The position numbers were made by a program, and so were the translations under genes. This document shows positions 1-64,000 of a stretch of DNA of 64,000 bases, one piece after another. The notes under the pieces are model-generated. The model had not been told where the DNA came from and ran no database searches. It worked only from the letters and a program-made list of their open reading frames with translations. Every line of letters starts with the position of its first letter. Position 1 is the stretch's first letter. The stretch comes from Octopus vulgaris. Taxonomy: Eukaryota. The stretch lies in the NCBI GenBank assembly GCA_951406725.2, contig OX597823.1, positions 39,556,001 through 39,620,000 of the forward strand, written 5' to 3'.

Positions 1-59
<59 letters not shown>

Positions 60-89
60 GTGTATGCATATATGTATATGAAGGTGAGA

Positions 90-515
90 GGAAAAAGACT
101 GAAAAAGAAGGCAACGCAAGGCTCGGCAACTCTAGACAAGACAGCCACCCGCTCTGCCATGCGACCAAAGCCCAAGCTTGTTCTATTCCCGACTTGGCCT
201 TCTGATTCATGTCAAGTTTAAGCATCATGGAGGTACACGAGTGGTGCTGCCGCCGACGATATATATATATATATATGGAAGAAGCCAGCAACTACAGTAC
301 AACGGCAGTCACACATCACACCAGCGGGAGATCCAGAGATAGTAGAAGAAGAATGTGTTGCATCGTCGGAAAGCGCATTTAAAAGTGCTTGATGGTGTGA
401 GGTTGCGAGATGTGGAGCGTCTTGTCAGGATGCTTCCGAGGTTTCTATCATTTTTGAAGTCAAGGAGAGATGGGATGGCAAAAAAATGGAGTAAAATTCG
501 AAAGTTGCGGGCGAA

Positions 516-549
<34 letters not shown>

Positions 550-1060
550 AAGAGAGAGAGAAATATGGACTGTATGTATGCGTAAAGAGGGTAGGAGAGT
601 GGTGACGCGGTTGATAGCCTGGGCTTACCGGAGTGCAGAATCTACAACAGATCGAGGATGCTCTTGACTCAGGAAGAATTATCACATTCTTCCACACTGG
701 GATTCCTAATCCAAATCAACACTGCAGTCATCGAAAGGGAAAGAATTGGGAGAATAGAAGAGCTGATTTAGTGTGTTTGGGACGAAAGAAGAGTTATAGG
801 CATAGGAGTGGGGACCAGAAGGCTTGTAGTGGATGGAAGAGTACAGGTGGAGATTTTTTAGAGTAAGGGAGTAATCGAGAGACAAACAGCGGTATTCAAT
901 ACGGTTAAGGTAAATTCCAAGGCATGGAAAAAGAAGTCAACGAAAGAAATGAAGCTACTGAGCAGATGCGTGGGAAGAGTCGTGGAGCCGACGCAGTCGT
1001 CAATATAGCGACGGTACAGGTCTGGGATGTGTTCGGTTAATTGAGTAAACATTAGCTCTT
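90..1060 (-). mobile_element. Penelope-like retroelement relic (RT core to GIY-YIG region), frameshifted and interrupted by (TG)n
   Basis: ORF 858..1052(-) has LYRRYIDDC (RT catalytic motif). The next minus-strand segment reads SSIHYKPSGPHSY..SS..PKHTKSALLFSQF (PLE RT thumb-like). ORF 309..551(-) has FKNDRNLGSILTR..TFKCAFRRCNT (PLE linker Cys motif). Confidence 0.75.
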
Positions 1061-1333
1061 TACTGTGGCCTGTAGAAACTAGAGTGGACCTTAATTATGT
1101 TAAGTTTTTTGTAGGCCACATTTAAAGGCAAAATCTAGAGAAAAAAACAAGAATAAAATATTAAAAAATCAAAAAGACCTCTGTCTGGAATGTTGGAAGC
1201 ACTTTTCCAACGGTATTGTGAGTATGTGCATATATGTATATGTGTGTGTATGCGTGTGTCTATGAGGGAGTGCCGCACATGTATGTATGTGTTGTTGTCT
1301 GTGTGGGTGTAGAGTGTGCATGTTTGCTTTTAC

Positions 1334-1713
1334 GTGGCACTCCGTCGGTTACGACGACGAGGGTTCCAGTTGATCCGATCAACGGAACAGCCTGCTCGTG
1401 AATTTAACGTGTAAGTGGCTGAGCAATCCACAGATACGTGTAACCTTAACGTAGTTCTCGGGGAGATTCAGCTTGACACAGTGAGACAAGGTTGGCCCTT
1501 CGAAATACAGGTACAACACAAACAGGAAGAAAGAGTGAGAGAAAGTTCTGGTGAAAGAGTGCAGGAGGGTTCGCCACCACTCTCTGCTGAAAACTTGTGG
1601 AGTTTTAGGTGTTTTCGCTCAATAAACATTCACAACGCCCGTTCTGGAAATCGAAACCGCGATCCTAAGACCGCGCGTCCGTTGCACTAACCACTGGGCC
1701 ATTGCGCCTCCAC
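1334..1713 (-). mobile_element. tRNA-derived SINE family A, long tail type
   Basis: Minus strand begins GTGGAGGCGCAATGGCCCAGTGGTTAG with B box GGTTTCGATTTCC. Homologous to 25313-25689, 12163 and 12497. Confidence 0.85.
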
Positions 1714-2243
1714 AGGTTTGCTTTTAAGGAGCTGATAATGGATGATACCAGGTCGTCAGGCAAGTGGGAAGAGAAAAGTGTCCAGAGAATAGCTTTAGAC
1801 ATGCGATTGATCAACATGTCTCATCTTCAGGTATCATTGAATGAGAGAATGAGAGCGGGAGAAAGAAAGAGCGGGGTACTCAAGAAAATCTCTTCAATAC
1901 AATAGACAACCACAACCAAAACAACAAATCACAAACTCTGTATCAATACAGCTCCCACGTCCTAGATTCCCAAGATGTCTTAGTAAAAACTATAGCAGGT
2001 GAATAACTTTTTTTTTTAAAAAAAAAAGGTGTTTTAAAAAGATTATTGCCTGACGGAAGTGGGTCAACACCGGGACGTCACAGAAAGGGAGGGGTAGTGG
2101 CTAACACTCGGGGATTGGATGGGATGGTGTGTGAGGGGAGAGGAGGGGAGCAGAGGGGTGTAAATGAGATATCTTGTGAGAAACATCGACGTTACTGGGA
2201 AAGAAAAATAATTTCTAACCTGTTACATGCCTGCATACATAGA

Positions 2244-2520
<277 letters not shown>

Positions 2521-3067
2521 ATATATACGTGAACACATACATATAGATATGTGTATATGTATAAACACATTCATATAATATTCATATGTGCACAGGTGTG
2601 TATTATTGTACAGATCTGCTTGTCTGTTAACTGTGTGTGCGCATGCGTACAGTTATACGAGCTTACATTCCTATACGCATATGAGTGTGTGTGTTGCTGC
2701 GTGCGTGTGTGTGTCTGTGTGTCTGTATTTGCGCGCGTGCGTGTATACGCATAGAAACGTATATATGTATATATGCATATATACATGTATGTATATATAT
2801 GACTGTGTGCACTCGTGAATGGGTTTTTATGTATGTATGTATTTGTGTGTACGCGCGCGTGTGAGTGCGTATGTTTCACTCAGTTTGAACGTATATGTAT
2901 ATATTCATATGTAAGTGCTTATATGTAATTAATGCATCTGTTATTTCGCATTTTTTTCTTCTTCCACCGACCTATGTGTGGGTGTATATTTTTTCTACAC
3001 CTGTGTTTTCCTGTACGAGTTTCCGAGCTTTATTCTCAAATCTGATTCAGTTTGTTTGCGTTGATTA

Positions 3068-3114
<47 letters not shown>

Positions 3115-3562
3115 ATACACCTACGTATGCACTTATTTATGTACGAATGTTTCTGTGAACGTACGCACTCTGTGTGTGTGTGTGTGTGTGTGTCGATTCG
3201 AATGTGTGTTTGTGAATATGCACGTGCACACGTGCGGGAGGGCGCACTTTAGCGTCGGAAGGTAGGACACGAAACCTTTGTAGATTACCTGCCTCATTCA
3301 TTACTGCTTCATTGATAATTATTTGCCAACGTCTCCTGGGGTTACTTGCCTTATCTACTACCGCTGAACGTTGCTGGAAGTTTCTCTTCCTAACAAGGTA
3401 ACCAGCCTCGTTCAGTGATATACAGGGGATAATCAAGTTCGTTGCTACCCTGGTTACCGTCCTCAATATTTAATGTACTAAAAGCAGTAGGATACTGGCG
3501 TGTTTAATAGTGTTTTTTGTTGTGGTTGTGCTCTACTGTAAAGAATCAGATCTTTTATTTTT

Positions 3563-3740
3563 CAGTTGTTTTAGTCATTGGAACGGCGGCCATACTGGGA
3601 CACAACCTTGAAAAGTTTTAGTCGATCAAATCAATAATGGTACTTATTTGTAAATCTGGTACTTATTTTCTCAGTTCCATTTGTCGAGCCGCTCTGTTAC
3701 ACGGAACATAAACAAACACTAGCTATCAAGTATGGGTAGG
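3563..3740 (-). mobile_element. SINE family C, 3' half, degenerate
   Basis: Similar to the tails at 11812-12005 and 21063-21240. Confidence 0.7.
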
Positions 3741-3835
3741 GGATAAACACAAGCACAAAGATCCGCTCTCTCTCTCTCTCTCTCTCTCTCACATATATAT
3801 GTCTGTTTGTTTGTCTGTGTGTGTGTGTGTGTGTG

Positions 3836-4060
3836 TAGGGTCATGGCTTAATGTTTAGCGTATTGGACTCATGATCTTAAGATTGTGGTTTCGATTCCTG
3901 AGTCGGGTGACGCGTTGTGTCCGCGAGCCAAGCACTTCATTTCACGTTGCTCCAATCCACTCAGCTGGCAAAAATGAATAATCCTGCGAAGGCACCCGTC
4001 CCGACTATCGATGAATATATGGGTCACGGAAACCGGGAAACCGGTCCTATGAATCTATAT
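3836..4060 (+). mobile_element. tRNA-derived SINE family D
   Basis: TGGCTTAATG..GGTTTCGATTCC head followed by gcacttcatttcacgttgctcc..ccactcagctgg, shared with 20810 and 46850. Confidence 0.75.
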
Positions 4061-4111
4061 GATTCAGAAATATCTTTATCCTTTTAGTTATATATATATA
4101 TATATATACAC

Positions 4112-4193
<82 letters not shown>

Positions 4194-4225
4194 TTTATTT
4201 TAAGCAGCAGAAAATTCAACAAAAT

Positions 4226-4263
4226 CTGTTACTCTGAGTTTCTCGTTGCCGTTCATCAGACAG
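4226..4263 (-). ncRNA. Type I hammerhead ribozyme motif (inverted copy)
   Basis: Minus strand: ctgt CTGATGA a-cg-gcaa-cg-a GAA actc-a-gagt A acag. Confidence 0.7.
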
Positions 4264-5225
4264 TTTTTGCTAGAATGGAACCGATATATCAATTCAATCT
4301 AGACTCTTACAAACGCTACACCTTTAAAAAGAAATGGACTTGTTTGATTGGCCCTTTAGAAAAAAACGGTCAATCTTCGAGCGATAAACAAAAAGGTCAA
4401 AAATATATGTATATATATATATAAAAAAAAACTTATAAAAAATTATAAAATCCGAGGAAAAAACCTTACATTGAATAAAATACATATTGACGTTAATGAA
4501 GAAAGTATAAATTAATTCATAGGAATTAAACCTGTTATAAATATTACACTGCAATACATATTTTTATTAAAATATGCATATATATATCAACATACACAAA
4601 AGGATGCGCGCAAACGCCATACATATACAGACGTATGAATATAAATCTAAATATACACATAAATGCATGTGTACATATATTCACGCAAACCATCTCGCAC
4701 GCAAGTTAAAAATCATGTATGTAGCGATTCTCATATACTGAGTAAGGGGGGGGGCGAAAGAAAGGAAGAGAGAGAAAAAGGAACGAAGGAGGGGTGGGGA
4801 AAAAAACGAAATAAGAAAAAATTATGTATACAAGCTGTGTAACGGCATTATTGGCATATATGGAGACAAGTATACAAACACAATTTCGAATGGATACATA
4901 CACATACAGTCGTGTATATGTGTGCTTAAGCACAAACATACTCTCACTTACACATACACAGATACGCATGCTTACAAATACATATCCTCGGCTATACACA
5001 TACTTACATCAACATTCTAATTTTGACAACATTGCTTTTTTTAAAAAAACATTGCTTTTTTTAAAAAGAATGGGCGCATTAATAAAAATATATACGAAAG
5101 ACATATAAAATAAAATATAACACCTTTTTCTGAAGGGCCAATCAAACAAGTCCATTTCTTTTTAAAGGTGTAGCGTTTGTAAGAGTCTAGATTGAATTGA
5201 TATATCGGTTCCATTCTAGCAAAAG

Positions 5226-5263
5226 CTGTCTGATGAACGGCAACGAGAAACTCAGAGTAACAG
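5226..5263 (+). ncRNA. Type I hammerhead ribozyme motif
   Basis: Stem I ctgt/acag, extendable by tagcaaaa/ttttgttg. CTGATGA at 5230-5236, minimal stem II cg/cg with GCAA loop, GAA, stem III ACTC-A-GAGT, GUA cleavage triplet ending at 5259. Confidence 0.7.
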
Positions 5264-5365
5264 ATTTTGTTGAATTTTCTGCTGCTTAAAATAAAGCATA
5301 TTACTCTACCACTGGTATTTGAGTACTCTTTTTTTCACCTTGTTTCACATTTATGTGTTTACTCC

Positions 5366-5457
<92 letters not shown>

Positions 5458-5465
5458 TGTATGTA

Positions 5466-5625
5466 TGACAGGTTCAACACAGTTTCCGTCCACCAAATCC
5501 ACTCACATGGCATTAATCGACCCGGAGCTACTGTAAAAGACACTTGCCCAAGGTACCCTTCAGTGGTACTGAACTCGAAACCACATGGCTGCAAAAAGAG
5601 TTTCTTAACCACACACCCGTACCTG
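5466..5625 (-). mobile_element. SINE family C, 5' half (tRNA-like head)
   Basis: Reverse complement of the head at 24222-24372. Confidence 0.75.
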
Positions 5626-5787
5626 AGTATAGATAGAAATTTATTTGGGTAACACTCTGTTATGACGAATGAAAACATATTGTCTATACAGCATGTGTTT
5701 GGATAGACAAGAGTAAATAAACGAGAGAGTGAGAAAGATTAGAGGGAGAGAGAGAGAGGGGGAAGTAAGAGTGATGGAGAGAGAGTG

Positions 5788-5836
<49 letters not shown>

Positions 5837-5959
5837 ACTTCATTTAAGGGTACATTTACTTTTTATCTCGGCCGCATCTTGAAATCGAAGCTAAGTATTT
5901 ACTTGTGTTGAGATCAGTGTCCAGTATTTTAATTCTTTTTTTTTTTTTTTTGCTGGGTT

Positions 5960-6133
5960 TGGGGGAAGAGAACAGGACCTCGACCACTGGAGATCCTCGA
6001 AGGACGGGGGAGATTGATATTCGAACTCTTGCAGGGAAACATCTGCAGGAAAGATATGATTTGGGAGAAGATTCCAGAGGGATGATATTCAGTGGGGAAA
6101 GGACTGCGTGTGTATGCGTGAGTGTGTGTGTGA

Positions 6134-6190
<57 letters not shown>

Positions 6191-6680
6191 TGTGTGCGTA
6201 GGGGAATTGAAGATGTTGAACACACCAACAGTGACGAGAGGTAGAAAGACGAGTGGGGGCAGAGATGCCTGAGTAGTGGAGGTAGAGGCCCAGCTTGGCC
6301 CGAGGAACAGGGGCCATTACACTAACAATAGAAAGAAAGAAACACAGAGAGAGGAGACAGCTCTTAGATGCAATGTAGTGGCAGCACCGTCCTAGATGTG
6401 GCAGCAGCACTCCATTGAGAGCTTCACTCCAACCTTGCAGAGTGTCAACAGCTGTTGGTGAGTGAAATATTTCTCGACCCTGAAGAGACGGGGCTGTCTT
6501 GGGATGGATCCCCAGCCATGATAAGGATGTGCTTTCACCTGCAGAGATCTTCTGTGATAGTAAACTCAGTAGCTGGAGTGAATGTGAGGGCTCTGTTCGA
6601 GTATCGAACATCTTCAGAGGTGCTGATGCTTTCTTGATATGGATAGACACGGCTGGAACGTTTTTGATCATAGCTCTAAA
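5960..6680 (-). mobile_element. Probable DIRS-type retrotransposon RT/RNase H relic
   Basis: Decayed motifs in DIRS order across frames: VDTLQGWSEALNG (like TDASxxGWGAxL), LHLRAV (like LELRAV), YLHYSG (like YINHQG), WCVQH, PTEYHPSGIFSQI (like EWxLHPxVFxxI). Interrupted by (TG)n. Confidence 0.5.
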
Positions 6681-6949
6681 CGAACGCCTTTAACTTTGTG
6701 TCAACCCCTACCACCAACACCATTGCAACCACCACCACCACCACCACCACCGTCACCACCGTCACCACCGTCACCACCGTCACCACCATCGCTACCACTA
6801 CTACTACCGCCACTATCTTTCACGATTAATGCCTTTTAGAAAGGCATGCCCATCACAAACTCTCCTAATTGTCTTCATATCTCAATTAGGAATAGCTTTA
6901 TCCATTTTATGTTTTCTTTTTGTCTGTGTTACTTTATTTGTCTTTTATC

Positions 6950-7307
6950 TTTTATTAATTTCAGTCGTTGGGCTGCGGCCATGCTGGAGCACTACCTTGA
7001 AGCGTTTATTCGAGTTCATATTTTTTAAGTCTAGCAGTTATTCCATCGACATCTATTACCGAATCGCTAAGATACCAACACCGATTTTCAAGCGCTGAGG
7101 CGGACAAGCAGATACATACATACATACATACATACATACATACATACATACATACATACATACATACGTATGCAGCGAGCCTTCAAACAGTTTCCGTCCA
7201 CCAAATGCACTCACAAGATTTTGGTCAACCTGGAGCGACAGTAGAATACACTCGCCCAAGTTGCCGCACAGTCGATTTTCTTAAGCACACAGCCACACCT
7301 GCGCCTA
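6950..7307 (-). mobile_element. SINE family C, near full length with central (TACA)n
   Basis: Tail motif gcggccatgctggagcac and head end cagccacacctgcgcct. Confidence 0.8.
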
Positions 7308-7316
7308 AATAATTGC

Positions 7317-7388
7317 TTCCCTGGCGGGGAATCGAACCCCGCTCTTTCACCCGACCATCAGAGATACTTACCACAATACTACTGAAGG
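7317..7388 (-). pseudogene. tRNA-Asp(GTC)-like pseudogene or tRNA-derived head
   Basis: Minus strand ccttcag TAGTATTGTGGTAAGTATC tctgatg GTC gggtgaa AGAGCGGGGTTCGATTCCCCG ccagggaa matches the D and T arms of eukaryotic tRNA-Asp. The acceptor and anticodon stems no longer pair. Confidence 0.65.
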
Positions 7389-7632
7389 TATATTTATATA
7401 TTCTTTTATATATTTATTATTGGCAGTTTTCCATCATAAACGTCATGTGACCTATCAACATGTAGTAATAAGGATAACTCAAACCAGCTGAGATATAAAT
7501 ACACACACACACACGTTTGGGGGTGATAGAGCAGGGCATCAAAAAGTCATTACGGATCTCCATTACCCGTTGTTTTGTGTCTATTTTAGAAGTAGATAAA
7601 ATTATATACATGTGTGTGTGTGTGTGTGTCTA

Positions 7633-7680
<48 letters not shown>

Positions 7681-7867
7681 AAAGATCTATATTTGTATAT
7701 ATATTAGAGACGGGTATATCATTATAAGTGTGTGCTTATATTTTAGACATATATATCATTATACATGTGTGCGTATATATTTTGATGGGTATATGCGCTT
7801 GCATATTTTAGTTGTGTGTATATTTGAGGTTATATACATATGTATATGTGTGTGTGTGCGCGCATAT

Positions 7868-8815
7868 ACAGAGTGCGATAGGTAAATTGTCACCATTTTA
7901 TAGTTTTAATTTCGTGCATGTGCATTATTTTTTTATTCTTGATTTTGTCGACTAAACAGCATAGTAGGGTCAGTTGAGCACCGTCTGTGAGAAAAACAGC
8001 ACCATGACGCAATTCACTCTGTCAGAAGTTTGGAATCGACATGCTGTACTGCTTAGCATTCACGCCAGAAGCTCCAATGCGAACATTTCAAAGTGTTTGG
8101 GTATCAATCTGAAGACAGTGCAAAGGATTCGGAAACAGTTGGATGAGTCTAATGGTGATTATGAAGGTACGGCAGCTCGGAAAACTCAATCTGATCGTTC
8201 TGATAAGAAAAGAACTCCTAAATTTGTTGGTGAGATCCAGGTCATGATTCACAACGATCCCTCCAAGTCAATCAAGTCCATCTCCAGGGAGTGCATGAAG
8301 ACATTTGGTATTCCTCATACAAGATGAGAAAGGGCCAATTTTTATCCCAAGCCATCAAGGACAAGAGAATAGACCGCATTACGAAGCTTTGGAACAAACT
8401 CAAGCATCCCCTCCAATCGAACGTTATTTAGTTTTTCTCAGACGAGAAAAATTTCTGCTAGGATCAGATGATGAACACACAGAACAACCGCTGACTTGCC
8501 GTGTCCCCAAAACATGTACTGAGAGTAATAAAAATCGAACATCCAGTCAACACCATGGTGTTTGGAGTGATCACTAGTGATGGCGACGTTATGCCTCCAA
8601 TTCTCTTCCACACGGAGGCCGATATCAAGTATCTGGAGGATGTAGTGCTGCCATGGGTCAAGAGGGTAGCTGCTGGAAGACCCTATGTCTAGAAACAGGA
8701 CTCTGCACCATGTCACACAAGCAGAAGTACCCGTCATGGCTGTCAGACAATTTCTGCCATCACATCACCCCTAACACCCGACCCCCCAACTCCCCAGGCT
8801 GAAAACCCTTGATTA
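7868..8815 (+). mobile_element. Tc1/mariner superfamily transposon relic, maT (DD37D)-like, 3' truncated
   Basis: HTH-like ORF 7974..8327, then FSDEKNF, VFGVITSDGDVMPP, WVKRVAAGRPYV-x-KQDSAPCH and a decayed SPDxNPLD at about 8790-8815. Starts TA-CAGAGTG. Confidence 0.8.
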
Positions 8816-9645
8816 ATATCAATAATCAACATGGAAACCCAAGAAACTCACGATTTACGACAAACAATCCCATACTTCCTGAATGTCTCAATAAACAGAA
8901 GATGGGAAGAAGAGAGAACCTTTAGACAGCGAAATAAGTACAAAGAACATGAACCATCCCCTCACCTACGTGGAAAACAGAATACCAGAAACAGAAAATG
9001 GAAACACAATAATACAATTCCTTTTTTAGGGAGAAAATACCACAATCGCGAACCAAACCCGACGCAACAGAAAGTTTTAATGAGTACACAGCATATATAA
9101 GCCCAAAGATCATAAATTTGTCAAATAGAAACCTCAAAAAGAATTAATCTCCTATTGAAAGGTTTCAAATTTACACCGACACCCACCCCTAATCTCACTG
9201 AACTAAAAGCTGATATGGAGCATTCCAACCACCACCTCCAGCTTATAGAAATCTTCGGTAATAAGGATATAAATGACGTATCAATTATCAGAAATAAATC
9301 CCACTTCATCTACTACAAGGGGAATGACAAACATTTAGACTCATGTATAGACACACGTTCGAAATATCCCATAAGAACCTGTAAATGCAAACAAAACCTT
9401 CGTGAAGAAGAAAAGGAACCCTTACTAACACGGAAGGATGACAATTCAGTCATCCTAAAAGAAGTCGATAAGAGAGGGGTGAAAGTAATCATGGACAAAG
9501 ACTACTATAAAAATGAAATATTGGAAATTCTAACAGACCAAACGTACTACAAGCGAAAACCAAGACATCCGGAAAAAGTAATAGTGAATAAAATCAAAAT
9601 ATTAATTAATGAATACCAAGATTCCTTCATAGACGAGGAGAAAGA
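8815..9645 (+). mobile_element. Penelope-like retroelement, N-terminal RT region relic
   Basis: KIINLS..KGFKFTPTP and NLREEEKEPLLTRKDDNSVILKEVDKRGVKVIMDKDYY (like NLSxEERxALxxLxxDxxIIIKPADKGGAVVIMDKxDY). Confidence 0.8.
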
Positions 9646-9659
9646 TATATATATATATA

Positions 9660-9812
9660 TTTCTCTCCTTGTTTTTTCTGTGTCCCTTTCTGTAGAAGAG
9701 CGTAGACTCGAAACGTAAAATACTTTTTCTATTCCTGAGCGTTATACTAATACATCTGTTTGTTTTGTACACCACCTGTCATCGTCATTTGTTTTTTTCG
9801 TAAACTCTCCCT
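9660..9812 (+). mobile_element. Short (TA)n-flanked element with a variant hammerhead-like motif at 9687-9720
   Basis: ttt CTGTAGA a gag-cgtaga-ctc GAA ACGT A aaa. A related 3' fragment lies inverted at 10996-11073. Confidence 0.55.
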
Positions 9813-9827
9813 ATATATATGTATGTA

Positions 9828-9885
<58 letters not shown>

Positions 9886-9939
9886 TGTGTGTTCAGGATT
9901 AAATGAAAAGACAGCAAACGGAAAGTGTATATATATATA

Positions 9940-10421
9940 TTGGGTCATTCCATAAATAATGCGGTTTTTTCAATTGCATGAAATAGACTTCGAAGGGAGG
10001 CGGGATAAATTACCTGCATCAACTTGCTATAAAAGCAGGGAGTAATTTTACCTTGTGCTAATTCTTAATACAAGTTTTGAAGAATGTAAGCAGTTATTTT
10101 TTCAAAGCTCTAATGGAAATGACAAAGGAACATATTCGGCATATTTTGCCCCATCTGATTATCATTTATTTAGCGGTCTTCAAAATCATTTGGAAGGAAA
10201 AAATATGAATTCTGTAGACGAGGTCAGAACAGTACTGGGATAGTATTTTTCATCACGGACAAGTGAATTTTGGAAGAGGGACCTTGCATGTCAACAAGAT
10301 AAATGGAAGAGCATTGTAGAAAATGAAGGAGAGTATATTTTGGATTAAAAAAGAACTTTGTTTATCTTAATTTTGTAAAACAAAAGAAGTATAAAAACCG
10401 TATTTTTATGGGATAACTCAA
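9940..10421 (+). mobile_element. Internally deleted mariner (MITE-like)
   Basis: TA-flanked imperfect TIRs ttgggtcattccataaa / tttatgggataactcaa. The transposase start MEMTKEHIRHIL abuts APSDYHLFSGLQNHL. Confidence 0.85.
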
Positions 10422-10435
10422 TATATGTGTGTTTA

Positions 10436-10472
<37 letters not shown>

Positions 10473-10484
10473 CTCTTTCTCTCA

Positions 10485-10562
<78 letters not shown>

Positions 10563-10584
10563 GTACGTGCATCCATATATAAAT

Positions 10585-10845
10585 ATAATTGTTAAACAGG
10601 ATATCAAACATTAAGGCAAGGCAAATATATCAAGTCATATACAATATATTTTAGGAAGGAATTCAAAATCTTACAGCTATTTCTAGGATATCGCCGAGTA
10701 TGGGATATTCCATCATCAGAGACAAATTGGGGAAAGATATGGAAAATGAGAATGGTTTATATCAATAAGATGACAACATAGAGAAAGGGAGTAAAAGAAT
10801 AAGTAGATGGAAAGAGAGAAAGAGTAAACCCCCATACTTTGTTCA
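10585..10845 (-). mobile_element. Short microsatellite-flanked element carrying a hammerhead ribozyme
   Basis: About 260 bp of non-microsatellite sequence between (TA)n and (TACA)n, containing the motif at 10668-10723. Confidence 0.55.
10668..10723 (-). ncRNA. Type I hammerhead ribozyme motif
   Basis: Minus strand: gtct CTGATGA tggaatatc-ccatactcggc-gatatccta GAA ATAGCTGT A agat. Stem II is 9 bp with one mismatch. Confidence 0.75.
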
Positions 10846-10861
10846 TACATACATACATACA

Positions 10862-10897
<36 letters not shown>

Positions 10898-10914
10898 CAT
10901 GGGTGTTTGTGTGT

Positions 10915-11180
10915 GTGTTTGTGACTTTACCATCGCTTGACAACTGATTTTGGTGTGTTTACGTTCCCGTAACTTAGCATTTCGGCTATGAATAATATAG
11001 TAAGAATTTACAAAAAAAACCCCCCAAAAAAACGAAGACGGGTGTGTAAATAACAAACAGATGTATTAGTTTATACTAGGCTTATAAAGAATAAGTCCTG
11101 GGGTCGATTTGTTCGACTAAGTGCTGTGCTCCAGCATGGCTGCAGATAAATGACTGAAACAAATAAAAGAATAAAAGAAT
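10915..11180 (+). mobile_element. SINE family C, 3' half, interrupted at 10996-11073
   Basis: catcgcttgacaac...ctccagcatggctgcag..gactgaaac; the insert splits gaataa|tactaggc. Confidence 0.8.
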
Positions 11181-11250
11181 ATATATTGTAAGAGATTTAT
11201 TTTGTGTCCCTTTGAAAGGATACCTACGTGTATTTACATACAGGCAAAGA

Positions 11251-11291
<41 letters not shown>

Positions 11292-11322
11292 AAGTATAGA
11301 AACCCGCATTATTTATGGGGTG

Positions 11323-11375
<53 letters not shown>

Positions 11376-11811
11376 GTCTATATGCATGTATGTATGTATG
11401 TATGTATGTATGTATGTACGTATCATTTCACGAAAATGTACAAGAATTTGCTAAGAATGTTCGAAGGATTAAAGAGATTATTTAAATTCAGTGCTGGGTT
11501 TTGATTAGATACTGAGGAAGGAGTTTTAATTTCCAGAGCTGTTCATGTATTCATTCAATACTCCGACATCACATTCTAAAATTTTCCACATTCTTCTGAA
11601 CAAACTTATAGACGCTTTTTCGTATTACTTGAAAACAGAGATTATTTTGTTGTATTCTTTTGAAAGAATACCTATGTAAATTTATATACAGGCATACATG
11701 CATATATATAATATACATATACATATATAAAAATATATATATATATATATATATACATACATACATATATCTACATACATGCATACACACACACACACAC
11801 ATATATATATA

Positions 11812-12005
11812 TTCTTTTACTTGTTTCAGTCATTTGACTGCGGCCATGCTGGAACACCGCGTTAGTCGAACAAATCGACCCCAGGAATATTCTTTGTAAA
11901 TATAGCACTTATTCTATCGGTTTTTTTTGCCGAACTGCTAGATTACGGGGACATAAACTCACCATCATCGGTTGTCAAGCGATGTTGAGGGGACAGACAC
12001 AAACA
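11812..12005 (-). mobile_element. SINE family C, 3' half
   Basis: gtttcagtcatttgactgcggccatgctgg...gttgtcaagcgatg. Confidence 0.85.
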
Positions 12006-12455
<450 letters not shown>

Positions 12456-12496
12456 TATATATATATATATATATATATGTGTGTATGTATATATAT

Positions 12497-12688
12497 GTGG
12501 AGGCGCAATGGCCCAGTGGTTAGGGCAGCGGACTCGCGGTCGGAGGATCGCAGTTTCGATTCCCAGACCGGGCGTTGTGTGTGTTTATTGAGCGAAAACA
12601 CCTAAAGCTCCACGAGGCTCCGGCAGGAGGTGGTGGCGATCCCTGCTGTACTCTTTCGCCACAACTTTCTTTCACTCTTTCTTCTGTT
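12497..12688 (+). mobile_element. SINE family A head and body, joined to a PLE
   Basis: GTGGAGGCGCAATGGCCCAGTGG..GTTTCGATTCC head. Confidence 0.85.
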
Positions 12689-15490
12689 GCTAAAAAAGTA
12701 CTAAGAAATATTAATAATGAAATTAGGGAAATTACTGGGCTTCAACAATGGAATAACAGTTTTACTGTATTAGTTTGGTTTAAGAATATCGGGAATAAGA
12801 ATAAGGCTAAATTAATCCACTTTGATATTATAGACGTTTATCCCTCTGTATCTAGATCGCTGCTTGATAAAGCTATTGAATTTGCTAAATTATATGTTGA
12901 TATTGACCCTATAAACCTAGATTTTATCAGGCATGCGAGGAAAACACTATTGTTTAGTAAAGGATTAGCATGGGTAAAAAAGTCGCATAGTGACAAACTA
13001 AATGATGTATCTATGGGGTCATATGATAGTGCTGATGTCTTTGATCTTGTGGGTTTATTTATATTAAACACATTGAGATATAGATACCCGGCTCGCTCAT
13101 GGCAATGGCCTATACCGTGATGACGGTTTAGGTATTTCTCTTGATAGAGTTAGGAAGCAACTACTTTCTATCCTCAATCAAACTACAGTGGCTACTAATC
13201 TCTGTATTGTTGATTATTTAGATGTTTCCCTAAATTTAAACTCGTACGAGGGGCGTTCAATAAGTAATGCCCCTGACCCACTTCCCATAGCAGTAGAGCA
13301 ACGAAACTTGGCACAGTTATTAGTCTTTTTCTACATAGGAACCACCCAGAGTTACGCATTTCTCCCATCGTTTGATGCGGCTCTGGAGACCGTTTTTGTA
13401 GAAGAACCCAGCTTGGTCCTCCAACCTCAACGTGACTTCAGAAATCAAGGCTGCATCATCTGGGAAATGCTTTCCTTTCAAAAACAACTTCATGATTGGG
13501 AAGAGGTGAAAATCAGAGGGTACAAGGTCAGGAAAGTAGGGGGGATGGGGAGGAGTTCATAGCCATACGCCTGTGCTTCTGATCTGGCGACAAGCGAGTT
13601 GTGGACCGGAGAGTTGTCCTGCAGGAGGAGGATGCCTTTGTTGATCTTGCCCCGCCTCTTAATTTTGATAACTTCTCTTAATTTCCTCAAAAGTGAAGCA
13701 TAATAGGCTCCTGCAATTGTGGTACCCTTTGCCAGGAAATCTGTCATCACTACTCCGTCCTGGTCCCAGAAGACTGTGAGCATGACCTTGCCAGCGGAGG
13801 GCTGCACCCTTGCCTTCTTTGGAGGGGGTTAGTCACGGTGCTTCCACTGCATTGACTGGACTTTGGTCTCTGGATCATCGTGATGGACCCAGGTTTCATC
13901 CTGTGTAATCAGTCTTTTGAAAAATTTTGACTCATCTTCTTGGCACATCTCCAAATTCACCCTCGAGCACTCGACGCGTTCTTGCTTCTAGAAAGGCGTG
14001 AGCAACCTGGAAATCCATCTGGCAGACACCTTTTGCATATGCAAATGGTCATGAATGATAGTTTCCACAGACCCGGTACTAATCTTGACCTCATGGGCTA
14101 TTTGGCGAATAATTATGCGTCGATCTTCCAAAATGGCAGCCTCAACTTGACGGACAGATGCCTCATCAATGGCAGAAGGGGGCGACCAGATCTGGGAGCT
14201 GTTTCCACAGAGTTCCGACCATGTTTGAATTCACGATGCCAGCGTTTTACAAGGTCATATGATGGGGCATCATCACCATAAGTTACTTTCATTTCATCAA
14301 AAGTCTCCCGTGGTGTGCGTCCTTTCAAATACAAAAACTGGATCACTGCTCGACACTCAACAGGCTCCATTTCACACTTGACTCGGTTCAAACACCTGTA
14401 AATCAGAAACCACAATTAATTCAGAGCTGTAATTTGCTACTTACTCTATAGAGATATAAATAATTGCACATGCAAAATTTCAGCTAGATCAAACAACTGC
14501 AAGTGGGTCAGAGGCATTACTTATTGAACGTCCCTCGTATAAACCTTTCCATAAACCCAATGAGAAACTCGCACATATACATAAACAGACGCGTCACTCT
14601 CCTGTAATATTTAAAAACCCGGTAGTTATTATTAGTGACAGGGTGTCTAATCTCTCTTCTTCCAAAGAAATTTTCGAGTAAGTTGCCCCGTATTATAACA
14701 AGGCCCTAGCCAATAGTGACTTCAAAGATAAATTAATATATAGTCCCTCTAATAATAAGCAAAATATTAATAATAGATCTAGTGGCATCAAAGATAAAGT
14801 AGTACTTAACCACTCTAGTATTAATCAGGATAATAAGAAACCTAAACATAGGCCAAGGAAAATTATTTTCTTCGCCCCTCCCTTAATATAAAATCTAAAA
14901 GATTCCTGTTACTCTTAGACAAACACTTTCCAGCTACTCACATGTACAGAAAAATATTCAATAGGCGTTCTGTGAAATTATCATATAACTGCTGCCCCAA
15001 TATGAAGAGTATTATTACACGTGGTCAACACCAAGAATCTGAATCCAGCTGCAACTGTCGCGACCCAGGGTCCTGTGAACTTGACCAACGATATAAACTA
15101 AATCTATCATATATGAGGCAGAAATTACTGTAACCCTAAATAATAATACAACTGATAAGAAGAACTATATTGGATTATGGGAAGGTGAATTTTAAAATCG
15201 CTATGTCAATCACATAGCCTCCTTCCGACATAGGGACAAAAGTAAAGCTTACTACGTTGGTTACCTACGTGTGGACTTTGAAAGATAACGAAAGACAGCA
15301 TGTAATTAAATGGAAAGTAATTGAGAAAGCCACACCTTATGTGAATGGATCGAATAAATGTAGACTTTGTTTGGCTGAACGAGCGCAGATCCTGTTCAGA
15401 TCTATGATTCTTAAGCCTCTTAAACTCCAGGTCAGAAATTTTCAGTGGTTGCATGCATATGTATAAATATATTTTGGAGAATTGGAAAAC
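12689..15490 (+). mobile_element. Penelope-like retroelement (RT plus C-terminal GIY-YIG endonuclease, Naiad-like), 5' truncated and split by a mariner
   Basis: FDIIDVYPSV, DVSMGSYDSADVFDLVGL, GLYRDDGL, VDYLDVSLNL|YKPFHKPN, KIFNRRSVKLSYNCCPNM, CNCRDPGSC, NYIGLWEGEF-x-NRYVNH, KWKVIEKATPYVNGSNKCRLCLAE. Several frameshifts. The Naiad assignment is inference. Confidence 0.9.
13247..14537 (-). mobile_element. Full-length (1291 bp) mariner DD34D transposon, irritans-like; transposase pseudogene at about 13320-14370
   Basis: TIRs cgaggggcgttcaataagtaatgcc / ggcattacttattgaacgtccctcg with TA duplication at 13245 and 14538. Motifs WISRLL, TQDETWVHH, KVMLTVFWD, LQDNSPVH, PDLVPSDFHLF, with stops and frameshifts. 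Confidence 0.95.
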
Positions 15491-15519
15491 GTCGTAGTCT
15501 GTTGCAGGATCACAGATTT

Positions 15520-15655
15520 ACAGCTGAACGGACTGGAATAGCAAGAAATGAAATGTTTTGTTCAATATCACAACGCACCGCTCGTCTGGGAATTGAAACC
15601 ACAATCTTGCAATGTTGAGCGAAGCCCCCTAACAACAAGACCACGAGCCTTCACA
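15520..15655 (-). mobile_element. SINE family D, degenerate
   Basis: Reverse-complement similarity to the head and body at 3836. Confidence 0.55.
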
Positions 15656-15724
15656 TATACATGTGCGCGCGTGTGCCTCTCTTTCTCTCTCTATATTTTT
15701 ACACACACACATGCACGCACACAC

Positions 15725-15757
<33 letters not shown>

Positions 15758-15762
<5 letters not shown>

Positions 15763-15990
15763 CTTTATTGACCACAAGGGGCTAAACATAGAGGGGACAA
15801 ATAAGGACAGACAAAGGGATTAAGTCGATTACAACGACCCCAGTGCGAAACTGGTACTTTATTTATCGACCCCGAAAGGATGAAAGGCAAAGTCGACCTC
15901 GGCGGAATTCGAACTCAGAACGTAGCGGCAGACGAAATAACGCTAAGCATTTCACCCGACGTGCTAACGATTCTGCCAGCTCGCCGCCTT
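15758..15990 (-). mobile_element. SINE family B, full length
   Basis: Minus strand GGCGGCGAGCTGGCAGAA...GAGTTCGAATTCC..gactttgcctttcatcctttcggggtcgataaa. Homologous to 31279. Confidence 0.9.
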
Positions 15991-16610
15991 ACACACATAT
16001 GTATGTGTGTATGTGTGTGTGTGTGTATGTGTGTGTGTGTGTATGTGTGCGTGTGTATATATTGTGTGCTTGTTAATTTTGTCTATTTCTCTTTATGAAG
16101 GTTTCTGTTTTCCACTTTGTTCATTTGTAAAGAAATACATAGTTGTGCCTGTGAATAAAGGCGTTTAAATACATACACATACATGTGTGCGCGTGCGCAC
16201 GCGCGTTATTTATGGAGATGCATGTGATTCTGTGTATGTGTAGAGAGACTCTTGTGTGTGTGAATTCTGCTTGTATGTTTTATTTGTGACGAGGATGGCT
16301 GAGCTAGATTTAGTATTTTTAGAAAGTGTTTGTTTAGGCTCTATTTTTAATCTCTGCTTTTCCCATGTGATATCTACCACGCATCTTTACTTACAAACAC
16401 AAATGTGCTCTTCTCTCATACATATTATCATAAAATACGAACACGCACATTGAACAACAATATGCTCGCATACATATGTATATGTGTGTGAGTGTGTTTG
16501 TGCCCGTGTATTTATCTAGCTATATAGACACACACACACACACACATATAGTTAATCCAAACAAGAAAGCACAAAAAAACACAACAACGCGAGGACGTGG
16601 AACAAATATA

Positions 16611-16835
16611 TATTTCTTTACTGCCCTCAAGGGGCTAAACATAGAGGTGACAAACAAGGGCAGACAAAGGGATTAAGTCGATTACATCGACCCAGTGCAA
16701 AACTGGTACTTTATTTATCGACCCCGAGAGGATGAAAGGCAAAGTCGACCTCGGCAGAATTTGAACTCAGAACGTAAAGGCAGACGAAATACGGCTATGC
16801 ATTTCGCCCGGCGTGCTAACGATTCTGCCAGCTCG
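16611..16835 (-). mobile_element. SINE family B inserted into a short element (16547-16865)
   Basis: Near-identical to 15758. The right flank reads ttcctgagcgt on the minus strand, as at 9732. Confidence 0.85.
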
Positions 16836-17234
16836 TATTATTGGACGCTCAGGAAAGAAGGAACGTATATCTACATGTACATACATATATAAAACATACA
16901 CAAGCGCGCGCGCACACACACACACACATACACACACTCATATGAGAAACGGAAGATGGGAGTTACGAGCTGGGGCGAAACAATTGTAGTGATTAATAAA
17001 TATTCTCGTATCTTCCAACTTGTGTCCCTGTCATTAACCAAATACACAACGAACACTGTGAAAGTGAACGTGCTATACGGTAAGCTATCAGGTATATACC
17101 ATATGATATTTTTATATAATAAAAAGAATATATATATGTATATGTGAATGTATGTATGTATATGTGTGTGTGTATTTTACATATAGATACGTATATACTC
17201 AACACATAATACACGCGCGCACATGCTCACTCAC

Positions 17235-17283
<49 letters not shown>

Positions 17284-17761
17284 AATGTAAGCGTACACTT
17301 TCTTAAATCATCACCTTAGCTGCGTAATCTAAACAAATTAAAATAGATACTTATATATCTCCTTAGGCAGAAAAATATTGGAATAGTCCTTAATAATTTG
17401 ACTGGGATTGCCCTAAACTTCTTTATCCCCCTTTCAGAAGTTTATCTCAGCAGTTCTTTCATTTTCTGTCCACAACGAGAATGCTTATTTATATCAAATC
17501 AAGCTAGAAGCCAGATGCATAACCGTGCAATCATTGTAACGCGCTAGATAGATTTCGATAAATGTCCGAATAGTAGTGAAACCAGTCATGACTACAAATA
17601 TTGGCCACATACAGATATAGAATTTTATATATACTACGCAGCGCTGCTTTTAAGTTTAATATTGACGGTAAAGATATTTTAAATTTCAAATACTGCAACT
17701 TTCGATATAACCAGTTGAAGTCTTTAACCATTAATTACAAAACATTATTAATTAGAGTTGT

Positions 17762-17973
17762 AAGGCGGTGAACCGACAGAATCGTTAGTGCGTCGGACAA
17801 AATGCTTAGTGGCATTTCGTCCGTTTTTACGTTCTGGGCTCAAATTCCGCCGTGTTGGAATTTGCGTTTCATCCTTTCAGGGTCGATAAAATTAGTACCA
17901 TTTGAGTGCTAGGATCGAAGCAATAGACTTATCTCCTACCCTGATATTATTATCCTTATGCCAAAATTTAAAA
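17762..17973 (+). mobile_element. SINE family B, older copy
   Basis: aaggcggtgaaccgacagaatcgttag...tttcatcctttcagggtcgataaa. Confidence 0.8.
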
Positions 17974-18231
17974 TCATTATTAATTAAGTCAGTTGATTCA
18001 AAACGGTACAGGAAAGTGAATCAACAAGGGCGGAGAATATGTAGGCCGTTATACGAGCTGTAGTGAATAGCGCTTGTCCTGCACCAAAACATGGCGCTGC
18101 ATTATGTATTTCATGTCACTATAATATACTTGAGTGATGGCTGTCATATCACGGGTAATCTTGAAAGTATACTTTTGACATCATGTGTAATATCAGAAAA
18201 TATAGCATACATACAATAATTATAATTTGAT

Positions 18232-18680
18232 AATAGAAATATTAAAATTACTAAGTCTCTGTAAAGGAGATTACGGTAGCGTTACTGGATATTAATAGTT
18301 ATCGCCATACTAATATGGCAGTCTATAGATATAAGACTAAAGCTGTCGCTGATTAGCTCCAAGAGGCCATCGCCTCTAGCTAGCTATATGACACACGAAC
18401 CTGCGTCCATTACAACCTTCGAACAGGAGAGGTCAGCCGCTTCACCTTGCTAGTCAGACATCTGCAGACATGTTTCAGGGTTGTTGCCTTTTATCAATGC
18501 AGCGTAGTCAGAACGAGCAGGTGTAGCTACTGACCGTCTGTTCGAAGATTTTATTTACCTAGTTACAGTGGAATACATCTACTTGTTTTCAATAATAGAA
18601 TTTAACTTATATTAAATTTCTTGCTGTTTATACAAGGTCAAATGAATACTAAATAAAATTAAATAAAGCAAATTTGTTTA
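18232..18680 (-). mobile_element. Non-coding element with a long hairpin (18417-18547) capped by a hammerhead ribozyme
   Basis: Inverted blocks cttcgaacag/ctgttcgaag, ggtcag/ctgacc and cacct/aggtg surround the ribozyme. Boundaries are approximate. Confidence 0.55.
18462..18502 (-). ncRNA. Type I hammerhead ribozyme motif, U3-A8 variant
   Basis: Minus strand: ctgca TTGATAA a agg-caacaac-cct GAA ACATGT C tgcag. Perfect 5-bp stem I, palindromic stem III, GUC cleavage triplet. Confidence 0.75.
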
Positions 18681-18721
18681 TTTAAAATAAATATATTTTT
18701 TGTTCTTGTAAATTTTACCGA

Positions 18722-19152
18722 CGCAAGCTAAGTGGTTTACTTCCCAATCACATGGTTCCGGAGTTCAGTCCCACTGCATGTCACCTTGGGCATGTGTGTG
18801 TGTTATAGTCTCAGGCCAATCAAAGTCTTGTGAGAGTATTTGGTACACAGAGAGAAACCCGTCTGATATATATACGCGTGTGTGTGTGTGTGTGTGTGTG
18901 CGTGTGTGCGTGTGTGTGGTGTGTGTGTGTATGTGTGTCTTTGTGCTTGCGTTTGTCCCCCATCATCGCTTTACAGCCAGTGTTGGTATGTTTACATCCT
19001 CGTAACTTAGCGGTTCGGAAAAAGAAATCGATAGAATAAGTACCACGCATAAAAAATTTAAGTATTGGAGTCGATTCGCTCGACTAAAATTCTTCAAGGC
19101 GGTGCTCCAGTATGGTCTTAGTTTGATGACTGACACAGCTAAAAGGGAAAAG
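18722..19152 (+). mobile_element. SINE family C, full length with central (TG)n
   Basis: Head cacatggttccggagttcagtcccactgc..ccttgggca; tail aaggcggtgctccag. Confidence 0.85.
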
Positions 19153-20609
19153 GTAAACATAGTTGCAATGTACTCCAGCAAAAAATATATATTTCAGAAA
19201 GGTTAAAAAACACTCATCCTGCACATCGTATCATAACTCTCTTCCCACTCTCTATAAGGAGTAAAAGCGTGATTAGAGAAACCCATCAACTAACCAACCA
19301 ACCAACCAACCAACCAACCAACCAGCCAGCCAACGTTTATATCGACCATTGCTTTATATAGCGATTACGGTGTTAGAAATAAATCGACGCGAGTGGGAAA
19401 TTCGGTATACATTTACAGATAATATGTTCGCGATAGTGGTAGATTTCATAAGTGTTCTAATGTATAACAAAGTGCATATCCAGATGTCTGATGACATAAA
19501 CACAACTTATATTATAGGCTGCACAACGATACACGACTACTATATAAATGTCTACTTACCATTTGATCTGGAAGACCCAGGGTCATCTTAACAGTATTAT
19601 AGGCCTCCGAGCAAACAAGTCAACTTAGCTATATAAATATTTAGTAATAGCAAGCCTCAGCATATATAAATAAGAACTGGGCTCTTAGACCCGCGAGGTC
19701 CCCGGATAACTGCCCACTGTGCCAGGCTTTAAGACTCCACAGGAGATACCCATATTTCTTTGAATAGAACGGACATGGTCGCTATGGGTTCACGTTACAC
19801 AACTTTCACTTTCCCAGAAATCAATGGATGATATGGCCACCCCTAACGGGAAGAGCTTCTATGGACATTATGATAGAAATGTTTACTGACTATTCCATTT
19901 CCCAGTGCGCTCACATACCGCCATGTCCTGTTTTAATCTCCTGACTTTTCGGTTTGTGATTATTTCTTTTGAGTTTATCTCAAAGGGAGACGATCCAGCA
20001 ATAAACTACGCACATCGGATGAACTGAGATCTGTGATGCATTTAGAAATGACGGCAATACCACCAAGACATAGCGCGACGTGCAAATGCATAACTTCCAG
20101 GTTTTGTTATATGTATAATGAATACGTGAAACAATGGGGGCCATTTTGATGACGTTGATTTTCAAAGTTGAATAAACAGTTTTATTGTGCTACCTTATAA
20201 GTTTTTAAATAACACACATTGTTCTGACATTTAGATAGTAAAGGTTGCTCACATCTTATATTTGAAAACATTTTATATCCATTTAAAAAAACATCAAGTT
20301 TCCCTGCAAGTTCCTGTGGTTTAAGTCGCTTCTTAAATGACAATGCAGGAGTTGTACTCAATGACAAAACAGCCTTTCACCGAATGGCATCCTGCAAACA
20401 TCCCCACCTTCTACCCCATGATTTGCAAAAGAAAAATATAATATAAAAAAGCAGATTTTTAAAAAATGATGTAAAAACCAATTTTTCGCAGTGATTTCTA
20501 ATCATATCTGTTCTTACTTTTAAGATATTTACGAGGACCATCAAACTCTTTTATGTCAAATGTTTATAGAAATTGCTTAAGGTCAGGCATTTTATACTGG
20601 TTTCTGATT

Positions 20610-20790
20610 TAAGCATGGGGGCAGCAGTTTTAGGAGAGGGGAGTACTTGGCTACATTGACCACAGTACTTGACTGTTACTTTATATAATCATCAAGCGGA
20701 TGGAGGCAAAGTTACCCCCAGCAGGATTTGGACTCAGAATGTAAACATCTGTCACAAGGCATTTTATCCGATGCTTTAACAACTATAACA
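20610..20790 (-). mobile_element. SINE family B, degenerate
   Basis: acattgaccacagtacttgactgttact...ggatttggactcagaatgtaaa. Confidence 0.55.
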
Positions 20791-20809
20791 TCCGTCACCC
20801 TCTCAGTGA

Positions 20810-21045
20810 AGACACATGGCCTAGAGATTAGGATCTTACATTCGCAGTCATAAGATCGCGGTTTCGATTCCCGTAGCGAACAGTACGTTGTGTTTTTTTT
20901 AAGCAGAACATTGCATTTCACGTTGTTACAGTCCACTTAGCTATAAATGAGTAACCATGTGACAGACTAGAGTCCGTTCAGGGTAATATTGTATTCGGTC
21001 AATTTACACACCATGGAAACTGGCCTGTAAGTTCTAAGACTCAAG
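20810..21045 (+). mobile_element. SINE family D
   Basis: atggcctagag..gatcgcggtttcgattccc..ttgcatttcacgttg..gtccacttagct. Confidence 0.7.
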
Positions 21046-21062
21046 AGAGTATTTATGTCCGC

Positions 21063-21505
21063 TTTTATCTTTCACTTGTTCCAGTCATTAGACTGCGGCC
21101 ATGCTGGGGCACCGCCTTGAATTTTTAGTCGAATGAGTCGACCCCTAGTACTTATTTTTTAAACCTGGTACTTATTCTGCCTGTTTCTTTTGCCGAACCG
21201 CTAAGTTATGAGGATGCAAACACCGGTTTCAAGCGGCGGAGGGGGACAAGCACAAACACAAAGACACACATTCACTCATTCACTCACTCACTCACTCACT
21301 CACGCACGCACGCACGCGCGCGCGCACACACACACACGCACACACACACACACACACATGACGGGCTTTCAGTTTCCATCTACCAAATCCACACACAAGG
21401 CTTTGGTTGGCCCGAGGCTATAGTATAAGACACTTGTCCAAGGTGCCGCCCAAAGGGACTGAACCCTGAATCATATGGCTGGGAAAGAAACTTCTTACCA
21501 CAGTG
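21063..21505 (-). mobile_element. SINE family C, full length
   Basis: Tail, central microsatellite and head are all present in reverse orientation. Confidence 0.85.
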
Positions 21506-21632
21506 CTACAAACCTTCAGTTATGTTTCTGCTCAACGATAACACAATATCTGACTCACATTTTAGTCCTCCAAAAGATATTTTGAAAACATATTTAAAAT
21601 ATATGTATTGAAAACACGTTAATATATATATA

Positions 21633-21672
<40 letters not shown>

Positions 21673-21718
21673 AGCAAGTTAAAATATATTTCTGAGAAAA
21701 ATAATCATTTCCCTAAAC

Positions 21719-21963
21719 CAGTGGTTCCCAACCAATTTTTGGCTATGGACCCCTGTGATTCCTATTTTACTCCATAGCTATTTGATATGTATATATAAAA
21801 AGCTTCCAATTGTATTTTTAAAATTAAATATTAGGAATTGTATTAAAAAATCAAAATATTTTGTGTATTGTAGAACTATAAGCAATTTATTGCAGATAAA
21901 TTTTAAGCATAAAATCTGATATGGAGCTCCAAGGGCCATATGGACCCCGGTTGAGAACCACTA
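21719..21963. mobile_element. hAT (Charlie-like) MITE
   Basis: TIRs cagtggttcccaacc / ggttgagaaccacta; 8-bp flanks ccctaaac / gtctaaac; subterminal atggacccc motifs. Confidence 0.85.
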
Positions 21964-22267
21964 GTCTAAACTCTCAGTCACCCCTTGCGCACCCTTGTGA
22001 GCTTCCAATGACTCTAAGGAGGCGCTATCACTCAAATTAAGAATCGCAAATTTATATAATGGCATTATACGTATGTACAAAAAAGCACGTTTAATTATAT
22101 ATCTTAACTAAACAATGGAGAAATACATGTCTCATTAAAGTTTCATGCGATTTTTTTCATGTGACATTTTCTCCTGGAACTTTTCTGTATTTCAATGGGT
22201 GATATTAAAGGGCTTTTATGATTGTGTCCTAGCTCTACAAGGTTTTAATTATAAACATTTTTTATTT

Positions 22268-22460
22268 CTGTGTTTGTACCTCACCATCGCTTGACAACCG
22301 ATGTTGGTGTGTATACGTCCTGGTAAATTAGCGGTTCGGCAAAAAAGAAAGATAGAAAAAGTACTAGGCTTACAAAGAATAAATCCTGGAGTCGATTTGT
22401 TCGACTAAAGGCGGTGCTCCAGCATAGCCGCAGTCAAATGACTGAAATAAATAAAAAGAA
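22268..22460 (+). mobile_element. SINE family C, 3' half
   Basis: catcgcttgacaaccgatg...aaggcggtgctccagcatagccgcagtcaaatgactgaaa. Confidence 0.85.
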
Positions 22461-22568
22461 TACGTACATACATATATCCATACACACATACAAATCAAAG
22501 GTTGAACAGAAAGAACATAAGAAGAAAAATTAGACGTAGCCATAACAAACGAGAAACAGGACATATAC

Positions 22569-22678
<110 letters not shown>

Positions 22679-22679
22679 T

Positions 22680-22899
22680 TATTACCCACAAGGGGCTAAA
22701 CACAGAGGGGACAAACAAGGACAGACAAAGGGATTAAGTCGATTACATCGACCCCAGTGCGTAACTGGTACTTAATTTATCGACCCCGAAAGGATGAAAG
22801 GCAAAGTCGACCTCGGCGGAATTTGAACTCGGAACGCAACGACAGACGAAATACGGCTACGAATTTCGCCCGGCGTGCTAACGTTTCTGCCAGCTCGTC
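22680..22899 (-). mobile_element. SINE family B
   Basis: Near-identical to 15758. Confidence 0.9.
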
Positions 22900-23317
22900 G
22901 TATGTATGTATGTATGTATGTATGTATGTATGTATGTATGTATGTATGTATGTATGTATGGGATTTTTTTCATGTGACATTACTCCTATGACTTTTCTGT
23001 ATTTCAATGGGTGCTATTAAAGGTTTTTTTTAATGATTGTGTCGTAGCTCTACAAGGTTGTAATTATAAACATTTTTATTCCATATTAAAATCCTAAATT
23101 AGACACGAGTTGAAAAAGTAAGTCGTGAAAATCGAGTTAAAAAAAAAAACAACCTTGAACAAACAAAATATGTAACTATCAAACCGGTTACATTTAAAAT
23201 CGGTAAATAACAAGTTTGCTTATAAGTCATCATTAACCGGAAATGATCCATATGTTAACTGCCTTTCTTTTCTGTCACTAAAAGGGAGCTGATTCGAATA
23301 TAGAATGATACCGATCA

Positions 23318-23361
<44 letters not shown>

Positions 23362-23764
23362 AGAGGAAGAGAAAGAAAGAGAGAGAGAGAGAGGAGAAGA
23401 AGAAAGAAAGGGAGTGAGAAGAAAAGAGAGAGAGATAGAGATACAGAGAGGAATAGGAAAGGGAGAGAGAAAAAAAGCAATGCAGGATTCTAAGAAGTGA
23501 TGAGTCGAAATTAAAGTGAGCCTCTTTCTCGATCTGTCCCTCTCTCTATCCTCCTACTTCTCTCTTTCATCTCCCCTCCATCTCCCCTTTGTTCTGCTCT
23601 CCCCTCTCCCTTCCTTCTCTCTCCAATGTCCATCCCTCTCCTCCATCACCCCTGCCTCCACCATCCATCACGTCCTCTCACTCTCTCTCTCTCTCTTCTG
23701 CGTTTCTTTGAAGTAATTTTGGAAAGTATCTTAGTATCTAAAATGATGGCATTATTACTTGAGA

Positions 23765-23931
23765 TCATCGTTAGGCTGGGAAAAATGTTCAGCTGCATAT
23801 TGTCTGTCTTTACATTCTGAGTTGGAATTCCGCTGAGGTTGACTTTGTCATTCATCCCTTTCGGAGTCAATAAAGCAGGTACCAGTCAGGCACTGGTGTC
23901 GATGTAATTGACTTATCCAGTCTACCAAAAT
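23765..23931 (+). mobile_element. SINE family B, degenerate
   Basis: tctgagttggaattccgctgaggttgactttgtcattcatccctttcggagtc. Confidence 0.7.
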
Positions 23932-24186
23932 TGTGCGTGTGCGCACGTGTGTGCATAATAAAAGAGGCGAACGGAAAATTGGGCTTGCAAGAATCTTTAT
24001 TCAACACAACGATCGTTTCGACCCATCCTGCATCTGTCCCTTGCGATTGGCATATGTACACCTAGTTGTGGTGTATCCACCAGTTCAGAATACATCTCAT
24101 TGGCTGTCTCTTTTCAAATTGGATACTTCGCTAAACGGTGAAAGTGCTTTACTCGGCATACTACCAACTATATACCCAGGTCCAAA

Positions 24187-24221
<35 letters not shown>

Positions 24222-24223
<2 letters not shown>

Positions 24224-24372
24224 ATGTGTGATAAGTAGCTTGCTTACCAACCACATGGTTCCGGGTTCAGTCCCACTGCGTGGCACCTCCGGCAAGCGTC
24301 TTCTACTATAGCCTCGGGCCGACCAAAGCCTTATGAGTAGATGTGATAGACGGAAACTGAAATAAGCCCGTC

Positions 24373-24446
<74 letters not shown>

Positions 24447-24591
24447 ACGTCCCCGTAAATTAGCGGTTCGGCAAAAGACACCGATAGAATAAGTACTAGG
24501 CTTACAAAGAATAAGTTCTGGGGTCGATTTGTTCAACTAAAGGCGGACCTCCAGCATGGCCGCAGTCAAATAACTAAATCAAATAAAAGAA
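24222..24591 (+). mobile_element. SINE family C, full length, young
   Basis: tRNA-like head with B box ggttcagtcc, central (TA)n(TG)n, tail ending cagtcaaataactaaat. Confidence 0.9.
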
Positions 24592-25312
24592 TACATACAT
24601 ACGCACATACATACATACATACATAGATACATACATACATACATACATACATACATACATACATACATACATACATACATACATACATAAACCCATTGCT
24701 CACCCTCACATTTATAGAATCCCTTAACAGAATATCGTATTGATACACGACATAAATATGTGCATTTAACTATGTGATATAACAACTGTTGAAAGAACGT
24801 AATTTGCAAGAAAATACGCTATATTAGAAAACGATATTTGAGCCGATACGAGCAAGAATCTGATGAGCAGATATAGCCGGAGGTAAGTGGCCTTTAAGCT
24901 TCCATCTTAATCCGGAGTCGATGTTTTTAATATTGGAGCCACAGAAAATTATATACGAGTATTTGTACTTCACTCGAAAGATAATGTGTGGGCTGTTTTT
25001 TTTTTATTTCATTGAAATCAAATATAGCACGCGCGCACACACACACACACACACACATCATTTGCATGTGTATATGTGCTTTTAGATAGAGCTTTGAAGC
25101 ACTGAGAAATTTGAAAAGAGAGCTTTATGAAGTTGCTCCAATAAGAATAACTAAAGGCTCACAAAGTTAAACCCCTTTACACAGATACAAATGACAAAAG
25201 CACCATCGTGAACAGAGCAACGTGTCTACCGTAGACAAAACAAAACTGTATTCAACAGTAAATATAACAAACAAGAAAGGAAATTTATTCTATATTTTGT
25301 ATATTGTCACAT

Positions 25313-25689
25313 GTGGAAACACAATGACCCAGTGGTTAGGGTAGCGGCCTCGCGCTTTCGATTTTCAGATCAGGCTTTGTGAGTGTTTTTTTTTTTTTTG
25401 AGCGAAAACACCTAAAGCTCCACGATGCTCCGGTAGGGGTTGGTGGCGAACCCTGCTGTACTCTTTCACAACAACTTTCTCTCGATCTTTCTTCCTGTTT
25501 CTGTTGTACCTATATTTCAAAGGGCCAGCTTTGTCACACTCTGTGTCACGCTGAATCATCCCGAGAACTACGTTAAGGGCACACGTGTCTGTGGAGTGCT
25601 CAGCCACTTGCACGTTAATTTCACGAGCAGGCTGTTCCGCTGATCGGATCAACTGGAACCCTCGACGTCGTAACCGACGGAGCGTCACG
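25313..25689 (+). mobile_element. SINE family A, long tail type, followed by a partial tail duplication to about 25840
   Basis: Reverse complement of 1334-1713. Confidence 0.85.
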
Positions 25690-25865
25690 ATTCTCACATA
25701 TTGTGTAACGTTCGTTCTGCCTGAGAATTACGTTATGACTACATATGTCTGTGGAATACTCAGCCACTAATACGTTAATTCAATGTACATGAAACCCCTT
25801 CAATCGGACATCTGAAGCAACATCATCAAAACGAACGAAGATCTCCATCTATATATCTTTCACAT

Positions 25866-26061
25866 TTTGGCACAAGGCCAGCATGTTTGAGAGAGTCGAG
25901 TCCATTACATGGACCTCGGTGCTCAACTCTTATTTTATCGACCTCAGAAACACAAAAGGTAAAGTCGACCAATGCGGAACTTGAACTCAGAACATAAAGG
26001 CGGACGAAATGCCGTTAAGCATTTTTCCCGGTGTGCTAACGATTTTCCCAGCTCACAGCCA
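25866..26061 (-). mobile_element. SINE family B, tail type 2
   Basis: ttttggcacaaggccagc...gaactcagaacataaaggcggacgaaatg. Confidence 0.75.
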
Positions 26062-26095
26062 TAAAAATATAAATTTCTCTCTCTACATATATATA

Positions 26096-26390
26096 CCGTA
26101 TTTGATGGCCTGTAAGACGCACGAGCGAATAGGACGCACCCTAGCCTAGGGTATACTTTTGTAAAATAAATTACCGCTAAAATAATGTTTTAATTCCACC
26201 ACTTACCTGTATAACTTTATGTTATTACCGGTAATTATAAGAAACTTATTGCTTCCATATTCGTTATAAACACACCATAGACGATTGTTCACCAATAGAT
26301 AGCAGCACACGTTTTGTAAACATACATATCGTTTTGAGCCTACATTGAGTGCATTGGACGAAGGGGGAATTTTAAAGCCATCAAATATGG
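26096..26390. mobile_element. Tc2/pogo-type MITE
   Basis: TA-ccgtatttgatggcct ... agccatcaaatatgg-TA inverted ends. A related decayed copy lies at about 32915-33089. Confidence 0.6.
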
Positions 26391-27415
26391 TAAACCCCCC
26401 CCCACACACACACAAGTGTATATGTATATGCATATATACAGACAATGCATTCATTATTCGAAGCTAAGTTTGCATGAATCACTGCTCGGAGCTTCTCGAC
26501 TTCTCGTTCGGCTCTTCAAGCAGTTGCTTGTGGATTGTAGATTTTGAAGTTTTCTTAACTACATGTTAAAGGCTCGAATGCCTTTTATCACGTGACACCG
26601 AAATGCATGTTGTTCTGGTCAAGTGATGCTTGTCATGTGATATTAAAAAACAACTTGGTAGCAAAATACTTCCTACACATTTGTTTTAATCGATACTATG
26701 TTGAGAAGGATAAAAGAGCAGAAAGAAATTTTAGTATTCTGTCAAAAATAGCTAAGTTTTCTAAAGATTTCTATAGATAGAAGCGATATTATTGTGATGT
26801 TATTGTAATTTTCGAAGTTCATTAACCTTTGATCTGTTGTCAAATTTCGATGAATGGAATTTTCTGCATGTTCATGTTTAGGAATTGGATTAACACGATA
26901 TTTTGTTTTGATTAGAGGATTCCATAAAAGTAAGGACGAGCAGTGGGGTTATTATGAATCCAGCTGTCGTAGACACACACATGCGCGTATACATACATGT
27001 GTGTCTCTGTGCGTATGTATAGATTATGTAAGTAGGTATGTACATTTGTGTGTAATAAATAACATGTGTGTGTGTATTTGATATGAATATAATGCAACAC
27101 TATAAAATGCTATATAAAATATATGTTGATATATATATATACACACGCACACATACATACACGCACACATACATACACGCACACATACATACACGCACAC
27201 TCGCACATGATATATGGGAGATAAATTTTTCATCCATTAGAGTCATGTCACGGCTCAAAATAGATCCTATCTTATATGAACGTTTGTTGACCTCCTTCGG
27301 TCAAAAAAACATGTTTCTATAACGTTATTATGTACCTTGTGGAGTGCGTATATACCTTATTAGCGAGTGTGTGTGTATGAAAGAGAAAAAGAAGAAAATG
27401 GAGAAATTGTGATAT

Positions 27416-27690
27416 ACGTGGTCTGATCAATAAATATCCGGACTGTTGCTACAGTAACGAAGCTAGAGCACGAGTGAAGCCGCTTGGCACAGATTAACCG
27501 TGAACTCTGCAGTGCATGCGCACTAAGTTTTAACGATCTAGTTTATTGCCGCTGTTTACAGCAGTGCTTGGAAGGAAGTTGTGTGGCGTATGATCGTAGC
27601 ATTGACCATAGCAGAGAAAGATGAGCAGAGAATCTGCATCAAATTTTGCCAAAAGCTTACCGATAACTGCTCAGAGGCCTACGCAAAGTT
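27416..27690 (+). mobile_element. Mariner 5' end relic
   Basis: TA-cgtggtctgatcaataaatatccgga TIR-like start; EQRICIKFCQKL transposase N-terminus. Confidence 0.7.
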
Positions 27691-28864
27691 TTCAAAAAGT
27701 TTTCATTGTTCTCGACACCACCAAGGAGATCTTATACAAATGGAACCCGACTGTTTATATCTAGCACTACGTCTTTTTCCATTTCTAAGTTAAGCGGGAA
27801 AATAACGCAACCCTGCAAAACACAACTAATCTTTACACACAGACGCACAGAACAACAGCAATCAAATAACGACAGCGAGTACACAACAAACATCAGTGAT
27901 CTGACTATTGCCTGTACTCTTTTATGCCGAACCTGCGAGAACGAAAGATGGTGAACTTAACAGGAAAATCAAGATGTGGGAATCCATAATCTGTTTGTGG
28001 CGTGATTCATCTTTTCAAGGATTTATAAGAATTTGGATTGGAAGTATCACTGTTTTACTCTTTACCAAACATCAGCCGTTAAGCTGTTCTCATATGATGG
28101 ATTAAAAAAAAAATGTAATTTAAAACAAAGGCATGGCTGAAAGCCTTCTGTATTTGCTTACCACTGAATGCTACGCAATTCTTCAAACATATTTTCTTCA
28201 ACCAATACATTTTAGCAGCAGCTTCGACAATTGTCCAATCATATTCCTTAGAACTGTTTTCTAGGACGGCATTTAATTAGTTGTTCCTTTAATTATGTGT
28301 TGAAAAGCTTAATCTTTCACTCATGCCATTCATTTTCACTGCCTGTGGTTTTTTCTTTTTATTTCCTGGAAAATAAAGGGTAAGATTTTAAATACCTCAA
28401 AAGAATATTTTAGCTAATTTGTTTGGGAAAAACGATGTCAGACATATGTCAGAGGAGCCGAACACATTTTAGTTATGTTCCACAAATACTACTGAATAGT
28501 AGTGGAGTGGGTGAATGAGAGAACTTATTTACTGCTGTTTATTATTACTAAACGTCCTAGGTTCAAATCGTAATGTTCCGACACTAGAACCGACTTCTAT
28601 TTACTTACTGTTTCATTTTTGTTGTCGATTAACCCACCAAAAATATCAACCCTGTACCGTAGGTTGCCTTGAATAAATATAGCATCAGGCATTTTTAGAG
28701 CTGTTGTGACTCATCCCGTTCCGTGTCTGATCACAGTCAGTTTCTTCGAGAAGAGAGAAAGAGAGGGACAGAAATAAAGGGAAGAATCAACCCAGTACCA
28801 GACTGGTACTTTGTTTATCGATTCCGAAAGGACGAAAGGCAAGCAATCTATCTAGAACTCTAAC

Positions 28865-29007
28865 GAATCAGCTATTTGGTCGCTTTGGAGCAACATGAAA
28901 TGAAGAACCTTGTTCAAAGACGCAATTGATTGCGGAATCCAAGAATCGAAACCATAAATTTATGATAGTGAGCTCAACAGTGTAACTATCTGGCCACGTG
29001 CTTCCAC
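28865..29007 (-). mobile_element. SINE family D, degenerate
   Basis: ggagcaacatgaaatgaag..gaatcgaaacca..ggccacgtgcttcca. Confidence 0.55.
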
Positions 29008-29284
29008 AGAGAAAGAGGAGTTACAGAGTCAGCGCAATAAGATTAGGCGAGCAGAAGAGATTGAAAACAAGCGAAAGGATGTCATAAGTGGAACAGTAGT
29101 TCAAGAGTATTGGTGAAAGAATGTCATATAAAATACTGGTGAGCTTAGAGACTTTTAATGGCTGAACTCCAGATACATCTCTGATCAGTCTGCTCACCAG
29201 AAATCAAGTGAACCAATTATTAGTCCGTTAAAGGCCTGTAATATACGACGCTATTGTTCACAGATGCATGACATATTTTTTATC

Positions 29285-29612
29285 TCTTCTTGTTTCAGTC
29301 ACTAGATTGCGATCATGTTGGAGCACTACTTCCTAGATTTTTAAAATTTTAGTCGTGGAATCTACTCCATTACTTATTTTTAATAAGTCTGGTACTTATT
29401 ATATCGACTCTTATGCCGAACCGCTAAGTTATAGGGACGTAAACAAATGACACCGGTTGTCAAGCGATTCTGGATCACTCACACACACAAACACACACAC
29501 ACAACTACACTCACACACCTACATATACACGCAAATGACGGGCTTCCACACAGTTTCTGTCAACAAAATTCACTCCCAAAATATTGCTGAGTAGGACTGA
29601 ACCTGAAACCAC
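29285..29612 (-). mobile_element. SINE family C
   Basis: gccgaaccgctaagttatagggacgtaaac..gacgggcttccacacagtttc. Confidence 0.8.
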
Positions 29613-29824
29613 GTCGATTATATTCAAACCAATATTTCCTATAATTGAAGGCCATGTTCTCCAGGGTGAGGCGGCTGGTGGAGTGAGGACTAAAACAAGA
29701 GGCTGAGAAAAGACCATGTTTAATAAAACTTAGAAGTTTTCTAGCTTTTGAATCTTGCCTCACTCCATGGAGAAGAAAGAATTGAAGGGCTTCAAACTCT
29801 GTTTTGTCTTCTCATTAATATAGA

Positions 29825-30235
29825 GATAGGCGAGGGTGGATTGACAGAAATATTTGAGTGTCGAACAAAATACCTCTTGTTATATGTTCCCGGTCTTTAC
29901 GTTCTGAGTTCAAATTGCACTAAAACCAACTTTATCCTTCATCTTTTCGAGGGTCGATAAAATAAAGTACCAGTCAAATACTGGGGTTCAATGTAATCGA
30001 CTAAATCTACTTTCCGTAAAATTATCGGGTGTCTCAATAAGAAACAGTTTTTGTGGGTGGTGATTCGACAGAATCCATAAGGCGCCGGACAAAATGTCGT
30101 TCAATATTTACCTCGGCTCTTTATTTACCTCGCTCCGAGGTCATATCGCGTCAAGGTCAACTTAGCCTTTCATTGTTTCGGGGTAATCGATTAAATCTTC
30201 CCCTAAAAATTGCTGGCTGTTTATCTGTGTTGGAG
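29825..30235 (+). mobile_element. Two tandem degenerate SINE family B copies
   Basis: cgttctgagttcaaatt..tcgataaaataaagtaccagtc, with a second head at about 30055. Confidence 0.6.
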
Positions 30236-30859
30236 ACAGTTAATAGAGAAGGGGAAAGAGTATCAAAAGGTAAAGTCATTCTTTGGTTGTGGGAGGGGTT
30301 GATATTTCTCATTTTGAAGACACTGATTTAATTAGAAATAAAATTAATAAACCAGGAAAAAAACAAAATAAAACGTCATATCAACCAATCAGGTTTTTAA
30401 ACAGTCTTTTGTTCTTCCTGAAATATGATGAGTTGTGTGCGTAGGATGGTGGGGAAGTTTAGATGTCCACAAAATAAGTGTGATGTAGCATACCAGAACA
30501 TAGGAAATTGCCTTCGTTAACCTAAAATTGTCCGATCAGATTCGATGTCAGCTTAACATTAGAGCTCATATCGTTCTGAAGTAGTTATTTTGTAGGTCAC
30601 GACACGATTTTTATTGCACTACAGACATGTTGTATTTGTGATTGTGCATACTATCAAATGGATAAACTAATAAATATCAAGGTAAGAAACTACAGATATC
30701 CGGAAGAAAGAACATCCGTCAAAACAACAATGTAGGACACAGAGAGATTCATGCAGACACCCGAGATAAAAAAGCCTTTGTATTTTGTGTTATATTTGCT
30801 TAAATGCAGGTCATCATTGATCGATAGGCCAATGATCGTAGGTGTTCCGGTAATAATCA

Positions 30860-31125
30860 TCATAGCTGTGTAGGTAAAAAGATCTCTTCGCAAGCCTTGT
30901 GGTTTCAGTTCGATCTCATGGCACGGTACCTCGGGCAAGTGCCTTCTATCATAGCCTTGGGTCAACCAATGTACGTAGACAATTTAGGTCCTGTGATACA
31001 GAGGTTATTGCTAACATAGACACCACATTGGGATAAATACTGGGTTTGATATGATCGACTTCATTCTTGAAGGCGCTGCTACAGTATAACCACAATCCAA
31101 TGATTGACACTACTCAAAGAAAAGA
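30860..31125 (+). mobile_element. SINE family C, degenerate
   Basis: ggtacctcgggcaagtgccttctatcatagcc..gaaggcgctgctacag. Confidence 0.6.
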
Positions 31126-31278
31126 ATCTTGTGCTTTTGTATATCAACGATAATATTAACTAATACCTTGCGGTGTTTGTTCCAGCCCTTTGCTGGAACA
31201 AACACATACATACATACATACATACATACATACATACATGCATGCATGCATACATGCATACATACATACATACATATA

Positions 31279-31515
31279 TGGCGGCGAGCTGGCAGAAACG
31301 TTAGCAGGCCGGGTGAAATGCGTAGCCGTATTTTGTCTGCCGTTACGTTCTGAGTTCAAATTCCACCGATGTCGATTTTGCCTTTCGTCCTTTCAGGGGC
31401 GATGAAATAAGTACCAGTTACGCACTGGGGTCGATGTAATCGACTTAATTCCTTGGTCTGTCCTTGTTTGTTCCCTCTATGTTATGTTTAGCCCCTTGTT
31501 GGCAGTAAAGAAATA
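31279..31515 (+). mobile_element. SINE family B, full length
   Basis: GGCGGCGAGCTGGCAGAAACG (A box) ... GAGTTCAAATTCC (B box), central domain and tail ending taaagaaata. Confidence 0.9.
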
Positions 31516-31877
31516 TATATATATGTGTATGTATATATATATATATATATATATTGTGTGTGTGTATTTGACCAATGTTTAAACTTCCCCAAGGTTGGGT
31601 TTTCTTTTTTATTCATTCTTATAAAACCATTTCATTTAGCTGTAATTTTGTCCTATAAAAATTGTTCTTGTGCTTATTAAATTAAAAAAAACAGCAACTA
31701 TCACAGTTTCGAAAATGTCTATCATCCCGTGTCACCTCTGAGATAAATGTCGGGCTGTTTATATGGGGATATAACCAGGTGATGTTAGATTAATAAATTT
31801 TGGAAGTGTGGTGCTCATTAAGGTGTACCTCTTATATAAAAAAAATTAAGCCAAAATACAAGTGGAAGGCGTGAAGT

Positions 31878-32329
31878 GGATCTTTTCGGTTTGAACGGCA
31901 GTTTTTTAAAATAACTTCTACGTAACTAAACACTTTTAAACTTCGTATACTGGTAGAATGTGTTTATAAAACATCTTTTTCTCTCGGCTTTATTGAGAAA
32001 ATTCTATAGTTTGTAAGATATTTGTTGTTTTTTTCTTCAATTTCTGCAATTTCAACCAATCAATGACGTCTATTGAGGTGAAAACATTCTGTGCCGTATG
32101 AAAATGTCCCTCGTTTAAGAAACAGATTGGGTTTATTTACATTTCTGAAGAAAAACAGATACCCTTCCCCCACCCCTAACCCTAACCCAAACTAACCCTA
32201 ACTAACCCTAACTCTAACCCTAACCCCAAAATAGATTGGAATGCAAAAGATCGATACTAGGGTCATACTTATGGGTGACAATTTCATATGACACCGCTAG
32301 GAAAACAGCCGTTCAAACCGAAAAGATCC
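31878..32329. mobile_element. Non-autonomous DNA transposon (Merlin-like) with internal telomere-like (CCCTAA)n
   Basis: 28-bp TIRs ggatcttttcggtttgaacggcagtttt / aaaacagccgttcaaaccgaaaagatcc; 8-bp flanks cgtgaagt / cataaagt; imperfect CCCTAA repeats at 32174-32228. Confidence 0.85.
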
Positions 32330-32371
32330 CATAAAGTTTCTACTTTGATAATTATGAATAATTATCATATT

Positions 32372-32795
32372 ATTCTTTTTTACTTGTTTCAGTCTTACAC
32401 TACGGTTGTGCTGGAACATAGCCTTAAAGAATTTAAGTCAGCCGAATCGACCTCAGTACTTTTTTTTAAGTCATGGTACTTATTCTATCGGTTTTATTTT
32501 GCCGAACTGCTAAGTTACTGGGACGTAAACATGCCAACACTGGTTGTAAAGCAGTGTTGGGGGCAGACAAGTATACACACATACATATATATCATACATA
32601 TATTAGTATTTAGCCGTGGGCCGACGAAAGCGACCATATACGATAGGCGTTTTTTAGTTCCCCCGTACCAAATCCACTTATAAGGCTTTGGTCGACCCAG
32701 GGCCATAGTAAGAGACTCTTGCCTAAGGTTCTATACTGTAGGACTGAACCCGGAACCATATGGTTGGAAAGCAAACGGCTTACCAGACAGCCACA
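32372..32795 (-). mobile_element. SINE family C, full length
   Basis: Tail at left; head ggactgaacccggaaccatatggttgg at right. Confidence 0.8.
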
Positions 32796-33628
32796 TGAAT
32801 TTAGGAGAAAACAGAGTAAATGGTAATGTCTGGAGCACAGTTGGTAAAGAAAATATTTATGTAAAAATAAAGAAAAAGCAAAAAAGAAAACTCAATGAAA
32901 TGAAAAAAAAATAATGCATTTGATAGTATATAAGATGTTCTATATTTTCAAAAGATATCACCCTGGGTCCCACATACGAAGTTGAGCCTCCATACTTTAA
33001 ATATAATATGCCTTTTACCTTGAATATGCGCTGCTAAAATTAGGGAGTATTCAAATATGCCCGTGCGTCTTTTATGCCATCAAATGCGGTAAATAACAAC
33101 ATAAAATAAGAACGAGGAGGAAAAGAGAGAGGAGGGGGTGGTTGATGCAAAAGAGAGAAAGAGAGAGAAGAGGGGGTGGTTGATGCAAGAGAGGGAGAGA
33201 GAGAGAGAGAGGAATAGATTGTTAGACAGAAAAGAGTGAAAAGAAATAATACAGATTACATATATCCACTACAATGGCACTCTTAATAGAATTTGGAAGA
33301 CATCAGTTTAGTTACGTAATAACTAAATCCAATAATTAACTGAACAGCAAAACAAGAGGGTTCGTCAATGATTGACAAAAAATATTTCTCTGCAGACGAC
33401 TTCCTTTCTTTCTCTTCTTCCTTCTTTCCGGTTTTTCTTTTTTTTTTTTATCTTTTGCTTTCCTTTTTTTTCTATCTGATTGTTTTTTATTTCTTTTATC
33501 TATTTATTTGTTTTCCTTTCTATCCGGCTATTTTTTGCTTTTTCTTCTGTGCTTTTTTTTTACTTTTTGTAATTTCTACACCACATTTCGCCAGTCTGAA
33601 GTTTTAGACGGATGTTGCATAAAACAGT

Positions 33629-33666
<38 letters not shown>

Positions 33667-35055
33667 ACACACATAGCTTAAACACATACCATAGAATCGC
33701 AACTATGCGCTTCTTTGTGAATGAAGGAATATCAAATACATACAATATTATATGAATGTATACATACGTAAATAAATATATACATATATATATTTATATG
33801 ATTTATTTGTAATGAGTATATTTATGCATGTATGCATTGATATGTATATATGTATACGTGCATATGTATAAGTGTATATGTAAGGGTGCATGCTGTGAAT
33901 ATTTCAGTCGATTATATGCTGTTATATAGCATTTTGTCCGGAACTCTACCGAGTCAGCCAAGCCAGCGCCAAGTTTTAATTTAATAATCATTCCTAACAT
34001 AGCTAAAAAAAAAAATTTTAGGTTTTTATGATGGAGGGTATGTATAATTGATTTTATCCACCCCTGTTTTTCACTGATAGTTTATTTTATCGAGCCTCGG
34101 AAAAGCAAAGTTAACCTCGATTGGATTTGAACTCAGAACGTAAGAGATCGTCACCGAATACTGTAAGGTATATTGTCTGCGGCTTTAATAATCCAGCCAC
34201 TCCGCAATTCCCTTTTGAGGTACTACTCCTACATATATTTAGTGGAAGGAGTTTAGTCAGTTATATCAGCCCTACAACTGATTTGCTACTTTACTTTGTC
34301 AAACCACCATCCCAAGTTTCGGCAGGATTTGAACTCAGAACGTGACGGAAGGTAACTAAACAACACAAAAACCAATATTTTCGTCGTGCTCCAGATACTG
34401 TTCATCTATTGCCCCTCCTGATTAATTAGAATTTATTTTTTGTCTTCAGTCAATAAGTGTTATTTCCTATTTACTTCTAACTCGAAATCAAAAGAAATGA
34501 CTTCAATTTTCGCTTTTGTGATCGGGACATCAATGTTTCGAAACTGACCTATTATTCATTGCATTTCACATAGATTGAGCTCTGAGCTGCTGAAGAAGAA
34601 ATATCGTTGTAGCAAATATTCTGCTCAGTAACACAGATTTGCTTGGCCTTAACCACTTGAGCATGTCTCCTAGTGACTGACAATATGTGCGTCTCTGATC
34701 ATGTGCAGAAGTAGTGTGGAGCATCATAGCCATGTATTGAGAGGGATTCACTGGGATTTGAAATAATGTTATAAAAACAAAGTTTGAAGGAAATATTAAC
34801 CATTTTCCATAATTTCTAGGAGTAAGCAAATAGGAAATAACAGTTGCTACCCAAGGACAAAAATCGTATCACACAGTGTTATCATTGTTAATTACCGCAT
34901 ATGTCCCCGTTTTCCAAATAATTATTTTAAAAAATTCTATTGTGTCTTTCTCTGATTCCACCCTCACTTTCTCTCACACCACTTTTTTATCCCCGGTTTT
35001 GTATCTGGTTTGCATGATTCAAGTGAATTCGTGAGTTGAAACGAATTTTGATGTG

Positions 35056-35359
35056 TCTAGGAATACTCATTATGTCATTATCATTAACTCACACACTGGT
35101 TCAGTCCCACTCCTTTATTATTAGTCAATTAGTTAAATATCCAACTAACTAATAGACTAAAGTCAAAATTCATTGAAAAGTTTGCAAGTAGCAACGGAAG
35201 AACTTTGACAAACAAAAACAAAAGAAATGAGTTACTGTTTAACCAAATTAAACGAACAATCGATTAGTCAGATGTATATTTAATCAATTGACAAAAGTAA
35301 AAGAGTGGAACTGAACGAGTGTGTGTGTTAATAATATTGGCATAATGACTCTCCCTAGA
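35056..35359. mobile_element. Degenerate MITE-like element with about 75-bp imperfect inverted ends
   Basis: tctaggaatactcattatgtc..ggttcagtcccactc versus gagtggaactgaacg..ggcataatgactctccctaga. Related sequence at about 50550-50750. Confidence 0.55.
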
Positions 35360-35479
35360 CTCAACAATATATATATATACACACGCCGAGGTCGATAATT
35401 TAAGTACCAGTTGCGTACTGAAGTCGATCTAATCAACTGACCGCCACCAAATTTCAGGCCTTGTGCCTTGTGTAGAAAA

Positions 35480-35524
<45 letters not shown>

Positions 35525-35589
35525 CACACATATATATACACGGTACTACTTTGGTATGCTATCTACACTAATAATAAATGTATTCTTTT

Positions 35590-35989
35590 CTACTCTAGGC
35601 ACAAAGCCCGAAATTTTGGGGGATGGGAGCCAGTCGATTAGATCGACCCCAGTACGCAACTGGTATTTCATTTATTGATCCCGAAAAGATGAAAGCAAAA
35701 ATCAACCTCGGCAGAATTTGAACTCAGAATGTAAAGACAGACGAGATACCTATTTCTATTTCTTTATTGCCCACAAGGGGCTAAACATAGAGGGGGCAAA
35801 CAAGAACAGACAAACGGATTAAATCGATTACATCGTCCCCAGTGCGTAACTGGTACTTAATTTATCGACCCCGAAGGGATGAAAGGCAAAGTCGACCTCG
35901 GTGGAATTTGAACTCAGAACGTAACGGCAGACGAAATACGGCTACGCATTTCGCCCGACTTGCTAACGTTTCTGCCACCTCATCGCCTT
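35590..35989 (-). mobile_element. Composite of two SINE family B copies (tail type 2 at 35590-35752, tail type 1 at 35757-35989)
   Basis: Two consecutive copies of the cgaccccgaaaggatgaaag..gaactcagaa domain. Confidence 0.85.
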
Positions 35990-36289
35990 ACAATAATAGT
36001 AAATTTTTTAAACAATAAAATTAGTGAAGTTGTTTCAAATTTGCTTCATTATAATTTCTTTTTAATAATAGATGTATAGTATGTATAAAAATTTTGTCAA
36101 TATTTACTTTTCTAGCTGAAGTTCGTTTGATTCGCCCATAAAATTAGTAAACTTGTTTCAAATCTGCTTCATTTTAAGTTTTTAAAAATAAATGTATAAA
36201 AATGTAAGAATATTCTATTTAAGCCATAATAAATAAAAATGAAAAATGTAGATCTGTTCGTTCAAACTGCACATATCTGTGGAGTAGCT

Positions 36290-36630
36290 CTTCATCTATA
36301 CAAAGAAACTATTCAACGCAGTCTCCATCACAAGAGATGCATTTGCGTCATCGTTGAATCCATCTCTGGAATCCTGTTTGGAAATATTAAGCTGCGCGCT
36401 GTTAGGCCCATTTCTTCGGAGTTCCTTACATCTCATCTCTGTCACGAAATCATTGTCCCAAAGATTGTTTGACGTTCTTCCCTGGGGCAAACAGGTGGTA
36501 ACCAGCAGGTGTCAGTTCCAGGCTGTACAGTGGATGGAGCGACTACTGAATAACCTAATTTGCTGAGTGATGTGTTATCAAAGATGCGTGTGGCCTCGCA
36601 ATGCCATGGTATCATCTAATTAACAATCCG
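36290..36630 (-). mobile_element. Mariner transposase C-terminal relic
   Basis: Minus-strand frame HPLYSLELTPAGYHLF (like HPPYSPDLAPSDYHLF) and a terminal RKCISCDGDCVE. Confidence 0.65.
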
Positions 36631-36892
36631 TAGTCTTGATGGATGTCAGGCAATCCGCATCCCAGCCCTTTCATTAAGTGGTCAATGATGGTATGTTGCT
36701 TCTGCTTGGAATCCAGTATTTGTCTACATAGAGCAAGAAGAAAACTTACCACAGAGGAAAATTTACTCAACCAACGTACGCAATTTGAACGACCTGTACA
36801 AATTAATAGAAGTGTTATGCGCACTATTTCATTGCTTTAAGTATAAAACTCGTCTATGTGTGAGTATGTATGCGTAATATGCACGTTTACAA

Positions 36893-37098
36893 ACATACAT
36901 ACATACATGCATACATGCATACATGCATACACACACACATACATACATACATACATACATACATACATACATACATACATACATGCACACATGCACACAT
37001 ACATGCATACATGCATACATACATACATACATACATACATACATACATACATACATACATACATACATACATACATACATACATACATACATACATAC
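36893..37098. repeat. (TACA)n microsatellite
   Basis: Directly visible. Confidence 0.95.
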
Positions 37099-37184
37099 AC
37101 GAGTGCTATACTGAAGAAATGCAGTGTGTATAACGCTTTTATTAATATGTTCAGGTCATTCCAATATAATGTTGGTTTCAAACT

Positions 37185-37399
37185 TTGTCTCAAGGCCAGT
37201 AACTTCAGGGGTGAGGGTGAGGGACGTAGTCAATTACATCGACCCCGGTGCTCGACTTGTAATATATTTTATCGACCTCCAAAGAATGAAAGCAAAGTCG
37301 GCCTCGGCAAAATTTGAACTTAGAACACATAAAGACAGATGAAATGCCACTGAAGATTTTGCGCAACAGGCTAACGATTCTCCTAAAAGCTCGCCGCCT
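37185..37399 (-). mobile_element. SINE family B, tail type 2
   Basis: attacatcgacccc...aagctcgccgcct. Confidence 0.75.
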
Positions 37400-37534
37400 A
37401 AAAACGTATCCGTAATAATGGTGACAGACAAAATAGTACTCATTACCATAGTAAAGATTAATAATATATTTTTATCTTGATCGAGCCACGGTTTCTTGTT
37501 ATTCTGAGTTTTGCCTGTGGGTGAATAGGGCTTT

Positions 37535-37535
<1 letters not shown>

Positions 37536-37602
<67 letters not shown>

Positions 37603-37673
37603 CGTGTGTGTGTGTGTGTGTGTGCGTGTGTCTGTGTGTGTCTGTGTGTGTGTGCGTGCGTGTGTGTGTGCGT

Positions 37674-37717
<44 letters not shown>

Positions 37718-37720
37718 GTC

Positions 37721-37772
<52 letters not shown>

Positions 37773-37795
37773 TATGTGTGTGTGTGTGTGTGTGT
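37536..37795. repeat. (TG)n microsatellite
   Basis: Directly visible. Confidence 0.95.
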
Positions 37796-38344
37796 ACTTG
37801 TACTCATTCATAGCACGAAGGCTAACGTATGCGGTATGCGTCATGTATTCTCTCTCCATTTCCTTTTCGCACTTCCTCTCTTTCTCCTTCTCTCTCCCTC
37901 CCCGTCTCTGCATTTCCCCCTTCTCTCTTTCTCTCTGCCTCTCTCTGTCTCCTTCTCTCTATCATCACCAACAAATTTCAATGTAATTATTGTTGCTCTT
38001 TTGTTGTTATTTTAATTGTGATCGTCGTCATTCTCGTTACTGTTGCTGATATTACTGATTAAAGTGTAGACGATAATTTAAAGGGGCAGAGCCTTTTTTT
38101 TTGTTTACTTGTTGTTATTGTTTGTTGTTGCTGCTGCTGCTGTTGCTGTTGTGGTTGTTGTGGTTGTTGTTGTGGTTGTTGTTGTTGTTGTTGCTCTCAT
38201 TGCTTTTCTTCTTGACGCCACTGTTGCTGTTCCTGTTAATTCTATTGTGGCTATGTATCTTTTTTGCTTAGTGGTTGATATCTTTGTTGTTGTACTGTTT
38301 ACAATTCATACTTCTATAAAATGGGTCGGCATTTACGAGAGAGC

Positions 38345-38376
<32 letters not shown>

Positions 38377-38411
38377 CAGAGACAGAGACAGAGAGAGACA
38401 GAGAGAGCAAG

Positions 38412-38738
<327 letters not shown>

Positions 38739-39162
38739 CCGTATATACTCGGCTATAAGTCGCACTTTTTTATCCCCTGAAATTTTCACCTAAAGTTGGG
38801 GGTGCGACTTATAAGCGCATCTTATAAAAAAAAATCTTCGGATATTTTCTAGGTACAAGCCACGTCAGAAGTTCCGACACTTGGAATGACCGAAAGGGAT
38901 AAAATTTTACATTACAAACAACGGTTTCTAAAATGCATGGACTTAATGGGATAACAGTTATTGTAGGTCATCTTTAGCTTACTGAAAGCTCGATTACCGA
39001 ACAACAATTATGTCGGCGTGATTCCTAATTGAATTTTGCTCTCCAACATCAAAAAAGTCGCTGCGACTTATAGTCAGATCAATGATAAAATTCCCGATTT
39101 GAACCTTATAAGTTGGGAGTGCGTATTATAGGCGAGGGCGTTTTATAGTCGAGTATATACGG
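38739..39162. mobile_element. Tc2/pogo-type MITE inserted at a TA of the (GATA)n array
   Basis: TIRs ccgtatatactcggctataa / ttatagtcgagtatatacgg with TA on both sides; internal gcgacttata subterminal repeats. Confidence 0.9.
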
Positions 39163-39302
39163 TAATTAGATAGAGAGATAGGTAGTTAGACAGAAAGGTA
39201 GATAGATAAATACATAAATAGAAAGATAGATAGTAAGATAGACAAATAGACAGACAGAGTGAAAATGACAGGTAGACTGAAGGAGAAAGAAAAAGGGATA
39301 AT

Positions 39303-39340
<38 letters not shown>

Positions 39341-39519
39341 GGGAAAGAAAGAAGTGGACTGAAGATGAAAGCAGGAGGAACAATAAGCAAAGAGAGAAAG
39401 AGTATGCCACATATTGCATACAATCACCTTCCAAATATGGAGGCATACAATTGCACATACATACACTCACACATACGCGTTTCCCTGCGTGCACATACAG
39501 ATGCATACGAAGATATATA

Positions 39520-40563
39520 TTGGGTTGGCAACTAAGTCCCCGCCGTTTTTTTTTTTAATTTGGAATTAATTGCGTTTTTAAACTTTGGAATTTATTTTTT
39601 TCGAGAATTCTATTTTTGAATCATTTTGGAATCTATTTTGCTTTTTTTCTCTAGTTAATTTTAGTTAATTTTTGTTTATTAAAATGGAATGTCAAGTTAA
39701 AAAAATCGAGCATTTTCGACACCTTCTTTTTGCTTTTAATCAAGATTCTAAGGCCGCAAAAGCTGCTCACGACATTTGTGATGTGTATGGAGAGGGTGCA
39801 ATAGCTGAAAGAACCGCTCGTGATTGGTATGCCAAGTTCAAAACTGGAAATTTTGCCCTCGAAGACGCACCTCATTCTGGCTGTCCAGTTGAGTTCGATA
39901 AAGAGCGATTAAACCAGCTTTTGCACGAAAATTCTTGTCAAACGACGAAGAAACTGGCAGAGAAAATGGAATGCTCCCACACTGCTATAGAGAAGTATCT
40001 TCACTTGATGGGAAAGGTTCAGAAGTATGGAACATGGGTTCCGCATACTTTAAGTGACAACAACAAAAATCAACAAGCCACAATCTCCGCTGGTTTGCTT
40101 GCTCGTCAACGGTCAACGCGGAACTCTATGTTCAATAGATGGAACGACTCAACACGGCTATTCCAGAGAAAAGACCTCATAGGCAGCATGGAGTTCTTCT
40201 GCTACACGACAACGCCCGCCATCATATCACCAATATGACCAAGGAAGCCATTCAAACGCATGGCTGGGAAGTGCTGCCACACCCACCGTACTCTCCTGAT
40301 TTGGCACCAACTGATTTCCACCTCTTTCTATCTCTTTCAAATGCTATGCGCGGAGTTTTCGTTCAATACTAATGCAGAATTGAGAGCTTGGTTGGATCAA
40401 TTTTTCGAGTCGAAATCAGATGATTTCTATCAACAAGGTATTGAAAATCTTACTGAACGTTGGGAAGAAGTTGTAAACAACAAGGATGAATACATTATTG
40501 ATTAATTAGTTGTTAGTTTTTATTAAATCTTTTAAAAAATTTAAATAAAAAAAAAAAACGGCA
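39520..40563 (+). mobile_element. Mariner transposon with an internal deletion; transposase pseudogene at 39684-40505
   Basis: TA-ttgggttggcaactaagt TIR; MECQVKKIEHFRHLL, WVPHTL, LLHDNARHH, HPPYSPDLAPTDFHLF. The first catalytic Asp region is missing. Confidence 0.92.
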
Positions 40564-42009
40564 GCTACTGTACAGTACTTCTCAATACCAACACTATCGA
40601 AATATTTAACCTTTTCCCCTGATAACACCTATATTGCCCATCGTTACCATTATGACTACCATTACCGTCGTCGACATTGTAGACACGTATCTATTGCCTC
40701 CCTCCCGCCACCGCAGAATAAAGAAAACCAAAAGCGAAAAACAACAAAGAATGTGTGAATATCATATCCTTTCTTTCTTCACCTCCACTACCACTACCCG
40801 TTACCCTGTCATGCCACCCTATATTATGGCTCTATTTTATTCAATTCTCTCGTCAATTCATGCATGACTGAGCCAAAATGGATCCGAAAAACTCGTTTTA
40901 GTTGGTCTTTTCAATGTATTAGCGAGACAGACAATGTTGGCAAACTGTGAAAGGATAACATTACCGTGATCGTCTGTTTCAATGAAATAAAGTGAACAGA
41001 AAACAAAACCAAATAAAACAACAAAAAAAAAACGGCAAGCGAGAAGGGGGAGAAGAGGTAGGAGGAGGAGGGCAAACATGGGAGACATGATGGGCAAACA
41101 ATTAGACAAAAGGAGAAATTAAAGAAAGACGTAATGGGCGGAGAAAAATAGTCAGGGAAAGAAGAAAAAGAAATAAAATGAAAGGTAAAACGAAAGCGTA
41201 ACAAACGTTGAAAAATTTGATGGAAGATTGACAGTAACGACTGAATATGAAGAAAAGGAAATAAATAAGGAAATGAATAAAGGTGAGGAAGAGGTATAAT
41301 ATTGCGCGGATACAATAAGTTACAAAAAAATGTATTTCTGAATCGTAAAGAACTAAATCGAATTTCAAGGCGGCGACAGTTTGTTTTTAATGTGGAAATA
41401 TAATGAATGGAATGATAAAAACTTTCTTTGATTTTTCGGTTTTATGCATTCAATCAAGATTATACATTCCTAGAATTTTATATTTATCGGTGTCAAAATG
41501 ATACATGGATTTCCTTTTTTAATATTTTTTATTCATTTTGTTTTTTAGTTTAACGTTTCTAAGATGAATTGGAATACTGTGGTAATAGACAGACCTAAGA
41601 AATGGTAATGAAATAATTATGAATTACTCGGTTACATATAGGTGTATGTATGTGTGCACGCGTGCACCCCTACAGACACACATACACGTGAAATTAAATA
41701 AATGACAAGGTGTCAAGAAATGTCATGAACGTCATTAGCTAACAGTTGTTTCTGCTACAGGGTGCGATGTGCTCATATCCTGAGCTAGTCCCGGCAGAAC
41801 ATTGTTCTTTCAGACATGTGTGACGGGCTGTAAGTGACATCACAGGATCGTAGGGCGCATGTGATTTCGTGTAGTTTCAGTTTTTCAAGCCTATAGATAA
41901 ACGACTTCTAATTTGGGCAGGAGGCCAGAAATTTGAGGAGAATGTGATTGCCGTATCGTCAATCTAAACACTTGACTATTACGTATGTGCGTGTGTGCGT
42001 GTTCACATT

Positions 42010-42197
42010 TGTGTTTGTATTTGTCTCTCACCATTTGATAACCGGTGTTAGTTTCTCTTATGCCCCCGTGACTTAGCAGTTTGGCAAAAGAGACACAATA
42101 AGTCCCAGTACTGGGATCAATCTGTTCAGCAAAAATCCTTCAAGGCAGTGCTCCAGCCTGGCCACTCTGCAATAACTGGAACAAATAAAAGGGAAAA
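42010..42197 (+). mobile_element. SINE family C, 3' half, degenerate
   Basis: ccccgtgacttagcagtttggcaaaagagac..aaggcagtgctccagcctggcc. Confidence 0.7.
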
Positions 42198-42920
42198 GGG
42201 TAAAAAAAGTTCAAATTTTCTAATTCGTACCGTTTGCCCTAACAATAAATTTGCTTAAATAGCTCATTGCTATTCTATATTAAACGCAACATTAAATTTA
42301 TAAAATAAAAACTTTTATTTATTATAGCAAAATGCTGCACAGAAAAACGACGAAGGAACATACAGAAAACAGGAAAAAAATAGACAAAGGATGTTGACAC
42401 GCTCACCTCTCATCAGTTATCAACCAATATTCGTCACAATTCACCACCTTTTCGAGAACTTTGCTCAATTTTGTGACGTCAACAGCGAAAAGTTTTTCAG
42501 GCATCAGTGAGCGAACATGAAAGAAAGAATAAGCCAAGTGCAAAAATGACGGGGGTCTTTAGACTGAACGGCAAATAGGACGAGTTAGAAGGAGAACGAG
42601 AAAATATATAAAATAAAAAAAGTAATGACAGCGATGAAAAATTATATATTATAATTAACGACTATGAGGTCTGGCCAAGGTGATGACCCGAAAGTAAGCA
42701 CGGAATATTTAATCTGTTATTTCACAGTCGCACACTCACCACCTCTATGTGTTGTCTGTGAGACAATAGAAAGGTCGAGGAGACACCATTGTCGCGTTGT
42801 GTCTTTAGGGCATCAGTTGATCTTAATCCGACCCTGATTATCTATACTTAATGTTTGAATGCTTATATTTAATGTATGTGTGTGTTTGTATGTGTGTATG
42901 TGTCTCTGTGCGTGTGTGTA

Positions 42921-43121
42921 CGAGGTGGTATCAAAAAGTTCCCGGACTAGTTATCCATAATAAAGAACAACGTATTTACCTAAATTTTAACATTTTCTTT
43001 GAAGCAGTCACCTTGCGCAGCACTACACCAGTCCCAGCATTCCTGCCACTTTTGGAATCCGGTTGGGAAGTCGTTTTCCGTAAGCGAGTTTTGAAGACCT
43101 TCTGCGATTCACTCTTGATCT
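42921..43121 (-). mobile_element. Mariner 3' end relic
   Basis: TA-cgaggtggtatcaaaaagttcccggact TIR-like end; minus strand reads FQKWQECWDWCSAAQGDCFKE. Confidence 0.7.
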
Positions 43122-43139
43122 CAACAAATATATATCTTT

Positions 43140-43557
43140 CTATTCACTTGTTTCAACCATTAGATTGCGGCCATGCTGGGGTACCACCTTGAAGAATTTT
43201 AGGAAAACGAATCGTCCGGCGGTATTTATTTTTTTAAAAGTCAAGTACTTATGAATATCTTTTGCCGAACCGCTAAGTTACGGGGACGTAAACACACCAG
43301 CATTGGTTGTCCAGCAGTGTTGGGGGACAAGCACAGATACACACACGCACGCAACCCCTACACACACACTCACACACACACAGATACACTTACACAAACA
43401 CGCGCGCACACATATACTACTGGTTTCTTTCAGTTTCCGTCTATAAAATCCACCTGAAAAAGCTTTGGTTGATGCGAGGCTATAGTAGAAGATACTTGCT
43501 TAAGGTGGGACTGGATCCATAACTAAGTGGTTGAGAAGCAAACTTCTTGCCACACGG
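43140..43557 (-). mobile_element. SINE family C, full length
   Basis: gccgaaccgctaagttacggggacgtaaacacacc..ttcagtttccgtct..gctatagtagaag. Confidence 0.85.
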
Positions 43558-44145
43558 CTGGGCCATTCGTGTAAAGTCATAATCAAGACGTTCATGTGCA
43601 TTTGAACTTGAGAAGATCGCTGCTGAGCTAGTCCCGGCAGAACATTGTTCTTTCAGACATGTGTGACGGGCTGTAAGTGACATCACAGGATCGTAGGGCG
43701 CATGTGATTTCGTGTAGTTTCAGTTTTTCAAGCCTATAGATAAACGGCTTCTAATTTGGGCAGGAGGCCAGTCATTTTGAGGAGAATGTGATTGCCGTAT
43801 CGTCAATCTAAACACTTGACTATTACGTTATTTTACCGTCCTCAAAGTATGAATCAGGTCCCAGACCCAACTCTGACCACAAATTTCTGGATTCATTCCT
43901 GCATTACGATACTCCAGTTCAACTATTCACTGTTCGGTCCAGCAGTGATTTTTATCTTAATGCGTTTCGTTAGGAAGGTTCTCGGCCAATAGCGCCTCAG
44001 TTCATGCAAGTGGACAGGGCTACAACTGGTGCAGTATTTTAAGATTTTTTTTTGTCCCAGACAAAGGAATAACTAAACTCCACGAAAGGAAAATTATTGT
44101 GAGAAATACGGAATAACAGTTAAACTTTGAAAAAATACTTCATCA

Positions 44146-44435
44146 ACATGACATCTGAAATAGAACAAAATAAAAATAAAATAAAGATTACAGTAAAATC
44201 TTCACAATAAAAAACATTTCAATCATAAAATCTTTAAAATATTTTGCTTATTGCGACCATTTATAGAAGTACCACTCAGATATGACATTCCAAATAGAAC
44301 GAAATAAAAACAGAACAGAGATTAAAATCTGCACAGCTGAAATATTTCAAATAAGAAAATATATTTTAATCTTCAGATCTTGAAACTATTTACATTATAA
44401 CCATTTGTAAAAATTTCACACGGACATGACAAAAC
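44146..44435. repeat. Degenerate tandem repeat of about 140 bp (about 2 copies)
   Basis: atgacat..aaatagaac.aaataaaaa recurs at about 44148 and 44282, and atgaca again at about 44426. Confidence 0.55.
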
Positions 44436-44509
44436 AAACGTTGCAATTAAATTACAATGGGAAAACATTAAAAAGTATGCAAATATTAAACATACAAGTA
44501 TAAGGAAAA

Positions 44510-46419
44510 TGTTTAACTCTTCAAATCCTGAAAACTGACTGCAGTCATCCATAGCCCCAGAACCAGAAAAATCATCAGGGTCATCAATACTGTTCGAAGT
44601 GTCACAATCTTCAAACAGAACGTCATCTTCTGTGCCATCTATTGCATTACTGATGCCACATTTTTAAAAAGGTTTTACTACTACTTCAGTTTTCACAGCG
44701 TTCCATGATCTCAAGACCCACTCGCACACTCGCACACCTGAGCAATTATTAGCCTTTTCAAACGACCTGTTGGTGTTAGGTCATGGTCCTTGGCTCTCAT
44801 CCCCTGATTCCACTCGTCTTTCATAACTGCCTTAAAAAGCTTGTTGATTGATACGTCCAGTGGTTGTAATTGGCTTGTTAAACCACCAAGGATCACTGCC
44901 ACTTTCGTTTTCATTTTCTGCACCCTTTCTTTAATAACCATTGTTTTGTGGGCACGAAACTGGTCCCACACAAGAAGGGATGGTTTTTTTAAGGAGGCCA
45001 CCAGAACGCCTTGTAGAGATCTTATCTAGCCATAGCTTCATTCCTTCCTCATCTATCCACTCCTTTAGGTGGAGGTGAACAAAAGTTCCACGTGGAATTT
45101 TCTCTTTTGGTAAAGTTTTTCTTTTGAAAATAAGCAACGGTGGCAGTTTTGTTCCATCAGTGCAACACGATAGTACTGCAGTATAATGGGTTTTCTCATG
45201 TCCAGATGTCTTTACACTTACGGTTTTGGACACTTTAACATCCACTGTTCTAGTTGATACCACATCACACGTTAGTGACACCCCATCCATGTTTCCGATC
45301 TGATCCAGTTCGTAGTCAGTCTCTTTTCTTGCACTGATTATGAACCTGTGAAATTAGATTATTTTGTTATCATAATCTTCAGGCATATTTTGTGCCATTC
45401 TTGGTTCTATTCTCCTTGCTAGTCCGTGCCTCTTCATAAATCTGTAACACCAGCTTGATGTGCCACGAAAATCATCCAGACCTCGTGCTGCTGCCCTCAG
45501 TTTTGATTCATTAATAATAATTTTTATTGATACTGCAAGGCCCGAATTTCCCTCTGCAACTATCCACTCCTTCATCTCTTGCTCCAGTTCTGACCACCTA
45601 GCTGCAGGTTACGTTTAAGTCTTGATGTAGACTTCAACAAATCCTCAACAGTAGCGGATCATTTTTGAAGTTGGCGGTGCTCCAAATGCCACCCTGCAGC
45701 TCTGTTGCCATATTTATTCACTTGTAGCTTGTAACCGATTGTGTAAGAGTATCTTCTGCTTGAGATTACCATAATAAGGTTTGTGCTAAAAATTTTAAAG
45801 CTTCTGAAGTTACGGATCACTCCTAACGTCAGCAGGCCCAGGTTTGAACTGGTTTAAGTCCATGGCTTTCAGAGATCAAGGAGGAAGCTATGTTGCTGTC
45901 TGAACACAACGCATTTCATCACAGAGAGTAAGTGATGACTGAACGCAACATGTTTCATGTCAGAAAGTGAATAAGTGATTACGATAGTATTGTTATTAAT
46001 ATTTGCTTATAAATCCTTTTAACATACCACAGTTTTACTTCTTTCCTCATTTAATAATGTTCCCTTAAAGTCAGGTTGTTTGAAGAGAGTAAAAAAATAC
46101 CAGCAATATAGACACACAGGTAAAAATATCACCCGTCAGTTGCCTCGTCTAACATACACTGCCTATATGGGAATGAATTCTTGTGATTTCAAAATTTTTT
46201 ATGATATTATACTTTGGTTTATTTACTACTTTAACAAAGTATAACTTATACACTTCACTGAGCGGTCATATATAGGGGTTCAGATTTCTGTCTAGCATAG
46301 ATAATTTTTCTCTGGGGATATGCCTGTGAAAACTGAAACCTTCGGCCTCCAGGACGTATGGTAGATTTTCGAGATTAATTTTAGGAAAAAAGGAGCATCT
46401 TCAACGCTAGGAAATACGG
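44510..46419 (-). mobile_element. pogo-superfamily transposon relic (POGK-like transposase, CENP-B HTH plus DDE_1); pseudogene at about 44510-45772
   Basis: WCYRFMKRHGL, IGNMD, KTSGHEKTHYTAVLSCCTDGTKLPPLLIFKRK, LLVWDQFRAH, GGLTSQLQPLDVSINK, KCGISNAIDGTEDD. Frameshifted. TIR-like ccgtatttcc at 46410-46419 on the minus strand. Confidence 0.9.
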
Positions 46420-46464
46420 TTTATATTTGTATGCATGTCTTTGAGCATGTGAGTATATGTACGC

Positions 46465-46469
<5 letters not shown>

Positions 46470-46497
<28 letters not shown>

Positions 46498-46820
46498 TGT
46501 ATGTATGTATGTATGTATGTATGTATGTATGTATGTATGCATGCATGCATGCATGTATGTATGTATATATGTATGTATGTATGTTTGTATGTATGTATGT
46601 ATGTATGTATGCATGTATGTATGCATGTATGTATGTATGTATGCATGCATGTATGTATGTATGTATGTATGCATGCATGCATGTATGTATGTATGTATGT
46701 ATGTATGTATGTATGTATGTATGCATGTATGTATGCATGTATGTATGTATGTATGTACGCATGCATGCATGTATGTATGTATGTATGTATGTATGTATGT
46801 ATGTATGTATGTATGTATGT
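46470..46820. repeat. (ATGT)n microsatellite
   Basis: Directly visible. Confidence 0.95.
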
Positions 46821-46849
46821 GTGTACGTATGTACGTATGTGTGTGTGTG

Positions 46850-46995
46850 TGGAGGTGCGTGGCTTTGTGTGTTGCACCTATGATCGTAAGGGTGTGGTTT
46901 TGATTCCTGCATCGGGCAATTTGTTGTGTTCTTGGCCAAAGCACTTCATTTCACGTTGCTCCGCTCCACTCAGCTGGCAAGAATAGGCAATCCTA
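46850..46995 (+). mobile_element. SINE family D
   Basis: ggaggtgcgtggct..gcacttcatttcacgttgctcc..ccactcagctggc. Confidence 0.75.
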
Positions 46996-47211
46996 CTTTT
47001 TGTCCCTGGGGTGGGGGATGGATACATATGTCTGTTGCTCGGGAAGGACATTAAATCCCTTTCTTCCATTTTTTTATTCATACATAATGCTAGAAATAAC
47101 ACCCCAACCTCCTTCAAATCACTCCTTAGTGTTTATAAAAAGGATAAGTTTGTTCGATCAAGTTGACCTTGGACTAAACAACATCTGAACATAAATATAT
47201 ACAGGTAGAGC

Positions 47212-48420
47212 TCTTCCTCCTCCTCTTCTTCTTCCTCTTCCTTCTTCTTCTCTACTTTCTCCTTCTCCTTCTCCTTCTCCTCCTCCTCCCCCTCCCCTCC
47301 TCCCCTTCCTCATCCTCACCCCCTCTTCCCCTCTTTCTCCTCCTCCTCATACTTCTCCTCCTCCTTCTCTTCTTCCTCCTCCTCCTCCTTCTCATCTTCC
47401 TCTTCCTCCTCCTTCTCTTCTTTCTCTTCCTTCTCCTCTTCCTCTTCCTTCTCATCTTTCTCCTCTTCCTTCTCATCTTCCTCCTCCTCCTTCTCATCTT
47501 CATCTTCCTCCTCCTTCTCCTCTTCCTCTTCCTTCTCATCTTCCTCCTCCTTCTCATCCTCCTCCTCCTCCTTCTCATCTTCATCTTCCCCTTCCTTCTC
47601 ATCTTCCTCCTCCTCCTTCTCATCTTCATCTTCCTCTTCCTTCTCCTCTTCCTCCTCCTTCTCCTCTTCCTCTTCCTTCTCATCTTCCTCCTCCTTCTCA
47701 TCCTCCTCCTCCTCCTTCTCATCTTCATCTTCCTCCTCCTTCTCATCCTCCTCCTCCTCCTCCTCCTCTTCCCTTCTTATCTCCTCCTCCTCCTTCTCAT
47801 CTTCCTCCTCCTCCTTCTCATCTCCCTCCTCCTCCTCCTCCTCCTCCTCTTCCCTTCTTATCTTCCTCCTCTTCCTTCTCATCTTCCTCCTCTTCCTTCT
47901 CATCTTCCTCCTCCTCTTCCTTCTCATCTTCCTCCTCCTCCTTCTGATCTCCTCTTCCTCTTCCTTCTCCTCCTCCTCCTCCTATTCCTTCTGATCTTCC
48001 TCCTCCTGCTCTTCCTCCTCCTCCTCCTCCTGCTCTTCCTCCTCCTTCTTCTCTTCCTCTTCCTTCTCGTCTTCCTCCCATCCTCCTCCTCTTCCTATTC
48101 CTTCTGATCTTCCTCCTCCTGCTCTTCCTCCTCCTCCTCCTCCCTCTTCTCCTCCTCCTCCTCCTCCTTCTTCTCTTCCCCTTCCTTCTCATCTTCCTCC
48201 TGCTTTCCTCCTCCACCTGCTCTTCCTCCTCCTTCTTCTCTTCCCCTTCCTCCTCCTTCTCCAGTTCCTCTTCCTTCTCATTTTCCTCCTCCTCCTTCTC
48301 CTCTTCCTCCTCCTTCTTCTCTTCCCCTTCCTCCTCATTCTCCTCTTCCTCCTCCTCCTCCTTCCCTCGCCTCCTCCCGTCGCCTCTTTCCTTCGTTTCA
48401 TCTTTCTCCTCTCCTCGCCT
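47212..48420. repeat. About 1.2-kb polypyrimidine (CCT/CTT) tract with a recurring ccttctcatcttcct unit
   Basis: Directly visible; followed by (CAT)n(CAC)n. Confidence 0.95.
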
Positions 48421-48433
48421 CCATCCTTCTGCC

Positions 48434-48464
<31 letters not shown>

Positions 48465-48659
48465 TACCACCACCACCACCACCACCACCACCACCACCAC
48501 CACCACCACCACCACCACCTCCATCACCACCACCACCAACACCACCACCACCACCAACATCAACACCACCATAATCATCGTTATCACTGCCATCTTCATC
48601 ATCATTGCCATAATCACCAAACGAAGAAACACCTATAACTGACAAAAAAGACATCAACA

Positions 48660-48855
48660 GAGGGCATCCATCTGTGCCGCTCGATCTGCTAGAAAAAGAA
48701 GTCGAGACTCCCTTAAATTACATTCCACCGTCTTATAGAGGGAGACCACAATAGGCAGTGTAGCTAGATATACAAACAGACGGAGTAGTCATGACTGGAA
48801 ACCCCTTCATCAGTGATCAGCTTGTTCAGGAATGACCTGGGGCTCAACAACTACA
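48660..48855 (+). mobile_element. Old interspersed-repeat tail (unclassified)
   Basis: gctcgatctgctagaaa...gacctggggctcaacaac; similar decayed segments at about 47090-47185, 52290-52430 and 53215-53380. Confidence 0.45.
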
Positions 48856-49490
48856 ACAATACGATAATAAATGCATAAAAGGGGTGCCCTCCCCATGATA
48901 GTGTACCTTTGTACACAATACAATTGAACAATCGAAAATGTAGGTTAAACAAACAATACAGAACGGAAGTATAATTGTCCCACTTAGACCAAATGCCTTA
49001 TTGTTATTCACAGAAATCAAAGAATAGGAAGCAGTGACAGAGAGATAGAAAGAGAGAGAGAGAGGGGGAAGGGAGAGAAAGGGAGAAAGAGAATGAATGA
49101 AAGAGAGAACATGTGGTGGACGTATATAAAATAAAATTGAGCTAAGGGAAATAACTCAAATATATCAATGACATAGATTGAGGCAAATCATTTATGAGTA
49201 GCAACAAAAAAAAAAATATGAGATCTTTGTCTTTGGTTGGGACAAAGACAGCAAAATTCATTAAGTGTTCATAGAGAAAATGGTGAAAACATTTCAGTTA
49301 GCCAAGAATTTATAGACGCAAGCGAGGTTATAGGCGTAGGCGTGACTGTGTCGTAAAAAGTTTGTTTCCCAACCACATAGTTCCGGGTTCAGTCCCACTG
49401 CGTGGCACCTTGGGTAAGTGTCTTCTGCTATAACTTCGAACTGACCAAAACCCTGTGAATGTATTTGGTAGAAACTGAAAGAAGCCCGTC

Positions 49491-49524
<34 letters not shown>

Positions 49525-49526
<2 letters not shown>

Positions 49527-49775
49527 AAATGGATAAATGAATTATCTTGTTACGGATTATTCAAAATTTAACCGATATCTGGGTAGCAAAAATCACAACA
49601 GAATTGCTTGCTGCGTATTTGTTTGGAGATTTAAATTCCTGGATTTTCCTGAAGAGAAAGCTGCAAAATGGTCTCCTTATTCTATCCGAATTTGGAAATT
49701 TGCGGCCTTTGAAACATGTGTAGAAAATAATAAAAGGAATTCTGTAGAATCTTCGTTCAGCTCCATTTCTTCCCT

Positions 49776-49780
<5 letters not shown>
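49525..49780 (+). mobile_element. Short (TA)n-flanked element carrying a hammerhead ribozyme
   Basis: Non-SINE insert between two (TA)n runs inside SINE C. Confidence 0.7.
49643..49728 (+). ncRNA. Type I hammerhead ribozyme motif with long stem II
   Basis: attttc CTGAAGA gaaagctgcaaa...tttgcggccttt GAA ACATGTGT A gaaaat. Perfect 6-bp stem I, extended by attcct/aggaat; GUA site ending at 49722. Confidence 0.8.
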
Positions 49781-49839
<59 letters not shown>

Positions 49840-49855
49840 AGTATATAAGAGTAAA

Positions 49856-49904
<49 letters not shown>

Positions 49905-50662
49905 AACGTGTATATGTCTTGTCCCTCACCGCTGCCTGACAACCGGTGTTGGTGTGTTTATGTCCCTGTAACTTAGCAGTTCAACAAAAGTGACTGAGAG
50001 AATAAGTACCAGGCTTTGCAAAAAATAATAAGTTGATTCGATTAAAATTCTTCAAGGTCGGTGCCCCAGCATGGCCGCTGTCTAATTACTGAAACAGGAA
50101 AAAGATTATCATGTTTAATTTGATACATATTTGCTGAGATGGTGACAACAAAAGATATGTTTTGGCATCTCTGAATCTCGTAACGGAAGCATAGACAACG
50201 TAAACTCCCCTACTTAATAAAGACAAGCTTTCTTGCATATAGAAAATGGGCTGTGAATAAGTTTTCGCGAGAGATTAATTCTATATCGAATAAATGAACC
50301 CATCAAATACATATGAAACATGTGTGTGAATTATTCTGTGTTGGCACTTCAACTTCTTGATGGTATATCAGGGGCATCGCTTTACATGTGGGGTTCCTTA
50401 GGTGTGCTTTTAAAGATGACTGTTAAGTTTATGCTTTCTTTCTTTGGCCTAATTCTGAATTTATAATAAACAAAACTTACAATGAATTGACATAATACAG
50501 ACCTGAATTAGTTCTGGAATGGAGATGGCAATGATGAGGTCGCGAATAGTGACGAAAGGACTTGGACAACAATTGATTGAACAATTAAGCAAACTATCGA
50601 TTAGTTAATTGGTTAAATGGTTAACTAATTAACAAATAAAAGATGAATAAGTTTTAAAAAGT

Positions 50663-50705
<43 letters not shown>

Positions 50706-50932
50706 ATAATATTGGCATAATGATCCTCTCGAGAGACAGCAAAATATGTTACTCATATTTCTTTAATCAACCAACCCAAGGACAAAAGAAATGTGTAGAC
50801 GATGGGAGTTGAATATCTACAAGAAATCTGTGATTAGTGAGTTTAGTTACATAGGACCAGCATTCCACCATTGTCCCAAATTGATCTCAATGAATATTTC
50901 AGCTTTCGCCCAGACATTATTTTTTTCTTTCT

Positions 50933-51120
50933 AAGGCGGCGAGCTGATGCTTAGCAGTATTTTGTCTGTCTTTAGGTTCTGAGTTCAAATTCCGTCGAGG
51001 TCAACTTTGCTTTCCATCTTTCTGGGGTCGATAAATTAAGTACCAGTTGCGTACTGGGGTCGGTCTAATCGACTGGTCCCCTCTCCTAAAATTTCGGGCC
51101 TTGTGCCTAGAGTACAAAAG
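50933..51120 (+). mobile_element. SINE family B, tail type 2
   Basis: aaggcggcgagctg..ttctgagttcaaattcc..aaatttcgggccttgtgcctag. Confidence 0.85.
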
Positions 51121-51362
51121 ATTATTTCTTCTTTCTCTATGTCCGTTATACAAAGTTCATTGCTTGTTTCCTCTCGCCGCCCCAGCTCTGTATATTTCTT
51201 CCTCCGCCACTATTCCTGCCCAACTATTTTCTTTATCTTATCTTCTTTCATTATTTTCTACATCATACCTTCTTTATTTTGTCCGTTCTTTTTGTAAGTA
51301 TGTATGTATGTATGTATGTATGTATGTATGTATGTATGTATGTATGTATGTATGTATGTATG

Positions 51363-51396
<34 letters not shown>

Positions 51397-51969
51397 TGTA
51401 TTATGTATATGCCTCTCTCTGTATATATATTCTCCCCCAGATCGTTTTAATAAATTCCTCAATAATAAATTTTTGTAAGTTCGTCTATTTTTATTCGATA
51501 AATAAAAGTGAGTGCCAACATTTTATTTCTTTGATGAGATAATTTCGAAATTAAGGCAACTTTCCAAAAATAAACATTTTCAACTCGTTTCGACATCAAT
51601 TTATTCCCTTTAATTTGGCAACAGTTAAATTTCTAGTCTTTTCTTTGGCTTTTTATTCCTCAATTCAAACTAGACCCCAAACAACAATCTTCTTCCAATC
51701 ATCAGCAGAAGATCGATGCGAGAAATGTTGCAAGCAGCAAACCTACCTATTGACAAAATGTAGACAGAATCTTTTTCCTTAGGATTATATTTAAGCATCT
51801 CACTGTCAAAGCCGTGCACTAGCCTGGTGATAGTTTACTGACTGAAATAAATAAAAGGGTAAAGGTAAAAAAAAAATTCAAACTTTTTAATTTGTTCCCA
51901 TTGTTTTAACAATAAATTTTCTTAAACACTGCTTTTTTTAATATTAAACACATAACATAGGTTTCAGAT

Positions 51970-52222
51970 TTTGGCACAAAGCCAGCAGTTTCTTGGGAGG
52001 AGTTACAGCTATTACATCGACTCCAGTGTTCAACTGGTACTGATTTCATCGACCCGTAAAGAATGAAAAGTAAAGTCAACCTCGGCAGAATTTGAACTCA
52101 GAGCATGAAGACGGACGAAGTGACGCTAAGCATGTTGGCCAGTGTACTAACAATTCTACCTGCTTTCCACCTTGCTAAGCATGTTGCACAGCGTACTAAC
52201 AATTCTACCTGCTCTCCGCCTT
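51970..52222 (-). mobile_element. SINE family B with a 48-bp internal tandem duplication
   Basis: gctaagcatgttg..gtactaacaattctacctgct occurs twice. Confidence 0.75.
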
Positions 52223-52624
52223 GATAAAACCGGTTATATTTTATCATAGTAAAGTGTTGTACAGAAAAACGACGTTCTTCCCTACACACATCATCATTGG
52301 CAACCAAGTCTCGCTCAAACTATACTCTGCCATATAGATATTCGAAGGACACATTGGGTAATATAGTTTTAGATATACCAAAGCTGCGATGGTCACTGCT
52401 TTGATCATTCATCAGCACAAAGAAGGCTGGCTTCGGTGAGTGTAAGTTCACCAACAAGAAAAAAACTACTGGTCGTGTTAAGCATAATGTCTGTTTTGGA
52501 CTTAACGCATCTTAACTGTCACATTTAAAGATGTTTCTATTACTAACGAGACTGCATCTGCTATATTACCTTCACTAAATACAGCCAGCACCCAGCTTGA
52601 CTGACTGACTGACTGACTACTACT

Positions 52625-52715
<91 letters not shown>

Positions 52716-52740
52716 TGATGATGATAATAATAATAATAAC

Positions 52741-52775
<35 letters not shown>

Positions 52776-53555
52776 CAACAACAATAATCATAAATAATAA
52801 TCATAATCATAAATAATATTAATAATAATAGTATTAACTGTAATGATATTAGTAATAGATATAGTAATAATAATATTGGTAATGATGATGGCAGTGGTGG
52901 TGGTGGTGGTGGTGGTGGTGATGGTGCTGCTGCTGCCGCTGCTGATGTCGATGATCAGATAACAAAAATAACAACAACAACAATAACAAATAACAAGCAA
53001 AACTGGTATACGAAAAATGAAAATGCTGCTTAAATGCTTATGAAACCCTTTGACAGTTTATTCTATAGACTTAACGGCGTTGACATTCCGTCACCAGAGG
53101 TATCATGTTTCTTCTGAACAGCCGTCTGTGTATCTTTTGCGAGCAATCTTTATCCAGCATGCGATCTTGTTTTTATTATAAATAACACGAGCTAACGAGA
53201 AGAAGGATGAACTGCTTGTGGTCGTTTGGCTTGCGAGAAATAGTTGTTAAGTGTGCTCTCAAATCACATCCCAGCCATCTTAGAAACAGAAAAATGTAAG
53301 CACGTATTAGTAGATAATGTAAAGCAAGATATTCCATAACAAGATGGAATGGTCCAGAGAGGAATGTCTTTTTGGCCATATGGCTATTCAAGGAAGACTG
53401 GAGTGGGGATAAGCAACAAAAATATATAAGCATTATTCGCAACATATTTGGTGCTGCGTGTGTATGTAGAAGAAATAGAACAAGAGTAAGAGAGAGTGGT
53501 TGAAGCAAACATGTTCATGTAGTCGACAAGTATATATATATATATATATATATTT

Positions 53556-53714
53556 ATTTATTTTATAGAAGGAGCTTCTACAGGACTAGAACTGTTTCAT
53601 TCAAATGAAACAGTTCTAGTCCTGTAGAAGCTCCTTCTATAAAATAAATTAATTTACTCTGCAATGTATTGAGTACCTTATTTACTGTGGTTAACCCCGA
53701 CTCAACCCGGGACC

Positions 53715-53717
<3 letters not shown>
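53556..53717 (+). mobile_element. Short (TA)n-flanked element starting with a perfect palindrome of 46-bp arms (53556-53601 / 53604-53649)
   Basis: atttattttatagaaggagcttctacaggactagaactgtttcatt-ca-aatgaaacagttctagtcctgtagaagctccttctataaaataaat. Confidence 0.85.
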
Positions 53718-53792
<75 letters not shown>

Positions 53793-53842
53793 TGTGTGCG
53801 TGTCTCTGTGTGTGTACATGTTTGTATGTATATATCCGAATT

Positions 53843-54550
53843 TTATAAATTGGCAATGAAATGCAGGCGGCTGACCGGATGGATTCTTAGAACTTTTAGA
53901 ACAAGAGACCAGGAAACCATGATGGTCCTCTGGAGGACACTTGTCCTAAGCCACTTTGGCTATTGCTCTCAGCTATGGTCACCAACCTGAGTCAAATTAA
54001 TCTCAGAACTTGAGGCAATCAAACGAAGCTACGCGAAGAAGATAGCCTCTGCGCATCATATAAGCTATTGGGAAAGACTCAAAAGAGTAAGACTCTATTC
54101 CTTAGAGCGTAGGCGAGAAAGATATGCCATAATATACATCTGGAAGATTTATATAACTTTAGCATCGAGAGTTACACAAATACTAGAACTGGGCGCCACT
54201 GCATAGTGCCAAGGACTCCAAATTTGCTATCAAGATGTAGGACAAGATACTGCAATGGCCTGGGCTTCAGAGGACCATAGCTATTCAATATCCTCCCGAA
54301 GGACCTGGGAGACCAGCATGGGGTGGATGTAGGTGTCTTCAAAATAAAGCTGGACTTCTTCTTGTTAGGTGTCCAGATAAACCAATTTCGCAGCAGGAGA
54401 TGCAGATGAGGGCAGCTGCATCAAACTCTCCCATGCACCAAATGTCAATTGCTAAAAAGCATTCGTGAAGTAAAATTATGTAGCAACAACAAATGGCGGT
54501 GCTCCAGCATGGCCACAGCTCGTGAGCTAAAACTAGATAAATAAATAAAA
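53843..54550 (+). mobile_element. CR1-group LINE 3' end (RT C-terminus plus 3' UTR), 5' truncated
   Basis: RLTGWILRTFRTRD..LWRTLVLSHFGYCSQLWSP, SYWERLKRVRLYSLERRRERY, LFNILP..FKIKLD, with in-frame stops. The tail ends in (ATAA)n. Confidence 0.9.
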
Positions 54551-54728
54551 AAATAAATTTATTGCTTTGTTTTCCATATATGTATGTATGTTTTCCACAT
54601 ATATATATATATGCTTTCCACACACACATATATATATACATATACATATATGTGTGTGTATGTATATATATATATGTATACGTATATATATATATACGTA
54701 TAAATTATAAATATATGTATATATACAC

Positions 54729-54786
<58 letters not shown>

Positions 54787-54975
54787 GTATTTGAAAACCC
54801 CACTGGTATGGGAGAAAGTGCTAATATATGATCTAAGTTATATGATGTATAAAAACATGTAATATACAAATAGATATCTGTAAATATAAAACCAGCCGAA
54901 TTTCTGAGTACCTTATTTCCTCTAATATAAAATACCTGTATATCATCTCCAAACCTTCCAATATATATACGTATA

Positions 54976-55045
<70 letters not shown>

Positions 55046-55048
<3 letters not shown>

Positions 55049-55298
55049 CGGAGATGTACTTGCATAACAAGTGTTTTGATCTGAGATCGTATGCTGAAAC
55101 GAAAATAATTGCAGCGTGGCAGGTGTTTGTAAGCCATTTAAGAAACACACAAAAGCCGTTCGATTCACTTCAACATTTAAGTTTAATTTGTCAAAATATT
55201 TTCGTCGCTTTAAGACCGCGACCTGTTCACTGACAAAAATCCGTGCAGCATCTGTGTGTTTCTTAAATGGCTTACAAACACCTTCCACGCTGCAATTG
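55046..55298 (-). mobile_element. Short (TA)n-flanked ribozyme element with a 45-bp inverted duplication (55107-55151 / 55253-55297)
   Basis: aattgcagcgtggcaggtgtttgtaagccatttaagaaacacaca and its reverse complement, with one mismatch. Confidence 0.75.
55187..55237 (-). ncRNA. Type I hammerhead ribozyme motif, G3-C8 variant
   Basis: Minus strand: tttgtca GTGAACA g gtcgc-ggtcttaaa-gcgac GAA AATATT T tgacaaa. 7-bp stem I, 5-bp stem II, palindromic stem III. Confidence 0.75.
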
Positions 55299-55299
55299 T

Positions 55300-55375
<76 letters not shown>

Positions 55376-55394
55376 GTATATCTATATCTATTTA

Positions 55395-55467
<73 letters not shown>

Positions 55468-56541
55468 ATCACTTAGACAAAATAAGGAATTATGCTATTA
55501 CATGACTTTATTCGCCGTTACATGCTTTCAAATGACCCGAGGTCCTATTTTTTCGCTGTACAATACCTTGTATGCATAATCAATTAATTAACCCTTCTCT
55601 TTAGACCTTAAAGTTCTTGTTGTTGATTTGCACATTCTCCTACAAACAAGCCTATGGAAATGAGGTTTTAGATAAGGGACATATTAAATTACCTTCTTTG
55701 ATTTATTATATACCTTCCAAATTTGTAGGTCAAGATGCCATCAAGTGTAAGAGCGTGTTAACCTCTGAGAACACTGCAGCGGGAAATTACTTCTATCTAA
55801 AACGTTTGCTGGCCAATCTGTGGAAGTGTTGTATTTTAAAGAAACTGAAAGAGAGGACTGGGTAGGCCCACAAGGTGTATAATAAGTATATGTAACATTT
55901 CTAAGTTAATTATCCGTTTCTCTTGTCTATTGAAGAAATATTAGCTTTACTATAGTTTAAGTAACATCGAATAAAATTAAATAAAATTAAACTGAATTAA
56001 GTTAGGCGCCATAGATAAGGATAAGATTAAAGATAAAACATTAATTAGAAAAAGAGTATTTGGTTTATTACAAAATAGATAATTTCGTGGGGGAAGAGGG
56101 AGAATCCATGATGTGATAACGTAGGCATTAAACACTCTTATTTGTGCCTAGGTAAGTTAATTATATGGGATTTTTTGTGTGGAGATTTAAAGATTTTTTT
56201 GAATAAACGAGAACAGCTAATAATATCTCATTATGTTTGTTAAGTTGCATTACAATTGAGTATTTCCAACGCATCCACCGAGCACATATTACAGCTTCGC
56301 CGCTCCCTGTGTAAGGAATAACACTACATGTAATCGTCCACGAAATAGAGCTGTTTATATTGCGCCTTATGAAATTTCAGATGAACTTAACTAACGAAGT
56401 GGTGTTTTCATTTCTCTTGTATTTAAAACAATGAATATAACCTGTATGTAACCTGGCGTCGAAATTGGAAGCAGTAAGGCCTATGTAATAATGAACACTT
56501 CCAGTTCTACATACATAACAAAAATATACATGCATACATAA

Positions 56542-56575
<34 letters not shown>

Positions 56576-56610
56576 CATATATATTTTGTATATGTATATG
56601 TGTATATATG

Positions 56611-56665
<55 letters not shown>

Positions 56666-56748
56666 ACACACATAAAGAAGCAGTCTTCTCTGTCTCCTAT
56701 GCGTTTGTCTATGTATAGGTGGCATGTATAGGTGTCTATGTATAGGTG

Positions 56749-56786
<38 letters not shown>

Positions 56787-56810
56787 AATATATATATATA
56801 TATATATATA

Positions 56811-58129
56811 CGAGGAGAAGTAAAAATTATCCACATTTTTACCATAACATCCGCACTTTCACCAAACCTTTATTATTGTCCCATTGCCTTCTGTGCATGC
56901 GTTCTTATAGTTGGTATTATTGTGGTCACGTGATCGAAGTTTGAGCCCGATCGTGCTTTTTTTTCTTTCTGGTTTTTATAAGCATGGCCGCTCCACTAGC
57001 AATATGCACCAAAGAAGAACAAAGAGCAGTGATCAGATTTCTCTTGTCGGTAGGTGTGTCAGGTGCTGAAATTAATCGGAGGCTTTTAGAACAATACGGG
57101 CACAATGCACTACCGCGTAGAAGTGTGTATGAGTAGATCGAGAAGTTTAAAAGTGGCCGGACAAGCCTGACACATGGAGAGGGAGCAAGACACACGTCAA
57201 TTTCCAGCACTGGCCAGAAGATTCAGCAAGCTCGAGAGATGGTAATGGTAAACCGGCGAGTTATCATCGTAGAGGTAGCTCATTCTCTGCAGATTTGTCA
57301 TGGTTCTGCCTATCAAATCATCCACATTGAGCTCGTCTTCCATAAAGTCTGTGCAAGATGGGTGCCAAGAGAGCTTACTGTAGAGCACACACGCAAACGT
57401 CATAAGATCTGCCCACGTTTACTCGATCGCTGCAACAATGAGGGCGAGAAATTTTTGAGCAGAATAGTCACACATGCTACGTGGGTTCATCATTATGAGG
57501 CAAAATCCAAAAGACAGAGTATGGAGTGGAAACATTCTGGCTCACCAGCGCCGAACAAATTTAAGACTCATTCCTCCTCGGGAAAGGTGGTGCTAACCCT
57601 GTTTTGGGACTCAAAAGGACCTGTACTGGAAGACTACCTTGGAAAATGGGTGTACGATTAACAGTGCAAGATACAGTGCTTTGCTGGCCAACAAACTGAA
57701 TCTAGCAATTCGCACCAAACGCCGAAACCTATTGTCGAAGAAAGTTTTGTTGTTGCATAACAATGCACGCCCACAGACGGCCGCCCAAACCGTTGAAACC
57801 ATAAACCAATTGGGTTTTAAGATGCTGGAAGACCCTGTTTACAGCCCAGATCTCGACCCTTCCGACTATCATATCTTTGGATCCATCAAAGATGGTTTAC
57901 GAGATCGTCGATTTCCTACGGATGAAGATGTGAAGGAAACGGTGCATAAATGGTTGCACGCCCAACAGAAAACTTTCTTCTTGGAGGGAATACTCAAGCT
58001 TGTGGACCGCTGGACCAAGTACATCGAAAAGGAATGAGAGATATAGAAAGATGATGTACTTGTTTATCCTCCGCTTTTTGTAAATACATTGAAAAAGCAA
58101 GCGTGCGTATAATTTTTGACTCTCCCTCG
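56811..58129 (+). mobile_element. Full-length (1319 bp) mariner, irritans-like; transposase pseudogene at 56984-58037
   Basis: TA-flanked TIRs cgaggagaagtaaaaattat / ataatttttgactctccctcg; EEQRAVIRFL, ARWVPREL, KVVLTLFWD, LLHNNARP, YSPDLDPSDYHIF. It has a stop, frameshifts and two lost catalytic Asp residues. Confidence 0.95.
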
Positions 58130-58324
58130 TATATGTGACCATATTGTAAGAACATAATAATCATTGTTTATTATCTTGAATTCTTTCTTATAGAAGATTA
58201 CTAGGTTTCCTTTATTTATATCTATCAAATCTATTTATCTGTCTATCCATCTATTTATCTATCTATCTGCCGATCAATTTATTTTTCTCTTTAATTTTTT
58301 ATTCATCCATCCAGCCGTCCGTCT

Positions 58325-58505
<181 letters not shown>

Positions 58506-58539
58506 TACACCTATATATACAAATATATGTGTGTATCAG

Positions 58540-59065
58540 GTGTAGGAATGATAGTAGATTGATCAGCAATTTGGTGGAACTTAAACCTTTTGGTATTGTA
58601 AGTTAATCAATGAGGCGTCGGTTCAGACAATAGATCCATATGGGCACAGATTTTGTGAGATTAGGGTTCAGAGACTGGAAGTGGGGTGAACGGAATGTCC
58701 ATTGCCACGGACTAGACCAGGCCATAGTGGAAAACATGAGTGTGTGTCAGGACATGATGTAGATTTATTTAACATATGAATAGGGGTGGTGGATTCTGAG
58801 AAGAAGGAATTCTGGAAGTCGGGTCGAATGCCATATAGAATGGCGTGACAATTGAAGAAAAGGTTGAAGGAAGTGTATGAAACTGGAACATAGTGGTTTG
58901 GTGAAGATGAGGGTGGAAATGTGTAACACTAAAACGGTAGCACGCTGGCAAGAAGAAGGAAGTGGAGATATTTTGAGTTGGTGGTGGAAATCCTGTGTAA
59001 ATGGTGTAAATGGTTTTAGATTAGCCATATTAAGGAGTGAATTACACACCCATGGAATACATTGT
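58540..59065 (-). mobile_element. Possible decayed 5' part of a PLE ORF
   Basis: Strand-biased, microsatellite-flanked segment with only a faint resemblance ([11 protein letters not shown]) to PLE N-termini. Confidence 0.25.
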
Positions 59066-59224
59066 ATATGAATATACGTATACGTATAAAAACATACATA
59101 GATGTGTGTGTGCGCGCACACACACACATATACACACACACATACATATATATATATATATGAATACATATATACATACACACACAGACATACATATATA
59201 CATATATATACATATATACATATG

Positions 59225-59276
<52 letters not shown>

Positions 59277-59362
59277 TACATATGTTTATATATATATATA
59301 TATATATATACATATATATATACACATATATATATATATGTATATATACATATATACATATG

Positions 59363-59404
<42 letters not shown>

Positions 59405-59942
59405 GTAAATATATATATGTATATACATGTGTGTCTGTGTAAGTATGTGTGTGTGTACAGGAGTGGTAGATACCTAGGTTGTAAGTACTTTTTGGTAGTG
59501 CAATATGCCTTTTGCTTAATGTCTTTATGCATCAATAATGATTAAAATATTGTTTACACACACACACACGTGTGTGTGTGCCTGCTCATGACCGTATATG
59601 AGGCTGAGTGTGTGATTTAGTATAATGTTTGTGTGTGTCTATGCGTATATTATGGTATCAATGACTCTAAAGACACAGTACAGTGACGCTGCTAATTGTT
59701 AATGGACAAACTGTGTAACGTAATATTTATTAACTAATTCTTTTAGGAAGAAATTATATTTTGCCCAGTAAGTAGTAAAATGTAAATTTCACGGTTTACT
59801 CATTAGCGTGTGTACGTATATTCTTTTATTGGTGAATGTACCCTCGCACGCACGTATGTAATAATTTTTTCATTGATGTGTATAGATATTCTGTCATTGC
59901 TGTACTTTCAATGAGATGTGTACACTTCTTTCAGTGATATTC

Positions 59943-60032
<90 letters not shown>

Positions 60033-60048
60033 TTATTTATATATATAA

Positions 60049-60080
<32 letters not shown>

Positions 60081-60130
60081 ATGTGTGTGTGGGTGTGTAT
60101 GTATGTGTATGATGTATGTATGCATGTATG

Positions 60131-60186
<56 letters not shown>

Positions 60187-60738
60187 ACATGGGAAAATGC
60201 GAGCTAGAGAAATTATATTCTTAAGATTATAAATCTGGAAAAAATCAGGACAAGTTATTACATTTGGTAAAGTACAGAACAAGAAAATTCTTACTTTAAA
60301 TATTGCAGGTAAGAATAAAATTTCTAATAAAATATTTAGATTTAGAAAATATTACCCTTTATTAAAACTAAAAACTTTTTTACAAGTTATTCTATTTGTT
60401 ATTATTTGTTACCTCTATTAAGAATAAAAAATAACTCAATAAAAATATTCTTGCACTTTTAAAAAATTCATTTTTTTAATTATCGATTAATTATTAGAAA
60501 TTTGAAAGTAGGTTATAAAAAATAATAATAGTATATAATTAGTACAATAAATAGAATAATACAAAAATTAGTTACATATTACAGTAAAATCTACCTATAA
60601 CAACAAATTCACAGTAAGATTTGCGTGAGTTATTGCCTAAGATATTACCAGGTCTTCACATTTTTAGTCTTGACCCAATGCCTAATTTTCACATCTATTT
60701 TTTACGTCTCGATTCTATAATCTAGGTGGCATTATTAT

Positions 60739-60880
60739 GCGAGCTGGTAGAAACGTTAGCACGCCTGAGTTCAAATTCCGCCGAGGTCGACTTTGCCTTT
60801 CATCCTTTCGGGGTCGATTAAATAAGTACTAGTTACGCACTGGGGTCGATATAATCGACTTAATCCGTGTGTCTGTCCTT
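60739..60880 (+). mobile_element. SINE family B, internally deleted
   Basis: gcgagctggtagaaacgttagcacgcc|tgagttcaaattccgccgaggtcgactttgcc. Confidence 0.85.
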
Positions 60881-61951
60881 TAGTAACTGAAGCTCCAACC
60901 ATCTATACTCCAGCAACTTGTTCTCTTTGGATATCGGATAGGTCACACATTTTAATTATTTAAGTATATTTGCAAAACGTAAAAAGTGAGCTAAACGATG
61001 AAGTACAAAGTACACGTATGAATGCATAAATACAGACTAGAACAGTTTTGGACTTATCATATTGCCAATAGAAAAAAAAAACATTAGTTAAATAAAAAGC
61101 TGTCGTTTCATTATTTTGTTGAAACCGTATATATTCATATAAATATATGTATGTATGTGTGTACGTACGTATGAAGGTATGTATATATGTGTGTATGTAT
61201 GTATGTATGTATGTATGTAGGTAGGTAGGTAGGTAGGTAGGTAGGTAGGTAGGTAGGTAGGTAGGTAGGATTGGGTTTTAGGTAGGTAGGTAGGAATGTA
61301 GGAAAGTAGGTAGGTCGGTAGGTTGGTAGGTATACATACATATGTGTGTGTGTTTGAATATATGTAAGTATATACATATATAGGTACGAAGTTGTCTATG
61401 GATGGATGGATATATATAAATGTAATTTGAAGGCACAACCATGTAACGTGGTGTCACACAAGTTCTGCCTCTGATTATTTTAAAAGTACAAGTGTCTAGA
61501 CTTATATTTGTAATTTATAATTGCAGAGATGTCAAGTTTAGTGTGTTAACTATTATATAAATATATATATATATATATATACATACACACCTATTTGTTT
61601 GAAAGTATAATGTGTATATCTTTGTATGTATGTGTGTATGCATATGTTTGTGTGTGTATGTGTGTGTGTGTATGTGTGCAAATATTTTGCATACATACAT
61701 TTATATATAGGTTTGTATATACGTATGTTGAGCATTTAAACCTATTGGAATTCGAACCTAAATACAATTTAGTTGACAATAAAGACAAAATAGATATCAC
61801 CAAAATCCACAAAATGACGGATGGTTTAAAGTATTTTAAATATGGAACGATATCTGATGGCTTGATAAGCCTAGGCAATACTTTTGAACAGCTTATGATG
61901 GTAATGAGGTAGATAAATCATATGCATATTTAACTAATATTGCTTGGATAC

Positions 61952-62112
61952 AAGGCGACAAGCTGGCAGAATCGTTAGCGTGCTGGATAAAAATGCTTAG
62001 CAGCATTTCGCCCGTCTTTACATTCTGGTTTAAAATTCCACCAGGGATGACATTAATGTAACCCACTTATCTTCCACCCCTGAAATTGCTGGCCTTGTGT
62101 CAAAATTTGAAA
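61952..62112 (+). mobile_element. SINE family B, internally deleted
   Basis: aaggcgacaagctggcagaatcgttagc..gctggccttgtgtcaaaatttg. Confidence 0.75.
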
Positions 62113-62594
62113 TCAATATTACCTTGATGCCTCGTATGCTTGTCATGTACTCAGGAGATTTCATTTGCACCTAAGTGATAGAATTTGCTTTTCCAAAATT
62201 TAAAGCAACAAATTTTAAAGATATTAAATAGAGAAGATATACCACTCAAAGCGTAGTTTTAATTATCATATTTATAATTTAAAATTTCCCTTTTAATTTT
62301 TTGTTTCTTAGTAAGAAATAAGAAAACAAGCTGTTCTATTTTCTTTTCTTTTTTTTTCTTCGTATTGTCTGTCTAAAGTCTTGGACGTTGAGTGATGGAA
62401 TAGTTCCACATCGATTTCTCTCCAATTCCAATGATAATATAAACTCAATCAGCAAATAAACAAAACACAAGTCAGTTATACTATACTCCTCTTTACTGCG
62501 ACAAATTACATTTCTCTACTTATAGTCAATATTTTTTAGTGTCTGGTTATTAGAATTATGGACACCATCTAATTCCTATTCAAGTTTCAAGTTT

Positions 62595-63025
62595 TGGCTC
62601 AGGGCCAGCAGTTTCAGAGGAGACGGTTAGTTGATTACATTGGCCCTAGTATCTGACTGGTACTTTATTTTATTGACACCTAAAGGATGAAAGGCAAGCT
62701 TGACCTCGGTAGGATTTAAACTTAGAGTATAAAAAGACGGAAGAAATACTGCAAAGAATTTTGTCCGATGCTCTAGATATTCTGCCAGCTCGCCACCTTG
62801 ATAATTATAATAAGAATCCTTTCATATATGGGCACAGACCTCAAAATTTGGGGGAGAGAAACAGACAATTACATTGACCCCAGTGCTCAATTTGTACTTA
62901 TTTTATCGACCCCGATAGGGTGAAAACAAAATCAACCTCGGAGGGATTTGAAATTAGATCATAAAGACAGACAAAATATTGCTAAGTATATTGTCCCGCG
63001 TGGTAACAATTCTGTCAGCTCTCCG
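62595..63025 (-). mobile_element. Two tandem SINE family B copies (62595-62799, 62830-63025)
   Basis: Each copy has tggtact..ttatcgacccc..aacctcgg and a tctgccagctcgcc head. Confidence 0.8.
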
Positions 63026-63073
<48 letters not shown>

Positions 63074-63150
63074 TATCATCATTATCATCATTATTATCAT
63101 TATCATCATTATTATCATTATCATCATTATCATCATTATCATCATTATTA

Positions 63151-63224
<74 letters not shown>

Positions 63225-63714
63225 GAGTGAGAGACCAGTGCATGCTATCAAAGTGACACTGGGCTAAACTATACGAAGTCCATTATACCCATCATGACTA
63301 CCCGTCTGATAAGGGTACACTAGGCACATGCATCATAACCATATGTGCGCGACATGGTGATCTCATATCAAGATAAACAGCGCATAACCTTGCAGGTGGG
63401 ACCCTGTTAGAATTTTCTTCCGGTCCAATAACCCATCCCGCTCAAAATGTCCCTGAATAAGGATTGTTTAAGGATGTTGAACAAACCACCCATGTTTCCA
63501 AAGGTGAATTATCCAAACCTCTATGAATTCCTTTCAACACATGGTTATGATGCTCCCTCACTACTTCTGCTCGTGGTCAGAGATGCACATATCGTCAGCT
63601 ACTAAGGGACATGGTCAACTGGTTAAGGTCAAACAACTGACAAGCAAATCTGTGTTATCTGGGTTTCGTATATTTTAGCCCACTGTCACTTTGATAACAG
63701 GCACTCTCTCACTC
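63225..63714. mobile_element. Unclassified element with about 55-bp inverted ends between (ATT)n and (AAT)n arrays
   Basis: gagtgagagaccagtgcatgctatcaaagtgacactgggctaaa versus tttagcccactgtcactttgataacaggcactctctcactc. An internal part also occurs inverted at about 34605-34765. Confidence 0.75.
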
Positions 63715-63739
63715 AATAATGATGATGATGATGATGATC

Positions 63740-63834
<95 letters not shown>

Positions 63835-63846
63835 AAGAAGAAGAAG

Positions 63847-63900
<54 letters not shown>

Positions 63901-64000
63901 AGCAACAATAACAATCACAACAATATTATTATATTTATTGGCTGCAGACACGTTCAGATAGAGTTTCAACTTTCAGAAAGTTGCGTTTTATAAATTCTGC

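Follow-up and report, generated by a model that had tools for sequence, protein, structure and literature searches.

A probable single Penelope-like insertion with paired, inverted hammerhead motifs in a TA microsatellite of Octopus vulgaris

When the same hammerhead ribozyme motif stands on both strands of one short element, is it kept there so that each strand has a working ribozyme, or is the second copy a by-product of the way in which the element was inserted? We asked this question for a locus within a 64,000-nucleotide (nt) stretch of Octopus vulgaris DNA (GenBank assembly GCA_951406725.2, contig OX597823.1, positions 39,556,001 to 39,620,000; this whole stretch is termed the window herein, and all coordinates refer to it). 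A first-pass annotation, made from the letters of the window, had described the locus as a unit with long inverted arms, one ribozyme on each strand and an inverted pseudo-LTR of the kind known from Penelope-like elements (PLEs).

Architecture of the element and its surroundings

The element occupies positions 4193 to 5367. Its arms, located at 4193-4364 (minus strand) and 5125-5296 (plus strand), are ungapped reverse complements that are identical at 170 of 172 positions, with mismatches at 4357/5132 and 4264/5225; the near-perfect arms described earlier are therefore real, although the left one had been drawn one base too long, to 4365 instead of 4364 (172 nt). Each arm carries, facing outward and as had been described, the same hammerhead core (plus strand 5230-5259, minus strand 4259-4230) followed by AATAAA (5290-5295 on the plus strand and, in the mirror arm, 4199-4194 on the minus strand), the right-hand AATAAA lying within the 3' strand of a hairpin (5 bp) whose end is close to the tail-less end considered below. 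Between the arms lie the expected 760 nt of AT-rich, non-coding DNA (4365-5124, 29.9% GC), termed the inside herein; the stop-to-stop frames of at least 90 amino acids that overlap it are of low complexity in appearance, as judged by eye. On the minus strand, the inside contains 335 T and 198 A, with a similar excess in its two halves (174/106 and 161/92). A tandem duplication of ~20 bp lies within the inside at 5029-5068, and other copies show deletions of 4 to 5 bases at 5060. Low-complexity matches aside, the top-scoring matches listed for the window contained no further copy of the arm or of the inside.

Two features had been absent from the first-pass annotation, namely a tail and a (TA)n target. 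The tail (5298-5367, plus strand) is 70 nt long, lies beyond the right arm only and is, like the inside, T-rich on its own sense strand. The element sits between a TA run of 68 nt on the left (4125-4192, with a short (CATA)n run before it) and one of 62 nt on the right (5368-5429, followed by (TGTA)n). The left arm has no tail and abuts (TA)n directly, and a target-site duplication is not readable within (TA)n. Of the limits proposed for the unit, 4193 and 5368, the start stands; the last non-TA base is 5367, and T5368 belongs equally to (TA)n. At the head-to-head (5'-to-5') inversion junction, 5124/5125, there is at most a 3-nt match (ACC) with the sequence preceding the left arm.

No PLE reverse transcriptase (RT) or GIY-YIG frame was found in 4193-5367 when the frames were read by eye, and the copy under study is not an autonomous element. 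Likewise, protein searches and scans of the contig collection revealed no RT or GIY-YIG gene tied to the end of the element. A short frame starts from an ATG within the ribozyme core (5233-5319, plus strand) and is broken by a TAA at 5287-5289; we infer that it may correspond to exon 1 of the parent element. Its peptide (with X at the stops) gave 0 matches to longer proteins, and two other protein matches were rejected, as they were to tandem-repeat proteins and yielded no pairwise alignment. The family contigs introduced below have another letter at the break in 60 to 83% of depth; no conclusion is drawn from the break, because the peptide has no partner and the letter also lies in the small hairpin. 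A loose end behind position 5122 was considered as natural upstream sequence and rejected, being a single contig (run X9) that resembles, by eye, the transposon end at ~9941-9965.

The window is AT-rich and laden with microsatellites, and it contains many transposon remnants. At 10660-10730 (minus strand, core start 10719) lies another, unrelated hammerhead-like motif, whose stem II is long and whose loop III is palindromic; it is probably the end of another PLE family, and its lowest-energy fold differs from a hammerhead. A broken N-terminal part of a PLE-like RT (8813-9640, plus strand) shows 48% identity to mussel protein P0002 and ends at a TA run; it has no Pfam match, shows no link to the element and contains what we take to be a DKG-like motif. 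Decayed RT-like frames at 12524-13562 and 14852-15133 (plus strand) have no relevant Pfam match, and their motifs presumably resemble those of Naiad PLEs. DDE transposase remnants (7968-8327, 39669-40238 and 57137-58037 on the plus strand and 44931-45353 on the minus strand; Pfam HTH_23, HTH_48, Transposase_1, DDE_3 and DDE_1) and mariner-like pieces (~9941-10421 and 13490-14415, by eye only) were also observed, as was a 278-nt inverted pair, 15785-16062 and 31206-31483, which is 81% complementary and 15 kb apart and probably represents two copies of a dispersed repeat.

Structure and predicted folding of the hammerhead motif

The right-arm motif (5217-5272, plus strand) is a type I hammerhead motif with the core CUGAUGA...GAAA...UA, of which the first segment lies at 5230-5236 and GAAA at 5247-5250, and with a predicted cut after A5259. 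Stem I consists of 4 bp (5226-5229/5260-5263), a 1x1 mismatch and 8 more pairs out to 5217/5272. Stem II is as small as first reported, with only 2 bp (5238-5239/5244-5245, C-G and G-C) closed by a GCAA loop, with one A on either side of the stem. The stem III segment (5250-5258) is a near-palindrome; its folding gave no monomer hairpin and a self-duplex (dimer) of -7.4 kcal/mol. The left-arm motif (4217-4272, minus strand, core 4259-4230, predicted cut 4230/4229) is the mirror of 5217-5272. By chance, 7 of 5,000 dinucleotide shuffles of the arm contained the core together with stem I and the first pair of stem III. An Rfam search of the locus at gathering and E-value thresholds returned no hammerhead match, and local fold stability was not higher than that of shuffles (z -0.2 to -1.3).

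This motif shares with the minimal hammerheads of PLEs (Cervera and de la Pena 2014, PMC4209133) the type I arrangement, the CUGANGAH, GAAA and UH core segments, the extra base after A9, a short stem I and a small, palindromic or near-palindromic stem III. The G10.1-C11.1 pair and the long helix II of the published consensus are absent here, stem II starting instead with C-G, and its 2 bp compare with a shortest stem of 3 bp among the 44 rows of Fig. S3 compared (PMC4209133); an extra A also precedes GAAA at our locus, as in one AGAAA of that figure. In the family contigs, position 5246 is G in 17 to 37% of depth. Dual minimal hammerheads on opposite strands have been reported in PLEs at distances of 100 to 700 bp (PMC4209133); here the two cores are 971 bp apart. 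Of the variable places listed for the family, which exclude 24 further rows, the 38-nt ribozyme contains 1, the remaining 134 nt of the arm 4 and the inside (760 nt) 30; we do not read these counts as a sign of selection on the ribozyme. The ribozyme and tail motif sequences had no match in the literature searched or in one supplement file of PMC8557442; Lunse et al., on dimer-cleaving PLE hammerheads, and supplement 1 of PMC4209133 lie outside that search and may already cover the stem II variant. An exact-pattern scan of metagenome, viral and genome contigs gave 0 matches to the tail motif. The sole match of the ribozyme motif scan, 24 of 25 letters at 2441-2465 of a bacterial-looking contig (L001), had neither GAAA nor further stems and was judged to be due to chance.

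It had been proposed that a transcript of either strand could self-cleave and that a read-through transcript could form a long double-stranded RNA (dsRNA) stem. The stem is borne out by folding prediction, with 172 or 170 arm-arm pairs in whole-element RNA of either strand. Self-cleavage found no support: all five ribozyme pairs tested have a probability of 0.0000 in RNA spanning both arms, where pairing with the antisense arm covers the ribozyme and is predicted to keep its stems from forming. For RNAs starting inside, the predicted probability of the tested ribozyme pairs was at most 0.038, and for a 58-nt monomer the predicted share of the hammerhead fold was 6e-5 to 1e-4. PLE hammerheads are described as having a dimer design, which the stem III self-duplex matches, and low activity in vitro (PMC4209133, PMC6765202); as the two ribozymes at the locus lie on opposite strands, they provide no cis dimer, the reported need of such motifs (PMC4209133). 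The inverted arms are thus predicted to pair over the ribozyme and to silence self-cleavage at the locus. With this predicted masking and a 70-nt tail on one side only, the locus gives no support to the idea of a symmetric unit whose strands each carry a functional ribozyme.

Family abundance, head-to-head joins and two kinds of 3' end

A repeat annotation of Octopus vulgaris lists Penelope families, and the term ribozyme is absent from the passages searched (PMC13282606). All or part of the stretch occurs in 20 of the 24 runs listed (10 studies, four organism labels), and we sampled the family by placing contigs from four of these 24 runs (X1, X3, X7 and X9) on the element at 85% likeness. 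Matching contigs numbered 5,816, 7,810, 1,982 and 691, respectively, and covered all 30 bins in each run; their likeness to the element was spread from above 99% to under 90%, with 1,053 of the 5,816 X1 contigs being at least 99% alike to the copy under study. Coverage of all bins together with this wide range points to a dispersed and diverged family that includes the inside. Arm, inside and tail are all high-copy, although summed contig depth is not a copy number, and the tail, at 10 to 45 times the coverage of the inside, is among the deepest-covered parts. The first-pass annotation had left open whether the whole unit is multicopy or the inside is captured local DNA; capture is refuted by the high-copy family sequence found in all four runs. 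The number of A>G places was 8 in X9 versus 13, 14 and 12 in the other three runs, and contigs cannot settle editing either way.

In other copies the inside runs on into the left arm, as seen in each of the four runs. Pieces 2, 10 and 25, among the 32 listed of 16,453, cross the left boundary, with 31 letters within the inside for piece 25 and 30 for pieces 2 and 10 (one below the threshold). The bin at this boundary (4353-4392) has a depth above the inside median in three of four runs, and the A-run 4360-4366, which spans the boundary, shows a one-base deletion in 15, 19, 3 and 1 contigs. At the right junction, none of the 32 pieces listed of 16,453 crosses 5124/5125, and the junction bin (5113-5152) is shallower than 16, 14, 17 and 17 of the 17 inside bins (bin 4393-4432, a repeat, was left out). 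Part of this low depth is artefactual, as a contig that fits both arms is assigned to one of them, and a 4-base deletion at 5155 is assigned to the right arm in 6, 2, 4 and 1 contigs, so some other copies could share the 5124/5125 junction. The continuity of the inside with the left arm, together with the T-richness of the inside on the minus strand and of the tail on its own sense strand, makes the main copy the minus strand from 5124 to 4193, and the right arm is its inverted, 5'-truncated partner. Inside depth does not fall toward 5124 and rises in three of four runs (rho 0.55 to 0.59, p 0.01 to 0.02; X1, rho 0.18), which counts against a plain gradient of 5' truncation and fits a complete 1-kb derivative and a truncated 3' untranslated region (UTR) alike.

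Head-to-head joins recur in the family. All of the 15 joints listed of 86 (each from X1 or X3, with short sides of 22 to 37 letters) run from the left arm (4222-4275) straight into the right arm or tail (5231-5301). They omit the inside, differ from one another in their breakpoints and have low depths of 38 to 189. Finding the same inverted join with varying breakpoints in other copies suggests that each insertion probably generates its own inversion. The left breakpoints of 8 of these 15 joints fall at 4266-4275, mirrored at 5214-5223, the outer 5' edge of stem I, and depth steps up 3.6- to 12-fold at ~5217; this step may reflect either an RNA start or better conservation of the ribozyme among subfamilies. 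No joint among the 15 listed of 86 starts at the predicted cut (5260 or 4229), and one lies a base off, at 4230. A single joint going back from 5245 to 5204 was seen.

At the other end of the copies, tail-less ends at 5301 followed by (AT)n were found in 40, 30, 13 and 3 contigs of X1, X3, X7 and X9, respectively, beside the deeply covered tail, indicating two kinds of 3' end, tail-less and tailed. At 5289-5290, contigs that share AATAAA and the tail diverge upstream (45 contigs in X1, 39 and 40 in X3 and 16 in X7), which we read from these sequences as several subfamilies with one common tail. Both arms of the locus carry the minority letter at 4302/5187, where the other letter makes up 72 to 90% of depth, and again at 5288/4201, where it makes up 60 to 83%. 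Since these minority alleles are common to both arms, a single source or event is favored over two.

A single insertion and its alternatives

We consider it very probable that the locus arose when the enzyme of a Penelope-like retrotransposon made a single insertion into a TA microsatellite, leaving a main copy of 932 bases (minus strand, 5124 to 4193) joined head to head to a shorter, inverted copy of its 3' end (5125 to 5367), which retains the 70-base tail. The inverted pseudo-LTR signature proposed earlier is thereby supported: an inverted truncated copy, a one-sided tail and a bias for (TA)n or microsatellite targets have been described for PLEs (PMC8557442, PMC3846280). In those accounts (PMC8557442 Fig. 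2, PMC3846280), the EN+ PLEs (Penelope/Poseidon, Neptune, Nematis and Hydra) show the same truncated copy joined at the 5' ends, a tail at one end, a hammerhead in the repeated end and a (TA)n target without readable duplication. The locus differs from them in that it contains no open reading frame (ORF), and none is linked to it, in a tail of 70 nt versus 30 to 40 bp, and in having 865 nt or more of non-coding DNA ahead of the ribozyme core. Because no RT or GIY-YIG gene is linked, the assignment stands on architecture and ribozyme and carries no named clade; by analogy, the insertion appears to work like that of a PLE, here with a non-coding element. For the main copy we hold two readings to be about equally probable, namely that it is a shortened 3' UTR from a coding element or that it is a non-coding derivative, complete at 1 kb.

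A plausible course of events is offered by the Poseidon element of the anole Anolis carolinensis (PAc; PMC11167929), whose protein cleaves and extends both strands at AT-rich DNA in vitro, whose reverse transcription has two internal start sites that define the tail, and whose ribozyme cuts only with the protein, the cut not being needed for insertion. PAc and our locus share an ATG beside or inside the ribozyme core, two 3' ends and AT-rich targets; PAc is a full coding element assayed in vitro, whereas our locus is known from its sequence alone. By this analogy (PMC11167929), the enzyme would nick both strands of AT-rich DNA and reverse transcription would start at two internal sites of the RNA. 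The tail-less end (~5297, with its mirror at 4193) would come from one of these sites and the tailed end (5367) from the second. Priming on each strand of the TA tract would yield two cDNAs, which would stop after 932 and 243 nt and be joined at their 5' ends, and the paired ribozymes would have arisen as a side effect, the pseudo-LTR having been copied twice. For the inversion mechanism, the literature offers self-priming on an antisense template as an alternative (PMC3846280). Animal non-LTR retrozymes (PMC7229834; bioRxiv 10.64898/2026.07.22.740005) are also non-coding, contain a type I hammerhead and have a proposed origin from PLE ends, but they form head-to-tail tandems of ~300-bp monomers, in contrast to the inverted pair and the unit of ~1 kb seen here, and no retrozyme-like tandem copies were found in the window.

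We weighed three other origins. The locus could be one instance of a fixed non-autonomous unit of arm, inside, arm and tail that is amplified whole and keeps a ribozyme on each strand for use. The inside is indeed high-copy throughout and its depth does not fall toward 5124, and in each of the four runs the right arm received contigs with the 5155 deletion; yet an amplified unit fits poorly with a right-junction bin that is among the shallowest, with 0 of the 32 pieces listed of 16,453 crossing 5124/5125, with 15 listed joints of 86 that all have different breakpoints and omit the inside, and with the predicted masking of the ribozyme in whole-unit RNA, and we regard this origin as improbable. 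We judge it more improbable still that two copies of the same family were inserted independently, back to back, in one TA tract. The abundance of the family, its preference for (TA)n and the two differences between the arms speak for such a history, but the copies meet 5' to 5' with no TA or host DNA between them, they share the minority alleles at 4302/5187 and 5288/4201, and the same join recurs elsewhere; moreover, an arm identity of 98.8% is high for a family in which only 1,053 of 5,816 X1 contigs reach 99% likeness.

An origin as a MITE, or as a deleted DNA transposon with long terminal inverted repeats whose hammerhead look is due to chance, is scarcely credible. It would account for the long inverted arms, the TA target and the missing Rfam match, but the right arm stops ~70 nt short of the end, so that the inverted repeats do not stand at both termini, and the motif, present in only 7 of 5,000 shuffles, lies close to the end of the repeated arm, immediately ahead of AATAAA. 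The variable joints, which speak against fixed ends, together with the one-sided tail largely refute this origin.

As a single Penelope-like insertion, the locus is ordinary: its layout is that of a textbook PLE, and pairs of hammerheads on opposite strands have been in print since 2014. Its family offers more. The ribozyme variant probes the minimal size of stem II in a natural PLE hammerhead, and the many junctions supplied by an abundant family bear on how inverted copies form, by two-strand priming or by self-priming, which is still unsettled. One tentative and rather unlikely extension is that the hammerhead of this abundant family, with its 2-bp stem II that lacks G10.1-C11.1 and is shorter than in any PLE example compared, still cuts as a dimer or with the protein of the element, and that the outer 5' edge of the ribozyme is where the short copies begin because it is the start of the element RNA, which would make these copies run-off cDNAs. 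If this were true, the head-to-head copies would be a genome-wide source of perfect dsRNA.

Follow-up and report, generated by a model that had tools for sequence, protein, structure and literature searches.

Penelope-like elements (PLEs) of the Hydra clade carry hammerhead ribozymes and, in the accessible parts of Files S1 and S2 of PMC8557442, have (TA)n as the target in 26 of 27 families, an octopus member included. In Hydra-1_Obim the hammerhead lies about 100 nt from the 3' end and combines the core CUGAAGA plus an extra G with an A-U first pair, according to the portion consulted of Craig et al. 2021 (PMC8557442). The same portion describes inverted pairs, optional tails and, for Naiad and (citing Arkhipova 2006) Neptune elements, a bias towards microsatellites; the accessible sections of a paper on killifish Neptune (PMC12602865) contain nothing on targets. 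As to structure, canonical metazoan type I hammerheads have a 6-bp helix I and a 4-bp helix II, whereas in those of PLEs helix II is longer, one additional base follows the core, a G10.1-C11.1 pair is present, helix III is palindromic and cleavage is dimer-dependent or assisted (sections of Cervera and De la Pena 2014, PMC4209133).

A PLE protein has been shown to nick AT-rich DNA and to begin reverse transcription beyond the ribozyme, at internal sites that are fixed; the ribozyme depends on protein, and insertion in vitro can do without it (PMC11167929, in part). Non-coding hammerhead repeats, frequently monomeric, have been described as PLE derivatives (parts of PMC7229834 and bioRxiv 10.64898/2026.07.22.740005), cleavage being found in only one of nine elements tested (bioRxiv 10.64898/2026.07.22.740005). 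In Octopus vulgaris, 190 PLE families with a coverage of 6.83% have been reported, and ribozymes go unmentioned in the accessible part of that report (PMC13282606). PLE-linked hammerheads, their non-coding derivatives and (TA)n targeting are already published, and the locus described here leaves that picture unchanged. A literature search that extended to sources other than subscription journals, Repbase and Dfam, where the family may be catalogued, found no paper on the family of this insert, an abundant hammerhead family that has apparently gone unreported so far.

The window is the whole stretch of Octopus vulgaris DNA analysed, 64 kb in length. At 49525-49779 an insert of 255 bp (34.5% GC) interrupts a SINE within its central (TA)n, so that it stands between two perfect TA runs (49493-49524 on the 5' side, from 49780 on the 3' side), which confirms the sequence-only reading made earlier, in which a ribozyme-bearing insert of this length was placed inside the TA tract of a SINE (Table 1). 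Its ends are defined to within 1-2 bases, as TA masks any target duplication, and no second copy occurs within the 64-kb window. The 3' TA tract has a 21-base non-TA stretch of its own at 49837-49857.

Table 1. Features of the insert and its surroundings, in window positions
Feature	Positions	Strand	Remarks
Head of the SINE (body and A/B-box region of tRNA type), approximate start	49331..49492	+	7 other window matches, 68-79%; alignment
(TA)n target, 5' half of the split tract	49493..49524	.	
Hammerhead-bearing mobile element, 255 bp	49525..49779	+	single in window, family abundant in public runs
Predicted 5' hairpin; stem kept, loop varies in family variants (by eye)	49538..49563	+	z -2.68; 4/200 shuffles as good
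Site of an extra internal segment in many family members, at least about 60 bases, missing here	49601..49603	+	loose ends behind 49603 and before 49601, three runs
Type I hammerhead; stem I at 49643-48/49723-28, distal helix at 49634-40/49735-41	49634..49741	+	
Catalytic core CUGAAGA	49649..49655	+	no variant at >=8% in family contigs
Long stem II plus loop, separating the core halves by 55 nt; two registers predicted at equal energy	49656..49710	+	
Second core half (GAAA), helix III (2 bp, self-complementary 8-mer) and GUA; cleavage predicted 3' of 49722	49711..49722	+	
AATAAA, 3' side of the internal loop of stem I; may be a poly(A) signal	49729..49734	+	
(TA)n target, 3' half, interrupted by 21 bases at 49837-57	49780..49904	.	
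SINE tail	49905..50104	+	12 other window matches, 68-84%; alignment

The insert contains a complete type I hammerhead fold with CUGANGA, GAAA and NUH sequences, three helices and the open end in helix I. The core halves CUGAAGA (49649-55) and GAAA (49711-14) are accompanied by the cleavage triplet GUA (49720-22). Stem I comprises 6 bp (49643-48/49723-28) and is followed by a distal helix of 7 bp (49634-40/49735-41), whose removal has a predicted cost of 5.3 kcal/mol; helix III is a 2-bp helix with the loop AUGU. Stem II occupies 12 positions (49656-67/49699-710) around a 31-nt loop with its own hairpin. All of the elements described earlier (6-bp stem I, distal helix, 12-position stem II with a large loop, GUA site) are thus present, with one A.C mismatch in stem II. 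Two registers of stem II are predicted, one with a G.U first pair and the A.C mismatch (register 1, -14.7 kcal/mol) and one with an extra G, an A-U first pair and a bulged C (register 2, -14.5 kcal/mol); G10.1-C11.1 is absent from both. The earlier description of the ribozyme as canonical therefore holds for the core nucleotides but not for the stem II of about 12 bp, the non-G-C first pair or the 2-bp helix III: helix I fits the canonical metazoan type I, which also has a conserved contact between loops 1 and 2, whereas helix II has about 12 bp instead of 4. The minimal hammerheads of metazoan PLE pseudo-LTRs, in the accessible descriptions, share with the insert the long helix II, the palindromic helix III, an AU-rich 3' flank, mostly single occurrence and a predicted low activity as monomers. 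The insert differs from these in that its first pair is not G-C, its helix I has 6 bp and is supplemented by the distal helix, and its helix II exceeds the 7-8 bp described for them.

Dinucleotide shuffles of the insert (n = 20,000) produced a loose hammerhead 5 times and never one with stems I and II of at least 6 and at least 11 bp, and 30 block-shuffled windows gave no strict hammerhead hits; the overall folding energy is ordinary (z -0.93 and -1.14). Neither at gathering score nor at E<=10 did the Rfam search recover a hammerhead, a blank that we infer to be due to the 55-nt spacer between the core halves, and such a spacer shows that standard descriptors undercount ribozymes of this kind. 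The predicted pairing probability of helix III is only about 0.11 in the monomer ensemble, and its 8-mer is predicted to pair with that of a second copy at -6.0 kcal/mol, or at -7.0 kcal/mol for a family variant. Because helix III is only 2 bp long and self-complementary, the model predicts weak cleavage of the monomer, and dimer-dependent or assisted cleavage would be expected.

Part of the insert was found in 20 of the 24 public sequencing runs listed (10 studies, 5 organism labels), and at least half of its words in only 2 of the 24 listed. Contigs aligned to it in four of the 24 runs, under three organism labels (796, 397, 611 and 21 contigs), with all 28 bins covered. Contig depth is not a copy number; nevertheless, because the summed word depth is mostly 1e4-5e5 in the three large runs beside single contigs at depth 4-100, these depths point to a family of many copies. 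The insert thus belongs to a repeat family, as the suggestion of a mobile element would have it, each of the three large runs holding 397-796 contigs. A search of metagenomes by a 16-base motif gave 118 loci, rejected as relatives, the best BLAST matches being chance matches of 19-29 bases around the motif; none of the five loci from a viral scan was related to the insert.

Among family contigs, none of the 13 core positions is variable, against 17 of the 86 ribozyme positions at 49643-49728 (variants at >=8%; P about 0.04). In stem II, 49704 G>A keeps its pair and a change at 49659 is also compatible with pairing; 49663 G>A and 49703 C>T would jointly swap a G-C pair for A-U, their frequencies differing and linkage on the same contig not being seen; 49699 T>A breaks the last pair. 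The palindrome of helix III becomes perfect through 49718 G>A. Two pairs of stem I are broken or weakened by 49726 A>T and 49727 A>G, which make up 46-60% of depth in three runs; no change of the partner bases is listed for either.

Such a family could in principle consist of animal non-LTR retrozymes, the insert being one monomer of a tandem element that cycles through self-cleaved circular RNA. The size of a few hundred bp, the low GC content, the absence of coding capacity and the type I hammerhead fit this class as far as it is described in the consulted parts of Cervera and de la Pena 2020 (PMC7229834) and Li, Clavereau and Pollet 2026, as do an optional internal indel and the proposal of a PLE as mobiliser; monomers are known, dispersed ones being common in such families (bioRxiv 10.64898/2026.07.22.740005, in part), and the dimer-type helix III suits tandems. 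Retrozymes as described there nevertheless differ from the insert, which has a long stem II, apparent microsatellite targeting, ends that look fixed rather than permuted, and a single copy without tandems in the window. No head-to-tail joint was found among the 3 joints listed from four runs, in which contigs show presence and not absence. We hold the retrozyme cycle to be a doubtful explanation.

The copy studied lacks an internal segment that contigs show in many of its relatives, and contig depth falls 15-30-fold at 49603-12. The 5' part of the insert is as deep as its 3' part, none of the loose ends listed (24 of 118) continues upstream, and on these data both ends of the insert look fixed. 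The missing segment bears on another reading, namely that the insert is a piece of an autonomous PLE, either its 5'-truncated end (a solo pseudo-LTR) or a product of internal deletion whose ORF lay in the segment now missing at 49603. A hammerhead in sense close to the 3' end, a feature of Hydra-clade elements too, and the extra sequence of many relatives would agree with this, and genomic PLE hammerheads are mostly single and derived by truncation (PMC4209133, in part). The seemingly fixed 5' end, with TA directly upstream, argues against it, and the ORF with reverse transcriptase (RT) and GIY-YIG endonuclease of an autonomous PLE was not found in the insert. What the insert does hold is an ATG-started stop-free frame of 81 codons (49537-49779), a length reached by 65 of 5000 sense-strand shuffles; no listed family variant puts a stop into it, and it has no Pfam hit, no longer relative and no credible protein relative. 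Its lone weak match, a bacterial Cna B repeat protein, was judged to be chance. Descent from an autonomous PLE in this direct sense is in our estimate unlikely.

Loose ends at 49729-49741 reveal related families with other ribozyme cores, one of them with a GUC site, that share a common sequence 3' of stem I.

Regarding the target, contigs extending past the 12-13-base TA ends number 98 of 796, 42 of 397, 58 of 611 and 4 of 21, and none fits two places. The fraction continuing into unlike sequence is 0-0.01 for each large run, compared with 0.38 for the small run, and the four 3'-end loose ends among the 24 of 118 listed show TA-like sequence or an extension of 10-11 bases. This flank evidence is partial and not a census, as the query included the TA flanks and short contigs break at repeats. 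Within the window, three of four hammerhead inserts have their 3' ends directly on (TA)>=6, against a background of 3.5% of positions, the fourth lying about 70 bases away; two of the four were found by looking between microsatellites, and in a scan of the whole window these four alone, among 26 cores, have a self-complementary helix III. The proposed preference for (TA)n thus stands as an association, in contigs running into TA and in three of four window inserts, with only partial flank evidence behind it.

The other inserts belong to two further hammerhead families at microsatellites. Element A (10562-10843, minus strand) is a hammerhead of unrelated sequence with its core at 10719, a self-complementary helix III and GUA; its 3' end is on (TA)n and its 5' end on (TATG)n, and it is antisense to a SINE tail (10935-11169). 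Element B (4193-5296), of a third family, is a head-to-head inverted pair with 98% identity over 177 bp and cores at -4259 and +5230, an arrangement typical of PLEs, with no ORF between its arms. Compared with the Hydra-2_aMil row of PMC8557442, in the part available, element B agrees almost letter for letter in stem I and helix III. Elements A and C gave no BLAST match and no meaningful alignment.

PLE-associated hammerheads and retrozymes are the known class, unnamed in the sequence-only reading, that explains ribozyme and target together. Found here were both a PLE-type hammerhead near the 3' end and, with the flank evidence being partial, insertions of the PLE type, with microsatellites as targets, pairs in inverted order, a tail that is optional and no poly(A); one contig carries two parts of the insert on opposite strands. 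Taking the evidence together, the insert is one copy of an abundant non-coding family with a type I hammerhead fold near its 3' end and, we think, probably a non-autonomous element copied by the RT and GIY-YIG endonuclease of a (TA)n-targeting PLE. The RNA of the element would be bound by the partner PLE protein, with the Hydra clade as first candidate and Neptune as second. The PLE endonuclease would nick a (TA)n tract and so prime reverse transcription, which would start at one set position, about 57 nt beyond the cut site, as PLE biology suggests (PMC11167929). A copy would land in TA whatever the surroundings, the TA being in this case, as the nesting shows, the middle of an older SINE. 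On its own the ribozyme is predicted to be a poor cleaver, with better cleavage in a dimer or under assistance by protein.

With the Hydra clade the insert shares, on the parts of the sources consulted, a sense 3' hammerhead, a self-complementary helix III of 8-9 nt, the (TA)n target and presence in octopus, and its register 2 has the CUGAAGA plus G core and A-U first pair of Hydra-1_Obim. It differs in lacking their ORF, in its fixed 5' end and in a stem II region of 55 nt compared to about 10-24, and by eye its 3' end does not match the available sequence of Hydra-1_Obim. The Naiad PLEs of cephalopods share the (TA)n target, and some are flagged with core halves 35-50 nt apart (PMC8557442, in part), but they are reportedly without canonical hammerheads and the 3' ends of Naiad_Obim and Naiad_Ovul are by eye unlike the insert; if the partner were a Naiad, the claim of hammerhead-less Naiads would need revising. 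Comparison with the published octopus Hydra and Naiad consensus ends (three ends) gave no match by eye or with six short motifs. No partner RT or GIY-YIG domain was found in the insert or in 156 open frames compared with Pfam (of 242 listed, the shortest left out), which gave only fragments of DNA transposases and a single DUF hit below threshold. By eye and after the fact, 10 bases of the 5' hairpin of the family were seen to resemble the 5' end of Hydra-1_Obim, which is a lead only.

The host SINE, presumably an octopus tRNA-derived SINE of the OR type, is present in five other window copies as head, microsatellite and tail without the insert, that is, as paralogous empty forms. It differs from the majority of these five in 41 of 317 columns (12.9%), whereas the insert has one near-private substitution in 255 bp (49683) relative to family contigs, its remaining differences being shared subfamily variants. 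Because it is nested and has far fewer private differences than the SINE copy, the insert, by this comparison, is clearly the younger of the two, as had been proposed. A search of the literature for the motif of the host SINE gave no published match.

The insert is in sense orientation to the SINE and begins 194 bases after its start, features that speak for a role of the Pol III head. On such a reading, SINE and insert would be a functional composite in which the SINE promoter drives the ribozyme RNA. A run of four Ts is a Pol III terminator, and one at 49644-47, the sole run of at least four Ts between the SINE head and the insert end, directly precedes the core. Moreover, the A-box region carries two differences from the family majority, the five paralogues do without an insert, and element A is antisense to its SINE tail. 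The idea of a role for the Pol III head is not supported by these observations, and we consider the composite scarcely credible, even with the precedent of SINE-like repeats with promoter and hammerhead in Schistosoma (PMC6765202, in part); the SINE appears to be a bystander that provided a TA tract.

Another candidate is a TA-targeting MITE whose terminal inverted repeats are imperfect and whose ribozyme is incidental. By eye, complementarity extends to about 11 of 16 terminal bases, and fragments of mariner-type transposases are common in the window. Such terminal repeats would be poor for so young a family, however, and the complementarity is also explained by RNA folding, an 8-bp helix joining the insert ends with a predicted pairing probability of 0.91-1.0. 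As the ribozyme core is also conserved across family contigs, a MITE origin is very improbable.

An AATAAA forms the 3' side of the internal loop of stem I, 3' of the cut, as noted in the sequence-only reading; its proposed service as a poly(A)-like signal meets evidence both ways. None of the three large runs lists a variant of it, and two related core variants keep it. On the other hand, 1821 of 5000 shuffles of the insert contain an AATAAA, and elements A and B have none at the equivalent place. Poly(A) processing takes place 10-30 nt downstream of its signal, and such processing would cut off the element's own 3' end, a point against the role. Judged on sequence, a function as poly(A) signal is possible. 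In the accessible part of Figure S3 of PMC4209133, AAUAAA stands just 3' of stem I in 7 of 44 rows of PLE-type hammerheads by eye, where 0.7-3.3 would be expected depending on the composition assumed. In that figure and in File S2 of PMC8557442, in the parts consulted, several PLE-type hammerheads have AAUAAA or a close variant of it immediately 3' of stem I, a recurrence on which we found no paper and which is the point of wider reach. A mammalian hammerhead is described as removing a poly(A) signal (PMC6765202, in part).

A bolder version of the PLE-passenger reading, to which we give only a slim chance, would make the family a SINE-like parasite of PLEs, high in copy number, fixed-ended and monomeric, with a long-stem-II hammerhead that escapes Rfam and published descriptors and cuts 6 nt before a real poly(A) signal. 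If true, cleavage would strip that signal from the element's own transcripts or from upstream host transcripts at very many microsatellites.

A tRNA scan gave no genes and a bacterial promoter scan was uninformative. Elsewhere in the window, fragments of mariner/Tc1 and pogo-type transposases (Pfam) lie at 7968-8324, 13493-14415, 39669-40369, 44714-45608 and 57137-58034. A second, younger-looking SINE family occurs at 22670-22900 and about 20 further places, with copies up to 92% identical that are often beside TA runs. Finally, two TA runs enclose a 257-bp insert at 55046-55302 that is likely a MITE, its terminal inverted repeats, judged by eye, being long.

What the first reader, a model, noticed from the sequence alone, without database searches (positions are those of the whole stretch)
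55187..55237. Hammerhead with an inverted catalytic pair (G3-C8)
The minus strand reads tttgtca GUGAACA g gucgc(9 nt)gcgac GAA AAUAUU U ugacaaa. The canonical CUGANGA has become GUGAACA, so both partners of the C3-G8 tertiary Watson-Crick pair are swapped together. Stem I (7 bp), stem II (5 bp) and the palindromic stem III are perfect. A double transversion that restores pairing argues for selection on function. Standard CUGANGA searches would miss it. The cleavage triplet (UUU) is also atypical.
Basis: partly seen in the sequence, partly recalled or inferred. Interest (0 to 1): 0.85.

Follow-up and report, generated by a model that had tools for sequence, protein, structure and literature searches.

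The report
Swapped-core hammerhead in a Penelope retrotransposon
Thousands of copies of one jumping gene in this animal genome carry a hammerhead-shaped RNA whose two paired core letters are swapped compared with its sister elements; it likely still cuts itself, which would make it a natural form of a swap so far found here only as a laboratory mutant.

Summary
Confirmed. Window 55237-55187 (minus strand) is a minimal type I hammerhead motif with GUGAACA in place of CUGANGA. It lies in a 254-nt, 5'-truncated end of a young Penelope-like retrotransposon (RT plus C-terminal GIY-YIG), 57 nt upstream of the ORF start. G3-C8 is the family's master state: 7,728 of 8,494 genomic matches. Two related families in the same genome, found by protein or DNA homology, carry C3-G8 at the same place, with compensatory changes in stems I and II. 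Related elements from metagenomes carry C3-G8 or U3-A8, so G3-C8 is most likely derived. Subfamily differences avoid the stems and core. Papers show the laboratory G3-C8 swap partly rescues cleavage; natural U3-A8 is known. Nine searches found no natural G3-C8, but the largest survey (Lünse 2017) was not available. This scan noted G3-C8 motifs in Penelope-like tails of two other genomes. U17 is common in these hammerheads, not atypical; it may be what tolerates G3. Cleavage is untested, and this copy is probably inert. New variant of a known kind.

The parts
55047..55300 (-). Whole insertion: 5'-truncated end of a Penelope-like retrotransposon (family A), made of an inverted piece plus a direct pLTR end with tail
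   Evidence: 2,412 first-look candidates in the genome; 25 of 30 top copies share the inverted-plus-direct layout
55253..55300 (+). Inverted 48-nt piece matching 55104-55151, starting at the family's fixed inner end; its length varies between copies, so it is not a terminal inverted repeat
   Evidence: drives the long hairpin
55187..55237 (-). Minimal type I hammerhead motif with G3-C8 core
55231..55237 (-). Stem I, 5' strand
   Evidence: 208 of 210 letters conserved in 30 copies
55224..55230 (-). Core positions 3-9, GUGAACA (G3 = 55230, C8 = 55225)
55223..55223 (-). Extra G between positions 9 and 10.1, typical of Penelope-type hammerheads
   Evidence: Invariant in 9 of 9 rows; PMC4209133
55204..55222 (-). 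Stem II (5 bp, first pair G10.1-C11.1) with the variable 9-nt loop 55217-55209
55195..55203 (-). GAA (positions 12-14) and palindromic stem III AAUAUU (A15.1 to U16.1)
55194..55194 (-). U17; predicted cleavage between 55194 and 55193
   Evidence: U in 27 of 27 informative copies; cleavage itself not shown
55187..55193 (-). Stem I, 3' strand
55047..55137 (-). First 30 codons of the element's ORF (ATG at 55137); the hammerhead is therefore in the 5' UTR and not coding
   Evidence: N-terminus 40% identical to sister family B
55047..55103 (-). About 56-nt 'tail' between the two fixed ends of the family
   Evidence: 30 of 30 top copies end within 4 nt of the same base; tail concept from PMC11167929
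55303..55434 (.). (TA)n-rich microsatellite, target-site flank
55002..55046 (.). (TA)n microsatellite, target-site flank

Best explanation
This is the hammerhead motif in the terminal repeat of a young Penelope-like retrotransposon, with its core 3-8 pair swapped to G3-C8 across the whole family; it likely still self-cleaves slowly after U17, probably only as a dimer or with help from the element's protein. Shown: the host element, the position 57 nt before the ORF start, the family-wide G3-C8 state, C3-G8 in related families, and compensatory stem changes. Inferred: G3-C8 arose on the branch to this family and was kept by selection on the master element. The 3-8 pair is a structural Watson-Crick pair whose catalytic part is the 2'-OH of nucleotide 8, so a swap keeps the geometry. 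The 5' and 3' repeat copies of one transcript would pair through the AAUAUU palindrome to build stem III and trim the element RNA. U17 would be permissive, because G3 with C17 could form an inactive G3-C17 pair like the known C3-G17 trap. The copy in the window is a promoterless insertion by target-primed reverse transcription into (TA)n and is probably inert.
For: Host element: longer copies run into an ORF with RT motifs and GIY-YIG (Pfam PF01541 25.5 bits, cutoff 22.6). A pLTR-hammerhead-ORF junction is seen in L090. Inverted 5' pieces in 25 of 30 copies, 8 clear 9-13-nt target duplications and 7 (TA)n sites. Master state: 7,728 of 8,494 matches; only 32 have C3 and 2 have C3-G8. Homologous swap: family B (RT 60% identical; sister, SH-aLRT 99 in a quick tree) has CUGAUGC in all 43 motif copies from 25 of 25 loci; family C has C3 in 29 of 30 and G8 in 28 of 30. 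The family A and C cores differ only at positions 3 and 8. A model built from family A alone finds family C in 5 of 7 loci at E below 0.03. The 3-8 pair holds in 9 of 9 rows (CG 6, GC 2, UA 1) and stem II is 97.8% paired with 4 of 5 pairs covarying. Subfamily-diagnostic sites: 0-4 of 42 in stems and core versus 10-16 of 68 in adjacent free positions, p 0.002-0.052 over six settings. Papers: the double mutant partly restores cleavage in a Penelope-like hammerhead, which needs the element's protein (PMC11167929); the G:C swap is the only rescuing double mutant of the CUGA region (PMC9901934); C3-G17 trap and better G3-C8 activity without C17 (PMC3884650; 'data not shown' there); 2'-OH of G8 as general acid (PMC6155905).
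Against: No cleavage data. Laboratory G3-C8 gives only partial rescue, on top of the low activity of minimal hammerheads. Stem III is weak: closing it in the monomer costs 5.4 kcal/mol and the 6-bp self-duplex is only -0.2 kcal/mol. Hammerhead mutants did not affect insertion in vitro, and no RNA ends at the cleavage site were found in the anole data (PMC11167929); Naiad elements thrive without canonical hammerheads (PMC8557442). Going from C3-G8 to G3-C8 passes through a mismatched state, so the lineage tolerated a weak ribozyme for a time. Sister family B, with many intact ORFs, has C at position 9. In one search, 5-6 of the free sites lie in loop II and may stem from few events. The model missed family B (0 of 2) and L134, L135, L137. 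Outgroup rows L134, L135 and L137 came from a descriptor that required a 3-8 pair, so they are circular. Stem I is only 66.7% paired across families. The tree is the quick one, leaves the outgroups unresolved and lacks family C.
Confidence: 0.7

Rival explanations
1. The fold is conserved but no longer cuts to any useful degree. It is kept as a structure: a binding or folding element for the element's protein, or a 5' UTR control element, which needs the 3-8 pair but not catalysis.
For: Catalytic mutants did not change insertion in vitro. Relatives tolerate other core changes: C9 in family B and L134, U15.1-A16.1 in L133. PMC4209133 itself leaves non-cleaving roles open.
Against: U4, G5, A6, G12, A13 and A14 are invariant in 9 of 9 rows, and H17 is never G. 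The 3-8 pair is described as forming in the active conformation rather than the ground state (PMC3884650), so keeping it points to catalysis.
Confidence: 0.2
2. A decaying relic: the ancestral hammerhead lost function, positions 3 and 8 changed by drift, and the restored pair is a coincidence amplified by thousands of copies of one master.
For: All 7,728 copies descend from few masters and are not independent. Per-copy decay at positions 3 and 8 (about 9% of matches altered) looks neutral.
Against: Against family C, the stem I closing pair, a stem II pair and the core pair all change on both sides and keep pairing. Subfamily changes avoid the 42 constrained positions.
Confidence: 0.08
3. Not a hammerhead: a chance look-alike inside a MITE-like hairpin element.
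For: No Rfam hit. The 48-nt inverted repeat resembles terminal inverted repeats and dominates the fold.
Against: The inverted piece varies in length between copies, the parent encodes RT and GIY-YIG, and related families have canonical cores at this position. 0 of 100 shuffles give a hit.
Confidence: 0.02

Closest known systems
Minimal type I hammerheads of Penelope-like elements (Cervera and De la Peña 2014, PMC4209133; Lünse et al. 2017, not available, known only through review PMC6765202)
   Same: Located in the pLTR; extra nucleotide between 9 and 10.1; G10.1-C11.1; short palindromic stem III; U17 frequent; mostly single, truncated genomic copies.
   Different: Core pair is G3-C8. None of the 56 representatives in Fig. 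S3 starts with G3; the covariant reported there is U3-A8. Stem I is longer (7 bp versus 4-5).
PAc (Poseidon, Anolis) hammerhead, C3G/G8C double mutant (Frangieh et al. 2024, PMC11167929)
   Same: Same engineered pair in a Penelope-like hammerhead, with partial rescue; same tail architecture, with two fixed ends inside the ORF start.
   Different: There a laboratory control, here the natural master state. There the ORF starts at stem II; here it starts 57 nt after the cleavage site. The tail here is about 56 nt versus 30-40.
Natural hammerhead core variants (Perreault et al. 2011, PMC3088659)
   Same: Natural covariation at positions 3 and 8.
   Different: Section 8 reports U3-A8 only, a transition pair; G3-C8 needs two transversions.
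Neptune/Nematis-type EN+ Penelope-like elements (as defined in Craig et al. 2021, PMC8557442)
   Same: [quoted passage not shown]
   Different: Clade not placed against named reference sequences; not matched to any named family.

Membership tests
Hammerhead ribozyme (type I, minimal PLE form) | Three-way junction with stems I and II around the core | tested here: met
   covariation across families
Hammerhead ribozyme (type I, minimal PLE form) | Literal consensus C3 and G8 | tested here: not met
   G3 and C8 in 7,728 of 8,494 matches
Hammerhead ribozyme (type I, minimal PLE form) | Watson-Crick complementarity between positions 3 and 8 | tested here: met
   G-C in family A, C-G in families B and C
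Hammerhead ribozyme (type I, minimal PLE form) | U4, G5, A6, A9, G12, A13, A14, A15.1-U16.1, H17 | tested here: met
Hammerhead ribozyme (type I, minimal PLE form) | Stem III able to form (monomer or dimer) | tested here: inconclusive
   Palindromic, but monomer closure costs 5.4 kcal/mol and the self-duplex is -0.2 kcal/mol
Hammerhead ribozyme (type I, minimal PLE form) | Match to an Rfam hammerhead model | tested here: not met
   whether Rfam detects canonical minimal forms such as family C was not tested
Hammerhead ribozyme (type I, minimal PLE form) | Site-specific self-cleavage 3' of H17 | not testable with these tools
   Needs biochemistry; only contigs were available
EN+ Penelope-like retrotransposon | Single ORF with RT and C-terminal GIY-YIG | tested here: met
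   GIY-YIG passes the Pfam cutoff. RT read from motifs (DK-S-G, SLYPSI, GGAIG, YVDD; labels partly recalled); Pfam RVT_1 gave no hit for P0001 and a sub-cutoff hit for P0002
EN+ Penelope-like retrotransposon | pLTR-ORF partial tandems, inverted 5'-truncated copies, 3' tail, variable target-site duplication | tested here: met
Neptune/Nematis clades | CX2-5CxxC linker plus cysteines inside GIY-YIG | tested here: met
   Read from the translation against the definition
Neptune/Nematis clades | RT phylogeny with named reference elements | not tested
   No named references in hand; one search used unnamed relatives only
Non-LTR retrozyme | Non-coding head-to-tail tandem units, each with a hammerhead | tested here: not met
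   Copies are dispersed and continue into an ORF; the one tandem examined (L061) is a duplication of surrounding DNA

The most novel reading that the evidence does not exclude
An active natural G3-C8 hammerhead, fixed in a retrotransposon lineage with about 8,000 copies, that crossed a non-pairing intermediate because U17 was already in place (epistasis between positions 17 and 3). It would be one member of a wider, overlooked group of G3-C8 ribozymes in Penelope-like elements that CUGANGA-based surveys miss, and would mean that some elements scored as hammerhead-less carry one.
Probability: 0.35. Interest if true: 0.7.

Novelty: new variant of a known kind. Interest (0 to 1): 0.5.

Why it matters
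The C3-G8 tertiary pair was established by crystal structures and laboratory swaps; here nature has made the same swap, with sister lineages as controls. Keeping a pair that belongs to the active conformation is comparative evidence that Penelope-type hammerheads are selected for catalysis, which is an open question: they cleave poorly in vitro and were dispensable for insertion in one assay. Families A (G3-C8, U17), B (C3-G8, C9, U17) and C (C3-G8, C17) give a ready natural series for testing core epistasis. In practice, descriptors should require a 3-8 pair rather than CUGANGA; about 8,000 motifs in this genome alone would otherwise be missed.

Tried and rejected
Rfam, whole window and 256-nt piece: only microsatellite and hairpin miRNA noise. 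MITE reading of the inverted repeat: rejected. Idea that the core is also coding: a frame is open through the motif in this copy, but the 8-nt-loop subfamily shifts it and the real ORF starts downstream. L061 as a full element: it is a local tandem duplication. L097 first looked like chance and proved to be family C. Sequencing runs: no RNA holder listed; 20 of 24 rows hold the stretch, under four organism codes. Four contig sets were laid and gave no information on cleavage ends or splicing. The careful tree did not finish; the quick tree was used. The first cross-family alignment had wrong bounds for family C and was redone. Of 13 metagenome loci, a motif was seen in L133, L134, L135, L137 and the weakly related L144, and none in the other 8. 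Earlier-findings look-ups by place and by sequence were empty. Two key papers were not held: Lünse et al. 2017 and Przybilski and Hammann 2007. Supplement file 1 of PMC4209133 could not be read, and part 3 of file 2 was not read; these may bear on whether natural G3-C8 is in print.

Full report
1. Observation. The sequence is as described: on the minus strand, stem I 55237-55231 with 55193-55187, core GUGAACA 55230-55224, an extra G, stem II of 5 bp with a 9-nt loop, GAA, the palindrome AAUAUU and U17 at 55194. Stems I and II appear in the predicted fold. The strong z-score of the 256-nt region (-10.8) comes from a 48-nt inverted repeat around the motif; the 66-nt piece alone has z -2.09. A descriptor open to any Watson-Crick 3-8 pair finds only this site in the window, 0 of 100 shuffles at these stem lengths and 1 of 100 at looser ones. 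Rfam does not report it.

2. What it sits in. The window is part of a 2.8-Gb genome. A protein labelled Octopus vulgaris by its source matches that genome at 100%, so it is likely that species. The 256 nt between two (TA)n tracts had 2,412 first-look candidates, of which 40 were scored. Of the 30 best loci, all end within 4 nt of the same base, 25 carry an inverted 5' piece of variable length, 28 show GUGAACA and 2 are cut before it. By my reading 8 of the 25 have clear 9-13-nt target duplications (the script's 11 include 3 TA-rich ones) and 7 lie in (TA)n. Walking upstream from a 25-mer with 497 exact matches led through about 1 kb of microsatellite-rich repeat into an ORF with RT motifs and a GIY-YIG domain. 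One copy holds 998 stop-free residues (Pfam GIY-YIG 25.5 bits). L089 and L090 show the pLTR running into the ORF; the ATG is 57 nt after U17. No copy intact from ATG to stop was seen among those fetched. Inverted truncated copies, a tail, (TA)n preference and a CX2-5CxxC linker are the marks of Neptune/Nematis-type Penelope-like elements in PMC8557442 (passages and introduction). The two fixed ends, about 35 and 91 nt into the ORF, fit the two internal RT start sites described in PMC11167929 (parts 1-2 of 4); that match is inference.

3. G3-C8 is the master state. With positions 3 and 8 left open, an 18-mer has 8,494 matches (reversed control 1); 7,728 are G3-C8. Only 32 have C3: 28 C3-C8, 2 C3-U8 and 2 C3-G8. 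One of the two C3-G8 hits was inspected and belongs to another family; the other was not inspected. In 30 copies picked by the upstream 25-mer, G3 is present in 30, C8 in 28, and U17 in 27 of 27 with a letter there. The 9% of altered matches look like neutral decay after insertion.

4. The swap against relatives. Family B (RT 60% identical, many intact ORFs of about 1,310 residues) has at the same place CUGAUGC, an extra G, stem II GUCAC/GUGAC and U17, in all 43 motif copies from 25 of 25 loci; its N-terminus is 40% identical to family A's. Family C, older (1,103 exact 18-mers), has CUGAAGA with C3 in 29 of 30, G8 in 28 of 30 and C17 in 27 of 30. The cores of A and C differ only at 3 and 8; a stem II pair and the stem I closing pair also change on both sides. 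A covariance model built from family A alone recovers family C in 5 of 7 loci at E below 0.03 and L133 at 0.035, but misses family B (0 of 2), L134, L135 and L137. Among 13 metagenome loci with related RT, motifs were seen in L133, L135, L137 (C3-G8), L134 (U3-A8) and the weakly related L144. In a quick tree A and B are sisters (SH-aLRT 99), the outgroups are unresolved and family C is absent. By parsimony G3-C8 is derived. Over 9 rows the 3-8 pair holds in all, stem II is 97.8% paired, stem I 66.7%, and the whole structure 82.6% versus 64.2% in shuffles and 31-48% when slid. Three outgroup rows were picked by a descriptor that required the pair, and the rows are related, so these figures overstate the case; families B and C were found without that requirement.

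5. Constraint within family A. Sites where several of the 30 copies share a second letter number 0-4 of 42 in stems and core and 10-16 of 68 in neighbouring free positions (Fisher p 0.002-0.052 over six settings). Five or six of the free sites are in loop II and may reflect few events, so this is moderate support.

6. Mechanism. Shown in papers: C3 and G8 form a Watson-Crick pair in the active conformation (PMC3884650 passages), and the general acid is proposed to be the 2'-OH of nucleotide 8 (PMC6155905 passages). Single mutants are dead and the double swap partly rescues in a Penelope-like hammerhead that needs the element's protein. In a full double-mutant scan the G:C swap was the only rescue in this region (PMC9901934 passages). 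Minimal hammerheads with palindromic stem III cleave weakly and as dimers (PMC4209133 parts 1-2 of 4; PMC6765202 passages). Inferred here: stem III cannot form well in a monomer, so cleavage would need the two pLTR copies of a tandem transcript or protein help, and would trim the element RNA 57 nt before the ATG. Also inferred: since C3-G17 traps an inactive fold and a G3-C8 variant was more active with G17 than C17 (data not shown in that paper), G3 would be trapped by C17. U17, already present in family B, L133, L134 and L135, would remove that trap. The window copy lacks the upstream pLTR and is probably not under selection. Against all this: no cleavage data, dispensability in one in vitro insertion assay, and relatives that tolerate other core changes.

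7. What is known. Hammerheads in Penelope-like repeats, the extra nucleotide, the palindromic stem III and natural U3-A8 are in print. None of the 56 representatives in Fig. S3 of PMC4209133 begins with G3, and about 23 have U17 by my count of the PDF text, including UUU in Crassostrea gigas. Nine searches found G3-C8 only as a laboratory mutant. Lünse et al. 2017 and Przybilski and Hammann 2007 were not held, so absence from print is not established. The retrozyme preprint 10.64898/2026.07.22.740005 was read in part 1 of 5 only. Two earlier notes of this scan describe G3-C8 motifs behind Penelope-like RTs in other genomes; I did not test them, and they are not independent support.

8. Verdict. 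A real feature and a new natural variant of a known kind: interest 0.5; probability that it works as a slow, dimer- or protein-assisted hammerhead in the master element 0.7.

Noticed in passing
L112:5276-5323 (minus) and L108-L132: Sister family B has many intact ORFs of about 1,310 residues at 98-99% identity, so it is very young. Its hammerhead keeps C3-G8 but has C at the normally invariant position 9 and a non-palindromic stem III (AGAACU).
   Followed up: partly
L133:4966-5017 and L134:2490-2537: Related elements from metagenomes carry other core variants: U15.1-A16.1 in L133, and U3-A8 with C9 in L134. This clade seems unusually free in core covariation.
   Followed up: partly
L044 (minus, about 2820 in reverse coordinates) and L074:2680: Two hammerhead-like motifs with a U3-A8 core and palindromic stem III, from another repeat in the same genome.
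   Followed up: no
L006 and L058 (minus): A recurring minimal hammerhead-like motif with core CCGACGA (U4C), identical in two unrelated loci; probably another Penelope-like family.
   Followed up: no
L090:5700-5721; L112 reverse positions 30-36: Family A has a branch-point and acceptor-like signal about 13 nt before stem I, while families B and C have a donor-like GTAAGT 20-40 nt before the motif. Splicing was not shown; the difference is unexplained.
   Followed up: partly
window 9116-9715 and 12524-15463 (plus): Broken frames that read like RT and GIY-YIG pieces of other Penelope-like families (identified by eye, not by a family search).
   Followed up: no
window 39669-40502 and 57137-58034 (plus); 13323-14415 and 44714-45608 (minus): Broken frames resembling mariner-type and pogo-type transposases (labels recalled, not tested). 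No host exon was recognised near the finding.
   Followed up: no
window 5230 (plus) and 4259 (minus): A nearly identical CUGAUGA...GAAAC motif occurs twice in inverted orientation about 1 kb apart, with weak stems; possibly a decayed hammerhead of another element.
   Followed up: no
protein P0117: A public gene model fuses about 150 residues of the family B RT to an F-box/leucine-rich-repeat protein: an exonised transposon piece or an annotation artefact.
   Followed up: no
L061:1-8029: A 3.45-kb tandem duplication of ordinary DNA that includes an older family A copy.
   Followed up: yes
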